In this document: piece by piece, positions 1 through 64,000 of the stretch
Numbering within the stretch: the stretch's first letter is position 1
Layout of the letters: every line of letters begins with the position of its first letter
Assembly: GCF_009914755.1 (NCBI RefSeq)
Contig: NC_060930.1
Direction: 5' to 3' (one strand)
Length of the DNA: 64,000 nucleotides
Source of the DNA: the human T2T-CHM13v2.0 reference genome, Homo sapiens
The notes under the pieces: model-generated
Databases searched by the model: none
Seen by the model: only the letters and a program-made list of their open reading frames with translations
What the model was told of the DNA's origin: nothing
Made by a program: the position numbers and the translations under genes

Positions 1-1760
1 CAAACTCATTTAGAGATGAACCTGATGACTTAACTCGGCCCTCTGAAACAGCTTCAGAGGATCATGAGAAACCTTACCCTCATTGTAAGAAGTTTATGAT
101 GCTCATTAAGCAATATGGAATGGATTGTAATGATTCTCGTATCCTAATGGAAGTCCAGAATGCATTTCTTTCATGTGAAAAGTCACTGGACCTTAAAAAA
201 AATTATCTGTGAACAACTTACACTAGACAATAAGAAATATGAAAACTGAGTTTAGTGTACTGAAGGAGCTATCCAAAACACAAGAAACGAAGTCACAGTT
301 CAATATCAAAAAGTAGAATGGAAACAGGAACTCTACAGTTTGCAGCTTAGAAGAAGATGAGAAGAAATGCTAATATGTTATATGAAAAAATTAGGGAAGA
401 GTTAGAAAGGAAAGTGGAGCAACATAGGAAAGAAGTTGAAGTAAAAGAACAGCTTAAACTGACTATCGGATCACTAGAAATAGAATTGAAGGCTTGAAGA
501 AATACTTTAAGAAAAAAAAAGATCTGATGCATGAAAATTGCTTGTTGAAGAGAGATATTGCCTTTATTGTGTATGTAAGTATACACAATAAAAAATAGGA
601 ACCTCGAAAGGGAAAAAGGACATTGAAATTGTTAAAGAAATGAATGATGACCTTCAAGAGACTATAAAACTGAATGGAAAAACATTAACAAAAACAGTAT
701 CCCAGTATGGTCAACAGCTTAACGACCTCAAAACTGAGAATACAATGCTCAAGTCTAAACTGGAGAAGGAAAATCAAAACAAGGAAAGACTGGAAGCTGA
801 AGTTGAGTCATTCCATGCTAGACTGGCTGCTGCTATAAGTGAGTGTGATCAAAGTGTGAAAACAAAAAGAGACCTAGAACTTGCTTTACAGAGAGCACAA
901 GACGTTTCTTTACAAGAAAGAAAATGAGTTCTGATATTTCTGAACTAAAAGATAATAATGAGTTTTTAACTGAGCAACTTTCCGAAGCTCGAATTCAATA
1001 CCCTAAAAAGTAAACTCCATGACACAAGAAATTCTCTCAGAGAAAAGGTTTTGGTTTTATAAAGTGTACAAAAGGACCTAAGCCAAGTAAATCCTTTGGA
1101 AAGTGGGACTACGTAGAGGAGAGAATATCTCAACTACAACATGAAAATCTGTTGCTTCAACAACTAGATGGTGCTCATAAGAAAGGGGATAATGAACAAA
1201 AGGTAATTAATATCCAAGGATGCTGTCTTGAGAGTGAAAAGGAAGGTCTTCTGCTAGAAGGGAAAAATAAGGAATTAATCAATGAATGCAATCATTTAAA
1301 AGACTGTTTCAGTATGAAAAAGAGAAAGCAGAAGGAGAAGTAAGTATCAAAAAAGATAAATATTTTCAAACTTCCAGAAGGAAAATTTAAAATATTTGGC
1401 TACGGCTACATGTTGAACCTAGTTGAATATAAAAATTAATAGACAAAAAATGTGTTTACCATACTGTATAATTCCATTTACATGAAACATCCGGAAAAGA
1501 CAAATGTATAGATAGAAAGCAGACTGACATTTGTGCGGGGCTGGGGTTGGAAATGGGTAGTAACTGCTAATGTGCAAGAGGGGTCTTCTTGGAGTGATAG
1601 AGACGTTCTAAAGTTGCAGTGATGGTTGCATGACTCAATAAATTTACTAAAAATCTTTGAACTGTATGTTAAAAGAGATAAATTCTGTAGTATGTAAACC
1701 TTATTTCAATAAAGCTGTTTCAATTAAAAAAACAAAAATTAAAAATAATTTAAAAAAATA
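1..1760 (+). pseudogene. ANKRD18EP: 3' part of a processed pseudogene of the ANKRD18/ANKRD20A/ANKRD26 coiled-coil family (likely ANKRD18EP), antisense within SAYSD1 intron 1
   Basis: Intronless, frameshifted coiled-coil fragments: MNDDLQETIKLNGKTLTKTVSQYGQQLNDLKTENTMLKSKLEKE..ERLEAEVESFHARLAAA (640-927), and C-terminus EKEKAEGEVSIKKDKYFQTSRRKI* with TAA at 1388-1390. AATAAA at 1708-1713 and a decayed A-tail at 1726-1759. The symbol comes from remembered locus annotation. Confidence 0.88.
1455..1722 (+). mobile_element. Old L1 (L1MB/L1ME-type) 3'-end fragment forming the retrocopy 3'UTR and polyA signal
   Basis: Typical L1M 3' motifs: atactgtataattccatttacatgaa..., gtgatggttgcatgactc..., tatttcaataaagctgtt. 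Confidence 0.7.
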
Positions 1761-3149
1761 GAATGCTAAAGAAATCTCTGACAGGCCACAGTGTGCCATC
1801 AAAATTGTCTGACATGAATTGTAAATTAGACTTTTTCTTTTCTAAACTAGAGGCAGAATCTGAAGAAAAAAAATTAAATGAGAATTTTCACACCAGAGCA
1901 AACCCAGAAATGATAAGTCAATGAAAATGAGCTTAAGGCAGAGTCCCTTATGGAAAAACAGAGCAATTAACAAGAAACTGGAGGTCCAGCATTTCCTCTC
2001 ATCCTTTTGTCTGGCAATCAGCGTTTGGGTTCTCAATAATGGAAGTTTTTCTCTGAATTCAGTTTCTCTGGGTCCACCTCAATGATCTCATTCCTTTGGA
2101 AATGAGACATACAGTCAAAAGTTCATTGCATGGGTTAGACATTGTTTTTTAACTGCAGAGAGAAAAAGAATAAGGGAAATGGTTTCTAAAATCTTAAGCA
2201 AGTGTTGTACTTAGAAAGTTCTAGTCAACAATAAAATTATCCAAAGACAATTAACACAAACTGCACACAAGGAAATGGATTGTCTGAACTCTGCTGCGCT
2301 CTTTTCACCTTTCTGCAAGTCAGCTGGAATCCTGTATATCACTGAGAATATCAAATCAAAATTGAGTAATAGGTTCAGTAATTTTTAAAAATTCCCTCAA
2401 ATCAAATGTTGTGCAATAATAGATGAACTTACAGGAAATAATTTTAAGGTGAGCAAGGTACACTTTTCTTCCAGTATATTTTCATTTTAAAAGGAATTTT
2501 TTAGTTCTTATTGCACTTATGAGGAACAAAGCACTGGGCACAAATTGTTACAAAGCACTCATCCCTTGATATGTTTTGTCTTGTATTTCCACATAGACAT
2601 TTCAACCTCACTGCAAGCCACCTTACCATTTTACTGAGTTAAAACTAAATGAAAACACAAAAGGATGCAAATTAAATTCATCTGCAAAACAAGAGATTAC
2701 CAAAACAATTAAATGTGAAAAGGTTATCATACTAAATCACTTTTTTTTGTTTGTGTCTTGAACATTCACTATGGAACTGGAATAAGCTTCTGCCACTACC
2801 GGCAGTTACAGCTACCACACTTTGGTAAATTCTGTATTCAAACGCATTTCTAAGTCACAGGCTATCTGGGCTACTAGCTGCATGTGCCCCAGGTGCGAAT
2901 CAAATGAAGTTTTAATTACTGCTACTTGTGATCGGTATCCAATTAGACCTTTTACCCTCCTCCATTAGCAGAGGGCTGTGGCTCAACTTGGTTGTGGAGA
3001 GGTTTCCCAATGCCACAGGGCGTCACGATAACTCAATTCGGAGTGAATAATTTAAGAGCAGAGGTGCTTTCTCCCAGGACCCTCGACTCTCGCTGGAATC
3101 AGGACCTGCGTGGGTCGCGGGCTGGAAAGAAAATGTCAAAACTGGTAAC

Positions 3150-3730
3150 AGTGCTGACACGTGTGGCCGGAGATGAGCGGTCCGGCCCTCGATCAGGATG
3201 GGGGGCCAGTAGCCCCGCCTCCGGCAGCTAGGGCCACACCCCCGGCAGCTAGGGCCGCGCCCTCGACTGTGGCTCCGAGGCCAGGTCCTAGGGCCGAAGT
3301 TTCCATCGTCTCACCTGAACTAGGCCGGGCTGGGCCCGGGCACTCGCGGGCCTAGGTTTCCATACCAGGAACCGCTTTAGCCAGCCTGGGGCTGCCTTTA
3401 GAGTCGCTGCTGCTTCCGCCTTCTCTCCTGGGGTTTGTGCGCCCTGACTGGCAGCAGGGGGTTGGGCCGCCAGACCCGCCCGTTTCCGCGCCGCCCGAAA
3501 CTCAGCTAACCGCTGTTCCATGGCGCGCGCCTCGCGTCCGTTGGCCGATAAGGGAGCGCGCGCCCGCAGGCCGCACAGCAGTTGCCTCCGCTCGGCCTGC
3601 GCCGGCCGCCGTGCGCCTGCGTGGCAGAAGCCCCTGCTGAGCATGCGCACTGGTGTGACCCGCGTCTCCTCCGTTTGTGAAGTCTGGCGGGTCGCGTGTA
3701 TACTCAGCCGTTCTCTCTTCACAGGCACGT
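3150..3730. promoter_or_regulatory. CpG-island promoter of SAYSD1 with NRF1-like sites
   Basis: High GC and CpG density. NRF1-like GTGCGCCTGCGT (3611-3622) and GAGCATGCGCAC (3639-3650). No TATA box. Confidence 0.85.
3315..3521 (-). CDS. SAYSD1: SAYSD1 (SAYSvFN domain-containing 1) coding exon 1, 69 codons
   Basis: Translates MEQRLAEFRAARKRAGLAAQPPAASQGAQTPGEKAEAAATLKAAPGWLKRFLVWKPRPASARAQPGLVQ, the N-terminus of SAYSD1. Strong Kozak gcgcgccATGG at 3521. Phase-0 donor CAG|GTGAGA at 3315/3314. Exon 2 lies left of the window. Confidence 0.95.
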
Positions 3731-4862
3731 GGACACAGTGTCACCTCCTCAAGCCAAGTCTAAAGCACAGGGCTGCCCCATTGCCCTCTCCCAAAGGCCG
3801 CTCTGCCTTGCTGCATCTCACTTAAGGGCTCGAGGCCCCACTGATCCAGCGTCCTGTATTCGGGATCTCTGTTGCTGGGCCCCAATGAACAGCGCCACAG
3901 TGAGAAGATGGTTCCAGGGGTTAGGAGAGGCCCGTGATCTCTACGACATTCCAGCGTCAGAGGAATAACAGGCTACATCTTACCCTTTTTCTCTTATCAA
4001 GGAAAGGGTATGCCAATCTTAGTACCTGGAGGGTGACTTTCTCACTGCTCACAAAGCAGGCTGTGCAGCTCCATCATTGGTCTTGCCACGTTGGGAAATT
4101 ATCTCGTTTTGTGTCTAGATACGTCAGAACCTTAAAAAAACCAACAACAAAAACTTTTATTGGGGTGCAACATAAAATACACATCTTAAGAATATGACTC
4201 AGTAGATTTGCTCTTATGTATGCACCTGTGTAACTACCACCCAGATGGAGAGAAAGAACATTTCTGTACTCTGGGAGTTTCCTTGTGCCCTCTCCCAATC
4301 AGTACCCTCCCAAAAGGACACAGTTCAGGTTAGGGGCTGTTTTATACGTTCTTAAAGCTGTAAGCATCTAGCTAAGTGTCACTTACATAATTAAGACTCA
4401 AATATTTGTTGGATCTGGCTGAGGGTGACTCGAGAAATTAGACAAATTAGAACAGAGTCATCCATTCATTTAACAGACGTTTACCTAGGGCCTGCTCTGT
4501 CTAAAGTCACAGGCACTGGGGATGCTGGGATGAAAGGAAAAAACAAACAAAAACCTGTTTTCTTAGAGCTTACACTCCAAATGGAAATACAGACAATAAA
4601 CAAATGTGTATCTACATATTTCATGTCATATCAGGTACTGATAAGTGCTGTGAAGAAAAGTGAAGCAAAGTAGGCAATGGTGGAGGTATTAGAGAAGACC
4701 TCCCTGAAGGTTTGTCATTTGGGCATAGACTTAAATGAGTGAGGTATGTAGATATCTGAACAGGAGTGTTTCAGTCAGAGGAACAAGTGCAAAGGTCCCG
4801 AGGCCTCAAATAGCACGCTTGACTTGTTCACAGAACATCAGGGAGGCTGTTATGACTGGATT

Positions 4863-4950
4863 GGAAGGAGGGAGAGGGAGGCAGGGAGGGAGGGAGGGAA
4901 GGAGGGAAGGAGGGAGAGAGGGGGAGAGAGGGAGGGAGGGAGGGAGGAAA
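4863..4950 (+). repeat. (GGGA/GGAA)n polypurine tract
   Basis: Read directly. Confidence 0.9.
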
Positions 4951-5309
4951 GAGTGACAGAAAATAAAGATGCCAGGGGCAAGATCGTGCATGTAAGGCCC
5001 TGTAGGCCATGGTGAAGACTAAGTGTGGTGGGAAGCAGTTAGTGGATTTTGAGCAGGAGATGATATGATATGACATATTTTTAAAGGATTACACTGGCTG
5101 ATGGAGGTGGGACCCTGGAAGATTGCAAGAATAGAAGAAGGGAAACTAGTTAGGAATAAATATGGTAGAATGAGAAACTGTAGTAGTTTGAGCTAGAGTG
5201 GTAGTGATGGAGGTCACGAGAATTGGTCAGATTCTGAATGTATTTTGAAGACCTGAGCCAACATGGTGTGAGACGGATTGGATGTGGAATGTGAGGAAAA
5301 AAGGTATCA

Positions 5310-5726
<417 letters not shown>

Positions 5727-6741
5727 TCATCAGCATGTGTATATTTAAAGCTGTAAGACTAGATAAGATCAAACAGTGAGTGTGGATAAGAAGAGATTTG
5801 AGGGCTGAGCCCTGAGTGGATTAGAGATGGTTTGTAAGAGAAAAGAATGGGATTATTACACCACAATGTCCTCTCTTTGAGAAACCACAAGAGGAAATTT
5901 CTTGCCCATTTTGGTGTCAGGAGTATGTCTGCTTCTCTTGAGAGATGGGATTCTTTAACCGATTTTGTCTCCCACTTGATAATGACTCTAAGACCTTAGG
6001 CCCGCATCTTGCAGGTGTATAGAATTAAGGCATACAATTTGTGGGCGGTTGCAGTCAGGGTCCCTGACAGGAAACGTGGCACCTTCCAAAGGGTGAAGTA
6101 AGAAGGGCTTAGTGAAGGAGTAAGTTACAAAGGTGTGGCAGGATGAAGGAAGCCAGCAAGGGATGGTTCACAGGAAGTGCTACCTGTCTCTAGGCCCAAA
6201 GCATCAGGAGGACAGAGCAGTTATCAGAACCCAGTGAGCCCTGTAGCTATAGGAGAAGCAAGGAGACACAGGAGCCCTTCAGGGAGCATAGAACAGGTAG
6301 AGAAGGGTGGAAAGAGGATCAGAAGAGGCAAACAGAACATCCAGGCCAGAGCTAACGTGGTTCCTGCTCTGTCTTGCTTTGGAAACCTTATTTTCTTTTT
6401 GCTTTGTTTTATTTATTATGAATTTACTTTTACTTGGTGCTTTGTAAGCCTCTTTAAATCCTTTTTGGAAGAGGTTAAAAGAATAGAAAAAAGAAAAGAT
6501 GAAAGAGACCATCATGAAGAACAACTCCTGCCAAGCCAACTTTATTTCCTCTTTGGACGGGATTATGAGACTAGTAAATAAGAAGGGTCCCCAAAATGTG
6601 CTTAATGTGTGAATTTCATTAATTTTTATTATGAAATATTTTGTAAATGCCACATTTTACATATATATAATGTATATGCCATATACATAACATATATAAT
6701 GTGTATGTGTCATACATATAAGTTATAAATAAAATACCCAC

Positions 6742-7432
6742 ATGATATGGTTTGGATCTGTGTCCCTGCCCAAATTTCATGTCAAATTGTAATCCCCAGT
6801 GTGGAGGTGCGGCCTGGTGAGATTGGATCATGAGTTTTTTTCTAATGGTTTAGCACCATCCTCCTAGTGCTGTCTTGTGATAGAGTTCTCACTAGATCTG
6901 GTTGTGTAAAAGTGTGTGGCATGGCTGGGTGCAGTGTCTCACGCCTGTAATCCCAGCACTTTGGGAGGCCAAGGCAGGTGGATCACTTGAGACAAGGGGT
7001 TTGAGACCAGCCTGGCCAACATGGTGAAACCTTGTCTCTACTAAAAACATAAAAATTAGCTGGGCATGGTGGCACATGCCTGTAATCCTAGCTACTCGGG
7101 AGACTGAGGCATGAGAATTGGGTGAACCCAGGAGGTGGAGGTTGCCGTGAGGTGAGATCGTGCCACTACACTCCAGCCCGGGCAACAGAGCGAGACCCTG
7201 TCTTGGAAAAAAAAAAAATTGTGGCACTTTCCTGCCCCTTCTCTCTTCCTCCTGCTCCAGCCATGTAAGACCTGCATGCTTTCCCTTCACCTTCTGCCAT
7301 GATTATAAGTTTCCTGAGGCCTCCCCAGCTATGCTTCCTATATAGCCTGCAGAACTGTGAACCAATTAAACCTCTTTATAAATTACCCAGTCTCAGGTGT
7401 TTCTTCATAGCAATGCAAGAATGCACTAATAC
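6742..7432 (-). mobile_element. MaLR (MST-type) solo LTR
   Basis: tgatatggtttggatctgtgtccc ... gaactgtgaaccaattaaacctct ... actaataca, with an Alu inside. Confidence 0.8.
6923..7218 (+). mobile_element. AluS inside the MST LTR
   Basis: Full Alu dimer with A-tail. Confidence 0.92.
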
Positions 7433-7469
7433 AGGCCTTGTTATAGAATTGAGTCATTGGCCCGATTCT

Positions 7470-7870
7470 ATATTCCTATCTGTATCCACGCCGTAAAAGG
7501 CAGAGTAGACTTCCCCATTCCTTGACTGTAAACTCAGCCATGCAGATTGCTTTGGCCAAATGGGATGATGGCAGAAACTACGTGAGCAGGAACTTGAAGT
7601 GTGTTTGTCCTGTTAAATAAATTCTCTTAATATTCCACATTTCCATGAGATGAACTTGCAACAGCTAGCCAGCTAATCCAAGAATAATGAAAGACATCTA
7701 GGTTGTGGTCACCTGGCTGACCCAGAGACTTGCAGTTTAAAGCTGAGCTGCCCAACTGAGCACAGCCTCAAATAGCTAACCCCCAGCTTACCCTAAAATG
7801 TATGAAAACAAATGCTTATTTTACATAACTGAAATTTTGCAGTTGCATGTTACACAGCAAATGCTAACCA
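7470..7870 (+). mobile_element. MLT1-type MaLR LTR
   Basis: gattgctttggccaaatggg..., ends gttacacagcaaatgctaaccaataca. Confidence 0.6.
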
Positions 7871-8722
7871 ATACATACATACCCAATACCCAAGAAGAAC
7901 ATTTTAAGTTCCCTGTGTCCCTGTATGCTCATTCTTGATTCCCCACTCCTTTAATCTATTAGTGTGGTGGGGTATAGTAATCGATTTTCTGTTGTTAAAT
8001 CATCCTCCATTCATGGAATAAATAAAACTCAAATCACTTTATAAAACATAAAACTCAAAGCTAAATTCAGTTTGAGAATTTTCTAGAAATTTTACATCTT
8101 TTGTTCATTAGTGAGATTTTCCTATAATTTTCTTTTCATGTGCTGTCCTCAATTTTAGATAGATTTTGCTAGCCTTATGAAATAAGCTGAAGTGTGCCTC
8201 CATCTTCCACACCCCCCACCCAAATTTTCTAGAACAGTTTGAACAAAATAGGAATTAACTGTTTCTTTAATATTTTGGTCGGACTTAGTAGTAAAACCAT
8301 CTGGACCTGGTGTTTCCTTGTATCAGGTAAATAAATGTAATCTACAATTAACTGGATTCATAGCTGGTAAATTCACCCTTACCCAAAAAGGGTCAAGAAA
8401 TGGATCAACATTGCTCTGTCCTGTTTGATATTTTTAGGAGTGTCTTGGGTGAAAATATGAGAGAGAATTTATCGTTTATTCAGGTGACAAAAATTTGGTA
8501 GAGAAGATCTGCAGTTATGCCTTTAGGGTAAAAAATAAACCAAAATGAATTTGATTCAATTTATTACGATTAAAGCATTGTGGGGATGCTCAGAGGGAAC
8601 TGTGCTTCCTTCTAGATTTGCATTTATGTTTTTATATTATTGTTTTTGTTTCTTAATCATTGGCTTGGGAGCAATTTGTTTCAATAGGACTTGGAGCCTT
8701 TCCCTGACCACAGACTGGGTAG

Positions 8723-9087
<365 letters not shown>

Positions 9088-9231
9088 AAGGATGTATTCT
9101 TGATACCCCCATGTATTCATGCTCTCTTTGGTCCTATCCTTGCAGGTACCACATACCAAGTTCTGAGCACTATGCTTTATATGACAAACCATATAAAGCA
9201 GAGGGGGGTAGCCTGGATAATGATGTGTCTA

Positions 9232-9447
9232 GAGCAGGATTTCTCAGCCTTGGCACTTTTGATGTTTTGGGCCAGAAAATCGTTGTGGGGGTTGTCCTGT
9301 GTCTCGTAGGATTCTTAGCAGCATCCTGGCCACCACCCACTAGTTGCCGGTAGCTTCTCCCTTAGATGTAACAACCAAAAATGTCTCTAGATAATGCCAA
9401 ATGCCTCCTAAGAGGCAAGTTTGCCCCTGGTTGAGAACCACTGGTCT
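9232..9447 (+). mobile_element. MER20 (hAT) DNA transposon
   Basis: ttctcagccttggcact...caaccaaaaatgtctctaga...ggttgagaaccactg. Confidence 0.75.
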
Positions 9448-9564
9448 AAAGACCACATTGTAGTAAGAATGGTAAAGGCAGTGAGTGATTTGGGCCAGAG
9501 AGGGAGATTCACGGTGAAAACATACCAGTTTGTTTTAGAAACTCTGTTAGAAGTGCTGTTGTGG

Positions 9565-11333
9565 CCCTCTGGGCGACTATCTTCCAGTCTTCCAACAGGC
9601 TAGACAGGAAATTCGCCAGGCTGCTAATCTTCTCTTGCCTACTCCAGATTCCCAGCCATATGAAGACACCCTAGCTGGACGATCAGTTCTTGTTAAGAAT
9701 CTGACCCCTCAAACTCTACAACCTCGATGGACCAGACCCTCCTTAGTCATCCATAGTACCCCAATTGCAGTCTGCCTGCAGGACCCTCCCCATTGGGTTC
9801 ACTGTTCCAGAATAAAACTGTGTCCATTGGACAGCCAACCTGATTTCTCCTCTTCCTCCTGGAAGTCACAGGTACTCTCCCCTACTTCCCTTAAACTCAC
9901 TCGAATTTCTGAAGAACGTAATAACCCTCATGAGCCTAATACATCCCTTCATTCTATTAAGTCTATTCATCCTTACCCTCCTTTTTGCAACAGGGCTTTA
10001 CGCAGTCACCCCCACTACTTGGACTGCGCCCCAAAAACTTGTCATCCCTACTATCTTCTGTCTAGTCATACTCCTATTCACCATTCTCAACTGCTTATAA
10101 ATGCCCTGCTCTTGTTTACACTGCCAGTTTACACTGTTTCTCCAAGCCATCACAGCTGATATCTCCTGGTGCTATCCCCAAACTGCCACTCTTAACTCCC
10201 TCTTAGAGTGGATAGATGATCTTTGCTGGCAGGGCACCCTCCAATACTTTCACCCTGATAAAGTCCTATTCCTTAGTTTTATACTCTTATTCTCGTTCCC
10301 ATTCTTATGCTACCCTCTACCTCTCCCCAGCTATCTCCACCATACTATCAATCTCAGTCACTCTTTCCTAGCCGTTTCTAGTCCTTTTTTAACAAACAAT
10401 TGCTGGCTTTGCATTTCTCTTTCCTCCAGGATCGCCAAGGCCTCGACTTACTCACTGCTAAAAAAGGAGACTCTGTATATTTTTAAATGAAGAGTGTTGT
10501 TTTTACCTAAATCAATCTGGCCTGGTATATGACAACATAAAAAACTCAAGGATAGAGCCCAAAAACTAGCCAACCAAGCAAATAATTATGCTGAACCCCC
10601 TTGGGCACTCTCTAATTGGATGTCCTGGGTCCTCCCAATTCTTAGTCCTTTAATACCTGTTTTTCTCCTTCTCTTATTCGGACCTTGTGTCTTCCGCTTA
10701 GTTTCTCAATTCATACAAAACCGCATACAGGCCATCACCAATAATTCTATATAACAAATGCTCCTTCTAACAACCCCACAATATCACCCCTTACCCCAAA
10801 ATCTTGCTTCAGTTTAATCTCTCCCACTCTAGGTTCCCATGCCGCCCCTAATCCCGCTTGAAGCAGCCCTGAGAAACATCGCCCATTATCCCCCCAAAAT
10901 TTTCGCCACCTCAACACTTCACCACCATTTTGTTTTGTTTTTCTTATTAATGTAAGAAGACAGGAATGTCAGGCCTCTGAGCCCAAACTAAGCCATCATA
11001 TCCCCTATGACCTGCACGTATACATCCAGATGGCCCGAAGCAACTGAAGATCCACAAAAGAAGTGAAAATAGACTTAACTGATAACATTCCACCATTGTG
11101 ATTTGTTCCTGCCCCACCCTGATAGACATATTCTCCCCCGCCCTTAAGGTACTTTGTAATATTCTCCCCTCCCCTCCCCTCACTCTTAAGAAGGTACTTT
11201 GTACACCTATCCCAAACCTGCAAGAACTAAATGATAATCCCACCACCCTTTGCTGACTCCTTTTTCGGACTCAGCCCGCCTGCATCCAGGTGAAATAAAC
11301 AGCCTTGTTGCGCACGCACACACACATACACAA
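9565..11333 (+). mobile_element. 5'-truncated HERV-H processed copy (integrase end, env remnant, PPT, U3-R only) with L1-type TSD
   Basis: HERV-H int C-terminus (LAGRSVLVKNLTPQTLQPRW). env TM remnant. PPT aagaagacaggaa. LTR starts tgtcaggcctctgagccc at 10967. AATAAA at 11294-11299, no U5. TSD aagtgctgttgtgg at 9551-9564 and 11334-11347. Confidence 0.9.
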
Positions 11334-11742
11334 AAGTGCTGTTGTGGTGAAGGAGAATCATTCTGTGGGACTCCAAGGGGTAGAACTTAGTTGGAAATTA
11401 CAAGATGACAACTGTGGAATCTTAAAAAAAAAAAAAAATTGGCATCTCAGTTATTTCAGCAATAGAATGTGCTGCCTTGCAGAGGCAATAAGTTCCCTGA
11501 CACTAGCAGTATTCAAGCAGGGACTGACTGTCTACTTGTCAGGGTACTGTAGAGGGAAATTGGAGAGCTTCATATTTCAATCCAAGTAGACTAAACTAGG
11601 AGGAAAGAATGGAAGACTTTGGGGCATTTGAGTCTAGAAGTCTTAGTTGTAGCTATGATGAGTAGCATAAGGTACCGGTATGGCTACCCATATCCCCTTA
11701 ATCTCACTGTTGCTGTACATGATGATGGCTTTTTTCCCCCAC

Positions 11743-12042
11743 TTTTTTTTTTCTTTTTAGGGACAGGGTCTTGCTCTGTTGCCCAGACCAGAGTGCCCTG
11801 GCGATTATAATTCACTGCAGTCTTGAACTCCTGGGCTCAAGCAATCCTCTGTCTGAACCTCTCAAGTAGCTGGGACTACAGGTGTGCATCACCATGCCTG
11901 GCTATTTTTTTTTTTTCTTGTAGAGACTAGTTTTTGCTATGTTGTCCGGGCTGGTCTGGAACTGTTAGCCTCAAGCTATCTTCCCACCTTGGCTCCCAGA
12001 GTGCTGGGATTACAGCCACTATGTAAGCCATTGCACCCAGCC
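11743..12042 (-). mobile_element. AluJ
   Basis: Diverged antisense Alu. Confidence 0.88.
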
Positions 12043-12059
12043 CTGATGGCTTCTACAAG

Positions 12060-12435
12060 CACCTGGGGGCTTTCTCTGGCTGCAGGAGTGTGTTCAACTA
12101 GTACATGAGGCAAATTAGTAGTGGTGGGAGACTATTCCTCTCCAACCCTGAAAAAGTCTTCAACCAATTTTAGATGGGAGTTGGTGGATAAATACCCTAG
12201 CTCCCTCACTCCTTATGGGGGATGATTCTGATGTGTGTTCCCCAGAGTCTCCCAAGAGTCTTCGGTAGGAATGAGCCTCAGTTGCCCACAGCTCATTAAC
12301 ACACCCTATATCACCTTTCTTCCCTTTCCTGTCTCACTTCCCTGCTGCCCTATCAGTGCTCCCTAGAATCACTTTCCCAGTAAACTTCTTACATTTGAAT
12401 CTTTAGCTCAGGATTTTCTACCAAGAGAATCTAAG
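12060..12435 (+). mobile_element. Old ERVL/MaLR-type LTR
   Basis: ggataaataccctagctccctc...tcactttcccagtaaacttctt..gaatc pattern. Confidence 0.5.
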
Positions 12436-14746
12436 AGCTATGCAAGACCTAAGCCTATGGACTTGCCTGAGAAAAGGGAAGTAAACTAGAGGGATGGTTG
12501 GTATTTCACATTTACAAAACCCCTACCTTGATGTTTGAAGCAAGCAAAACAGGACTTTAGACTGTCACCAAAGAAGATATTTGGAAATGGTAATAAAGAA
12601 GTTAAGAGAGAGGATGGGAAGCAGAGGGCTATAGTGCTTCAACTGAAGCAGCCTGCTTTGCACTGCTGCTGCTGGACTGCTGCTGGCAAGGTTTTTTAGC
12701 TCTCACTTTATCTTGAACTCTGCAGAGGTCAGAGTCCTAGAATAACTGATTCAGTCATTCTATGAGTCTGTCCTCCAAGGAATTTAGAGACCATTTAGTC
12801 AGCAAATATTGATGGAACACCTGTTATATGCCAGGCCCTGGACCAGGCTTTGAGGATGCAGACATGAATAAAATACAGTCCTACTGTTAGGAATTCAAGG
12901 TATAGTTAGAGAGACAGACTCACTGATAGACAGTTATAACACAGAGGTCTGGGGAACAGAGGAGGGGCACTAACTCAAGCTGGGAGTTCTTCAGATTCAA
13001 ATATGGGGAAACTGAGGCCCAGAGAGGGAAAGCTGATGAGATGATATAATTCATGGGCATTGCTATAGACATTAAATATTTCTGGTGATAGTTTGATGCT
13101 TTATAATTATCTTTTGCATGAAAGGTAATGGTTCATGACCCTTCTGCCCCCACTTACTCTTGGCTTTGTGGTTACAACTGCTTTTCCTGACACTTATTGC
13201 TGGCTTGAACTTTGCCTTTTTGTAACCCCCCAGTGACTGGGATCTTGTGTTCTGAAAGAGCTCAACAGTCTCTACTATTTGTCCCCATCAGTCTGCCCAA
13301 TCCTATTACCTGAAGCTTCTCCATTTTCCTCCTCTACATCTCAACTCCCTGTAAATTCCAAGATCTTAGGTTTTGACAATTTCCTAACCACCTGACTTGC
13401 CTTATGTCCAAGTTCCATTGTGCTTAGCTCTGATACTCAGAGAAATGCCTCCTGTGGCCTGCAGAACAGATGACCTAAAGCTCACAGGCTTGCAACAAAA
13501 ATGATCTATATGTAAATCCCATCCCAAAACTCTCCCCCAAACTAACTGAAAGTAGTTGGAGAAGAATCTCTTTGCAGGTTGACAATGCACCTGAAGAAAA
13601 CCATAGGAATTGTGTGTTTCATAAGAGCCCGCTTCTTCATGATTTTGTATGGGAATAAAGTCAGAAGGAAGGCAAGCTTTTGTCCTATAAAGTCCTTGGA
13701 AGAAATGGGCCATTTCACTAAAATACATGTACATACATCCAGAGAAGTATATTTCCTGACTCGAAAAATATCGCCTGCTTAGCCATCTCCTTGGAAGCTC
13801 CTGCTTCAGCCTTACATTTCTCTTCAACCATTGACCTTCTAGAGTCTTGACTAAACACCAGGGTTTAGGGCCCAAATATATATATACACACACACATATA
13901 TATATTTTAACCTTGAGAACCAGTTGAGTCATTCACTATTAACAACAAATTGGGCTCCTAATAATATCTGGCCTTTGTGGAGTGATTAATGTGTGCCAGA
14001 CACTGTGCTGACCACTTGAAAATTATTATGTACTTTAATTTTCTCAACAACTCTTCAGGAAGGCATGTGAGCAGATTCCATAGTTTGATGTCACACAGCA
14101 AGCAACTAGCAGGACCAGGATTTGAACCCAGGGAGTCTGACTCCAGAGCAGAGCCCAGGAACCCACTATCCTGTCTATTCTATGTGCAGATCAGTTTCAA
14201 GGTTCTGGGAAGACAAACAGGTATAAGTTGTGGTCCTCGAGTTCCAGAAAAACTTACGAAATCATGGGGAAGATGAAACAAGAATGCAAAATGAGAAATA
14301 ATGCCAGAAACTACTGCTAAGTGTCTTATCAGTGGGACAGACAGAGCAGGAACTTACCAGGTAGAGGAAGAGATCAGTGAGGCAGGGGAGGTCTAAACGA
14401 CTCCACGGAGAAGCATGGTATTTGGCCTTGAAAGATTGAAAGGACTTAGGTAAGCTGAGAGGAAGAAGTCAACCAAGATAAGAGGACTTTGCACACATGG
14501 GTTCAAGTCCCAGCTCTGACGTTATCTACACAATCATAGGAAAGTCACTCATTCTCCTTATTGTTCTATTTCCTTTTTGTAAAGAGAGAATCTCAGGGAA
14601 GTGGTATGGAGTAAGAGAGAAAGTACAAATTTGGAACCTGGCTTCAGAGAGGTGGGGAGGGAGGAGTTAATGATTTGGTGAGGGGGGTTTACAAAGTTCT
14701 AGTTCTTGACCTAAATAGTGGTTCCATGAGTAAAAATCAACATCCA

Positions 14747-15491
<745 letters not shown>

Positions 15492-16141
15492 TTATTTATA
15501 AATGGGGATGATACCTCACAAGAAGACTGATAGAATGAGGTGACCTGATGGGGAGTACCTAGCAGTACACAGGAAGCTTAAAAGGTATGAAACCGGCATA
15601 GTCCAAGCTCAGTAGATGACCAAAGTCCTGGGAAGACACAGGGGGAGGAAAAGAAGATCCTCCTATCCCAAAGGAATTGGAATGCATATTGAGAATTGGT
15701 GCCTTAATAGGCTTTTAAATTAGGGAAGACACTATTCATCTGAGCTAGTTGAAATTGTTTCCATATTAAAAAAAAAAACAACTGATGGGATGGCTTCCTC
15801 TCCTGCTTTCTCCCCTGTCTCCCATCACTCTTTTGGGATTATTTGAACCAAAATAAACCTCTTTTTCCAATTATCTTAATAGGGCTTGGGTTAAATATAC
15901 GCAGTCATTGATATAACTTTGAAGGGGTATTGAGAAGCCTGTCAGCCAGGCTCCCACAGTCTCCACAGTCTATAGGAGACACAGGGATTTCTGTCTACCT
16001 CAGAAGAAATCCAGCTGGTCAGGACAATGGACTAAGCCCCTCTGTGAATCTGAGTTCTTCATTAGGAAGCAAATAGTAGGGGGAACTAGATAGCACTTAT
16101 CTTTGGCTTCAGGCTCCTTCCTCACCCAGAGCTGCTAAAGA

Positions 16142-16262
16142 CATGGAAGGCTCTGTGGTGAGGGATTCCATGGTGGAGGGCCCCATGGTGGAGGATTCCA
16201 TGGTTGGGGGTTCTATGGTAGACATTTCCATGGTGGAGTGTTCTGTAGTTAGGGGTTCCATG
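16142..16262 (-). repeat. 15-bp tandem repeat (about 8 copies, catggtggagggttc-like) encoding S/T/P/E/M pentapeptides on the minus strand
   Basis: Translates MEPLTTEHSTMEMSTIEPPTMESSTMGPSTMESLTTEPSM. Confidence 0.85.
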
Positions 16263-17044
16263 TGGTGGGGGGAGTCTCTGATTGGAACCTTCATCATGCC
16301 ACTACACCTTTCCTTTTCCCACACAAACCCCACTCCCAAGCCCCAGCCTCATTACTTCCCACTGACCACTAATACCCCACCCTTTAGCAATGCTAAACTA
16401 CAGTTTCTCAAACATCCCAACTTGTTTCCCTTCCTCACATGCCAAGTGCCACTCATCTCACATACTTGGCTTCTACATTTCCTTCTTCAGGAAGCTCCTC
16501 AGGCCTTGTTCCTGGGCCTGGCTTTGGTTCTTTCAGATATAATCTCCCAACACGAAGTGCATCCTCTATTGCAACCCTTATCAGCTGTATTACAATGGTC
16601 GGTTTACTAGTTGATAGGATATTGTTTCATGTTTCTGAATAGAGACCAAAAATAATAATGAACAAAATAGAAATGTGTGTCTTCCCAGCAGGCATCACAT
16701 GAGAGTGTTATGGGGCCATGACTCAGGCCCATTCACTCTTGTTGCTCTGCCTCCCTAGGGGGTTGACAACATGGTGCAATTTGGCTCCAAGCTACACCAG
16801 AATTCCAACCTGTCCTAATTCCAAAGCCAGCCATCCACAAGCTATGCTGCCTGTGTTAGTGAAGTGTAGCTCATTGCAGATTAGGGAGGAAGATGCGAAG
16901 AAAATTAGGAAAGTTCAAGGGATATTGGGAGACACTTGAGTGCCCAGTGGGGGTTGGTAGGAGATGCAATCATAAAGGTCGGTTCACTGTGCAGGACTCG
17001 AATGTCATAAATACATTTGATAATGACAGTGCCCTTGTCTTAAT

Positions 17045-17457
17045 CCATTTGTTTTGTTTTAAAGGAACACTTGAGGCTGTTTAATTTATAAAGAAAAGAG
17101 GTTTATTTGGCACATGATTCTGTTGGCTGGAAGACTATGCACCTGGTGAAAGCCTCAGCTGCTTCCACTCATGGTGGAAGGTGAAGGGGATTCAACATGT
17201 GCAGAGACCACACAGTGAGAGAGGAAGCAAGAGAGAGGAAGGGAGGTGCCAGGCTCTTTTTAACAACCAATCTTGTGGGAACTAATATAGTGAGAGCTCA
17301 CTCACTGCCCCCACTTCAGGGAGGGAATTAATGTATTTGTGAGGGAGCCAGCCCCATGACCCAACACCTCCCACTAGGCCTCACTTCCCAACACTGTAAC
17401 ACTGGGGATGAAATTTCAACATGAGATTTGGAGGGGTCAAATGTCCAAACAATAGCA
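17045..17457 (+). mobile_element. MaLR (MST-type) LTR
   Basis: aatttataaagaaaagaggtttatttgg...aaatttcaacatgagatttggagggg...ccaaacaatagca. Confidence 0.8.
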
Positions 17458-18513
17458 GGTCTTGATGGTCAGACAGTGTCATCTCTCAGGCATGCACTCC
17501 AAAATCACTGCCTCTGAAGTGAGAATCAGCTCCAAGTGCCTCTGAAGACTTTTCCTAAATCTTTCTTACATCATATTGGAGAGATGTGGGTCAGATCTCT
17601 GCAAAGGGAAGTGAGTAAAGAAGCTGATTCTCAACAAATCACTTCTACAGCTGGAGTCCATGGGCCTGAGCCATCTACCTTCTGAGCTGTTTCTAAACTT
17701 GACTGATCATCAGAATCATCTTAGCACTTTAATAACAAAGAAATGAGATCCTGAGCCTATCTGTGTCCCCTTTAATATCCAGGGTTGGGCTCAGGAACCT
17801 GTATATTTTTGTAAAATTCTTCCAGTGACTCTGATGAGGAGCTGGGTGTGGGCACCTTTGCACCTAGGAGACCCATCACCACCCTGTGTTTACTGTAACT
17901 GAAGATTCACCAACCGAACTCCTTTTTTCTTTCATGGTGGAAGCATTTTTCTCTCTTTGGACCCATGGCAGGTTGATTCTTCTTAGACATTCTCTCTGAA
18001 TTCTAAGTTTATTGCAAAGTCCAAAAAGTTTTGGGCCTCCTCCAAGCCTCCTCAGTGACAAATCCATTCTCTAGAATATTAAATACAGAGCTGAGTGATT
18101 CTAAACTTTGGCTAACCACAAACTCCAACCTCTATACATCTTGTAAAGAGGTTCAGAAAAATCATTAGACATCAAAACTTCAAATGCACCCCTGATAGAG
18201 ACTTCTTCTTAGGTTTGACCATCCATCTCCCATGATTCCCAAACCACTAAGTCCCTGGGCCAAGATTTCTGTCATTAGGAAATCACCCAGGCAGGAACTG
18301 AGCCCTGGTAATAGTAGATTTATCTAGTGGCTTCATGAGTCATGTGCTTTATATACATCATTCCATGAAAACCACCTTGACAAGTTGGGGATATTAGCAT
18401 TATGAGTCCCAATTATAGATGAAGAATCTGAAGCTCAGAGGAGTAGAAATGGCCTATATCTGCACACATGCACACACATGGAAGAGAGGAAAAGGACAAG
18501 AAATCGAGGTGGA

Positions 18514-18823
<310 letters not shown>

Positions 18824-19939
18824 AGATAGAAAGACAGAGAGCATTTCCTTGTTGAGGCCTGCTTCCTATTTTCCTGATTCTCTGTGAAAGGTCCTTTCCA
18901 GAGAAAGTTCCCCCACACCTTTCACATTCTCATGCCAATAGCAGCCAATACAGAAACAGCCTTTGATGCTCCAAGGAAAACTTTAGCAAACAAAATTGAG
19001 CTCCTTCTGCAAAAACTAGCTTCTCCTTTGCATCATTTCAGAGCCTCCATGGACCCACAAATATTATTTTCAGCTAATCACGTATGCGCCAGACAGTTAT
19101 GATATACAATAAATGATTAACACATTCAGCTGATTCGAAGACAATTCACCAAATTTATTGGAAGGCACTTTTATTCAAGACACCACACAGATTCCCTTTC
19201 CCTACATTTTTTTGTTCCTTTGCTGATTCACTCTGTATTGTGGCTGAATCATTTAGCTTTTCTGTTGTTGTTGTTCCATTCCTTTGACTTTTGTAACTCA
19301 ACAGAGCTGAATGGGAGAAGGCTGGGCACATGATTACTGCTGGGAAAATGGCAGTTTGACTCATGAGAGGTATGGTGAGCACACTTTGGGATCAGAAGAA
19401 TTCTAAATCTGAGGCACTTGAAGAGAAAATAGCCATCACATTTGGTCTGTCTTCCTGTGGAGATTGAGTTCATCCCCCACACCCCACTCTACCCAGTGCT
19501 ATTATGTGCTGATAGGAGGAGCGTTATACTGACTATGATTGGTCTGTAGCAATTAGCTCAAATTCTCCTCTGGCAGGCTGGACCCTCCAGAGCATTAATT
19601 GGTTTTAATGCAGAGTGGTTTAAAATAACTCACTCTTCCACAGGCTAATTCCTTGTTTCTCGGAGCAGATTGAATTGTTCGGAAATGAACCATTCTTCTC
19701 ACTCGGCCCTTGGTTTGTAGCATCTTTCTAGAAAAGAGAGGCTAATGTGGGAATGGGGTCAGGGAGAGACTGGCTGTTGCCTGTTCTGTGACTCCAAAAT
19801 GTTTTCTCTAGTCTGGACAGTATTATCCTTGTCTTTCGAAACTGATTGATGAATGCAGAATAATGTGCATTAAGAAAATCATTATATTCCCACACCACTC
19901 AGAGTACTGAATGGCTAAAAAATAATGTCAGCCAAGTGT

Positions 19940-22900
19940 TGTCATGTGCGTCTGTGTGAAGAGACCACCAAACAGGCTTTGTGTGAGCAACAAAGCTGCT
20001 TATTTCACCTGGGTGCAGGCAGGCTGAGTCCGAAAAAGGAGTCAGTGAAGGGAGATAGGGGTGGGGCTGTTTTATAGGATTTGGGTGGGTAGTGGAAAAT
20101 TACAGTCAAAGGGGGTTTTTCTCTTACGGGCAGGGGCAGGGGTCACAAGGTGCTCAGTGGGGGAGGTTCTGAGCCAGGAGAAGGAATTTCACAAGGTTAA
20201 TTGCTCAGTTGAGGTGGGGCAGGAACAAATCACAATGGTGGAATGTCATCAGTTAAGGCAGGAACCAGCCATTTTCACTTCTTTTGTGATTCTTCACTTG
20301 CTTCAGGCCATCTGGATGTATACGTGCAGGTCACAGGGGATACGGTGGCTTAGCTTGGGCTCAGAGGCCTGACATTCCTGCCTTCTTATATTAATAAGAA
20401 AAATAACATAAAATAGTATTGAAGTGTTGGGGCAGTGAAAATTATGGGGGGTGGTATGGAGAGATAATGGGCAATGTTTCTCAGGGCTGCTTCAAGTGGG
20501 ATTAGGGGTGGCATGGGAACCTAGAGTGGGAGAGTTTAAGCTGAAGGAAGATTTTGTGGTAAGGTTGTTAGAAGGAGCATTTGTCATATAGAATGATTGG
20601 TGATGGCCTGGATGTGGTTTTGTATGAATTGAAAAACTAAACGGAAGACACAAGGTCCAAATAAGAGAAGGAGAAAAACAGGTATTAATGGACTAAGAAT
20701 TGGGAGGACCCAGGACATCCAATTAGAGAGTGCCCAAGGGGGTTCAGCATAATTACTTGCTTGGTTGGCAAGTTTTCGGGCTCTATTCTTGACAGAGACC
20801 TTTTTTTTAAGTTGGAGGCTGAGCTTAGTGAGGTATGATTTTAAAAGACCATTAGTCCGTTTTACCTTTCCTGAAGATTGAGGATGGTAAGGGGTATGAA
20901 GATTCCACTGAACACCAAGAGCCTGAGAAACTGCTTGGGTGATTTAACTAATAAAGGCCAGTCTGTTATGTATAGAGGTGGGAAGGCCAAATCGAGGAAT
21001 TATGTCTGACAGAAGGGAAGAAATGACTGTGGTGGCCTTCTCAGACCCTGTGAGACCCATCCAGTGAAAGTGTCTACCTAGACCAAGAGGTATTTTAGTT
21101 TCCCGACTCAGGGCATGTGAGTAAAGTCAATTTGCCAGTCCTGGGCAGGGGCAAATCCCCGAGCTTGATGTATAGGGAAGGGAGGGGGCCTGAACAATCC
21201 CCGAGGAGTAGTAAAATAGCAGATGGAACACTGAGAAGTGATTTCCTTGAGAATAGATTTCCATGATGGAAAGGAAATGAGAGGTTCTAAGAGTCAGGCT
21301 AGCGGCTTGTAACCTACATGGAAGAGGTTATGAAATGACAACAGAATAGAATGGGCCTGTGAGGCTGGAAGGAGATATTTTCCTTGGTCTAAGAACCATT
21401 TGCCTTGTTTGGGGAGAGATTGATAGGTGGAAGTTTCAGTGGGAGAGTAGGTGGGAGTGACTGATGAGGAGGAGAAAAACTGGCCATGAGGGACAGAAGT
21501 TGGAACACTAGCTGCTTCTTTAGCTACCTTATCAGCATAAGCGTTGCCCTGAGCGATGGGATCTGGTGCCTTTTGATGGCCCTCACAGTGAATAACTCCA
21601 GCTTTCTTTGGAAGCAAAGCAGCCTTGAGACGAGTTTTTATTAAAGAGGCATTAATGATGGAAGACCCTTGCATAGTGAGGAAACCTGTTTCAGCCCATA
21701 TAACAGCAAGGTGGTGCAGGATATGGAAGACATATTTAGAGTCAGTATAAATATTGACTGTAGTCCCTTGCAAGAGTGAGGGCCTGAGTTAAGGCAATGA
21801 GTTCAGCTTGCTGAGAGGTAGTGGAGGGGGCAGAGCAGAAGCCTCAATGATAGATGTGGAAGATACTACTATAGCATAGCCTGCCTTAGCTGGTGAGTGG
21901 CGATTAGGCCTGGTGGAACTGCCATCAGTAAACCAAGTCAGGGTGAGGAACAGGAAAGAAGGAAATATGGGGAAATGGAGTGAATGCCAGGTGTATCAGA
22001 GAGATACAGTCATGGGGGTCATGTGTGGTATCAGGAATAATGTGGAAGGCCGGATTGAAGTCTGGGCCAGAAACAATGGTAATTGTGGGAGACTCAACAA
22101 AGAGTGAGTATAGCCAAAGGAGCTGGAGGGCAGAAAGTATATGCGTCAGGTGTGAGGAAGAAAATAGATTTTGGAAGTTATGGGAACGTAGAGAGTGAGT
22201 TGAGCATAGTTTGTGATTTTGAGGGCCTCTAAAAGTATTAAAGCTGCAGCATCTGCCACACGCAGACATGAGGGCTAGGCTAAAAAAGTAAGGTCAAGTT
22301 GTTTGGACAGAAAGGCTATAGGGTACGGTCCCGGCTCTTGGGTAAGAATTCTAACCACACAGCCCTTCTCTTCGGCTGTGTGTAATGGAAAAGGTTGGGA
22401 TGAGTTAGGGAGAGCTAGTGTGGGAGCAGCCTTTAGGGCTGTTTTTAAGGAACGGAAAGAGGATTGGGGAAAGGATTTAGGATCTATGGGGTCAGCTAGG
22501 TTTATCTAGAGAAGAATAATGGGTTGTGGAGGGAGGTATTGAGGATAGGAGAGTATCCTATGGGCCACCCCATAGGCATATGTCTTGCCCCATAGGCAAG
22601 ACAATTTGGTTGATAAAGCGCAGATCCTGAACTAACCTGTAAGACTTGTCTGGTTTTTGGACAGGTAAAATGGGGGAATTGTAAGGAGAGATTATAGGCT
22701 TTAAAAGGCCATGCTGTAACAGGCGAGTGATAACAGGCTTTAATCCTTTTAAAGCATGCTGTAGGATGGGATATTGGCATTGAGCGAGGGAAGGGTGATT
22801 AGGTTTTAATGGGATGGTAAGGGGTGCATCATCTGTCACCAAGGAGGGAGTAGAGGTGTCCTATACTTGTCAATTAAGGTGGGGAGATACAAGGAGAGGA

Positions 22901-24947
22901 TGTGAAGGAGGCTTTGAACTGGGGGAAAAGGTGGCAATGAGATGTGGCTGTAGCTTAGGAATAGTCAGGGAAGCAGATAATTTAGTTAAAATGTCTCCAC
23001 CTAATAAGGGAGCTGGGCAGGTGGGGATAACTAAAAAAGAGTGCATGAAAGAATGCTGTCCAAATTGGCACCAGAGTTGGGGAGTTTTAAGAGGTTTAGA
23101 AGCCTGGCCGTCAATACCCACAACAGTTATAGAGGCAAGGGAAACACACACTTGAAAAGAAGATAATGTGGAGTGGATAGCCTCCGTATTGATTAAGAAG
23201 GGGACGAACTTACTCTCCACTGTAAGAGTTACCCAAAGTGTCTGTGATGGTCCTGTAGGCTCCTGAGGCGATCCGGCAGTGTCAGTCTTCAGCCACTAAG
23301 CCGAGATCAGATAAAGAAAAAGGAGCATTAATCTTGGCTATGCCTTCAGCTCCAGCCACCTCTTTAAGAGGAAATTGTTGGGCAGGTGGGGGAGGGCTAG
23401 TTGAAGAAAGAAATTATAAGCTGGATGGGGTGTGAGGAGGGGGTGATAAAAGGATTACAGGGTCAGGGAGTGGAGGCTGAGGAAGAATTGGGACCTGGCT
23501 TGGCCTGGCGAGGAGCAGCCTGGGGAGGAGGGGAGAGGTCAGATGAGTCTGTAGGAAAGGAGGATTCAAAGGACTCAGAGCTTGGGGTGGAGACTGAAAG
23601 AACAGACAGGAGAGAAAGAAGAAAGATTTGGGACGAGTCTCACTGAGAGCAGAGACTACGGAGGGACCGATGTGTAAAAGAATGCCTGGACGTCAGGCAC
23701 CTCAGACCCTTTGCCCATTTTTCGACAAAAATTATCTAGATCTTGTAGGATAGACAAATCGAAAGTGCCATTCTCTGGCCACTTGGAACTACTGTCGAGT
23801 TTGTACTGGGGCCAAGCGGTATTGCAGAAGAAAATAAGGCATTTAAGTTTTAGGTCAGGTGTGGGTTGAAGAGGTTTTACGTTCTTGAGAACACAGGCTA
23901 AGGGAGAAGAAGAGGGAATGGAGGGCCGAAGTTTGCCCATAGTGAAGGAGGTAAGTTTAAAGAGAAAGCTAGAGACAATGGAGAAGGGGGTGGTAAGCAG
24001 CCCTGGGCTGCAATGTGGGTGAGCAGCCAAAGCAGGCATCCCTGCAACTGACTTGCCACCAAGGGAATGTGGGTGAATGACCAAGGCAGGCATCCCCGCA
24101 GTGATCAGACACCAATGGAGTGTGGGTGAATAATCAGGCAGGTGTCCCTGCAGTGATTAAACACCAAGGGAAGAATGTCTTCCCAAGTCTGTAACTGGCA
24201 CTGGAGTTTTGGGTCCACGGATAAAATGAGTCTCCTTTGTCTCTACTAGAAAGGAAAATAAGTGGAATTGGAAGGACAGGGAGATTGAAGGATAGCAAGA
24301 GAGGGAGATTGAAGGGTAGCGAGAGGCTGGAGAAGAGAGTGAAAAGACCACTTACCTGATTTGAAATTGGCGAGATGTTCCTCGGGCTGGTTGATCTGAG
24401 GACCCAAGGTCATAGGTGGATCTCCTCATGGAGTGAGGGCGATGACAGGGGACCGATCTCCTGAAGCAGTCCTCCTGTCCCGGGTCTTCGGCACCAAATG
24501 TCATGTGCGTCCGTGTGGAGAGACCACCAAACAGGCTTTGTGTGAGCAACAAAGCTGCTTATTTCACCTGGGTGCAGGTGGGCTGAGTCCGAAAAGAGAG
24601 TCAGCGAAGGGAGATGGGGTGGGGCCGTTTTATAGGATTTGGGTGGGTAGTGGAAAATTACAGTCAAAGGGGGTTTTTCTCTTACGGGCAGGGGCGGGGG
24701 TCACAAGGTGCTCAGTGGGGGTCACAAGGTGCTCAGTGGCTCTGAGCCAGGAGAAGGAATTTCACAAGGTTAATGGCTCAGTTAAGGTGGGGCAGGAACA
24801 AATCACAATGGTGGAATGTCATCACGTAAGGCAAGGAACCAGCCTTTTCACATCTTTTGTGATTCTTCACTTGCTTCAGGCCGTCTGGACGTCTAGGTGC
24901 AGGTCACAGGGGATACGATGGGTTAGCTTGGGCTCAGAGGCCTGACA
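19940..24947 (-). mobile_element. HERV-H provirus with both LTR7-family LTRs and internal deletions
   Basis: 5' LTR 24499-24947, 3' LTR 19940-20374, 5-bp TSD AGTGT (19935-19939 and 24948-24952). PBS 24478-24496. Splice donor CAG|GTAAGT at 24356/24355. gag MA start MGKLRPSIPSSSPLACVLK (ATG 23940). pro LINTEA. RT PYNSPILPVQKPDKSYRLVQDLR. RNase H NIYTDSKY. PPT 20375-20387. All ORFs are disrupted. Confidence 0.95.
24499..24947 (-). promoter_or_regulatory. 5' LTR7-type promoter
   Basis: TATAAAA on the minus strand at 24628-24634, adjacent GC/GT box ggggtggggc at 24616-24625. Confidence 0.65.
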
Positions 24948-25112
24948 AGTGTAACTATGTGGAAAGGGTGCCATGTATAAGTACTTGCGCTGGCTCCACA
25001 ACCACCTAAATCAGTTTTACTTATCTGTAAAATGAACCAGTTAGACTTACTGCTTTCTAAAGACTTAAGCTGACTGAAGAAGAGTTTGTTTAAATCCATT
25101 TTATTGTTCTAA

Positions 25113-25330
25113 AACAGTGTTTCCCATCCTCAGCATGAATAACATTTTGGGCCAGATAATTCCTTGTTTGGGGACTGTAAAGTATATTGTCAGATATTTA
25201 CAAGGGCCCATGGTCTCTACCTATTATATTCCAGGAGCATTTACCCGCTGACTTGTAACGGCAAAGACTATTTTCAGATATCAACAAATTTTTCTCAGGG
25301 AGCAAAACTGCCACTGGTTGAGAGCCACCT
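25113..25330 (+). mobile_element. MER20-like hAT element
   Basis: cagtgtttcccatcctcagc...ttttgggccagataattc...ctggttgagagccac. Confidence 0.6.
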
Positions 25331-27570
25331 TCAATAGCTTCTCATTGCCTACAAAAATGCACTCATTTGCTGATTTTTAAATATTATTTATTGAGTACTT
25401 ACTGGGACAAAATATAGCTAAGACTCAGTCCCTGCTTCAAGGAATTCATATTCTAAGGAGGAGGACAGACGTAATTATAATCTAATATGGCACATATAAT
25501 GAGTAAGAGAGATGCAGAGGAAAAAGGGAGAAAATCATTGAGGGTGAAGATAGAGGGAGCTCAGAAATCTTTTTGGAGAAACTAGTGACGAAATGGAACA
25601 TTGAAAGATCAGCAGAAATTAGCCAGGGATTCCCAGCTGAGGGGCTAGCATGAGAAAAAGCAGAGTGGTGAGAAAAACTACCCACAGCCACAGTGCTCTT
25701 TGAACCGGGGACTGGTAAGGATGAATCCCTTCAGGGACAAAGAGACCACCTCCACCCCCCAAAACTTAGCCGTGTATTATCTCTTTTAACATCCCATTCT
25801 GGGAAAGCAGTTCAGAACCCTAAAGGGGTCCCAGCCAGTGTTACTGCCGAGTCCATAATGGAGCAATACTGTCATGGAGCTCTCCAGGGTGCTGAACTGT
25901 GTCCATCTGAATCCCTTTTACTCAGTAGCTTTCTACCTGGGCACCTGCCTAGGACCCTGCTCTTCCTACTTATGCTTGCTGCTCTTGGTTGATGTCATAT
26001 AGTAGAAAGAGCATAGGTTTACCAATCTAAGTGAACCTAACTAGGGGAGAATCAAATAAATGATCAATTATTTTTATAAATTATAAATTGTGGTGGATTC
26101 CTATGAAAGAATATTACACAATGTTTTGGTGGCCTTATAGTTGTTTTTTAAAAGTTTATTTGAAAATTTATATATTTCCTGTGATACCTATACTAAGTAT
26201 ACATTTCTTGGAAAAAATACTATTTAAAATAATAATAAAGAGCTTTGGAATCAAATAGACTGGGATGAGAATTCTTATTCTGCCACTTAATAGTTGTCTG
26301 ACCTTGGGTCAGTTAATTTAAACTCTCTGGCCATTGTTTACTCAACTGCAAAATGACTAGAAAAGAGACAGACCTTCAATAATTCCCCAATGCCTACCAT
26401 GCAGTCCACAGTGGATATTGACCAGCTCAAGTACATGCATCTACTTCTATGTTGCTAAGTAAGGGAGACACTCAGCAAATTCTTGTTTGTTATTACTTAC
26501 CTCACCATTTGGATGTCCAATTTTCTACTACAGCAAAGGCAATTCTGATGTATAATGAGGTGGAAACAAGCCTTTTAGGCACAGACTGACAGTGCCCTTC
26601 CCACCTCCCATTCTTGGGCCCTTCATTAGAAACAGTGCTCTGGAAAAGAACTGACTCTGAATTATAATGCCCATGCCATTTCCACACTTGGCTCCCAGTA
26701 AATTAGCATCTAGACCCTTACCCTCATGGCAAGATACTGTAAGACCATTCCTTGGGTAACTAACCATCTGGAGAATAAATACCTAAAGATATTGGGTGTT
26801 CTCCAAACAAACAGCGCAGCCAGATAACCCTACTTTGAAGCTAAGTTGACAGGCCTCACCCACTTGCTGAGAATTTCCTATTAGTTTTTTTTTTTTTTAG
26901 CTGTCTATTCGTTATCATGAGCATACAGTCAAGTTTTACATATAAGGAAAAGCTCTAATATGGAAGAAAAAACAATTTGGCAGAAACAAAAACTATGCAG
27001 GAAAATTTTATTTCCCAAATAAATTTTATAATCAATATTCATTGAGAAGTAAAAGAAATTCCATGAAACAAGAACAGTATGCTATAAAAAAGGAATACTT
27101 AAGGAGATTACAAAGCTCTTAAAAATTAAAAAAAGATAAAGAAAATGAAAAACCCTGAGAAGGAAGAAATATTGAAGAAATATCACCTCATTTCCATCTC
27201 CCTCCTCATAAAGAGCAAAAATATACAGAAAGAAACTAAAAGGAAACAGATGAAACTGAATAGAAGACCAGTCACGAAGTTTCAATACTGCAATAATAGA
27301 AATTCTAAAAAGAGAGAACAGAGAAAATGGGGAAGGGAAGACCCACTCATGACCTTGTCTACCTATTCCTCCAGGAGAGGCTCTTGTAAACCCTTGGGGA
27401 AGATGAAACCAGATTACCCAGACACTCTGTTCAGCTTATCTCTCTCCTGGGCACCTTTATAAAATAGGCAACACTACCCTTTAATTCTCAGCTAGATTTG
27501 TGCTTCTACTTAATATACATTGTTATGAGATATATACCTAGGTGGTAAAACTATAACGAAAATCAGGATG

Positions 27571-27862
27571 GGGCCAAGTGTGGTGGTTAATGCCTGTAAG
27601 CTGAGGTGGGAGGATTACTTGAGCAGCCCAGGAGTTTGAGACCAGCCTGGGCAATATACTTTATAGAGACCTGATCTCTATAAAATTTTTTTTTAAAGTT
27701 ATCTGGGTGTAGCGCTGTGCAACTGTAGTCCCAGCTACTTGGGAGGCTGAGGTGAGAGGATCGATTGAGCCTGGGAGGTTGAGGCTACAGTGAGCTGCGG
27801 TCATGCCACTGCCCTCTGGGCTGGGCAACGGAGTGAGACCTTGTGTCAACAACAAGAAAAAA
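27571..27862 (+). mobile_element. AluJ (internally deleted) within old L1 sequence
   Basis: Alu motifs, flanked by L1M 3' fragments to about 28095. Confidence 0.8.
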
Positions 27863-30650
27863 TAATCAAGATAAACATGAGCACAAAAATCAAGACAGTG
27901 TTTACCTCTGGGGAGGAAGCTGGAGGTTTTATTTAGAAAGGGGCATTTGGAGGACTTCTAAGGTTAGTGTTCTAAGGTTAGTGTTCACTTTCTTAACTTT
28001 TGTAGTAAATACATAGGTATTAAATGTACTATATTTTAAACTCTACATATATCTCAAATACTCTTTTATACATACGATACACTTCACAATAAAAACTTCC
28101 ATACCAAGAAGACACCAAAACAAAGCTACCTTGTGAAGTAATAAGATTATATGTTCCCATGTACTGTGTAGTCTTTGAACAGAGGGAAATAGGAAAGGGG
28201 GTGCAAGAGCTCTCCCTCTTCTAGAGGCCTAATCAGGGGTGGCAGTAATCACAATAAAATACCCGACCAGCAGCACAATGCTGATTTTCAGACCTGTTTA
28301 ATAGATACATTTTACAGTGGTTAGAATCCTATTGTAATAGCCTGGAGTTCATGAAAAACAGCTCTGCTGAGACCGGCAGTTAAAAACCATCCCCTAAGCT
28401 GTTAGTGAGAGGGTAGGTGGCTGTGTATTCTTTCTTTGCCCACTCTGATCCATTCTCTGCCCTTTCCACCTTGCTCTCTGCCCCAGGGGCTGACTTCTAT
28501 GCACATCACCCACGGTCCTCTGTTCCTTGACTATCTGGGTTTTGCCAGTGGGAGGCACTGGCAGGAAATCAGAGGGGAGAAGGAAAGAGAAGTGAAGGGT
28601 ATTTCCTCCCCTCTGCCTCATCATCCCTTGTTGTTTCTCTTAACCCCATACAGCCCCCCAAAAATAGTCCCTTATTACATTATTTTCAGTTAAATCCTTT
28701 TCATTATGTCTTTCGTATCTTGCCAGGACCCTGGCTGCTACATTATTTTAGTAGTTATATGTCCCTGCCCAGTGATCCTTTTTTATGTTAATGTGGATTT
28801 TGAGGTCCAAACTAGTCTTTAGAATTCCAAATAAGTAGCTCTACTGGGGTGGCATTGCAGGCAGTATTCCAGAGACGTTCCCATGTGTGCTCTCAAATCA
28901 GACTGTGCAGTTGTGTTGTCTCCACAAGCAGCCTTGTCCAAGGGAAGATATGCATCTAAAAGCATCTCCCTCCAATGGGTGTCTGCAGCGCTAGCTTTTT
29001 CTGGAAAGGGTACACATTGGTTTAATACTTGATGAATTATACTGCTAGCTAAGGATGGAAAGGTCTGGGAGGATTTGCCTCTGGCTTGTGGAATTTGAAT
29101 TCTGTCCCTGTCTCCACCCAGGCACTGGCAGGGATGCACAGTTCTCACCAGCATCCTTGCTGGTTTCTTTAAGAGATGACCTTTTCGTTTCCTATCATGG
29201 AATGAGTCGTCACTCATTCCACTCTTAGCATCTCTCATCATCTTCCTGTGGCCCTTCCCTTCTGAAGATCAAAGCTCATCTCAGGAGAAACTCCAGAGGG
29301 AAAAATAGCCAACAGAACCTCAGGCCCAGGCAGGAAAAGCAAGTAAACAAGTGATTGACGCACTTTGTACACAGGCTCTGAGGGAGGGGGGTGAGTGTGA
29401 GGAGGGGAAGTTGAGGAAGCTGTCCAGGATGGGGGCGGAGTCCCGGAGGGCTTGGGTAACAGCTCATTGTTCCTCAGGGCTCCTAGGGAATAAGGTAGGG
29501 CTCCAGCAAAACAAATGTGCCAGGAGGACAGGCTATTTGTGTTGATAAACACAAAAAGAGGGAAGTGACTAGATGGAGGGAGGGTGCGTTTGAATGGAAT
29601 GTGCCTGATTCTGGGAATCTGTATACTTGGCTCCTAGGGGACATGGGAGGAAGAGGGAGAAGGCACTGGGACAAAAGGAGACAGCATTGAGTACCGTTAA
29701 ACATGCAGGACTGAGAGGTGGGCAGAGCTGGGTTCAAATCCTGGGCCCTCGCTTTCCTAGCTATGTAACTTGGACCTATTGTTTGATTTCTCCGGGCCTC
29801 GGTTTCATTATCTGTGAAATGGGAATGGTTCTTTCTCACCCTTAGGTTTCCTTGAAGACTTAGTAAGACAATGTACTTTAGGTGTCTGACACATGGAAAT
29901 TTCCCCCCAAAAAAGTTTATTGTTGTTAGAAAGATGTTGTATCAGCGAGGGAGGAAGCGGTGTGCTGTGGGGAGGCAGCACTGCATTGTCAAGTTCCTGG
30001 GTTGAGTGAAGGCTCTGCCCCTAGCCATTGTGGGCGCCTGAGCAGGTACTCATCTCATCTCAGCTCATCTCCGGAGCTGAGGGTGCCTCCCGGGAATGAC
30101 GGTGCTGAACAAGCGGATCTCCAGGGTTCATTCTAGTGCCTAAAGCCTGGGTTCTAAAGAACTATAACCAAAGCATGACTAGGAAATTCTCTGATTTAAA
30201 ACAAAAATAATGCAGACACAGCCAAGTGAGGTTTGTGCCCATTAGAGAAGTCTCTTTGGAAATTTTACTCTTATGATAGTGGTGCTGCCGTTTCTCCAAA
30301 CATATTCAGAATGGTTTAGAATTATCTGCAGAGCCAGTTCTGGGACCACATAAGACAATCATCTCATCGCTTTAGAGGAAACAAATGTCTTCTTTCTTTT
30401 TGTTTATTTTTATTTTTTATTTTTATCCAAAAAAAGGCTCTCATTCCCTTAAGGCAAGTTAGATTCCAGTTTCAGTTTTGTGAACTACTGGAGGATTGTA
30501 ACTTCATCTCTTTTATCCTTAATTTCTACCTATAGAAATTGGGAATAATAATATCCACCTCAGAGCGTGGACACAGATAAGACAAGGACGCAGAAAGCAG
30601 TACCAAGCAAGATGCTGGGCTCAGGGTAGGTGGTAAAACACATGCATATG

Positions 30651-30987
<337 letters not shown>

Positions 30988-32136
30988 TTATCCTTTCATT
31001 CCTTCCACATCCCAATTACCTATTTTACCACTTTATCTGCAGAATAAATTCACAGCCCACTAAACTATCAGGCTCCAAATAATTTTCATTCATTTTGAAA
31101 AATCAAATATACTTTCAGAGGAAAAGATTTGCCACCATGAAGGATATTCAAAGGGATGTGCCCAGACTCTAAAGATATCTATTTACACCATTTATATGTG
31201 TGTGTGTGTTTGTGTACAGTTGGTATTTAGTAAAATCCGTAGCCCCTCTGAATCCCGCAGACAGATCCACAGCCGGTGCTGTGATGCTGAGCCAAGATTC
31301 AGGATGATGGACAGGGGCAGGGAAAGATTGAGGACCAGGATTCACTTTGGAGCCAGCCAGACCTGGCCCCCAGGCTCAGGGAAACCCACTTTGGCTGGGT
31401 GACCTCCATCAGTCACATCATCCTTTGAAGTCTCAGTTTATTCATCAGGAAAATGAGGACAATAACATAAGTCTCATAAAGTTATGAGGATCGTTAAGTG
31501 TTAACTTCATAAACAAGCAAAGAAGAGGCACCAGTGGCTGGGAACGTTAATTCTAATTAAGGCATAAGGCATCAACATGCTTGCATGATATCTCGTGTAG
31601 CAGGAAAAGATGGAGTCAGAGGAAAAGGCAGATATGCAGGCTTAACTCTGTCCCAGCACACCTTCTAGAAAGAAAACAGCTGTCTCCTGTAATGTCCAGC
31701 TCCCCTGCCCTTCCTAGGTGGAAGGGTGGTGTTTTGTTCTCTCCCGAGGAAACCATTTCTCAGTCTCTCACCTGGTGTAGTCCATTGGGCCCTGAAGCTA
31801 CCAGGCCAGTTTCAGTCAGTGTTTATGAAATGCCTTTGCCGGAGGCTACCTGATTGGCTTATCAGCCCTGGCCCTGGTAGCATTTCCGTACAATGAGCAG
31901 TGACATTTACAGCTTCAAGAAGTGCAAGGGAAACATTTTTCTTGCAGACTCCTCTTTCTCTCTCTAATGAAGCGGTCATTATAATCTTTCAGAGATGGTG
32001 CTCAAAAATGTACCCTAGCTTCCCACAGGAGAAACACTGTAAATGTCAGACACCCGATCACACTGTCTGTCTGGAGTGCATAAAACCAGCTGCTTGAACG
32101 CTGGAAAACAAAAGTCATGTTTCTTCTTGTTCTGCA

Positions 32137-32980
32137 GCCAAGCCTGGCTTCCGCGCATGTGACCTGTGCGGTCGCGCGGAGTCCTTCACTCAGAAGCCTC
32201 TGTTCTTGGTTTAATAATCTGCATCTAAAACTGGCACTGTACCATATAAAAATGAATCATAAACTTTAGGCTAAGAATTTACGCTTCTTTGTTTTTCTTT
32301 ACATAGTTACTTAATGTATTAGTCTGTTTTCCCACTGCTGATAAAGACATATCCAAGACGGGGTAGTTTATAAAGAAAAAGAGGATGAATGGACTCCCAG
32401 TTCCACGTGGCTAGGCCTCACAATCATGGTGGAAGTCAAAAGGCACGTTTTACATGGCAGCAGGCGAGAGAAGAGAATGAGAGAGCCAAGTGAAAGGGGA
32501 AACCTCTTATGAAACCATCAGATCTCGTGAGACGCATTCATTACCACAAGAAGAGTATGGGGGAACCTCCTCCATGATTCAGTTACCTCCCACCCACCCT
32601 GCCAACAACATGTGGGAATTATGGGGGCTACAATTCAAGATGAGATTTGGGTGGAGAGACAGTCAAACCATATCACTTAGTCTTTACTTAAAATGGGGTC
32701 TCACTAAGTTACCCAGACTGCTCTTGAATGCCTGGGCTCAAGCAGTCCTTCTTCCTCAGCCTCCCGAGTATCTGGGACTACAGGTGTGGACCACCATGCC
32801 TGGCTCCCTCTTTGTACTTTAAATAGCAAATAAAAAGCACCACAAGTTGAGGGATTGCAGAAGAAAGGAGAAAGCTCTTTGTTTTTGTATATGTAACAGC
32901 ACTTTTGTTCTGCTTTTTGAATGAGGAGCGCTGCATTTTCATTTTGCACTGGGCCCCACAAATTATGTAGCCAGCCCTGT
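32137..32980 (+). mobile_element. MER45-like hAT element containing a FLAM (32676-32804, -) and a THE1 LTR
   Basis: Ends ...ctggcttccgcgcatgtgacctgtgcggtcgc and ttttgcactgggccccacaaattatgtagccagccctg. Confidence 0.7.
32315..32675 (+). mobile_element. THE1 solo LTR
   Basis: tgtattagtctgttttcccactgctgataaagacata ... caaaccatatca. Near-TSD cttaa/cttag. Confidence 0.9.
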
Positions 32981-35442
32981 CTGAAGCAGTGTAGAAATAA
33001 CAGCTGTCTTTATCAGAAGGATAGGAAATAAAAATAAACACAAATTATGAGCACTCTGGCATAACTCACCTAATGATAACCCCTCTCATTGAGACCTCCC
33101 TTCTCAGTGTGTGGGCTACTCACTGTCCATGTTTATTCTTAACTGCAGTGAAAACTACCCACTGCTGGACACATGTTTCTCTCCATTTCAGTTGCTTGAT
33201 ATTTGATATTCTGAGATTGAATGTAGAATACTGTTTCAGGAAATTACAATTTCATAAACCCTGTGTGAAAAGAAAAGACTCTTCTTTGTCCCTGGACATC
33301 TCTCAAAGGCCCTGTCTCTCCATCAGTCTCTCTGCCTCCTGGCTCCTTCTCTTCCACCACTGCCAGTTTTCTCACCCACTTCACATTTCCTGGAGATGTT
33401 GGACTGGAGTCACTAGTGGCCCAGAATTCAGACAGGCAACCATGCTCTCCTCTACAATGATAGTGCAGGACAGTAGACAGAAGCAAACATATCTCAGTCA
33501 CATACTCACCCCCACTTAGGTCAAGCCACACTGATGAACCACAGTTTGGCCTGAGTTCAGCTAAGTGGGATTTCCCAAAATGTGCTTTGAGGGATACTAA
33601 GCCCTGAAGATGCCCTATGAGAAATGTGTTCAGCGCTCAAAGGTATTCAAGAAGAACTGCATAATTGCTCCTCTTTTTGAAGACTCACAAAGCACGGTAG
33701 CATCATTAAAGGCTCTGAGAAGTTCTGCAGCAGAAAACAAGCACACAAAACATCCAACCTGTTTCACTTTGATTAACCCAGAATTTCCAAAACTTGTTAT
33801 TTTCCAAACTGGTTTTTATCTGCTTCTTTGGTGTAACACCTTTGAACATGCCCAGAATCAACAGCGTGTTCCAAGCCAGGCTCTGCACTCACACTCTCTA
33901 GATTCACCTCATGGATCCCGGGGGATCCATGCTTGTGCCAGGATCCCGGAGGAAGTCTCTTAATCTCTCCAAACCTCAGTTTTGTCGTTAGTAAAATGGT
34001 ATTAATAATCCTAGTTTATAGGGTTGTTGTGAGGATTAAATAAGATCACATGTGAAACATCCGCAGCAGGCACTTGATGAGGTTGTTATTAAAACGCTAA
34101 GGATGTGTTTCCCTCCCTGCCTGCAGCAGTCATATCCTGTCCGTCTTCATGTTTCCTGGTCCATCTGTCTCTGTTTTCTTAACCTTCAACTTTGGGCTCA
34201 ACTTTGGGTTCATTATGAAGTCAGCACCCACCAGCCCAATAACCTTGTGTCTGTGGTTCTCATCTACCAGTGCTGGGGGCAGTTTTATAAATCACTTTTT
34301 CTTATCCCCATCCTGAAACTGGACTACAGTGGGGAGTGGATCAGAGGAGGTCAAGAAGCTACTTTTTGCTAGCCTATGATGAAAAGTTTATGGTTTGTGT
34401 CCTAATTTGAGAAACGTGGGGTTTTTAAAATGAGACATTCCTTTAAAGTCACCCAAGTGTTTACAGCTATAAATATCGCAATGCAATAAAATCTGGCTGG
34501 GCCCTCTGGCTGGTGAGAGACAGACACCCAGCCCCGAGCTCAACAACATCCAGAGGCAGGACATCATATTCATGGAAGATTCTGGTTAGTGGGACTCTGT
34601 TCTATGATAAGATTTTAAATCAATGCAAGAGCACCAATGCAGTTAATGCAATGTTCTGTGCCAGGCTGGCTATTGCTGATTCTTTCTCTGCTTCTTAGGT
34701 CATCACGACAGCTCTAATCACAGGGCCTTGTCTCTCTCTGATGGGCCTGATAAGGAGGATCCAGGGAACCTTCCTGAACCTACTGGGTAAATGCAGAGAG
34801 GAGAGCATCATGAAGCCACTTTTTAGTGAGGTCTTTTGTAGAAGTAGGAGTCAGGGCACAAAGCAGAAACCACTCTGTCAAGCCCCAGTCAGACTTAATC
34901 CAAGCAATCAGATGTCAGGGGCCACCCCGAGGCTAATGGTTCAAGATCACATTTCCACAGCTGCAGGTCAGAGGTCAGGAACTGCTGTTGCTGCCCCTGC
35001 TGCTGTCACCATGGTTGTTGTGAGCCCATGAAGCTGGTGACCAACAACTGGAACTTGGTGTCTGGCTACTGCAACCACATCTGCCCCTTCTTGTTAACTT
35101 CTTCCTTCTAAAATTGCCTGAATGTATCTCAGCCTAAATCTCTCTAGCTCCAAGGGAGTCTAAAAAAGTAATTTAGAACCTTCCAGCCCTTGTAAGACAG
35201 GGGATGGGGGTACATGGAAGGGCATGGGCTGGATTCCAGAAGACTGTCTTAGGCATCTCTTCTAGACAAAACAAGAGTAGCTTGAATTTATTGCCTTCAA
35301 TTTGCCAGATGCTGTGTTAGATGGTTTACATATTTATCCAATTTGATTTTCACCGCAGCCCTCTGAGGAAGGTATAATAATAACCCACTCTTACAGATGA
35401 GAAAACTGAGGTTCAGTGACACTGAATAAATGACTCAAAGCC

Positions 35443-35996
35443 TGTGATGGTGAATTTTGTGTGTCAACTAGGTGATAGTGGCCAGTCATTTGGTCAGACA
35501 CCAGTCTAGATGTTGCTATGAAGGTATTTTTTAGATATGATTAACATTTAAATCAATAGATTTTGAGTAAAGCTGATTACTCTCCATAGTGAGTGGGCCT
35601 AATCCAATCACATGAAAACTTTTGAAGACATCCCCTGAGTGAAAAGGAATTCAATCTCCAGACCGCCTTCGAACTCAAGATTGCAGCATAAACTGCTGGG
35701 ACCTGTTGGCCTATCCAGCAGATTTTTGTTTTTGTTTTTGTTTAGAGATGGGGTCTTGCCATGTTGCCCAGGCTGGTCTTGAACTCTTGGGCTCAGGCAA
35801 TTCTCCTGCCTCAGCCTCTCAAAGTGCTGGGATTACGAGTGTGAACCACTGGCCTCGCCCAGCAGGTTTTGAACTTACCAGCCCCCAAAATTATGTGGGC
35901 CAATTCCTTAAAAGAGTGCACTCTCTCCCTCTCTCTCTCTGTCTCATATATATGTATATCTCCTGTTGGTTCTGTTTCTCTGGAGAGTCCTAATAT
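35443..35996 (+). mobile_element. MLT2 (ERVL) LTR with an inserted FLAM (35723-35858, -)
   Basis: tgtgatggtgaattttgtgtgtcaact ... ttggttctgtttctctggagag..ctaata. Confidence 0.8.
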
Positions 35997-36675
35997 GAAG
36001 TCCAACAAGAAGTAGTAAATGGTATAGGTGAATTTCAAATTCAGGCTTGTCCAATTCAAAAGCCCATACTCCTAGAAGAGAGACTTCAGACAGTCTCATC
36101 TTCCTAGACTTTCAACAGCTCTTTCAGTGCTTGGGGAGCTCCACACTCAGTGCAGGAAAGGTGGACCATGTATTTGGGGACATCCCAGGTGAAAAGAAAG
36201 CAATGGTCCACCTAACTATTGTAAACCCAGGTTACGAGGGGATTGCTGAATTTGTTCAAAAGTCATTCTTCAAACATTAATTGAGCACCTCTGAGGGGTC
36301 AGAGACTGTGTCAGGCTTAATACAGATGTAAAAAATACATTCAGAGCAACAATAGCAATTGTATTGCTCCTGACTTCCAGTTTGCAGATGATGGCCTCAA
36401 GTTAATATTTTCTTGGAAATCACCTAAAAGCAACAAAGATGTTTCCTGGAAACTCAGGAAACCTAAAAGCAACAAGCAGAACAAGAAACAGAAATTCAAA
36501 TTCTATCTTTATAAAACTGTAAGAAAGCTGAAGCCCTAAATAGGAGGAAGAATGTCAAAAGATGTAGAAACAGAGGAAGAGCCAGGGAGGGAAGAGAAGA
36601 GAGAGTGCAGAGGTTGCAGATCTCAGGGAGCTGGCAAAGCGCACCTATCCCAGGTGTTATGGCACACCTGAAGTT

Positions 36676-36988
36676 CTTTTGTTGTTGTTTGTTTGTTTGT
36701 TTGTTTTTTGAGATGGAGTCTTACTGTGTTGCCCAGGCTGGAGTGCAGTGGCATGATCTCGACTCACTGCAACCTCTGCCTCCCAGGTTGAAGCAATTCT
36801 CCTGCCTCAGCCTCTGACTAGCTGGGGTCACAGCCATGCGCCATCACTCCCAGCTAATTTTTGTATTTTTAGTAGAGACGGGGTTTTGCCATGTTGGCCA
36901 AGCTGATCTCAAACTCCTGACCTCACGTGATCTGCCTGCCTCAGCCTCCCAAAATGCTGCGATTACAGGTGTGAGCCACCACGCCTGC
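36676..36988 (-). mobile_element. AluS
   Basis: Antisense dimer, TSD acacctgaagtt. Confidence 0.92.
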
Positions 36989-37369
36989 CTACACCTGAAG
37001 TTTTAAAACACAAATCTTTTGTTTATAAGAGTGAGAATTGGGTGCTCAGACAGGAATTGGAGGTTCCCTGCATCCAGTTTGGTCCTGGGGAAGAAAGAAG
37101 GGGTGGCATGAAGAATGACACAGGCAAGCCAGGTCTGCAGGAAATAATCAGTGTAGGAGGGGGAGCAAAGAAGCTTTCTTTAGTACCAGGCCATTGGCTG
37201 TCTGTATGAATGATGTGAAGAAAAGTAAAGACTCCTACTGACATCCCTGGGTTATAAGGAAAGTTCCTGCTGGCTTGGAACCTGACTTCCTGCATGAACA
37301 CCTGCAAGTATTTAATCAAGGAAAAACACTCTTCATTTAAAGTTTATTCATCAAAAGTCTATAAAGGTG

Positions 37370-37765
37370 ATTTCTGCTTCTAAACAAGATGGACTAACAG
37401 GGACTGGATTTACCCTCTGCCTGAAAAAACAAAATTAACTAAAAAAGCAAATAAAATAATTAGAAGCAATGATGTTTAAAATATTGGATATCATACAGTG
37501 ACATTCAGTGATCTCTGAGAGATGGGAAATAAACAACATGAGCCCTACAATTGCTCCAGGTTACTGCTCAGAGAGAGTTTTTAAGTCATGGCCCATAGAG
37601 GGGAAAACCTGGATATAGCATGGTGGTCTCTTAGTTCAGCTGGAAGACCTGAAAGGCTAAGAGGGTTAGAGTTTTCAGAAAATAATAACAGAGAGAAGAG
37701 AGCTTCTCTGTCTCTGTCTGTCTCTCTGTCTGTCTCTCCCTGTCTCTGTCTCTCTGTTTCTCTCT

Positions 37766-37857
<92 letters not shown>

Positions 37858-38920
37858 GAGACAGAGAGAGAGTGCTCCCTCCAGAGATCTATAGAGGGCT
37901 GGCTTGAGTCTTCTGCTATGTACTGATCAGTGAATGCACGTGAGGCAATTACCTGAGGCCAGGTGGAACAAGAACTATCTGAAGGATTAGAGGAAAAGTT
38001 CTCACCTAAGATCAGGTACAAGGCAAGGAGGTCTGCTCTCACCACTTCTACTGATACATGCAACAACATGGATGAATCTCATAAAAAATTATACTGGGTA
38101 AAAAAGCCAGACCAAACAGACAGTATGTATTGTATGGTGCCATTTGTAGAAAATTTTAGAAAAATGCCAACTAAAGTGAAAGAAAACAAACCAGTGATGT
38201 ATGGGAATGGAAAAAAGGGTAGGAAGGGATACAGGGAGACATTATAAAGGGTACATGGAAACTTTTTGGGGTGATGAATATGCTCACAATTTGATTGGGG
38301 CAATGGTTTCATGGGTACATGCATATGTTGAAACTGATCTATCAAACTGTACATGTAAACATGTGCAGTTTTTGTATGTAATTACACCTCAATGAAAAAT
38401 ACACAAGAAACAATGAAGAGCAGGACAAGAAAAGCCAATGAAACACAATAAACCAATAAGTGGTGGCTCTGAAGAAAAAAACAGAAATCATGTAACAGAA
38501 CAAATATTTAAGGATACAATTTATCAAAATGTTTCAGAAACCAAGGAGAACATTAATCTAGCTATTGAAAAGGAACAACAGATTCCAGAAGAAATGAACA
38601 AAAGTCCTCATCACTGAGACATATCCTAGCAAAATTACTGTACTTCAGAGATAAAGAGTCTTTGGGTCAGCCAGGCAAAAAGGCTAAGAGAAGTGATTTG
38701 TTAACTTTAGGCTTCTCCAAATTAGCATGCAACCCCAGAAGACAGTGGAACTAATCCTAAAAGCTCCCCAAAGAAAGCAAGTGTGATCTAAAATTTTTAC
38801 ACCTGGCTTTTTATTTTTTAAAAATGTAAAATCAAGCATTTTTGTGTATGCAAGAAATTAGGAAAGATTGTTCTTATAAACCCTTCCTGGAGAAACTATT
38901 AGAGGACCAACTTCAACACT
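37370..38920 (+). mobile_element. Old L1M / HAL1-like fragments
   Basis: L1M 5'-type sequence, an L1 3' end (38050-38400) and an ORF1-like segment (38470-38920). Confidence 0.6.
37705..37872 (+). repeat. Compound microsatellite (TCTG/TC)n-(AC)21-(AG)16
   Basis: Read directly. Confidence 0.95.
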
Positions 38921-39396
38921 AATGATGCTCAAAACAGAAGATAATAACGAATTACACAAGGAACATTGCCCAGTAAAGAAATTGACTGTCCATTGTCAGA
39001 ATGGAAATGCCTGAAGAGGATTTAAATGTTTTGAAAGAGTCTGGTAACTTAATGGTACAGGAGCTAGGAAACACCAGTGTTTCAGAATACAGCCAAGAAA
39101 TAAATGCAGAAAAGCAACCACGTCTGACAGCAGTGGAGATTAAGAATTTCTAAATTGATATACCATGATACTGCTGTCCAGTCTGCCTGAGAAGGTAAGG
39201 TCGGGCTAGATTTTTATAAGATGCCCTGGGAATATGGAATGTTTACCCTTCTTGGGAGTGGGACACTTGCCATTTTCTTCAGGGGAAGACTTTTTCTATA
39301 ATGAGTGGAAATGTCAAGTGATTGAACAATGGATTGCACAGAAATTTAAAATGATCTTGGCAGAATTAAAATAAATCATTTAAAAGTTATCAGATT

Positions 39397-39726
39397 AATT
39401 TTGGGGACAAATAAGAACATTTTAATAGGGCTTGTATTTTAGATTTTGGAATTATTGTTAATTTTCTGAGGTATGAGCATGGTATTATGGTTGTGTAGGA
39501 AAGCATCCTTATATTTCTAGAAGATTTATGTTGAAATATATAGGGGTGGAGTTCCACAAAATGTACGCTTTGCTTCCAAATTTGTCAGCAAAAAAGTGTA
39601 TGTCATACCTAAGGAAAAATAAAATACAGTGAAATGGAAATAATGAGTGAATATTGGTGAGGAGTATATGGGGTATTCATTATACTAATCTTTCAACTTT
39701 TTCTGTAGGTGTGAGTTTCCAAAATA
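39397..39726 (+). mobile_element. Old L1M 3' fragment inserted into the MIA3 retrocopy
   Basis: L1M 3' motifs (atggtattatggttgtgtaggaaa; attggtgaggagtatatgggtattcatt). Degenerate TSD aaaagttat. Confidence 0.7.
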
Positions 39727-39948
39727 AAAAGTTATTCAATTCAGAACAGAATATCAAAGCAGCAAAGATATCTTTTAGAGAAATCAAGACCTAAAATAAA
39801 CATCTTCCTGAGGAAGTATCTGGGCTTAAAGATACAATCAGTTGACTCGAAGAAACAATTCAAACGCACAGAAAGATGTGCTTACAGTTTGGGGAACAGA
39901 ATATCAAGAAGACTGGAAAGCTGAAACTCTATGGAAAGGTTACACATC

Positions 39949-40245
39949 CTTTTTTTGTTTTTCTTTTGAGATGGAGTTTCGCTCTGTCACCCAGGCTGGA
40001 GTGCAATGGCATGATCTGGGCTCACTGCTCTCTGCCTCCCAGGTTCAAGCAATTCTCCTGCTTCAGCCTCCTGAGTAGCTGGGATTACAGGCACCTGCCA
40101 CCAAGCCTGGCTGATTTTTGTATTTTTAGTAGAGATGGGGTTTCACCATGTTGGTCAGGCTGGTCTCAAATTCCTGACCTCATGATCCGCCCACCTCAGA
40201 CTCCCAAAGTGTTGAGATAACAGGTGTGAGCCACCGTGTCCGGCC
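39949..40245 (-). mobile_element. AluS
   Basis: Antisense dimer, TSD aggttacacat. Confidence 0.92.
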
Positions 40246-41282
40246 AGGTTACACATTTTTACAGGTAATTTTATTTTAAAACTTCCAGACAGGGGATCTC
40301 CCTAATAAAGATTATCTAAGCAAAGTGAAGGGACAATGTCTTGACACTACTAAGTTCAAGAAGAAAAAATTCCAGACTTAAGTCGGCATGGAACAATTAT
40401 TATTTGGGAAGGACAAGGTTGGAATGAATGAAATACTGAGCTCAGGAAATGAATTACATTGTATTTGAAATCTCAGAAAGTCCTAGAAGCAGCTCTATTG
40501 CATAAAGAGGATGAAACTCCCATTTTGAATAATTACACTGAGCTGCTGAAACACCTGATGATCAGGGTGAGAAGACAAAAAGTCAGAAAAGACAGACAGT
40601 AGCTACCGCTTCAACAAAATTAAGATCAGTTGGAAACAGTGGAGTCCATTTCCAATTCCGACTGTGTGATGACGTGTCAGCTAGGCAAAAGCAGGAAGCA
40701 CAGAGAAGTTGGACATGGACCTTGGACACAGCATTTCATCAAAGCTCACCTGAAAAATGGATGCACAGCCTTGTAGCTGAAGCACAAGTTCTAAATGCCC
40801 TGGACAGGCAGAGAGGCATGGCTCCGCAGGAGAATGGATAGGAAGAGGGAGAGCAAGAGCTCTCAGCAGCAGAGGAAGTGAAAGCTCATCAGCAAGTAAT
40901 TTAAGAACTGGAGGATGAATTACAGGGTGGGTGGGGGATGAGATCTAATAAGACCTAGATTGCTCTTAATGGTCGGAAAGTCCGTGACAGCAGGCATACC
41001 GCTGGTGCTGCAGAAAGAGCTTTAGTTGGAAAGAAGAGGCAAACTGCCAGACCCGGACAGAAATTAATACAAGGAAAACCAAGACACCAATGCTTCAAAC
41101 ACCAGTGACTATAACTCCAGGAAGACACGATTACCAAATCCTATTATAGAGAGCTCTCCTGTGCCAAAGCTGATCTTTTGGCCCACCTGCCAGAACTGGA
41201 GGTGTCCTCTCCCCAGGGTCTGCTACATGAGTTGCTGGGTCCAGTACAAAATAAAAATGTGTGTCTCTTGATCGAAAAGCAA

Positions 41283-41508
41283 AGCCTGGGCAACATGGAA
41301 AAACCCAGCCACTACCTAAAATACAAAAAAAAAAAAAAAAAAAATTAGCTGGGCATGGTGGCACACACTTGTAGTCCCAGCTACCTAGGGGGCTGAGGCA
41401 GGAGGATCACTTGAACCTGGGAGGTCAAGGCTGCAGTGAGCCAAGATTGTTCCACTGCAGTCCAGCCTGGGAGACAAAGTGAGACTGTGTCTCAAAAAAA
41501 AAAAAAAA
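41283..41508 (+). mobile_element. 5'-truncated AluJ
   Basis: Linker plus right arm and A-tail. Confidence 0.85.
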
Positions 41509-41687
41509 GAACAGGAAAAAATGCCCCTGAAGGTACTAAAATATATAGCTCTTTCCTTTCTTCTGAGGTTTGGTGCTTTCTGTCAACTTGGCATGGTATT
41601 TTTTACTTGCCACTTAAGGTAAATCTCAGTAAAGAAAAATTAAAAATTGTAATTATACCGTTCATCTTTACATTATCTAATGGCAGT

Positions 41688-41986
41688 TTTACTTATGTAT
41701 TTAGAGACAGAGTCTTGCTGTTCCCCAGGCTGGAATGCAGAGGTGCAATCATAGCTCACTGCAGCCTCAAATTCCTGGGCTCAAGCAATCCTCCTGCTTT
41801 AGTCCCCTGAGTAGCTGGGACTATAGGTGCATGCCACCATGCCTGACTTATTTTTTTTTTTTTTTTTTTTTTGTAGAGACGTGGTCTCGCTATGTTTCCC
41901 GGGCTGATTTTGAACTCCTGGCCTCAAGTGATCATCCTGCCTTGGCCTCCCAAGGGGATTACAGACCTGAACCACCATACCCAGCC
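41688..41986 (-). mobile_element. AluJ
   Basis: Antisense dimer. Confidence 0.88.
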
Positions 41987-43467
41987 CACCAATGGCAATT
42001 TTAAATGCAAATATAACAGCATTTCTCTCATATGCAGAATCACTGAAATGATACAATTCTCATTTTTTTAGCTTATATATGTATATATTATTTTGTTCTT
42101 ATCAGAAAAATGGAAATGTTGCACAGAACTAACTAAACTCTTTTTATTTCACTTCCAATATACCTACGTTCCACCAGCATGCTCTCTCTTCAGATGACTG
42201 AGGAGTGAGGAAGGACTGAGGGTAAAAGGAACCATGTGCTGTCCTGTCTTTCCCTCTCCTTCTGTGTCATAATTGTCAGTGTCTGTGGCTGGCAAATACA
42301 GGGAGGTGGCATGAGTGAACAGGATGTGAATGAGGATGTGACAGAGTTCCTTGGTCCTTCATGTTTCTTAGAACACCGTTGCCTTCTTTCTGCATTTAAA
42401 GCAAGTTCTGGTTCAAAGGGAAAGTGTGGTCTCAGCTTACTCACTCAATACACATAACACACTTACGTTGCTCTTGCTTTGTGCCTTGTTTCACTTAACT
42501 CCCACGCATAGAAGGCCCACCAGAATTCTGTGCTCAGAAAACCAAAACACAAATTCAAAGAGAAAAGTATGAAGAGTTTCAAGAAGGCAACAGCAGAGCA
42601 TTAGACCAAGCATGAGGCCTGAGCACAGGGCCATGTGCCACTGCACACACCGCATACCCAGAAGGCCAGCCCTGGCTCCATCCCACAAGTCATCATGGGC
42701 TATCTGGGCGAATCCTTTTCTCTCTAAGAGTGGGATCTAGAAGGGAATTTGCAACTGTCAGTCAGCCTCTACCTGGCTCTGGAAGCCTCTCACATTCCAC
42801 GATGGATGACATAATTGATATTGTCCAAGGAGTACCAGCATGATCTCACCAAAGAGAGGATGCCATTGTCCTGGGTGAATGTACCACCTCCTAACCTAAC
42901 CTTAGGCACCTCCATACTTTTTCCTCCCAGAGTCCTCCTGGGCCTGTTCTTCCTGACCAAGAGAAGATTCCCTAGACTTTCATCAGGAATAAGGGTCCTT
43001 CAAGTATTTCATGGACATCCACTTTCTAGATCCATAGTTTCTTGGCCTAAAATGATGTATTCCTTCTGGTTCCCACTGACTCCTCCCAACCCCATGGCCA
43101 TCCAAGGAGAGGCCTTCACATTTCAGTGTCTGCACTGCCTCCTACATGCATTTGTTCTCAATGTCGTATACAGGACATTTCAGGGGCTTCTCTCGGACTT
43201 TTACCCTGAGTCCCTGAATAGAATTTTTAAAACTTTTCATATGCTTCAAAATGAAATATGCCTTTACCTTGAATATTAGACTTGTGCTTACTATTTTTAA
43301 ATGTTCTTTTTTTTTTTTTTTTTTTTTTGCTGACCAAGCAAGTCGACTCTGAATTTTGTAGAAGGGAAAACATTTGTATTTATTAACATGAAGATCACCT
43401 CTGAAGCTTTATCCTGCTACATACCTGTTCTAGTTTTAGTTCCTGTAGTTTGGGTCATTGATACGTC

Positions 43468-43780
<313 letters not shown>

Positions 43781-44234
43781 TGATACATGTTTTTACGTGT
43801 TAGGAAAAATATAATATGTTTGAATAATTTTTCTTTCCTAAATTCAAACACACACACATACACACAAATTGTTCCCATTCTCACAGTAGAAAATGACTTC
43901 ATTGATGAATACAAATAGCAATCCCAAAACGTTTGTCAACAGCTCCCTGTGTACTTATTCCCGGAATGGTACCGACAGCTAGAAAGCACAGCTACCCTAC
44001 TCAGAGAATTGAAGAAAGCCAAACCACGGCAACAACCAAGCCTTGTACATCTTGCAAGGGGTAGCTGGGGCCTCAGCTCCTCTAAGGAGCCCCAGATCCT
44101 GGCCCACCCCACACACTGAAACCATCCTTCTCTGTACTTCCTTGACCCTTTCATTTTCCCATTCTGTTACCCTCTGCCTACCGCGAACTTTTTTTTTTTT
44201 TTTCCAGAGAATAACCTTTATTTAGAGTATTTGG

Positions 44235-44433
44235 CCCCTGAATTTTTCAAAGTATGTCCAGATACTCTGGCATCAGAACCCCACCAGAGTTGGGGTGGGG
44301 AGAGTTTTAAAGTGCAGACGCCAGCCTCCTCTACAGACATTTTAAAGCAGACTCTCTGGGACTCCCAGACATCTGCAGCTTTAACAAGTTCCCTAGAGAA
44401 CTCTAATGCCCACTAAAGATTAAAAACCACTGA
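44235..44433 (+). mobile_element. MER5A-like hAT element
   Basis: gcatcagaacc...tttaacaagttccctagagaactctaatgcccactaaagattaaaaaccactg. Confidence 0.65.
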
Positions 44434-44732
44434 CCTGGTCCCATTACCCATTTTACATTGGAGGAAATTGAGGCTCTGAGGTCACACAAGTCAGAAGCAG
44501 AGCAGTAGGGACTAAAGCCTGGGTCTTTTCACTCTTAGCCCATCCTGAGTCCCTAAACCAGCATCTCTAGTTTCTCTGCAGTTTCTTAATCTACATCTTT
44601 ATCCTTGGCCACCTTGTAAACTCCTAAGCAACAAGGACCATATGAATTAAATTGAGTACCAGGCACAGCGTTGGGTGTGAAGTCACAAATTGTTATTTCA
44701 GCAAGTAGATTAACAAATGAAAAAAAAAATAA

Positions 44733-45126
<394 letters not shown>

Positions 45127-46982
45127 TAGCCATTGCACGTCCTCTTTGGCAGAGGGCTGGGTTTAAAAGATAAAATAAATGAAGCTGAAAAAAGCAAGGT
45201 GTTCCCATGGAGCTAAAAACCCCTGGCCTAACTATTCAAGCACCCAGCACAGGGTCCCCAGAATGACTCCCCAGCAGAGCTATCACCCTCTTCCAGCGTC
45301 AGCACTCCACCCACACTGTACTGTTTTAATACCTTGACTATGGCTTTATTCCCTCTCCATGTGGCCAAGGTCAATATTTATAATTGTTTGCTGCCTCCCA
45401 TTTGAGCTGCTGGTGCTTTGCTTACATAAACATCCACCACCCCTCAGTTGGGTCAGGGGCTGGGAAGGAGAAGTTCATTAGTCTTTATGGCCATAATAAT
45501 ATTTCATGTCTAGGCAGTGGGGGGATCTGCCCATGCCTCCCTGAGATGCACGGCTGGCTGCAGGCGCTGACTATTGATTGCATCTATAATAATAGGATGG
45601 CTGCTCTCTGAAGTGGGACATGTAAATACCTTGACTCTTGGGTGGGAGGGAAAAGGTCTTTGTTGAAGGCAGAAATGTGTCATGAGTGTAGTTTTGCTGG
45701 AAATGGTCTCACCAGGTGGCATCTCTTTCCCACAATACCTTCACCCTGCCACTCACCCTGATGCCTCATCTTCTCGAAACAGAGAGATGGGTGGAATCAC
45801 GTCAGTTAACTTTGATGAATAATAGTATTTGAGCATCTGAAGTGAATGGGCCCCTACAGATCTTTGAGTCCAACACCCTCATTACACAGATTAGGAAACT
45901 GAGGTTCAGAGAAGCTCCTGCAAATTCAGGACGTCACTTAAAAATGCTAGACTCCTAAATGGATATCCAGGATATTAACATTCCTTCATTCTAGTAGATA
46001 ACGACTATGTACTAGGGGTAGAACTGCTTCTAGCCCATAAGGTGCCTTTTTGCAAGTAGGAAAAGGCACCACTTCCTCTCCATGGACGTGGGCCTGCATC
46101 AGGGTGCATGAGTGGCAAGCAGAGTGGCAGCTGGATCTCAGCCCCCTGCTGTCCCTTGTACGGTAACAACCTGCACAGTTGTCACTGGAGGCTCTGGCTA
46201 GGGAAGGACAAAATTTGTCCCTGAAGACAGGCCTGAGCCTTATTTACCTCTCTAAATTCCATCTCATCTAGAGCTATGCCTGGCCCACTGCAGGTGGAAG
46301 ATAAATGCTTACATAAGGAAAGAAAAGAAAAAGGGGAGAAAGAACAATATCCAATTTCCTTGGGAACTTCATCAGTGAAACTTTGTGAAGGAACAAAACA
46401 AGCAAAACCCAAACAGCCAATTGCTAGGTCTGGTACAGGAAAATAAAGCAAAATGAAATAGAGTCCAATTAGTTTGCTTAAACAATATTGAACTCCAGAG
46501 GAAAACGGAAAGATAGCCCTGCTGACATTACTGAGAGCTGCGGAGAGGGACCAGGCAATTATATTAGGGAAAACAGATAAGTTTGTGGGTTGCCAAATAA
46601 AGAAGCAATCACAGAGATAAAAGCAGGCACTTTCCCCAAACGGAAAGCATAACTAAATCATTCATCAGCTTCCCATGCAGAGCTCAGGCACCTGATCTGG
46701 AGACAAATAAGGAGGGGTTTTTTTTTTTTTTTTTTAAATGGTGTTATCTTGAATAGGCTGATTCCTTTGCCTAGAGCTAATCTGGATTAATCTGTCTTCC
46801 CAGGAGGCTATACAATTCTTCCTTTTCTCCATAAACCTTTGGAAGGACAGATGGTCACTTATCTGCAAATGAAGTTTGAATTCCCTCCCCCATGACAGGG
46901 GTAGGGAGGAGTCTTGGGGAGATGAGGGTGTCAAGAGCAGGGAAGCAGAGGAAAGGAAGAGAGATAAAATCTTGTATCATGT

Positions 46983-47318
<336 letters not shown>

Positions 47319-47815
47319 TTATTTAAACAACAAGTCCCTGTCCTTTTAGAGTCAGCTTTGGCATGTGTCACCCTGGAACAGGGATTTTGTCATCTTTTTG
47401 TAGTCACAGACCCCTTCGAGAATCTGGGCAAATGATGTAGATACCCTCCTCAAATAAAAAAAAAAAGACATATGCATATGTTCATACATTTTCACAATTT
47501 CAAAGGGTTCATGCGCCCCCTGAAGCCCATCTGTGGATCCCAAGTTAAAAACACCTGTTCTGGATCCCAGAATGAAACCTATTTTGGAGAGGGTCCTAGA
47601 GGCTTCAGTGATAACACCAAATGATCATTTTGCATTTTAAATGGGTTTGAAGACCTCAATGCATTAAGAAGAGAATCTCGAAAATGACATAACTTAGAAG
47701 CATTAGTGGGGGCCCTGCTAGCTGAGATCTCGGAGAGAAGGAGGAACTGGCAGGGAAGTGCTAGCAAAATCTTTGTAAGGGACAGATACTTTAATACTCA
47801 AGAAGTTACATCTTA

Positions 47816-48322
<507 letters not shown>

Positions 48323-49999
48323 CTAGGCAAGCTTCTGTGTGCATACTTGTGGGTTCCAAAACTAAACCAATAATTTTCCACTCCACTTTTTTTGATAACT
48401 CAAGAACAAACACAGAGAGCCAAATACTCACCTATGAAGTGCACATTGCTGATGTGGGCATTGGGGATAGAAAGATAAAGAAGACACATTCCATTCTTTT
48501 TTCTTCCTCAAGTAATAATTTGCCATCATGAGGCTCGATTTTCATTCCTCAAACTCTTTCAACCATTTTCTCTTTCAGAGTCAGGTAATGAGTACCTATA
48601 TACCTTTCCTTTCACTTTTGTAAAATCTGTGTGAGATATACCTGGCATTTTTCCTCCCGGATCTCTTGAACTCTGAGATGATGTAGTCTCTTTTCTCTGA
48701 TTAATCAAAACAAAGAATTATTTATTAAACTAGCTCACTACGATACAGATGAAGAAATATTACTAGTCACCAAGGAGTTCACTAAGCTGTCTTCATAAGC
48801 TAATGGTAGAGTTCCTAGATGTGCCATCTCTCTGTCATCCCACCACCAAACATATATACACAGCCACTCTTTAGGCTATTGAGAGGTAGGTCTGCTTCCA
48901 CGAGGCAATTTGGCTGAGGCCTTGAAGGAAATTTCTCTGATTCTCTCTCAACGTACTTGCCTTCCCTTCTCTGAATTGCCAAGCCCTTATGGTCAGGCAT
49001 TTAGCATACATTACCTAGTATTTCAGCTACTTGTCTCCCCAGGACAGGGGTGTGTTTCCTTCTGTTGGGGCATCTTTAGCAAAATGCTCAATAAGCAGCA
49101 GTGGTCAAATGCACCAATCAGCAGGATGTAAGCAGTCAGAGAAGAGTAGGGGGTGGGCACACTGGGCAGAAGGAATCACAAGCACAAAAACACCTAGGCA
49201 GAAAACTCCAGGCCCTCACAGGAGACGATGGTTCCTCCCATTGTGACCAGGGAGGTGTCACGAAGATGGAGGAAGACAGAGGGCTGGAAGGGTAGGGAGA
49301 AGACAGACTAAAGGGACTTTGAGTGCCAACTTGAAGCACCTGGATTTGGCTCAGCAGGCAAAGGGGAGCCAGCGAAGGTTCCAGGTAAAGAAGATCTCAG
49401 CAAGATGCAGAAAAGGCAGTGTGAGTGAGCAAGGAGCAGTGGGAACACACTACACCGATTCAGGGGTGAGATCATAGCAGGTGCAACTGTGCAGTGCCCT
49501 TGACAATGACAAGAAGTGGACTTGAATGAGACAGCGAATGGAAGAATAAATTAACAGGACCTGGTAGCTGCATACGGGGTGGCCAAAGAGAGTGACCTGG
49601 GGCCTGTGTGGAATGAAATGAAAAGGCTTTGCGGCCAAGACTCACATTCAAAAGAGTATCACATGCAAACTTTTGTCTCCAATTTGAACATACAATTACA
49701 AAGACACACACAAACAAGATTCTCTGTAAATACAGACAAATTGATTCCAAAAGTTATATGAAAAGAACACAAAAAAACCCCAACTTGAATAGCCAACATT
49801 TTTTAAAAAAGGAAATAAAAATGGCAAGACTTACATGACCTGATTTTAAGACATGCTATAAACTATGGTAATCAAGACAATGTGGTATTGGGAAAGGGTA
49901 GACATATAGGTCAATGGAGCAGAGTCCAGAAACAGACTCATATAAATATGATCGATTTTTTTTCCAAAAGTGCAAAGACAATTCAGTGGTATATTTTCA

Positions 50000-50203
<204 letters not shown>

Positions 50204-50558
50204 TTATATAAAAATTAACCTAAGATGGATCATAGTCCTAAATATAAAATGTGAAATCATAAAACTCTCATAAGAAAACATCAGGAAAAATCTCTGTGAC
50301 CTTGAGTTTGCCAAAGAGTTCTCAGATATAACACCAATATCATCCACAAAAGAAAACAAGATAAACTTAACTTCATGAAAATTAACAACTTTACTCTGCT
50401 AAGGACACTGTTAAGACAGTGAAAATTCAAGCCACAGAATGGGAGAGAAAATATTTGCCAATCATTTGTCTGACAAAGAATTCGTATCCAGAATATATAA
50501 AGAACTGTCAAAACTCAATGAGAAACACACAACCTGATTTTTAAAAATAGACAAAAAG

Positions 50559-50937
<379 letters not shown>

Positions 50938-51287
50938 TTAGTCATTAGGGAAATACAAAATTAAAATAACCATGATGTATCCTTACAGACCTAGTAGAAT
51001 GGCTATGGCTAAACATTTTTTGAATACCTGACAATACCAAGTGCTATCAAGGATGTAGGAGCAACTTTCCTATGTTGTTGGTGGGAATAATAAATAGTAC
51101 AGCAATTCTGGAAATGGTGTGTCGGTTTCTTATAGTTATGTATACACTTACCACACAACCTCACATTCCCACTCCTGGGTATTTATTCTAGAGAACTGAA
51201 ATTTGTTCATACAAAAATCCGTCCACAAATGTTTATAGCAGCACAATTCATAATCACCCAAATTGGGAATAACCCAAATATTCTTCA

Positions 51288-52305
<1,018 letters not shown>

Positions 52306-52491
52306 GGACAGAAAACAGATCAGTGGTTTCCAGGGCTTGGCACTCCCCAGGGTGCTGCCATGGTTCTGTAGCCTATTTGTAGTGGTGGTTACAAGAATCT
52401 AGGCATATGTCAAAATTCATAAAAATTAAACACCAAAAAACTGAATACTACTGTATTTAAAATTTTTAAAAATCAATCAATCAATCATTCA

Positions 52492-52785
52492 GGCCAAGTG
52501 CGGTGGCTCATGCCGGTAATCCCAGCACTTTGGGAGGCCGAGGTGGGCAGATCACTTGCGGTGAGAAGTTCGAGACCAGCCTGACCAATATAGTAAAACC
52601 CGTCTTTACTAAAAATACAAAAATTATCTAGGTGTAGTGGCAGGCGCCTGTAGTCTCAGCTACTCAAGAGGCTGAGGCAGGAGAATTGCTTGAACCCAGG
52701 AGGCAGAGGTTGCCATGAGCCGAGATCACACCACTGCACTCCAGCCTGGGTGACAGAGCATGACTCCATCTCAAAGAAAAAAAAA
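52492..52785 (+). mobile_element. AluS
   Basis: Full dimer, flanked by aaaaatcaatcaatcaat. Confidence 0.92.
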
Positions 52786-53514
52786 TCAATCAATCAATAA
52801 AAACTTAAAATTAAAAAATCTATATACTGGGGTCTCAAAAGAAGAAGTGGTCCCAGCCTCCTCCAAGCTCTGAGAGGCCCTGGAAGAATGCTGAGGGGAA
52901 GCCAGGTCTCCAGCCCGTGTGACTCCAGGGCCATTACAGGAAGTGGAGAAAGGGATTGGTGTGAGGTGTGTGTGTGTGGAGGGGAGGAATCATCAAGCTG
53001 TCCTAGACACAGTGAACTTGAGGAGACCTAAGGCTTTCCAGGTGGTGATGTGGAAGGCAGTTGGAAACCATGTCTCTGGGAGAGGCAGAACAGTGTGTAG
53101 GAGACACGCGAGTGCACTGATTATGAGCATAGATTTTCACATAACGCAACGTATATGAGCTATGTGGCTTTGGCAAGTTACTTAGCCTCTCTGAACCTCA
53201 GTTTCATCTTCTTTAAAATGGGACAATCCTCAAGCAAGGATTCCATGAGGGAACGGCAGTAAACACTTAACCTTGTGCCTGCCACGTGATAGAGCAGGAA
53301 ACATGAGCTGGGACAATTATTGCCAGGACAGTGATTGACCTCGAAGTGACTTAGAATTGGATTTGGGATCATTGCAGAGATTCAAGATGGATGCCACAGG
53401 AGTGGTGAGGGCCTGCAGAAGAGACTGAAGACTAGAGGGTGGAGGCAGAGCTGGAGATGAGGGGTTGCTCTGGAGGCAGGAGCACAGCCAGGTAGCTGAA
53501 AGAGGATGCAATGG

Positions 53515-54280
53515 TGTGTATTCGTTTGCTAGGGCAAACTAATATGTTTGCTGCCATAACACAGTACCACAAACTAGGTAGTTGAGAACAACAGAAATCT
53601 ATCTCACAGTTCTGGAGGTCAGAAGTCTGAGATCAAGGTCCGTGGAGTTGGTTCCTTCCGGGGGCTCTGAGGGAGAAATCTGTCCTGTGCCTCTTCCAGT
53701 AGCTTCTAGGTGGTTCTGGGGTGCTGCTATAACAAATACTTAAAAATGCAGAGGTAGATTTGGAATTGGATAATGGGTGGAGGCTGAAAGCATTGGAAGG
53801 CGCATGACAGAAAAAGCCTAGATTACCCTCAAAGAGATTGTTGCTAGAAATATGAATATCTCTCTCTCTCTTTTTTTTTAACCTTTGTGGAAACAGTCTC
53901 ACTCTTGCCCAGGCTGGAGTGCAGTGGTGCGATCCGGCTCACTGCCACCTTCACTTCCTGGGTTCAAATGATTCTGGTGCCTCAGCCTCCCAAGTAGCTG
54001 GATTACAGGCACCCACTACCATGCCTGGCTAATTTTTCTTTTTCTTTTTCTTTTTTTTTTTAGTAGAGATGAAGTTTCGCCATGTTGGCCAGGCTGGTCT
54101 CAAACTCCTGGCCTTGAGTGATCAGCCCATCTTGGCCTCCCAAAGTGCTGAGATTACTGATGTGAGCCATGGTGCCTGGCAGCAATATGAATGTTAAAGG
54201 TGCTTCCAGTGAGGTCTCAGACAGAAATGAAGAGCACATTGAAAACTAGAGGAAAGGCGATCCTTGTTATATTACCTCAG
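53515..54280. mobile_element. MLT1 LTR and MaLR-internal fragments with an Alu (53872-54180, -)
   Basis: ctgccataacacagtaccacaaact..., gtagatttggaattggataatgggtggaggctgaaag. Confidence 0.7.
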
Positions 54281-55031
54281 AGCTGGGGGAGAATAAACCT
54301 GGTGGTCTCTGTGCATCAATTGTCCAGCAGACCTGAGGGCTCTAATGTCTGGCTATAGTATTGCACCATGGGGCCAGCATGAGGCTCAACAGAGGAGGAC
54401 AGGAGGGACATGGTCCCAGCTCCTGGTGGGGAATTGCTGGGATCTGGGGAGCTTTGCAGACAAGATGAATTTCTTAAAGGCAAAGGGTGATGAATCCTGA
54501 GGGCCTGTCTCTGGGGTCTCTCAACTGCAAATTCCTTCTTCCCACTCTCCTCTTCACCTTTGTCTCCCACAAACTCCCCAGCGCTGCTTTCTCCTGGCAG
54601 AAGCCTTCCAGCCTCACCCCTCTCTGCCCAGGGCTTTTTGCAAAAGGTGTCTCACAAGCCCTCGCAACAGCTCCTGAGGCCTGTGGGATGGGAACTGTGA
54701 GTCTCATTTTATAAACAAGAACATGGAGGCTCAGAGAGGTTATCAGACTTATCCAAGTCACACAGCATGTTGAGGACAGCAGTATTCACGCCCTGGTCTC
54801 TATACTCCCAGGCCGGAGCTGGACACACCGCACCACGTGGCTTTGGTTTCTGATGGTTCTTGCTTTGGGAGCCTTGGCCTGAAGGAGAAAGGGAAGCCAG
54901 AGGCAGATTCCCTGAGTTATCTGGTTCTGATCCCAGCCAGAGAGCATCTGGCTTTGGGGGAGGTCTTCGTCCTCCAGGCACTTAGAGCATCCCCACTGCA
55001 GGGACAGGACGCTTCGGCTTTGCTGGCGGCA

Positions 55032-55050
55032 TGACCACAAGGGGGCAGTG
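55032..55050 (+). promoter_or_regulatory. Candidate CTCF site in a small CpG-enriched patch
   Basis: TGACCACAAGGGGGCAGTG closely fits the CTCF core CCAC/G-YAGG/TGGC-A/G. Local CpG enrichment at 54990-55150. Confidence 0.55.
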
Positions 55051-56351
55051 GCGCTGCATGTGACGATCTACGGGCGGGAGGGACTCGAGGTCTCCAGAGA
55101 CGGGCAGGTGGCTCTGCTTCCCTGCGACACCCTCAGAGCCCCCAGCTGCCAGCATCCTGCCCAGACACCTCTCCTCCAATGAGCGCTCATCAGCCTTCAG
55201 AATACATAACTTTGACTCTCAATGGTCTCTTCTGGGTTTCCCTTAGCTGGGGCGGGGCTTGCTGCTGGAGAAGCCTCCATCTCCCACCACAAACTCCCAC
55301 ATTCAGCCCCGACTCGAAATTACTGGAGTCCCCTTCACTCCATGCTTCCTCCTCCTTCTCTCCCCTTCCTCGGGAGCTTAGAATTTGAAGAGGACAGCTC
55401 CTCCAGGTGTTCTCAAAGTGGGTTCCACAGAGCCTGTGAGATCCCTAAGGGAACCCCCTAGGAACGTGTGGGGAGCAAGGTGGGCTGGACAGGGACTTGG
55501 AACTGTTGGAAGAAGAGTCCAAAAGTCCATGCCCACACAACCGGCTGAGACTCTGTCACCCGTCCCACAGTCATTAACCAAGCACCTGCTATGGGCTGGG
55601 CATCTAGACACTCGGGAGACAACAGAGAGCAAAACAAAGATCCCAGCCTTTGAGAGACTTAAATGCCATGGGGAGTTCTGTTTGTTCTGCATCAAAGCAA
55701 AAATGATAAGAGAGATAATTTACAAACCCAGCACACATCACCTAATTGTATGGCTGCTGGGCCCAGGCAGCACCCTCCTTGTGATCTTTCTTTTCTTCTT
55801 ATTCCTGGTCCTTCTCTTCCATCTTTCCTGGCTCCTGGACACCTCCTTCAAGGCAAGAGCTCATGACAGGCAAGAAGGGACCCACACAGGGCAAGGGATG
55901 AGTGGGGAGAGAGCTTGCCACATGGGGAAGGGCAGGAAGAGGGGATGCCAGAGGCCCCGCGGTAAAGCCCCTCGGCCCATCACTCAGCCCATGAATCTGG
56001 TGTGCTGGAGCCTGAGGAGTCAAGAAGAAGGACTGCTTGGCAGGGACGGCCTTAGTCCAGAGACCTCACACTCCAACCCTCTCTGCCCCACAGCAGCGGG
56101 AAGGGAAGAGTGAGGGAATGGGATGGAGGGGCAGCACTCAGTGGGCAGAGTCTGGGCAGACCTTGGGGAGTCCCAGAGTCATGTCTGTTAAGAAGATCCA
56201 AGCCAGACCTCCCTGAACTCCAGCCCAGAAACAGACTGCTGTTCCCTGAGTGTTTCTACAGAAGCTGCCGAAACTCAGGGAAAGTGAACTCATCCCACAC
56301 GTGTGGGAGACACATATGCAGAGTACAAAACAGTCCTCAGGGGACCAGCTT

Positions 56352-56583
56352 CTCAGGGAGCCCCAGTCTGATGGAGACACAGCCCCGTCCTCAGGGAGCC
56401 CCAGTCTGAGGGGAGACACAGCTGCATCCTCAGGGAGCACCAGTCTGAGGGAGACACAGCCTCGTTCTCAGGGAGCCCCAGTCTGAGGGGAGACAGAGCC
56501 CCGAGCTCAGGGAGCCCCAGTCTGAGGGGAGACACAGCCCAGTCCTCAGGTAGCCCCAGTCTGAGGGGAGAAGCAGCCGCAGT
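56352..56583 (+). repeat. 38-39-bp minisatellite, 6 copies
   Basis: Unit ctcagggagccccagtctgaggggagacacagccccgtc, starting at 56352, 56390, 56429, 56467, 56506 and 56545. Confidence 0.95.
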
Positions 56584-57772
56584 CTGGAGTGGAGAGAGAC
56601 TCCACCTCTAGCGTCTTGGATGGGCTATTCCTGTCCCTCCCTGCCGCTGTCTTTCTGCCTCTCTATTCCTTTTTCTCTCTCATGTAAGTGCATTCACACA
56701 AACACATCTACACACACACAACCATATGCAGACATTCAGAAAGAAGTCTTAAAAGCACTCAAGACTACATCTCAATATCTGTGAAGAGCATAGCTCAAAC
56801 TCCAAGCACAAGACCAAACCCACCTCTCTGACTGTGTCGTGAGTCAGGAAAGTCCTTGAGGTTGAGCTGCCAAGAGTGAGGTCCAAGCCTCACTGGAACT
56901 CACGGGCTTTGAATCCTGTTGCACCCTCTGAGGGTTTGAGAGTGAGAGCCCTCACCTGCTGACCTATCCTCATCTGCATGGTAACTTTCTAGCTCTGATA
57001 CTGGGTCAGACTGCAGAGGAAGCAGATCCTGAGGACTAGGAGCACTTAAAGTGACTGAGAACATCGAGGGATGGGGTGATGTGGGATAGTGAGGCTGACC
57101 ACCCAGCTGTCCAAGCTCCCTATGGGAGGCCAGGCCAAGAAGTAAAGAATACCCCCGCCCTCGTACCTCCCTCACACACATGCTTGTCTTAACTCCCAGA
57201 GCCCTGGGCGCCAACAGGAGTTAGCACCCTCCAAGGTTCTGTCCCATGGTTCTTGTTTGGGCCTCTGTGCAGGGGGGGGTCAAGGGCCTGGGCAGGAGGG
57301 ACCCTAAATGGGTTCTGGTCCAATAATATTTGGAAACTACCCTTTTTGTCACTTGCATGACCCTAGTCACTTTCTGTTGCAAGAAAAGGGACACCCCAAT
57401 TCATTCATAAACATCATGGAAAGCAGAAGAATTAACACTGTTCAAATGAGAGGTGGAAGAAAGGAAGAATTCATGAGTGATCTAGGGACGTAGAGAAGCT
57501 CCGAAATCAACTTTTCTAGCACTCTTTAAACTCAAGACTGATTCCCTTCCTTGCAGTCTGGTCCAGAGGCAGAGGGATGAAACACTGACATCTCTAACTC
57601 CTAAGGCTCAAAGTGGCAAGATCACCTATCCCTCAGGGACAGTCACGCTGCCAGTGATGTGGAGCTCACTCTCTCTAAGCTCCCCTGGCTTTGCTAGACG
57701 GCCCTGTGTGGTGGGATTTGGAATGTGAGGCTGCTGGGACCCCTGTCCTCCACCTGGTCACAGGTGACTCTA

Positions 57773-58878
57773 GCAAAGAAGAAGGTGGCGTGCTGAGCCA
57801 TGCGTTCCATTTTACAATGAGCCCCAGAGTCTTCCTGGCTGAGACTGGGAGCTCCTTCTTGAAAGACGGATTTCACAGATGAGATTTTGCTCTGAAGTGG
57901 CCCCATTGTGCTTCCAGACGGCACAAGGGAGGTGGGGGTAGTGCGGTGAGGAGGCTTGGCTCTGGGCTGTGCTGTGATGAAGGTACATTCGCCAAGGGCG
58001 CTGCCTGGTCCCATCAACAGGGTGGGGGTGGGAGGCGGGTGTCCGGGCCTGGCATGATGCCTCTTGCCTTGGCATTTCCCACGCCTGGATTATGGTTCAG
58101 CCAGACTTCCTGTGCAGGTCTGGCCAGTCCTGAGCCCTGGGGGGCAGCGGAAGGTGTGTATGCCCTAGGGCTATGCTGCCTGTCTGGTGGACAAACAAGA
58201 TGTTTATTCAGTGAAGGCAAAAGGAGAAGCCCAGGGATGAAGCTGCTGGTGCCCTAGCCCTTCCTTCCTGCCTTCCCCCTCCCAATGCCACACACACCCC
58301 AATCCAAAGCTCAGAGCACTAGAGTCAGAGCCCCAGGAAGACACACAGGCACACCCAGATGTCAACACTGAGGACCCCATGGGCAGACAGACACACAGCA
58401 CACACATACACCCACCGTACAACAAGGGAAACTCTGTGGACAAGTCTATGTTCTCTTTTCTGATATAACCTTCCTACACACATAGCCTTTGTGTTTTAAA
58501 GTCAATTAACCCTGGAAAAACAAAGTTAAAGGGGTGGCGCCGGTCCAAGAGTGTCACAGCAGCCACCAGTGCCAAGACGGAGAATTGGCCTTGAGAGGGT
58601 AGGAGGTGGTGGCTGGCAGCAAGGGCAGGGCATCCAGGGTACAGTTGCCAGGTTTGTGGTGTGGCGCCTCTGGGGTGGACAGATTGGGCCTTGATCTTGG
58701 ATGCTGTCCTGGGAGGCTAATAGGATGAAAGACCTACCTCCCCAGACTAAAGAGCCAGGCTCTGGGGCAAAGAAGAAGGTGGCGTGCTGAGCCATGCGTT
58801 CCATTTTACAGGGAGACCCAGAGCCTTCCTGGCTGAGACTGGGAGCTCCTTCTGGAAAGACAGATTTCACAGATGAGA
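57773..58878 (+). repeat. Dispersed 112-bp direct duplication (57773-57884 and 58767-58878)
   Basis: gcaaagaagaaggtggcgtgctgagccatgcg...ttcacagatgaga occurs twice, 6 mismatches by manual count. Confidence 0.95.
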
Positions 58879-59239
58879 GGCAGAACAGAGCAGAGCAGGG
58901 AAGTGGACAGATGGACTCCTAGAGGGAATCTGGGGCCCTCTAGGGCTATGCTACCCACAAGTGTGGTTCATGCACCAGCAGCATCTTAGAAATGCAGAAT
59001 CTTGGGCCAACCCAGACCTACTGAATCAGAGACTGGTTATTCATATACATATGAAAGTTTCTGAGGCACCTCTCTAGGAGCTTCCTGGACCCTGGATGAG
59101 AGTTTTCCCCTGGGTAAGTCATGGATTACAACATCACTCCTGGTAGACTGTACTCTTGGGTTTGGAAGACACCTTAGGAGGTCAGCCCAGCTATTTCCCA
59201 AGCTCCAGGTGGGGTTACAGCCCTGGCCTTTCAGGTGGA

Positions 59240-59540
59240 TTCATTCATTCATTTCACACGTTTGCTGTGGCACCATTCCAGGCATTAGGGATCAAACAAT
59301 AAGTAAAAGCCAGACCTGGTCTCTGCCCTTTTGGAGCTCTCAGTCTAGTGGGACTGACAGGTAAGATTTTCCTGAAGAAGTGTCGCTTGAGTTGCATTTT
59401 GAAAAGGTCAACTTGGTGAAAAGAGGAGAGAAGCATATTTTAGGCAGTGGAACAGCTCATGTAAAGGCCCTGAGGCGAAACAGTGTATGGCTGGTTTTTA
59501 GAACTGAAAGGTCAGTGTGGCCAGGGAGCAGAGAGTGGGG
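59240..59540 (-). mobile_element. L2 fragment
   Basis: ttcattcattcatt...ggtctctgcccttttggagctctcagtctagtgggg. Confidence 0.7.
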
Positions 59541-59839
59541 AAGACCCTTGCATCTGATGAGATGAGTGCCTCCAGTAAGGTCTCTGTGCCTGCCATACCC
59601 TTTGATTAGTAGGTTACGGAGAACCTTAGGATATTAGAAAGTGAAGGAACCTTGGCCTTCATTCAGGCCAATGCTTTGAACCTGGCTTCAAGCCTCAGCT
59701 CCATTATAAATTAACTGTAAATGTGACCTTGGGTCATTGTTTTCTCATCCGAAAAATATCCAGTCAGGGGTGCAAGAAGTGACACCTACTTCGTCTAGAC
59801 TAGGAGGGTGTCACAGAAGGCTTCATCAAGGAGCTATTT

Positions 59840-60282
59840 TTATTAGGACACATAATAGGCTGCTATAAAAAGAGACTGCAAATACAGAGACTTAAACAAG
59901 AAACACTTTGATTTCTCTCTCATGTAAACGTCTGAGTAGATGGTCCACAATATGGCAACTCAATGGTGGGGGAAGCCATGTGCCTTCTGCCTTATTGCAT
60001 GGCCACCTTCAGCATATAGCTTCTGTTTCATATGGTCCAAAGTGATTGTTCCAGCTCCTGCCATCACATTTGCACTCCTCTTCCTTTTAAAGGCACTATC
60101 CAGAGGTTGCACACGCCATGTCTGCTCATATCTCGTTGGGACATAAGTCAGTCATGTGACCACATGTAGCTGCAAGGGAGTCTGAGAAATGTAATCTTTA
60201 GCTAGGGAGCCAGCTACAAATTCAATTACTGTGTAAGAATAGGAGAATGAATATTAAGAGGCAACAAGTAGTCTCTGCCACA
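59840..60282 (-). mobile_element. Old MLT1-type LTR
   Basis: agtcatgtgaccacatgtagctgcaagggagtctgagaaatgtaatcttt...agtctctgccaca. Confidence 0.65.
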
Positions 60283-60945
60283 GGGGATGACCCAGGGTTT
60301 GAAGGTGAAGTTGGGAGCCAGGGCTCTCCAAGCTTCTTCTCTGCCTTGAGCTGCCCTAGCCTGCTTCACTGAATTCAACAGGGCCAGGCTCCATCTTGCT
60401 CCATAATCCACCCCTATTCCTGCCAACTTCAGGAAGTCAACTCAGCCTGCAGAGGCTTTGGTAGTGTAGGGTTGCAGTCATGGAGGGTAGGCAGGCCCCA
60501 TCATACCACACGCTGGGTTCTGGGAGGGTTCCCAGCAGGCTGGTAAGTCAGGCTCGAGATTAGGCAGGTTTCCATGCCTCACACTTGTCAGAGGCTACTG
60601 CTGCCACCCTTGCCTTCATGGAAGAGACCAGTCTGGAGTGGGTGGTGGGCTGGCTGTGTTTTCATGACCTGTTCCTGAGCCAGCACCAGGGCTGGTCCCC
60701 ATAGTCAGGTAACCAGCTGGCAGCAGCAGTTGGGATGGCTCAGGAGCTCTTTCCCACCAGGTTATCTGACTCTGAGAAGGCCAAAACAGCCAACACCAGC
60801 AGATTCCAGGGGCTTGGGCCCTGCGGGCTGTCTGGGCAGCTCATCCCAGCCTTTGCTGGCAATGGCTGCCTTTTGGGGCCCCTGCTCTCCATGCTTGTTT
60901 TATCTGAGAAGGGTTAGGGATGGGGTGAAGCAGGGGCTATGGTAG

Positions 60946-61150
60946 AGCAGGGTTTCCCAACTTCAGCATTATTGACATATGGGGCTGGAAAACCCTTTGT
61001 TTGCAGGGGGCCGACCTGGGCATTGTAGGACGTTGAGCAGCATCCCTGGGCTCGACCCATGAGATGCCAGTGGCACCCCTACTCCCTCCCACAAGTTGCC
61101 AAACGTCTCCTGGGAGTGTGGGTGAATCAATCCTGACTGAAAACCACTGG
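60946..61150 (+). mobile_element. MER20
   Basis: cagggtttcccaacttcagcattattgacat...ttgagcagcatccctgg...gaaaaccactg. Confidence 0.75.
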
Positions 61151-62408
61151 TGTTGTTGGAAAAGGTCCTGATGTACCAAAGGAAGAAGTCAGGCATGGAT
61201 GGATGGAGGGAGAGGGAGAGAGAGCAAGAAAGAGAGAGAATGGGGGAAAGGAAAGGGGAGAAACAGGTGGGGGGAGAAAAAAGGGGGAAGGATAGGTACT
61301 GAAAGTGAAAAAATAACATTCAAAAGGAAAATAAAAGGAGAAAATAAAAGAAAGAGGCAAGTTTAGAGAGGCCAGGCCCTAGAAGGCAGGGGCTGGAGGT
61401 AAGGGTTGGGGGATGTCAAGCAAGTCATCAGACCCCAGGGGTTGTTCTGAGGTCTGGAGATGTGATGGGGCAATGTAGGAGCTGGCCTGGGGCAAAGGGG
61501 CCATCTCAGAACTCTAGAGTTGTCAAAATTGAGAACCTGGATTCCCATCCCCTAGCAGCCAGGCCACATAGCAGAGCTTTTAAGGGTCATTCCTTAGCCG
61601 GGATCAGCAGGCAGGCCAGACTCCTCAAGCTTCTCCCAGGTCTCTGGATCTCTTAATGGGGTTAGAATTTGGATGTGGGATCTCTTCAATGTTTCTTTTT
61701 CACCTACAGAGAATTTTCACCAGTGACTGGGCCATTGCATAGAGGCTGACCGCTTTTGGTCTCTGCTATCTCCTAAAACCCCACTCAGATGTTACTGAGA
61801 AGGCATAACCCACAAGGACAAGAAAAGTGAAGTTGTGGGGTAGTCAGCAAAATTCTGGAAACTGAAAAGGGGAAGGACAGTTACTCACCCCCGGGAAGCA
61901 GCTGCACCGTAGCTGCCTGGCCTGGAGGTGGGAGGATGGTCAGGATGGCAATGAAAAGCAGGCTGCTTTGAGCTTCGAGCTTAGGGAGCCTCCAATGGCT
62001 CAGCGCTTGGAAACACTGGATACCTCAGAAGCGGGTGCCAGGGTGGAGGGCTGAGAGGGACTGGCTGGAAGTGAGTGAAGAAGCAGTGAGAGCCCCAGAT
62101 CCCCTCCTACTTCTTGCAAAGCCTTCTCCACTATAGCAGAAGATGGGCTGGCTTATAGAGAGGTTAACACAGGTGAGGCTAGAAATTAAGTGCAAGTCTG
62201 CACACCAAAAGTAGTTTCCCCAAGCCCTTCCCCACTCAGCATCAGAACATTGGAACTGGTTTATATCTCTGAGCAAATTTGAGGGACTCAGCAAATTACT
62301 GGGAAATTGACCCAAGAGAAAGGACCTACAGATGCTGACATTTAGAGGTTTCTCAGTGAAAAAGTGGGCTGGCTACCAAGTTTACTGGGCACCAGCCCTG
62401 TTCACATA

Positions 62409-63234
62409 CAGTCAACCCTCGAACAAGACGGGTTGAACTGTGCAGGTCCACTTATACACGGATCTTCTTCTACCTCTGAGACAGCAAGACCAGCCCCATG
62501 TCTTCCTCCTCCTCATCCTACTCATTGTGAAGATGACCAGGATGAACACATTTATGATGATCCGCTTCCACTTAATAAATAGTAAACAGGCTGGGCATGG
62601 TGGCTCACGTCTGTAATCCTAGCACTTTGGGAGGCCGAGGTGGGTGGATCATGAGGTTAGGAGTTCCAGACCAGCTTGGCCAAGATGGTGAAACCCTGTC
62701 TCTACTAAAAATACAAAAATTAGCCGGGTGTGGTGGCTTGTGCCTGTAATCCCAGCTACGCGGGAGGCTGAGGCAAGGAATTGTTTGAACCTGGGAGGCG
62801 GAGGTTGCAGTGAGCTGAGATTGCGCCACTGCACTCAGAGTGAGACTCAGTCTCAAAAAATAAAATAAATAAATAAATAGTAAACATATTTTCCCTTCCT
62901 CATGATTTTCTTAGCAGCATTCTCTTTTCTCTAGCTTACTTTATTATTAGAATACAGCATATGTCACATATAACACAAAAAATATATGTTAATTGATTGT
63001 TTATGTTATCGGTAAGGTTTCCTGTCAACAGTAGCCTATTAGTAGCTAAGTTCTGGGGAAGACAAAAGTTGTACATGAATTTTCAACTAACATGAGTGTT
63101 CTTGTACACTCCTTATCCTGCACAGGTGTGAATGTGACTGTAGGATAAACTTGTAGAAAGGGATCACACCCTCTTCCCACACTGTCTAACATGCGCATTC
63201 AACCCTAGCCCCCATGTTGTTCAAAGGTCAACTG
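62409..63234 (+). mobile_element. Tigger2-type Tc1/mariner element with TA TSD and an internal Alu (62589-62875)
   Basis: TIRs cagtcaaccctcgaacaa and ttgttcaaaggtcaactg, each flanked by TA. Confidence 0.85.
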
Positions 63235-63374
63235 TAATCAGAGCTTCAGCATTAAATACGAATGGACAACCAAATATCACTAGGTACTGCAAGAGATATG
63301 TGAAAAAGAGAAACCAAAATAAACAAGAAAAAATTGTTTTAAATACTCAAGAGATGGTACATAAAATGGAATAT

Positions 63375-63635
<261 letters not shown>

Positions 63636-63783
63636 AAACAGAATACATATATGCAAATATATCTTTTGTCTCTTTGATATAGTATTCTCAGAAAAATACC
63701 AAAACCTTTGAATAAAGAATAAGATGCTATGAGAAAAAGTAATGTTCACAAAACAAGAAACACTCTTGAAAATTAAAATTATG

Positions 63784-64000
63784 GGCTGGGTGCAGTGGCT
63801 CACGCGTGTAATCCCAACACTTTGGGAGGCCGAGGCAGGCAGATCACCTGAGGTCAGGAGTTCAAGACCAGCCTGACCAACATGGTGAAACCCCATCTCT
63901 ACTAAAAATACAAAAATTAGCTGGGTGTGGTGGCGCACGCCTGTAATCCCAGCTATTCGGGAGGCTGTGGCAGGAGAATTGCTTGAACCCAAGAGGAGGA
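63784..64000 (+). mobile_element. AluS, cut by the window end
   Basis: Alu motifs. Confidence 0.9.

What the first reader, a model, noticed from the sequence alone, without database searches (positions are those of the whole stretch)
38925..43215. Very old TANGO1/MIA3 retrocopy, invisible to the ORF track and fragmented by three TE insertions
After removing an L1M piece (39397-39726), an Alu (39949-40245) and a MER45+Alu block (41214-42673), about 2.2 kb remains that follows the C-terminal part of MIA3 in order and without introns. The match resumes exactly across the L1: KLSD|SEQNIK vs KLSNYEQKIK. It matches MIA3 rather than MIA2/CTAGE5 (QVIEQWIAQKFK, SAAEEVK). Insertion of L1M and MER45 implies it predates the primates. 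At least one deletion is in frame (LSAA[DEKAVSAA]EEVK) and amino-acid divergence is high, so it may once have been a functional retrogene, paralleling the CTAGE retrogene family from MIA2. It lies antisense inside an intron of the candidate dead gene. I do not recall it being annotated.
Basis: partly seen in the sequence, partly recalled or inferred. Interest (0 to 1): 0.75.

Follow-up and report, generated by a model that had tools for sequence, protein, structure and literature searches.

The report
Dead relative of SPZ1, TANGO1-derived
This stretch is a long-dead, intron-free copy of the tail half of the TANGO1/MIA3 gene; it is an ordinary fossil in itself, but it belongs to a small old family of such copies whose one surviving member is the testis gene SPZ1.

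Summary
A spliced MIA3 cDNA, rebuilt from chromosome 1 of the same assembly, hits the 64-kb window only here: four collinear + strand pieces (39179-39397, 39728-39948, 40296-41214, 42677-43411; best E 3e-55). All 17 assessable exon junctions (of 21) are crossed base-to-base. An MIA2/CTAGE-type cDNA finds nothing.

The interpretation needs changing. The element is not an independent MIA3 retrocopy. SPZ1's nearest other family in a 5.8-billion-protein database is TANGO1/MIA3 (E about 1e-41).

The window copy shows no sign of past function. Divergence is equal at all codon positions, there are 19 stops against 20 expected, and 15 of 54 indels are multiples of three. It also shares stop codons with its sister copy, so it was duplicated from an already dead ancestor. 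It keeps a segment that SPZ1 lacks in all five orthologues aligned, so it probably predates the placental radiation. Whether GENCODE annotates it could not be checked.

The parts
38998..39178 (+). 5' segment of the copy, upstream of the TM-exon match; possibly derived from a luminal exon of the long MIA3 isoform
   Evidence: Shared with sister copies C20 (73% over 70 nt) and C6b (67% over 75 nt). W-C20 identity is 60/85 in 39045-39145 and falls to the ~40% random level upstream of ~38966. Protein-level match of 38998-39114 to C1:221865939-221866055 is 36% over 39 residues, E 0.049, or 1.2e-4 in a small database. The DNA-level match is not better than shuffles.
39179..39397 (+). MIA3 cDNA 9-233: transmembrane exon, 22-nt micro-exon and the next coiled-coil exon, without introns
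   Evidence: nhmmer E 8.4e-9. Junctions at cDNA 132 and 154 are crossed by adjacent bases. Two TAA stops at MIA3 codons 70 and 73 are shared with C6b.
39398..39727 (.).
   Evidence: Absent from MIA3 cDNA and from C4, C20 and C6b, which are contiguous across cDNA 233. Direct repeats at 39382-39396 and 39727-39741 (12 of 15 identical) both align to cDNA 219-233. 18 other genomic matches at 70-88% identity.
39728..39947 (+). MIA3 cDNA 219-471 (coiled-coil exons), without introns
   Evidence: nhmmer E 7.2e-7. Junctions at cDNA 243, 321 and 432 are crossed by adjacent bases.
39948..40245 (-). Insertion 2: Alu (antisense) with an 11-nt target-site duplication AGGTTACACAT
   Evidence: Sequence read (TSD at 39937-39947 and 40246-40256). 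78-82% identity to Alus in other loci. Masked 39943-40248 in the hub table.
40246..41214 (+). MIA3 cDNA ~472-1559: main coiled-coil block, including the site of the inherited 24-nt deletion (between window 40867 and 40868) and a private 63-nt deletion (between 40558 and 40559)
   Evidence: nhmmer 40296-41214, E 3.2e-55. 10 junctions are crossed by adjacent bases. Deletions mapped.
41215..42676 (.). About 98-117 nt of cDNA is missing at this point.
   Evidence: cDNA 1559 at 41214 resumes at cDNA 1658/1677 at 42677/42696. Alu matches. For 42000-42673: 440 first-look candidates, 40 scored, giving 46 matches besides itself; the long ones are 67-73% identical and a few short ones up to 83%.
42677..43411 (+). 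MIA3 cDNA 1658-2452: proline-rich tail, the position of the parental stop codon (~43215) and the first ~40-205 nt of 3'UTR
   Evidence: nhmmer E 3.3e-11 to 43411. In the multi-target run the hit ends at cDNA 2288 = window 43258. Junctions at cDNA 1705, 1785 and 1936 are crossed by adjacent bases. No MIA3-like match beyond; an Alu lies at ~43452-43790.

Best explanation
Window ~38998-43411 (+) is a non-functional processed copy of the C-terminal half of MIA3/TANGO1. It belongs to the SPZ1 branch of that gene's descendants. Shown: it is intronless, collinear with spliced MIA3 mRNA from the transmembrane exon to just past the stop codon, and closer to MIA3 than to MIA2. It shares derived substitutions and deletions with four other intronless copies: chr6:35.36 Mb, chr20:9.96 Mb, chr4:112.35 Mb and the intact gene SPZ1 at chr5:80.80 Mb. 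Inferred history: one MIA3 mRNA was reverse-transcribed into the genome of an early mammal. That founder accumulated about 0.1 substitutions per site and a 24-nt deletion. It was then copied several times; whether through RNA or DNA is unresolved. One descendant became SPZ1. The others decayed, including the common ancestor of this element and the chr6:35.36 Mb copy, which already carried stop codons. This copy has since drifted neutrally and later received an old dispersed repeat, a second old repeat and three Alus. It does nothing as a coding sequence today, and nothing indicates it ever did at this locus.
For: Retrocopy of MIA3 type: 4 of 4 nhmmer hits in the window are collinear on + (best E 3e-55). 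17 of 17 assessable junctions (of 21) are crossed base-to-base. The CTAGE-type cDNA and protein give 0 hits at E<=1, although the same cDNA finds MIA3 cDNA at 5e-24. Founder family: at 711 sites where MIA3 equals the outgroup and at least 3 copies are covered, all covering copies share one non-MIA3 base at 26 sites, against ~1.3 expected. 25 of the 26 are non-CpG; 8 shared transversions against 0.32 expected and 17 shared transitions against 1.58. A 24-nt deletion is shared by W, C4, C20 and C5, and a 3-nt deletion by W, C4 and C6b. In the ML tree the five copies are monophyletic at 100% (stem 0.107), W+C6b at 94% and C4+C5 at 85%; the clade stays at 100% without CpG sites and with RY coding. 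Polarity: bird TANGO1, human MIA3 and the CTAGE protein all have the 8 residues, while SPZ1 of human, elephant, armadillo, cow and rat lack them. C5 is SPZ1: 96% identical to the orang-utan protein of that name, with named orthologues across placentals, followed directly by bird TGO1/MIA3 at E 4e-41 to 3e-36. Neutral decay of W: divergence 0.345/0.368/0.376 at codon positions 1/2/3; 19 stops in 568 gap-free codons against a simulated 20 (12-28); 15 of 54 indels are multiples of three; dN/dS is 0.92, 0.85 and 0.90 against C4, C6b and C5. Duplicated from an already dead copy: stops at MIA3 codons 70, 73 and 386 are shared with C6b, and the identical string with both TAAs is seen. Age: W, C4 and C20 keep cDNA ~709-966, which is missing from all 5 SPZ1 orthologues aligned.
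Against: No poly(A) tail or target-site duplication of the copy itself can be recognised, as expected at K about 0.5. The 5' 180 nt cannot be tied securely to a MIA3 exon. dN/dS against C20 is 0.67 and against MIA3 0.66, i.e. below 1; part of that is the constrained MIA3 branch, and C20 itself has somewhat few stops (11 against 19 expected, 3.4% of simulations). The 24-nt deletion lies between short direct repeats and could in principle recur. The outgroup used for polarising substitutions is distant (55% identity). The node joining C20 to the rest is poorly supported (37-55%). The family census is a lower bound. No other mammalian genome could be examined, so orthology and age rest on indirect arguments.
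Confidence: 0.85

Rival explanations
1. One reading: an independent, direct retrocopy of MIA3 mRNA, 5'-truncated, unrelated to any other copy.
For: It is collinear with MIA3 cDNA and extends into the proline-rich tail and 3'UTR, which SPZ1 no longer shows. MIA3 is the only intron-bearing relative found.
Against: 26 shared derived sites against ~1.3-1.9 expected, shared 24-nt and 3-nt deletions, and a 100% clade with a stem of 0.10 that survives CpG removal and RY coding. Stops are shared with C6b. All five copies begin matching at the same exon boundary.
Confidence: 0.06
2. The copy at this locus was once a working retrogene that died later.
For: Several deletions are in frame (24, 63 and 21 nt). 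Amino-acid divergence is high. A sister lineage (SPZ1) did become a gene.
Against: The 24-nt deletion is inherited. 15 of 54 indels are multiples of three, about one third. Codon positions are equally diverged and stops match the neutral simulation (48% of simulations have as few or fewer). At least two, probably three, stops predate the split from C6b.
Confidence: 0.03
3. The common source of the five copies was not a retrocopy but an intron-containing MIA3 duplicate (or a variant MIA3 allele or isoform) of early mammals, since lost, whose mRNA was retrocopied several times.
For: This would equally explain the stem, the shared deletion and the common 5' limit. No flanking homology between copies was found beyond the transcript-derived part, so each copy looks RNA-mediated.
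Against: No such gene or remnant turned up in this assembly. The stem changes show no depletion at second codon positions (6, 10 and 10 changes at positions 1, 2 and 3 among 231, 290 and 190 candidate sites), which is unlike a conserved paralogue. It needs one extra gene birth and loss.
Confidence: 0.06

Closest known systems
SPZ1 (spermatogenic leucine zipper protein 1), G000:C5:80804184-80805473
   Same: Same founder lineage: shares the 24-nt deletion and the derived substitutions, is intronless, and starts at the same MIA3 exon boundary.
   Different: SPZ1 keeps a 430-codon frame in the MIA3 reading frame; its only in-frame stop is its own terminator, against ~14.5 stops expected. It has lost cDNA ~709-966 and everything after cDNA ~1419, and it is conserved as a named gene across placentals. 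The window copy has 19 stops and 39 frame-shifting indels.
Sister dead copies: C6:35.36 Mb (-), C20:9.96 Mb (-), C4:112.35 Mb (+)
   Same: All are intronless MIA3-type copies of the same clade, with similar divergence from MIA3 (62-66% identity). C6b is the closest (94% bootstrap, shared stops).
   Different: They sit at different loci, cover different extents (C4 to cDNA 1704, C20 to 2120, C6b to 1486) and carry different later insertions. The window copy is the only one of the five with a detected match reaching the end of the coding sequence and into the 3'UTR.
CTAGE retrogene family derived from MIA2/cTAGE5 (C18, C13, C10, C7, C6:132.9 Mb)
   Same: Intronless copies of the paralogous ER-exit-site gene, covering the same part of the protein from the TM segment to the proline-rich tail.
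   Different: Different parent: CTAGE-type cDNA gives 0 hits in the window. The CTAGE copies keep 803-863-residue open frames, whereas this copy is saturated with disablements. That CTAGE copies are primate-age is recalled, not tested.
Ordinary processed pseudogenes
   Same: Lack of introns, location away from the parent, neutral decay, later repeat insertions.
   Different: It is a second-generation member: it was copied from an already diverged and already disabled relative rather than from the parent gene's mRNA.

Membership tests
Processed (retro)copy of MIA3/TANGO1 | Collinear similarity to the spliced parental mRNA, significant against the whole window | tested here: met
   4 of 4 nhmmer hits on +, in order, best E 3.2e-55. 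Permissive alignment score 2343 against at most 745 for shuffled, reversed or reverse-complement controls.
Processed (retro)copy of MIA3/TANGO1 | Parental introns absent at exon junctions | tested here: met
   17 of 21 junctions crossed by adjacent bases, 0 with extra bases, 4 not assessable. The three large interruptions lie at cDNA 233, 469-512 and 1559-1677, none at a junction.
Processed (retro)copy of MIA3/TANGO1 | Poly(A) tract at the 3' end and target-site duplications of the copy itself | tested here: inconclusive
   No A-run follows 43258-43411 in the sequence read. Flanks were inspected by eye only. Erosion is expected at K2P about 0.5.
Processed (retro)copy of MIA3/TANGO1 | Closer to MIA3 than to the paralogue MIA2/cTAGE5 | tested here: met
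   CTAGE-type cDNA: 0 nhmmer hits at E<=1. CTAGE-type protein: 0 tblastn HSPs, against 3 for MIA3. MIA2 itself was represented only by an intact CTAGE retrogene (C18).
SPZ1-founder clade of MIA3-derived copies | Shared 24-nt (8-codon) deletion relative to MIA3, bird TANGO1 and CTAGE | tested here: met
   A gap of exactly 24 nt in W, C4, C20 and C5; C6b has 18+2 nt at a shifted place. The 8 residues are absent in 5 of 5 SPZ1 orthologues and present in 3 of 3 bird TANGO1, human MIA3 and CTAGE.
SPZ1-founder clade of MIA3-derived copies | Shared derived substitutions and monophyly | tested here: met
   26 all-shared derived sites against ~1.3 expected. 25 are non-CpG, 8 transversions against 0.32 expected. 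Clade at 100% bootstrap in three analyses.
Formerly functional retrogene at this locus | Lower divergence at codon positions 1 and 2 than at position 3; dN/dS below 1 against other dead copies | tested here: not met
   0.345/0.368/0.376. dN/dS 0.92 (C4), 0.85 (C6b), 0.90 (C5), 0.67 (C20).
Formerly functional retrogene at this locus | Fewer stops and frameshifts than neutral decay predicts | tested here: not met
   19 stops against a simulated mean of 20.0 (2.5-97.5%: 12-28). 39 of 54 indels shift the frame. Stops at codons 70, 73 and 386 are shared with C6b.
Annotated pseudogene (GENCODE, RefSeq, retrogene tracks) | A record at this position | not testable with these tools
   The hub's RefSeq table has no row between 3618 and 64000. 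GENCODE, pseudogene.org and UCSC tracks are not available. 0 papers hold SPZ1P1, SPZ1P2, MIA3P1, MIA3P2, 'SPZ1 pseudogene' or 'MIA3 pseudogene'.

The most novel reading that the evidence does not exclude
SPZ1, described as a testis transcription factor, is a retrogene born from the coiled-coil half of the ER-exit-site cargo receptor TANGO1/MIA3. Its early lineage acted as a source of further copies, so the human genome holds at least four 'retrocopies of a retrocopy', the window element among them, all older than the placental radiation. This origin and this family appear not to be in print. It would mean that SPZ1's reported leucine-zipper region is homologous to TANGO1's coiled coil.
Probability: 0.4. 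Interest if true: 0.6.

Novelty: new member of a known kind. Interest (0 to 1): 0.4.

Why it matters
On its own the element is one more ancient processed pseudogene. Its value is as a witness. Because it kept MIA3's transmembrane exon, the segment SPZ1 later lost, the proline-rich tail and a bit of 3'UTR, it ties the fast-evolving, family-less SPZ1 protein to TANGO1/MIA3 (no Pfam family; no paralogue listed for Spz1 in the table of PMC3428356, passage seen). It also shows the order of events: retroposition, a 24-nt deletion, a burst of copying, then truncation into SPZ1 before placentals diverged. That gives a dated example of a secretory-pathway scaffold being turned into a germ-line nuclear factor, and a MIA3-side counterpart to the MIA2-derived CTAGE family. 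It also warns that an in-frame deletion in a pseudogene may be inherited rather than a sign of past constraint.

Tried and rejected
1. Finding the parent by word-seeded searches with the decayed frames failed: a 54-residue frame and a 189-residue read-through with X at stops found only the window itself and chance hits. The large protein database and PDB sequences gave nothing. MIA3 was reached instead through its neighbour AIDA (Pfam PF14186).
2. tblastx and blastx of whole loci were swamped by Alu translations and abandoned in favour of repeat-free queries.
3. Permissive local alignment over-extends into unrelated 3' sequence. Its identity profile (57-80% throughout) cannot define the ends, so it was replaced by nhmmer.
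4. All numbers are invalid because of a column-mapping bug. One search stopped on an assertion. One search is the corrected run.
5. The alternative first exon of the short MIA3 isoform (C1:221878216-326) matches none of the 5 copies.
6. A DNA-level match of the upstream segment to any chr1 exon was not found, and the candidate luminal exon does no better than 30 shuffles.
7. CpG-decay homoplasy as the cause of the shared sites was tested and rejected.
8. Pfam gave no family above cut-off for SPZ1 or the CTAGE-type frame.
10. Repeat family names cannot be assigned with the tools at hand; only dispersal and copy-to-copy identity were measured.
Full report
**1. What was checked first**

No tool held a human MIA3 record, so I built the reference from the window's own assembly. 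A Pfam search for AIDA's C2 domain placed AIDA's exons at C1:221,903,658-221,909,954. AIDA is the gene I recalled as lying tail-to-tail with MIA3.

The 60 kb below that position carry open frames that end in a proline-rich tail and a stop. I anchored the exons with the intact CTAGE-type frame on C18 and the C5 frame, and found a 22-nt micro-exon by phase and splice score. From these I assembled 22 exons. Every boundary is AG...GT, and together they give one open frame of 748 codons plus stop. That this is MIA3 rests on its position next to AIDA, on my recollection of the protein, and on 79% identity between the one human exon I aligned and bird proteins named TGO1 / melanoma inhibitory activity protein 3.

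**2.

- nhmmer of this cDNA plus 3'UTR against all 64 kb, both strands, returned four hits and no others. All are on + and in order: cDNA 9-233 to 39179-39397, 219-471 to 39728-39948, 512-1559 to 40296-41214 (E 3.2e-55), and 1658-2452 to 42677-43411.
- Of the 21 parental exon junctions, 17 are crossed by adjacent window bases, none has extra bases, and 4 fall in gaps or uncovered stretches.
- The three interruptions lie inside exons (cDNA 233, 469-512, 1559-1677), so they are insertions and not retained introns.
- The first insertion has a ~15-nt target-site duplication, both copies of which align to cDNA 219-233, and 18 other genomic matches at 70-88% identity.
- The second is an Alu with an 11-nt duplication.
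- The third holds two Alus and a repeat. That repeat had 440 first-look candidates, of which 40 were scored; these gave 46 matches besides itself, the long ones at 67-73% identity.
- The names L1M and MER45 could not be verified.
- The literal tblastn check gives 3 HSPs for the MIA3 tail, all in the interval, and 0 for the CTAGE-type protein. The CTAGE-type cDNA gives 0 nhmmer hits at E<=1, although it detects MIA3 cDNA at 5e-24.

On the ends: MIA3 similarity begins at 39179. The stretch 38998-39178 is shared with two sister copies, but it resembles a luminal MIA3 exon only at the protein level (36% over 39 residues). The stretch 38925-38997 is unsupported. The 3' end lies at 43258 in one run and 43411 in another, past the stop-codon site.

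**3. It is not alone**

The first genome search with the candidate's DNA found three weak matches. These proved to be collinear, intronless copies at C6:35.36 Mb, C20:9.96 Mb and C4:112.35 Mb. A search with one MIA3 exon peptide also found an intronless place on C5 with a 459-residue open frame and 57% identity.

That C5 frame is SPZ1:
- It runs 430 residues from its first Met.
- It is 96% identical to the orang-utan protein named spermatogenic leucine zipper protein 1.
- Named orthologues are listed from Afrotheria, Xenarthra, Laurasiatheria and Euarchontoglires. No marsupial or monotreme appears among the 120 hits listed of 133.
- Directly below the SPZ1 orthologues, the next hits are bird TGO1/MIA3 proteins at E 4e-41 to 3e-36.
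- Within the human assembly, SPZ1's best non-self match is the MIA3 exon on chr1.

In every copy all assessable junctions are intron-free: W 17, C4 16, C20 15, C6b 10, C5 13.

**4. One founder, not five events**

I used a reference-anchored alignment (one search is void).

- **Shared substitutions:** I took the 711 sites where MIA3 agrees with the CTAGE outgroup and at least three copies are covered. At 26 of them all covering copies share the same non-MIA3 base, against about 1.3 expected if they had decayed independently.
- **Not CpG homoplasy:** 25 of the 26 are non-CpG. There are 8 shared transversions against 0.32 expected and 17 shared transitions against 1.58.
- **Converse class:** sites where the copies agree with the outgroup and MIA3 differs number 15 of 588. 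A rough correction for outgroup saturation still puts about three times more change on the stem than on the MIA3 branch (my arithmetic, an inference).
- **Shared deletions:** a 24-nt deletion is shared by W, C4, C20 and C5, and a 3-nt deletion by W, C4 and C6b.
- **Polarity of the 24-nt gap:** bird TANGO1 (3 of 3), the human MIA3 exon and the CTAGE protein have the eight residues. SPZ1 of human, elephant, armadillo, cow and rat (5 of 5) lack them.
- **Tree:** ML trees place the five copies in one clade at 100% bootstrap (stem 0.107; 0.103 without CpG sites; 0.054 with RY coding). W+C6b get 94, 87 and 78%, and C4+C5 get 85, 81 and 77%.
- **Common 5' limit:** all five copies begin matching at the same exon boundary.

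**5. No functional past at this locus**

- W is 63.7% identical to MIA3 over 1802 aligned coding bases (K2P 0.505).
- Divergence is 0.345/0.368/0.376 at codon positions 1/2/3.
- There are 19 stops in 568 gap-free codons, where a neutral simulation gives 20.0 (12-28).
- There are 54 indels, of which 15 are multiples of three.
- dN/dS is 0.92, 0.85 and 0.90 against C4, C6b and C5, but 0.67 against C20 and 0.66 against MIA3.
- W and C6b share stops at MIA3 codons 70, 73 and 386. The alignment shows the identical segment with both TAAs in W and C6b, where SPZ1 keeps sense codons; C20 shares the second one. By my estimate about 0.2 shared stops would be expected by chance. Their common ancestor was therefore already disabled.
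- By contrast SPZ1 has one stop in 350 aligned codons, which is its own terminator (~14.5 expected), and 5 of its 7 indels are multiples of three. Yet it diverges almost as fast as the dead copies: its frame is kept, but its sequence is only weakly constrained.

**6. Age**

W, C4 and C20 retain cDNA ~709-966. The five SPZ1 orthologues aligned, which include an afrotherian and a xenarthran, all lack it. So these copies left the SPZ1 lineage before that loss, which itself predates the placental ancestor.

Root-to-tip length for W is about 0.42 substitutions per site. With a recalled mammalian neutral rate of about 2.2e-9 per site per year, this is of the order of 150-200 million years, which is a rough inference. 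The old repeats inserted into W, with long copies 67-73% alike, fit this age.

**7. Mode of copying**

No homology between copies was seen beyond the transcript-derived part. This favours RNA-mediated copying even for the already dead W/C6b ancestor. However, W and C6b lie 3.6 Mb apart on 6p in opposite orientation, so a small DNA duplication is not excluded. Whether the founder sat at the SPZ1 locus is unknown.

**8. Literature**

- SPZ1 with MIA3: 2 papers. From the search listing alone (title and start of abstract) they look unrelated to gene origins; neither was opened.
- SPZ1 with TANGO1: 0 papers.
- SPZ1 with retrogene: 2 papers. One, PMC3428356, lists mouse Spz1 among intronless spermatogenic genes with the paralogue column empty (passage seen). 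The other was seen only in the listing.
- SPZ1 with retrocop*: 1 paper. It calls SPZ1 a late-spermatogenesis transcription factor and says nothing on its origin (passages seen).
- SPZ1 with cTAGE: 3 papers. One (PMC13488206) was seen in passages and is a gene list; the other two were seen in the listing only.
- Pseudogene names (SPZ1P1, SPZ1P2, MIA3P1, MIA3P2, 'SPZ1 pseudogene', 'MIA3 pseudogene'): 0 papers.
- PMC13488206 also lists SPZ1 in a 5q14 interval with SERINC5, THBS4 and DHFR (passage seen).

The SPZ1-TANGO1 similarity is strong enough that it may well be recorded there.

**9. Verdict**

The element is an ordinary dead processed copy. Its interest is indirect: it belongs to the SPZ1 branch of TANGO1/MIA3 descendants and helps reconstruct that gene's birth.

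Noticed in passing
G000:C5:80804184-80805473 (L039:4184-5473): SPZ1 in this assembly carries a tandem duplication of about 48 residues (ETNITEDVSAHKENIRGLDKINEML... twice), giving 430 residues like the orang-utan record. Most listed orthologues and one Homo sapiens record are about 382 residues. This may be a length polymorphism or a great-ape feature.
   Followed up: partly
G000:C2:11341568-11341999, C1:77649694-77650125, C4:161630216-161630644: Three intronless, near full-length matches to the AIDA C2 domain (profile 2-145 of 146) sit in open frames of 193, 316 and 150 residues, apart from the exon-split AIDA gene itself. They look like AIDA retrocopies, one with a frame about as long as I recall the whole protein to be.
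   Followed up: no
window 43308-43332 and 43452-43790: A 25-nt T-run lies inside the 3'UTR-derived end of the copy, and a further Alu lies immediately downstream. The Alu is not in the hub's list of longest masked stretches.
   Followed up: no
G000:C1:221882569-221882590 and 221878216-221878326: MIA3 has a 22-nt micro-exon (VKDRVYQ|V) between the TM exon and the first coiled-coil exon; all copies contain its equivalent. A candidate alternative first exon (MDSVPATVPS...KLLE|gtgaca) lies 1 kb upstream of the TM exon; no copy matches it.
   Followed up: partly
G000:C20:9958106-9960683 (L037, minus strand): The chr20 copy has fewer stops than neutral decay predicts (11 against 19.1; 3.4% of simulations) and the lowest dN/dS against the other copies (0.46-0.67). 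This is a weak hint that this copy, not the window one, spent some time under constraint.
   Followed up: no
proteins P0112-P0120: Partial bird TGO1/MIA3 proteins carry a precomputed Pfam label PF06409, while SPZ1 orthologues carry none (two have PF11348). I did not look up what these families are.
   Followed up: no
L041-L047 (G000:C14:33450001-33520000): The MIA2 locus was fetched but never analysed. MIA2 was represented only by the intact CTAGE-type retrogene on C18.
   Followed up: no
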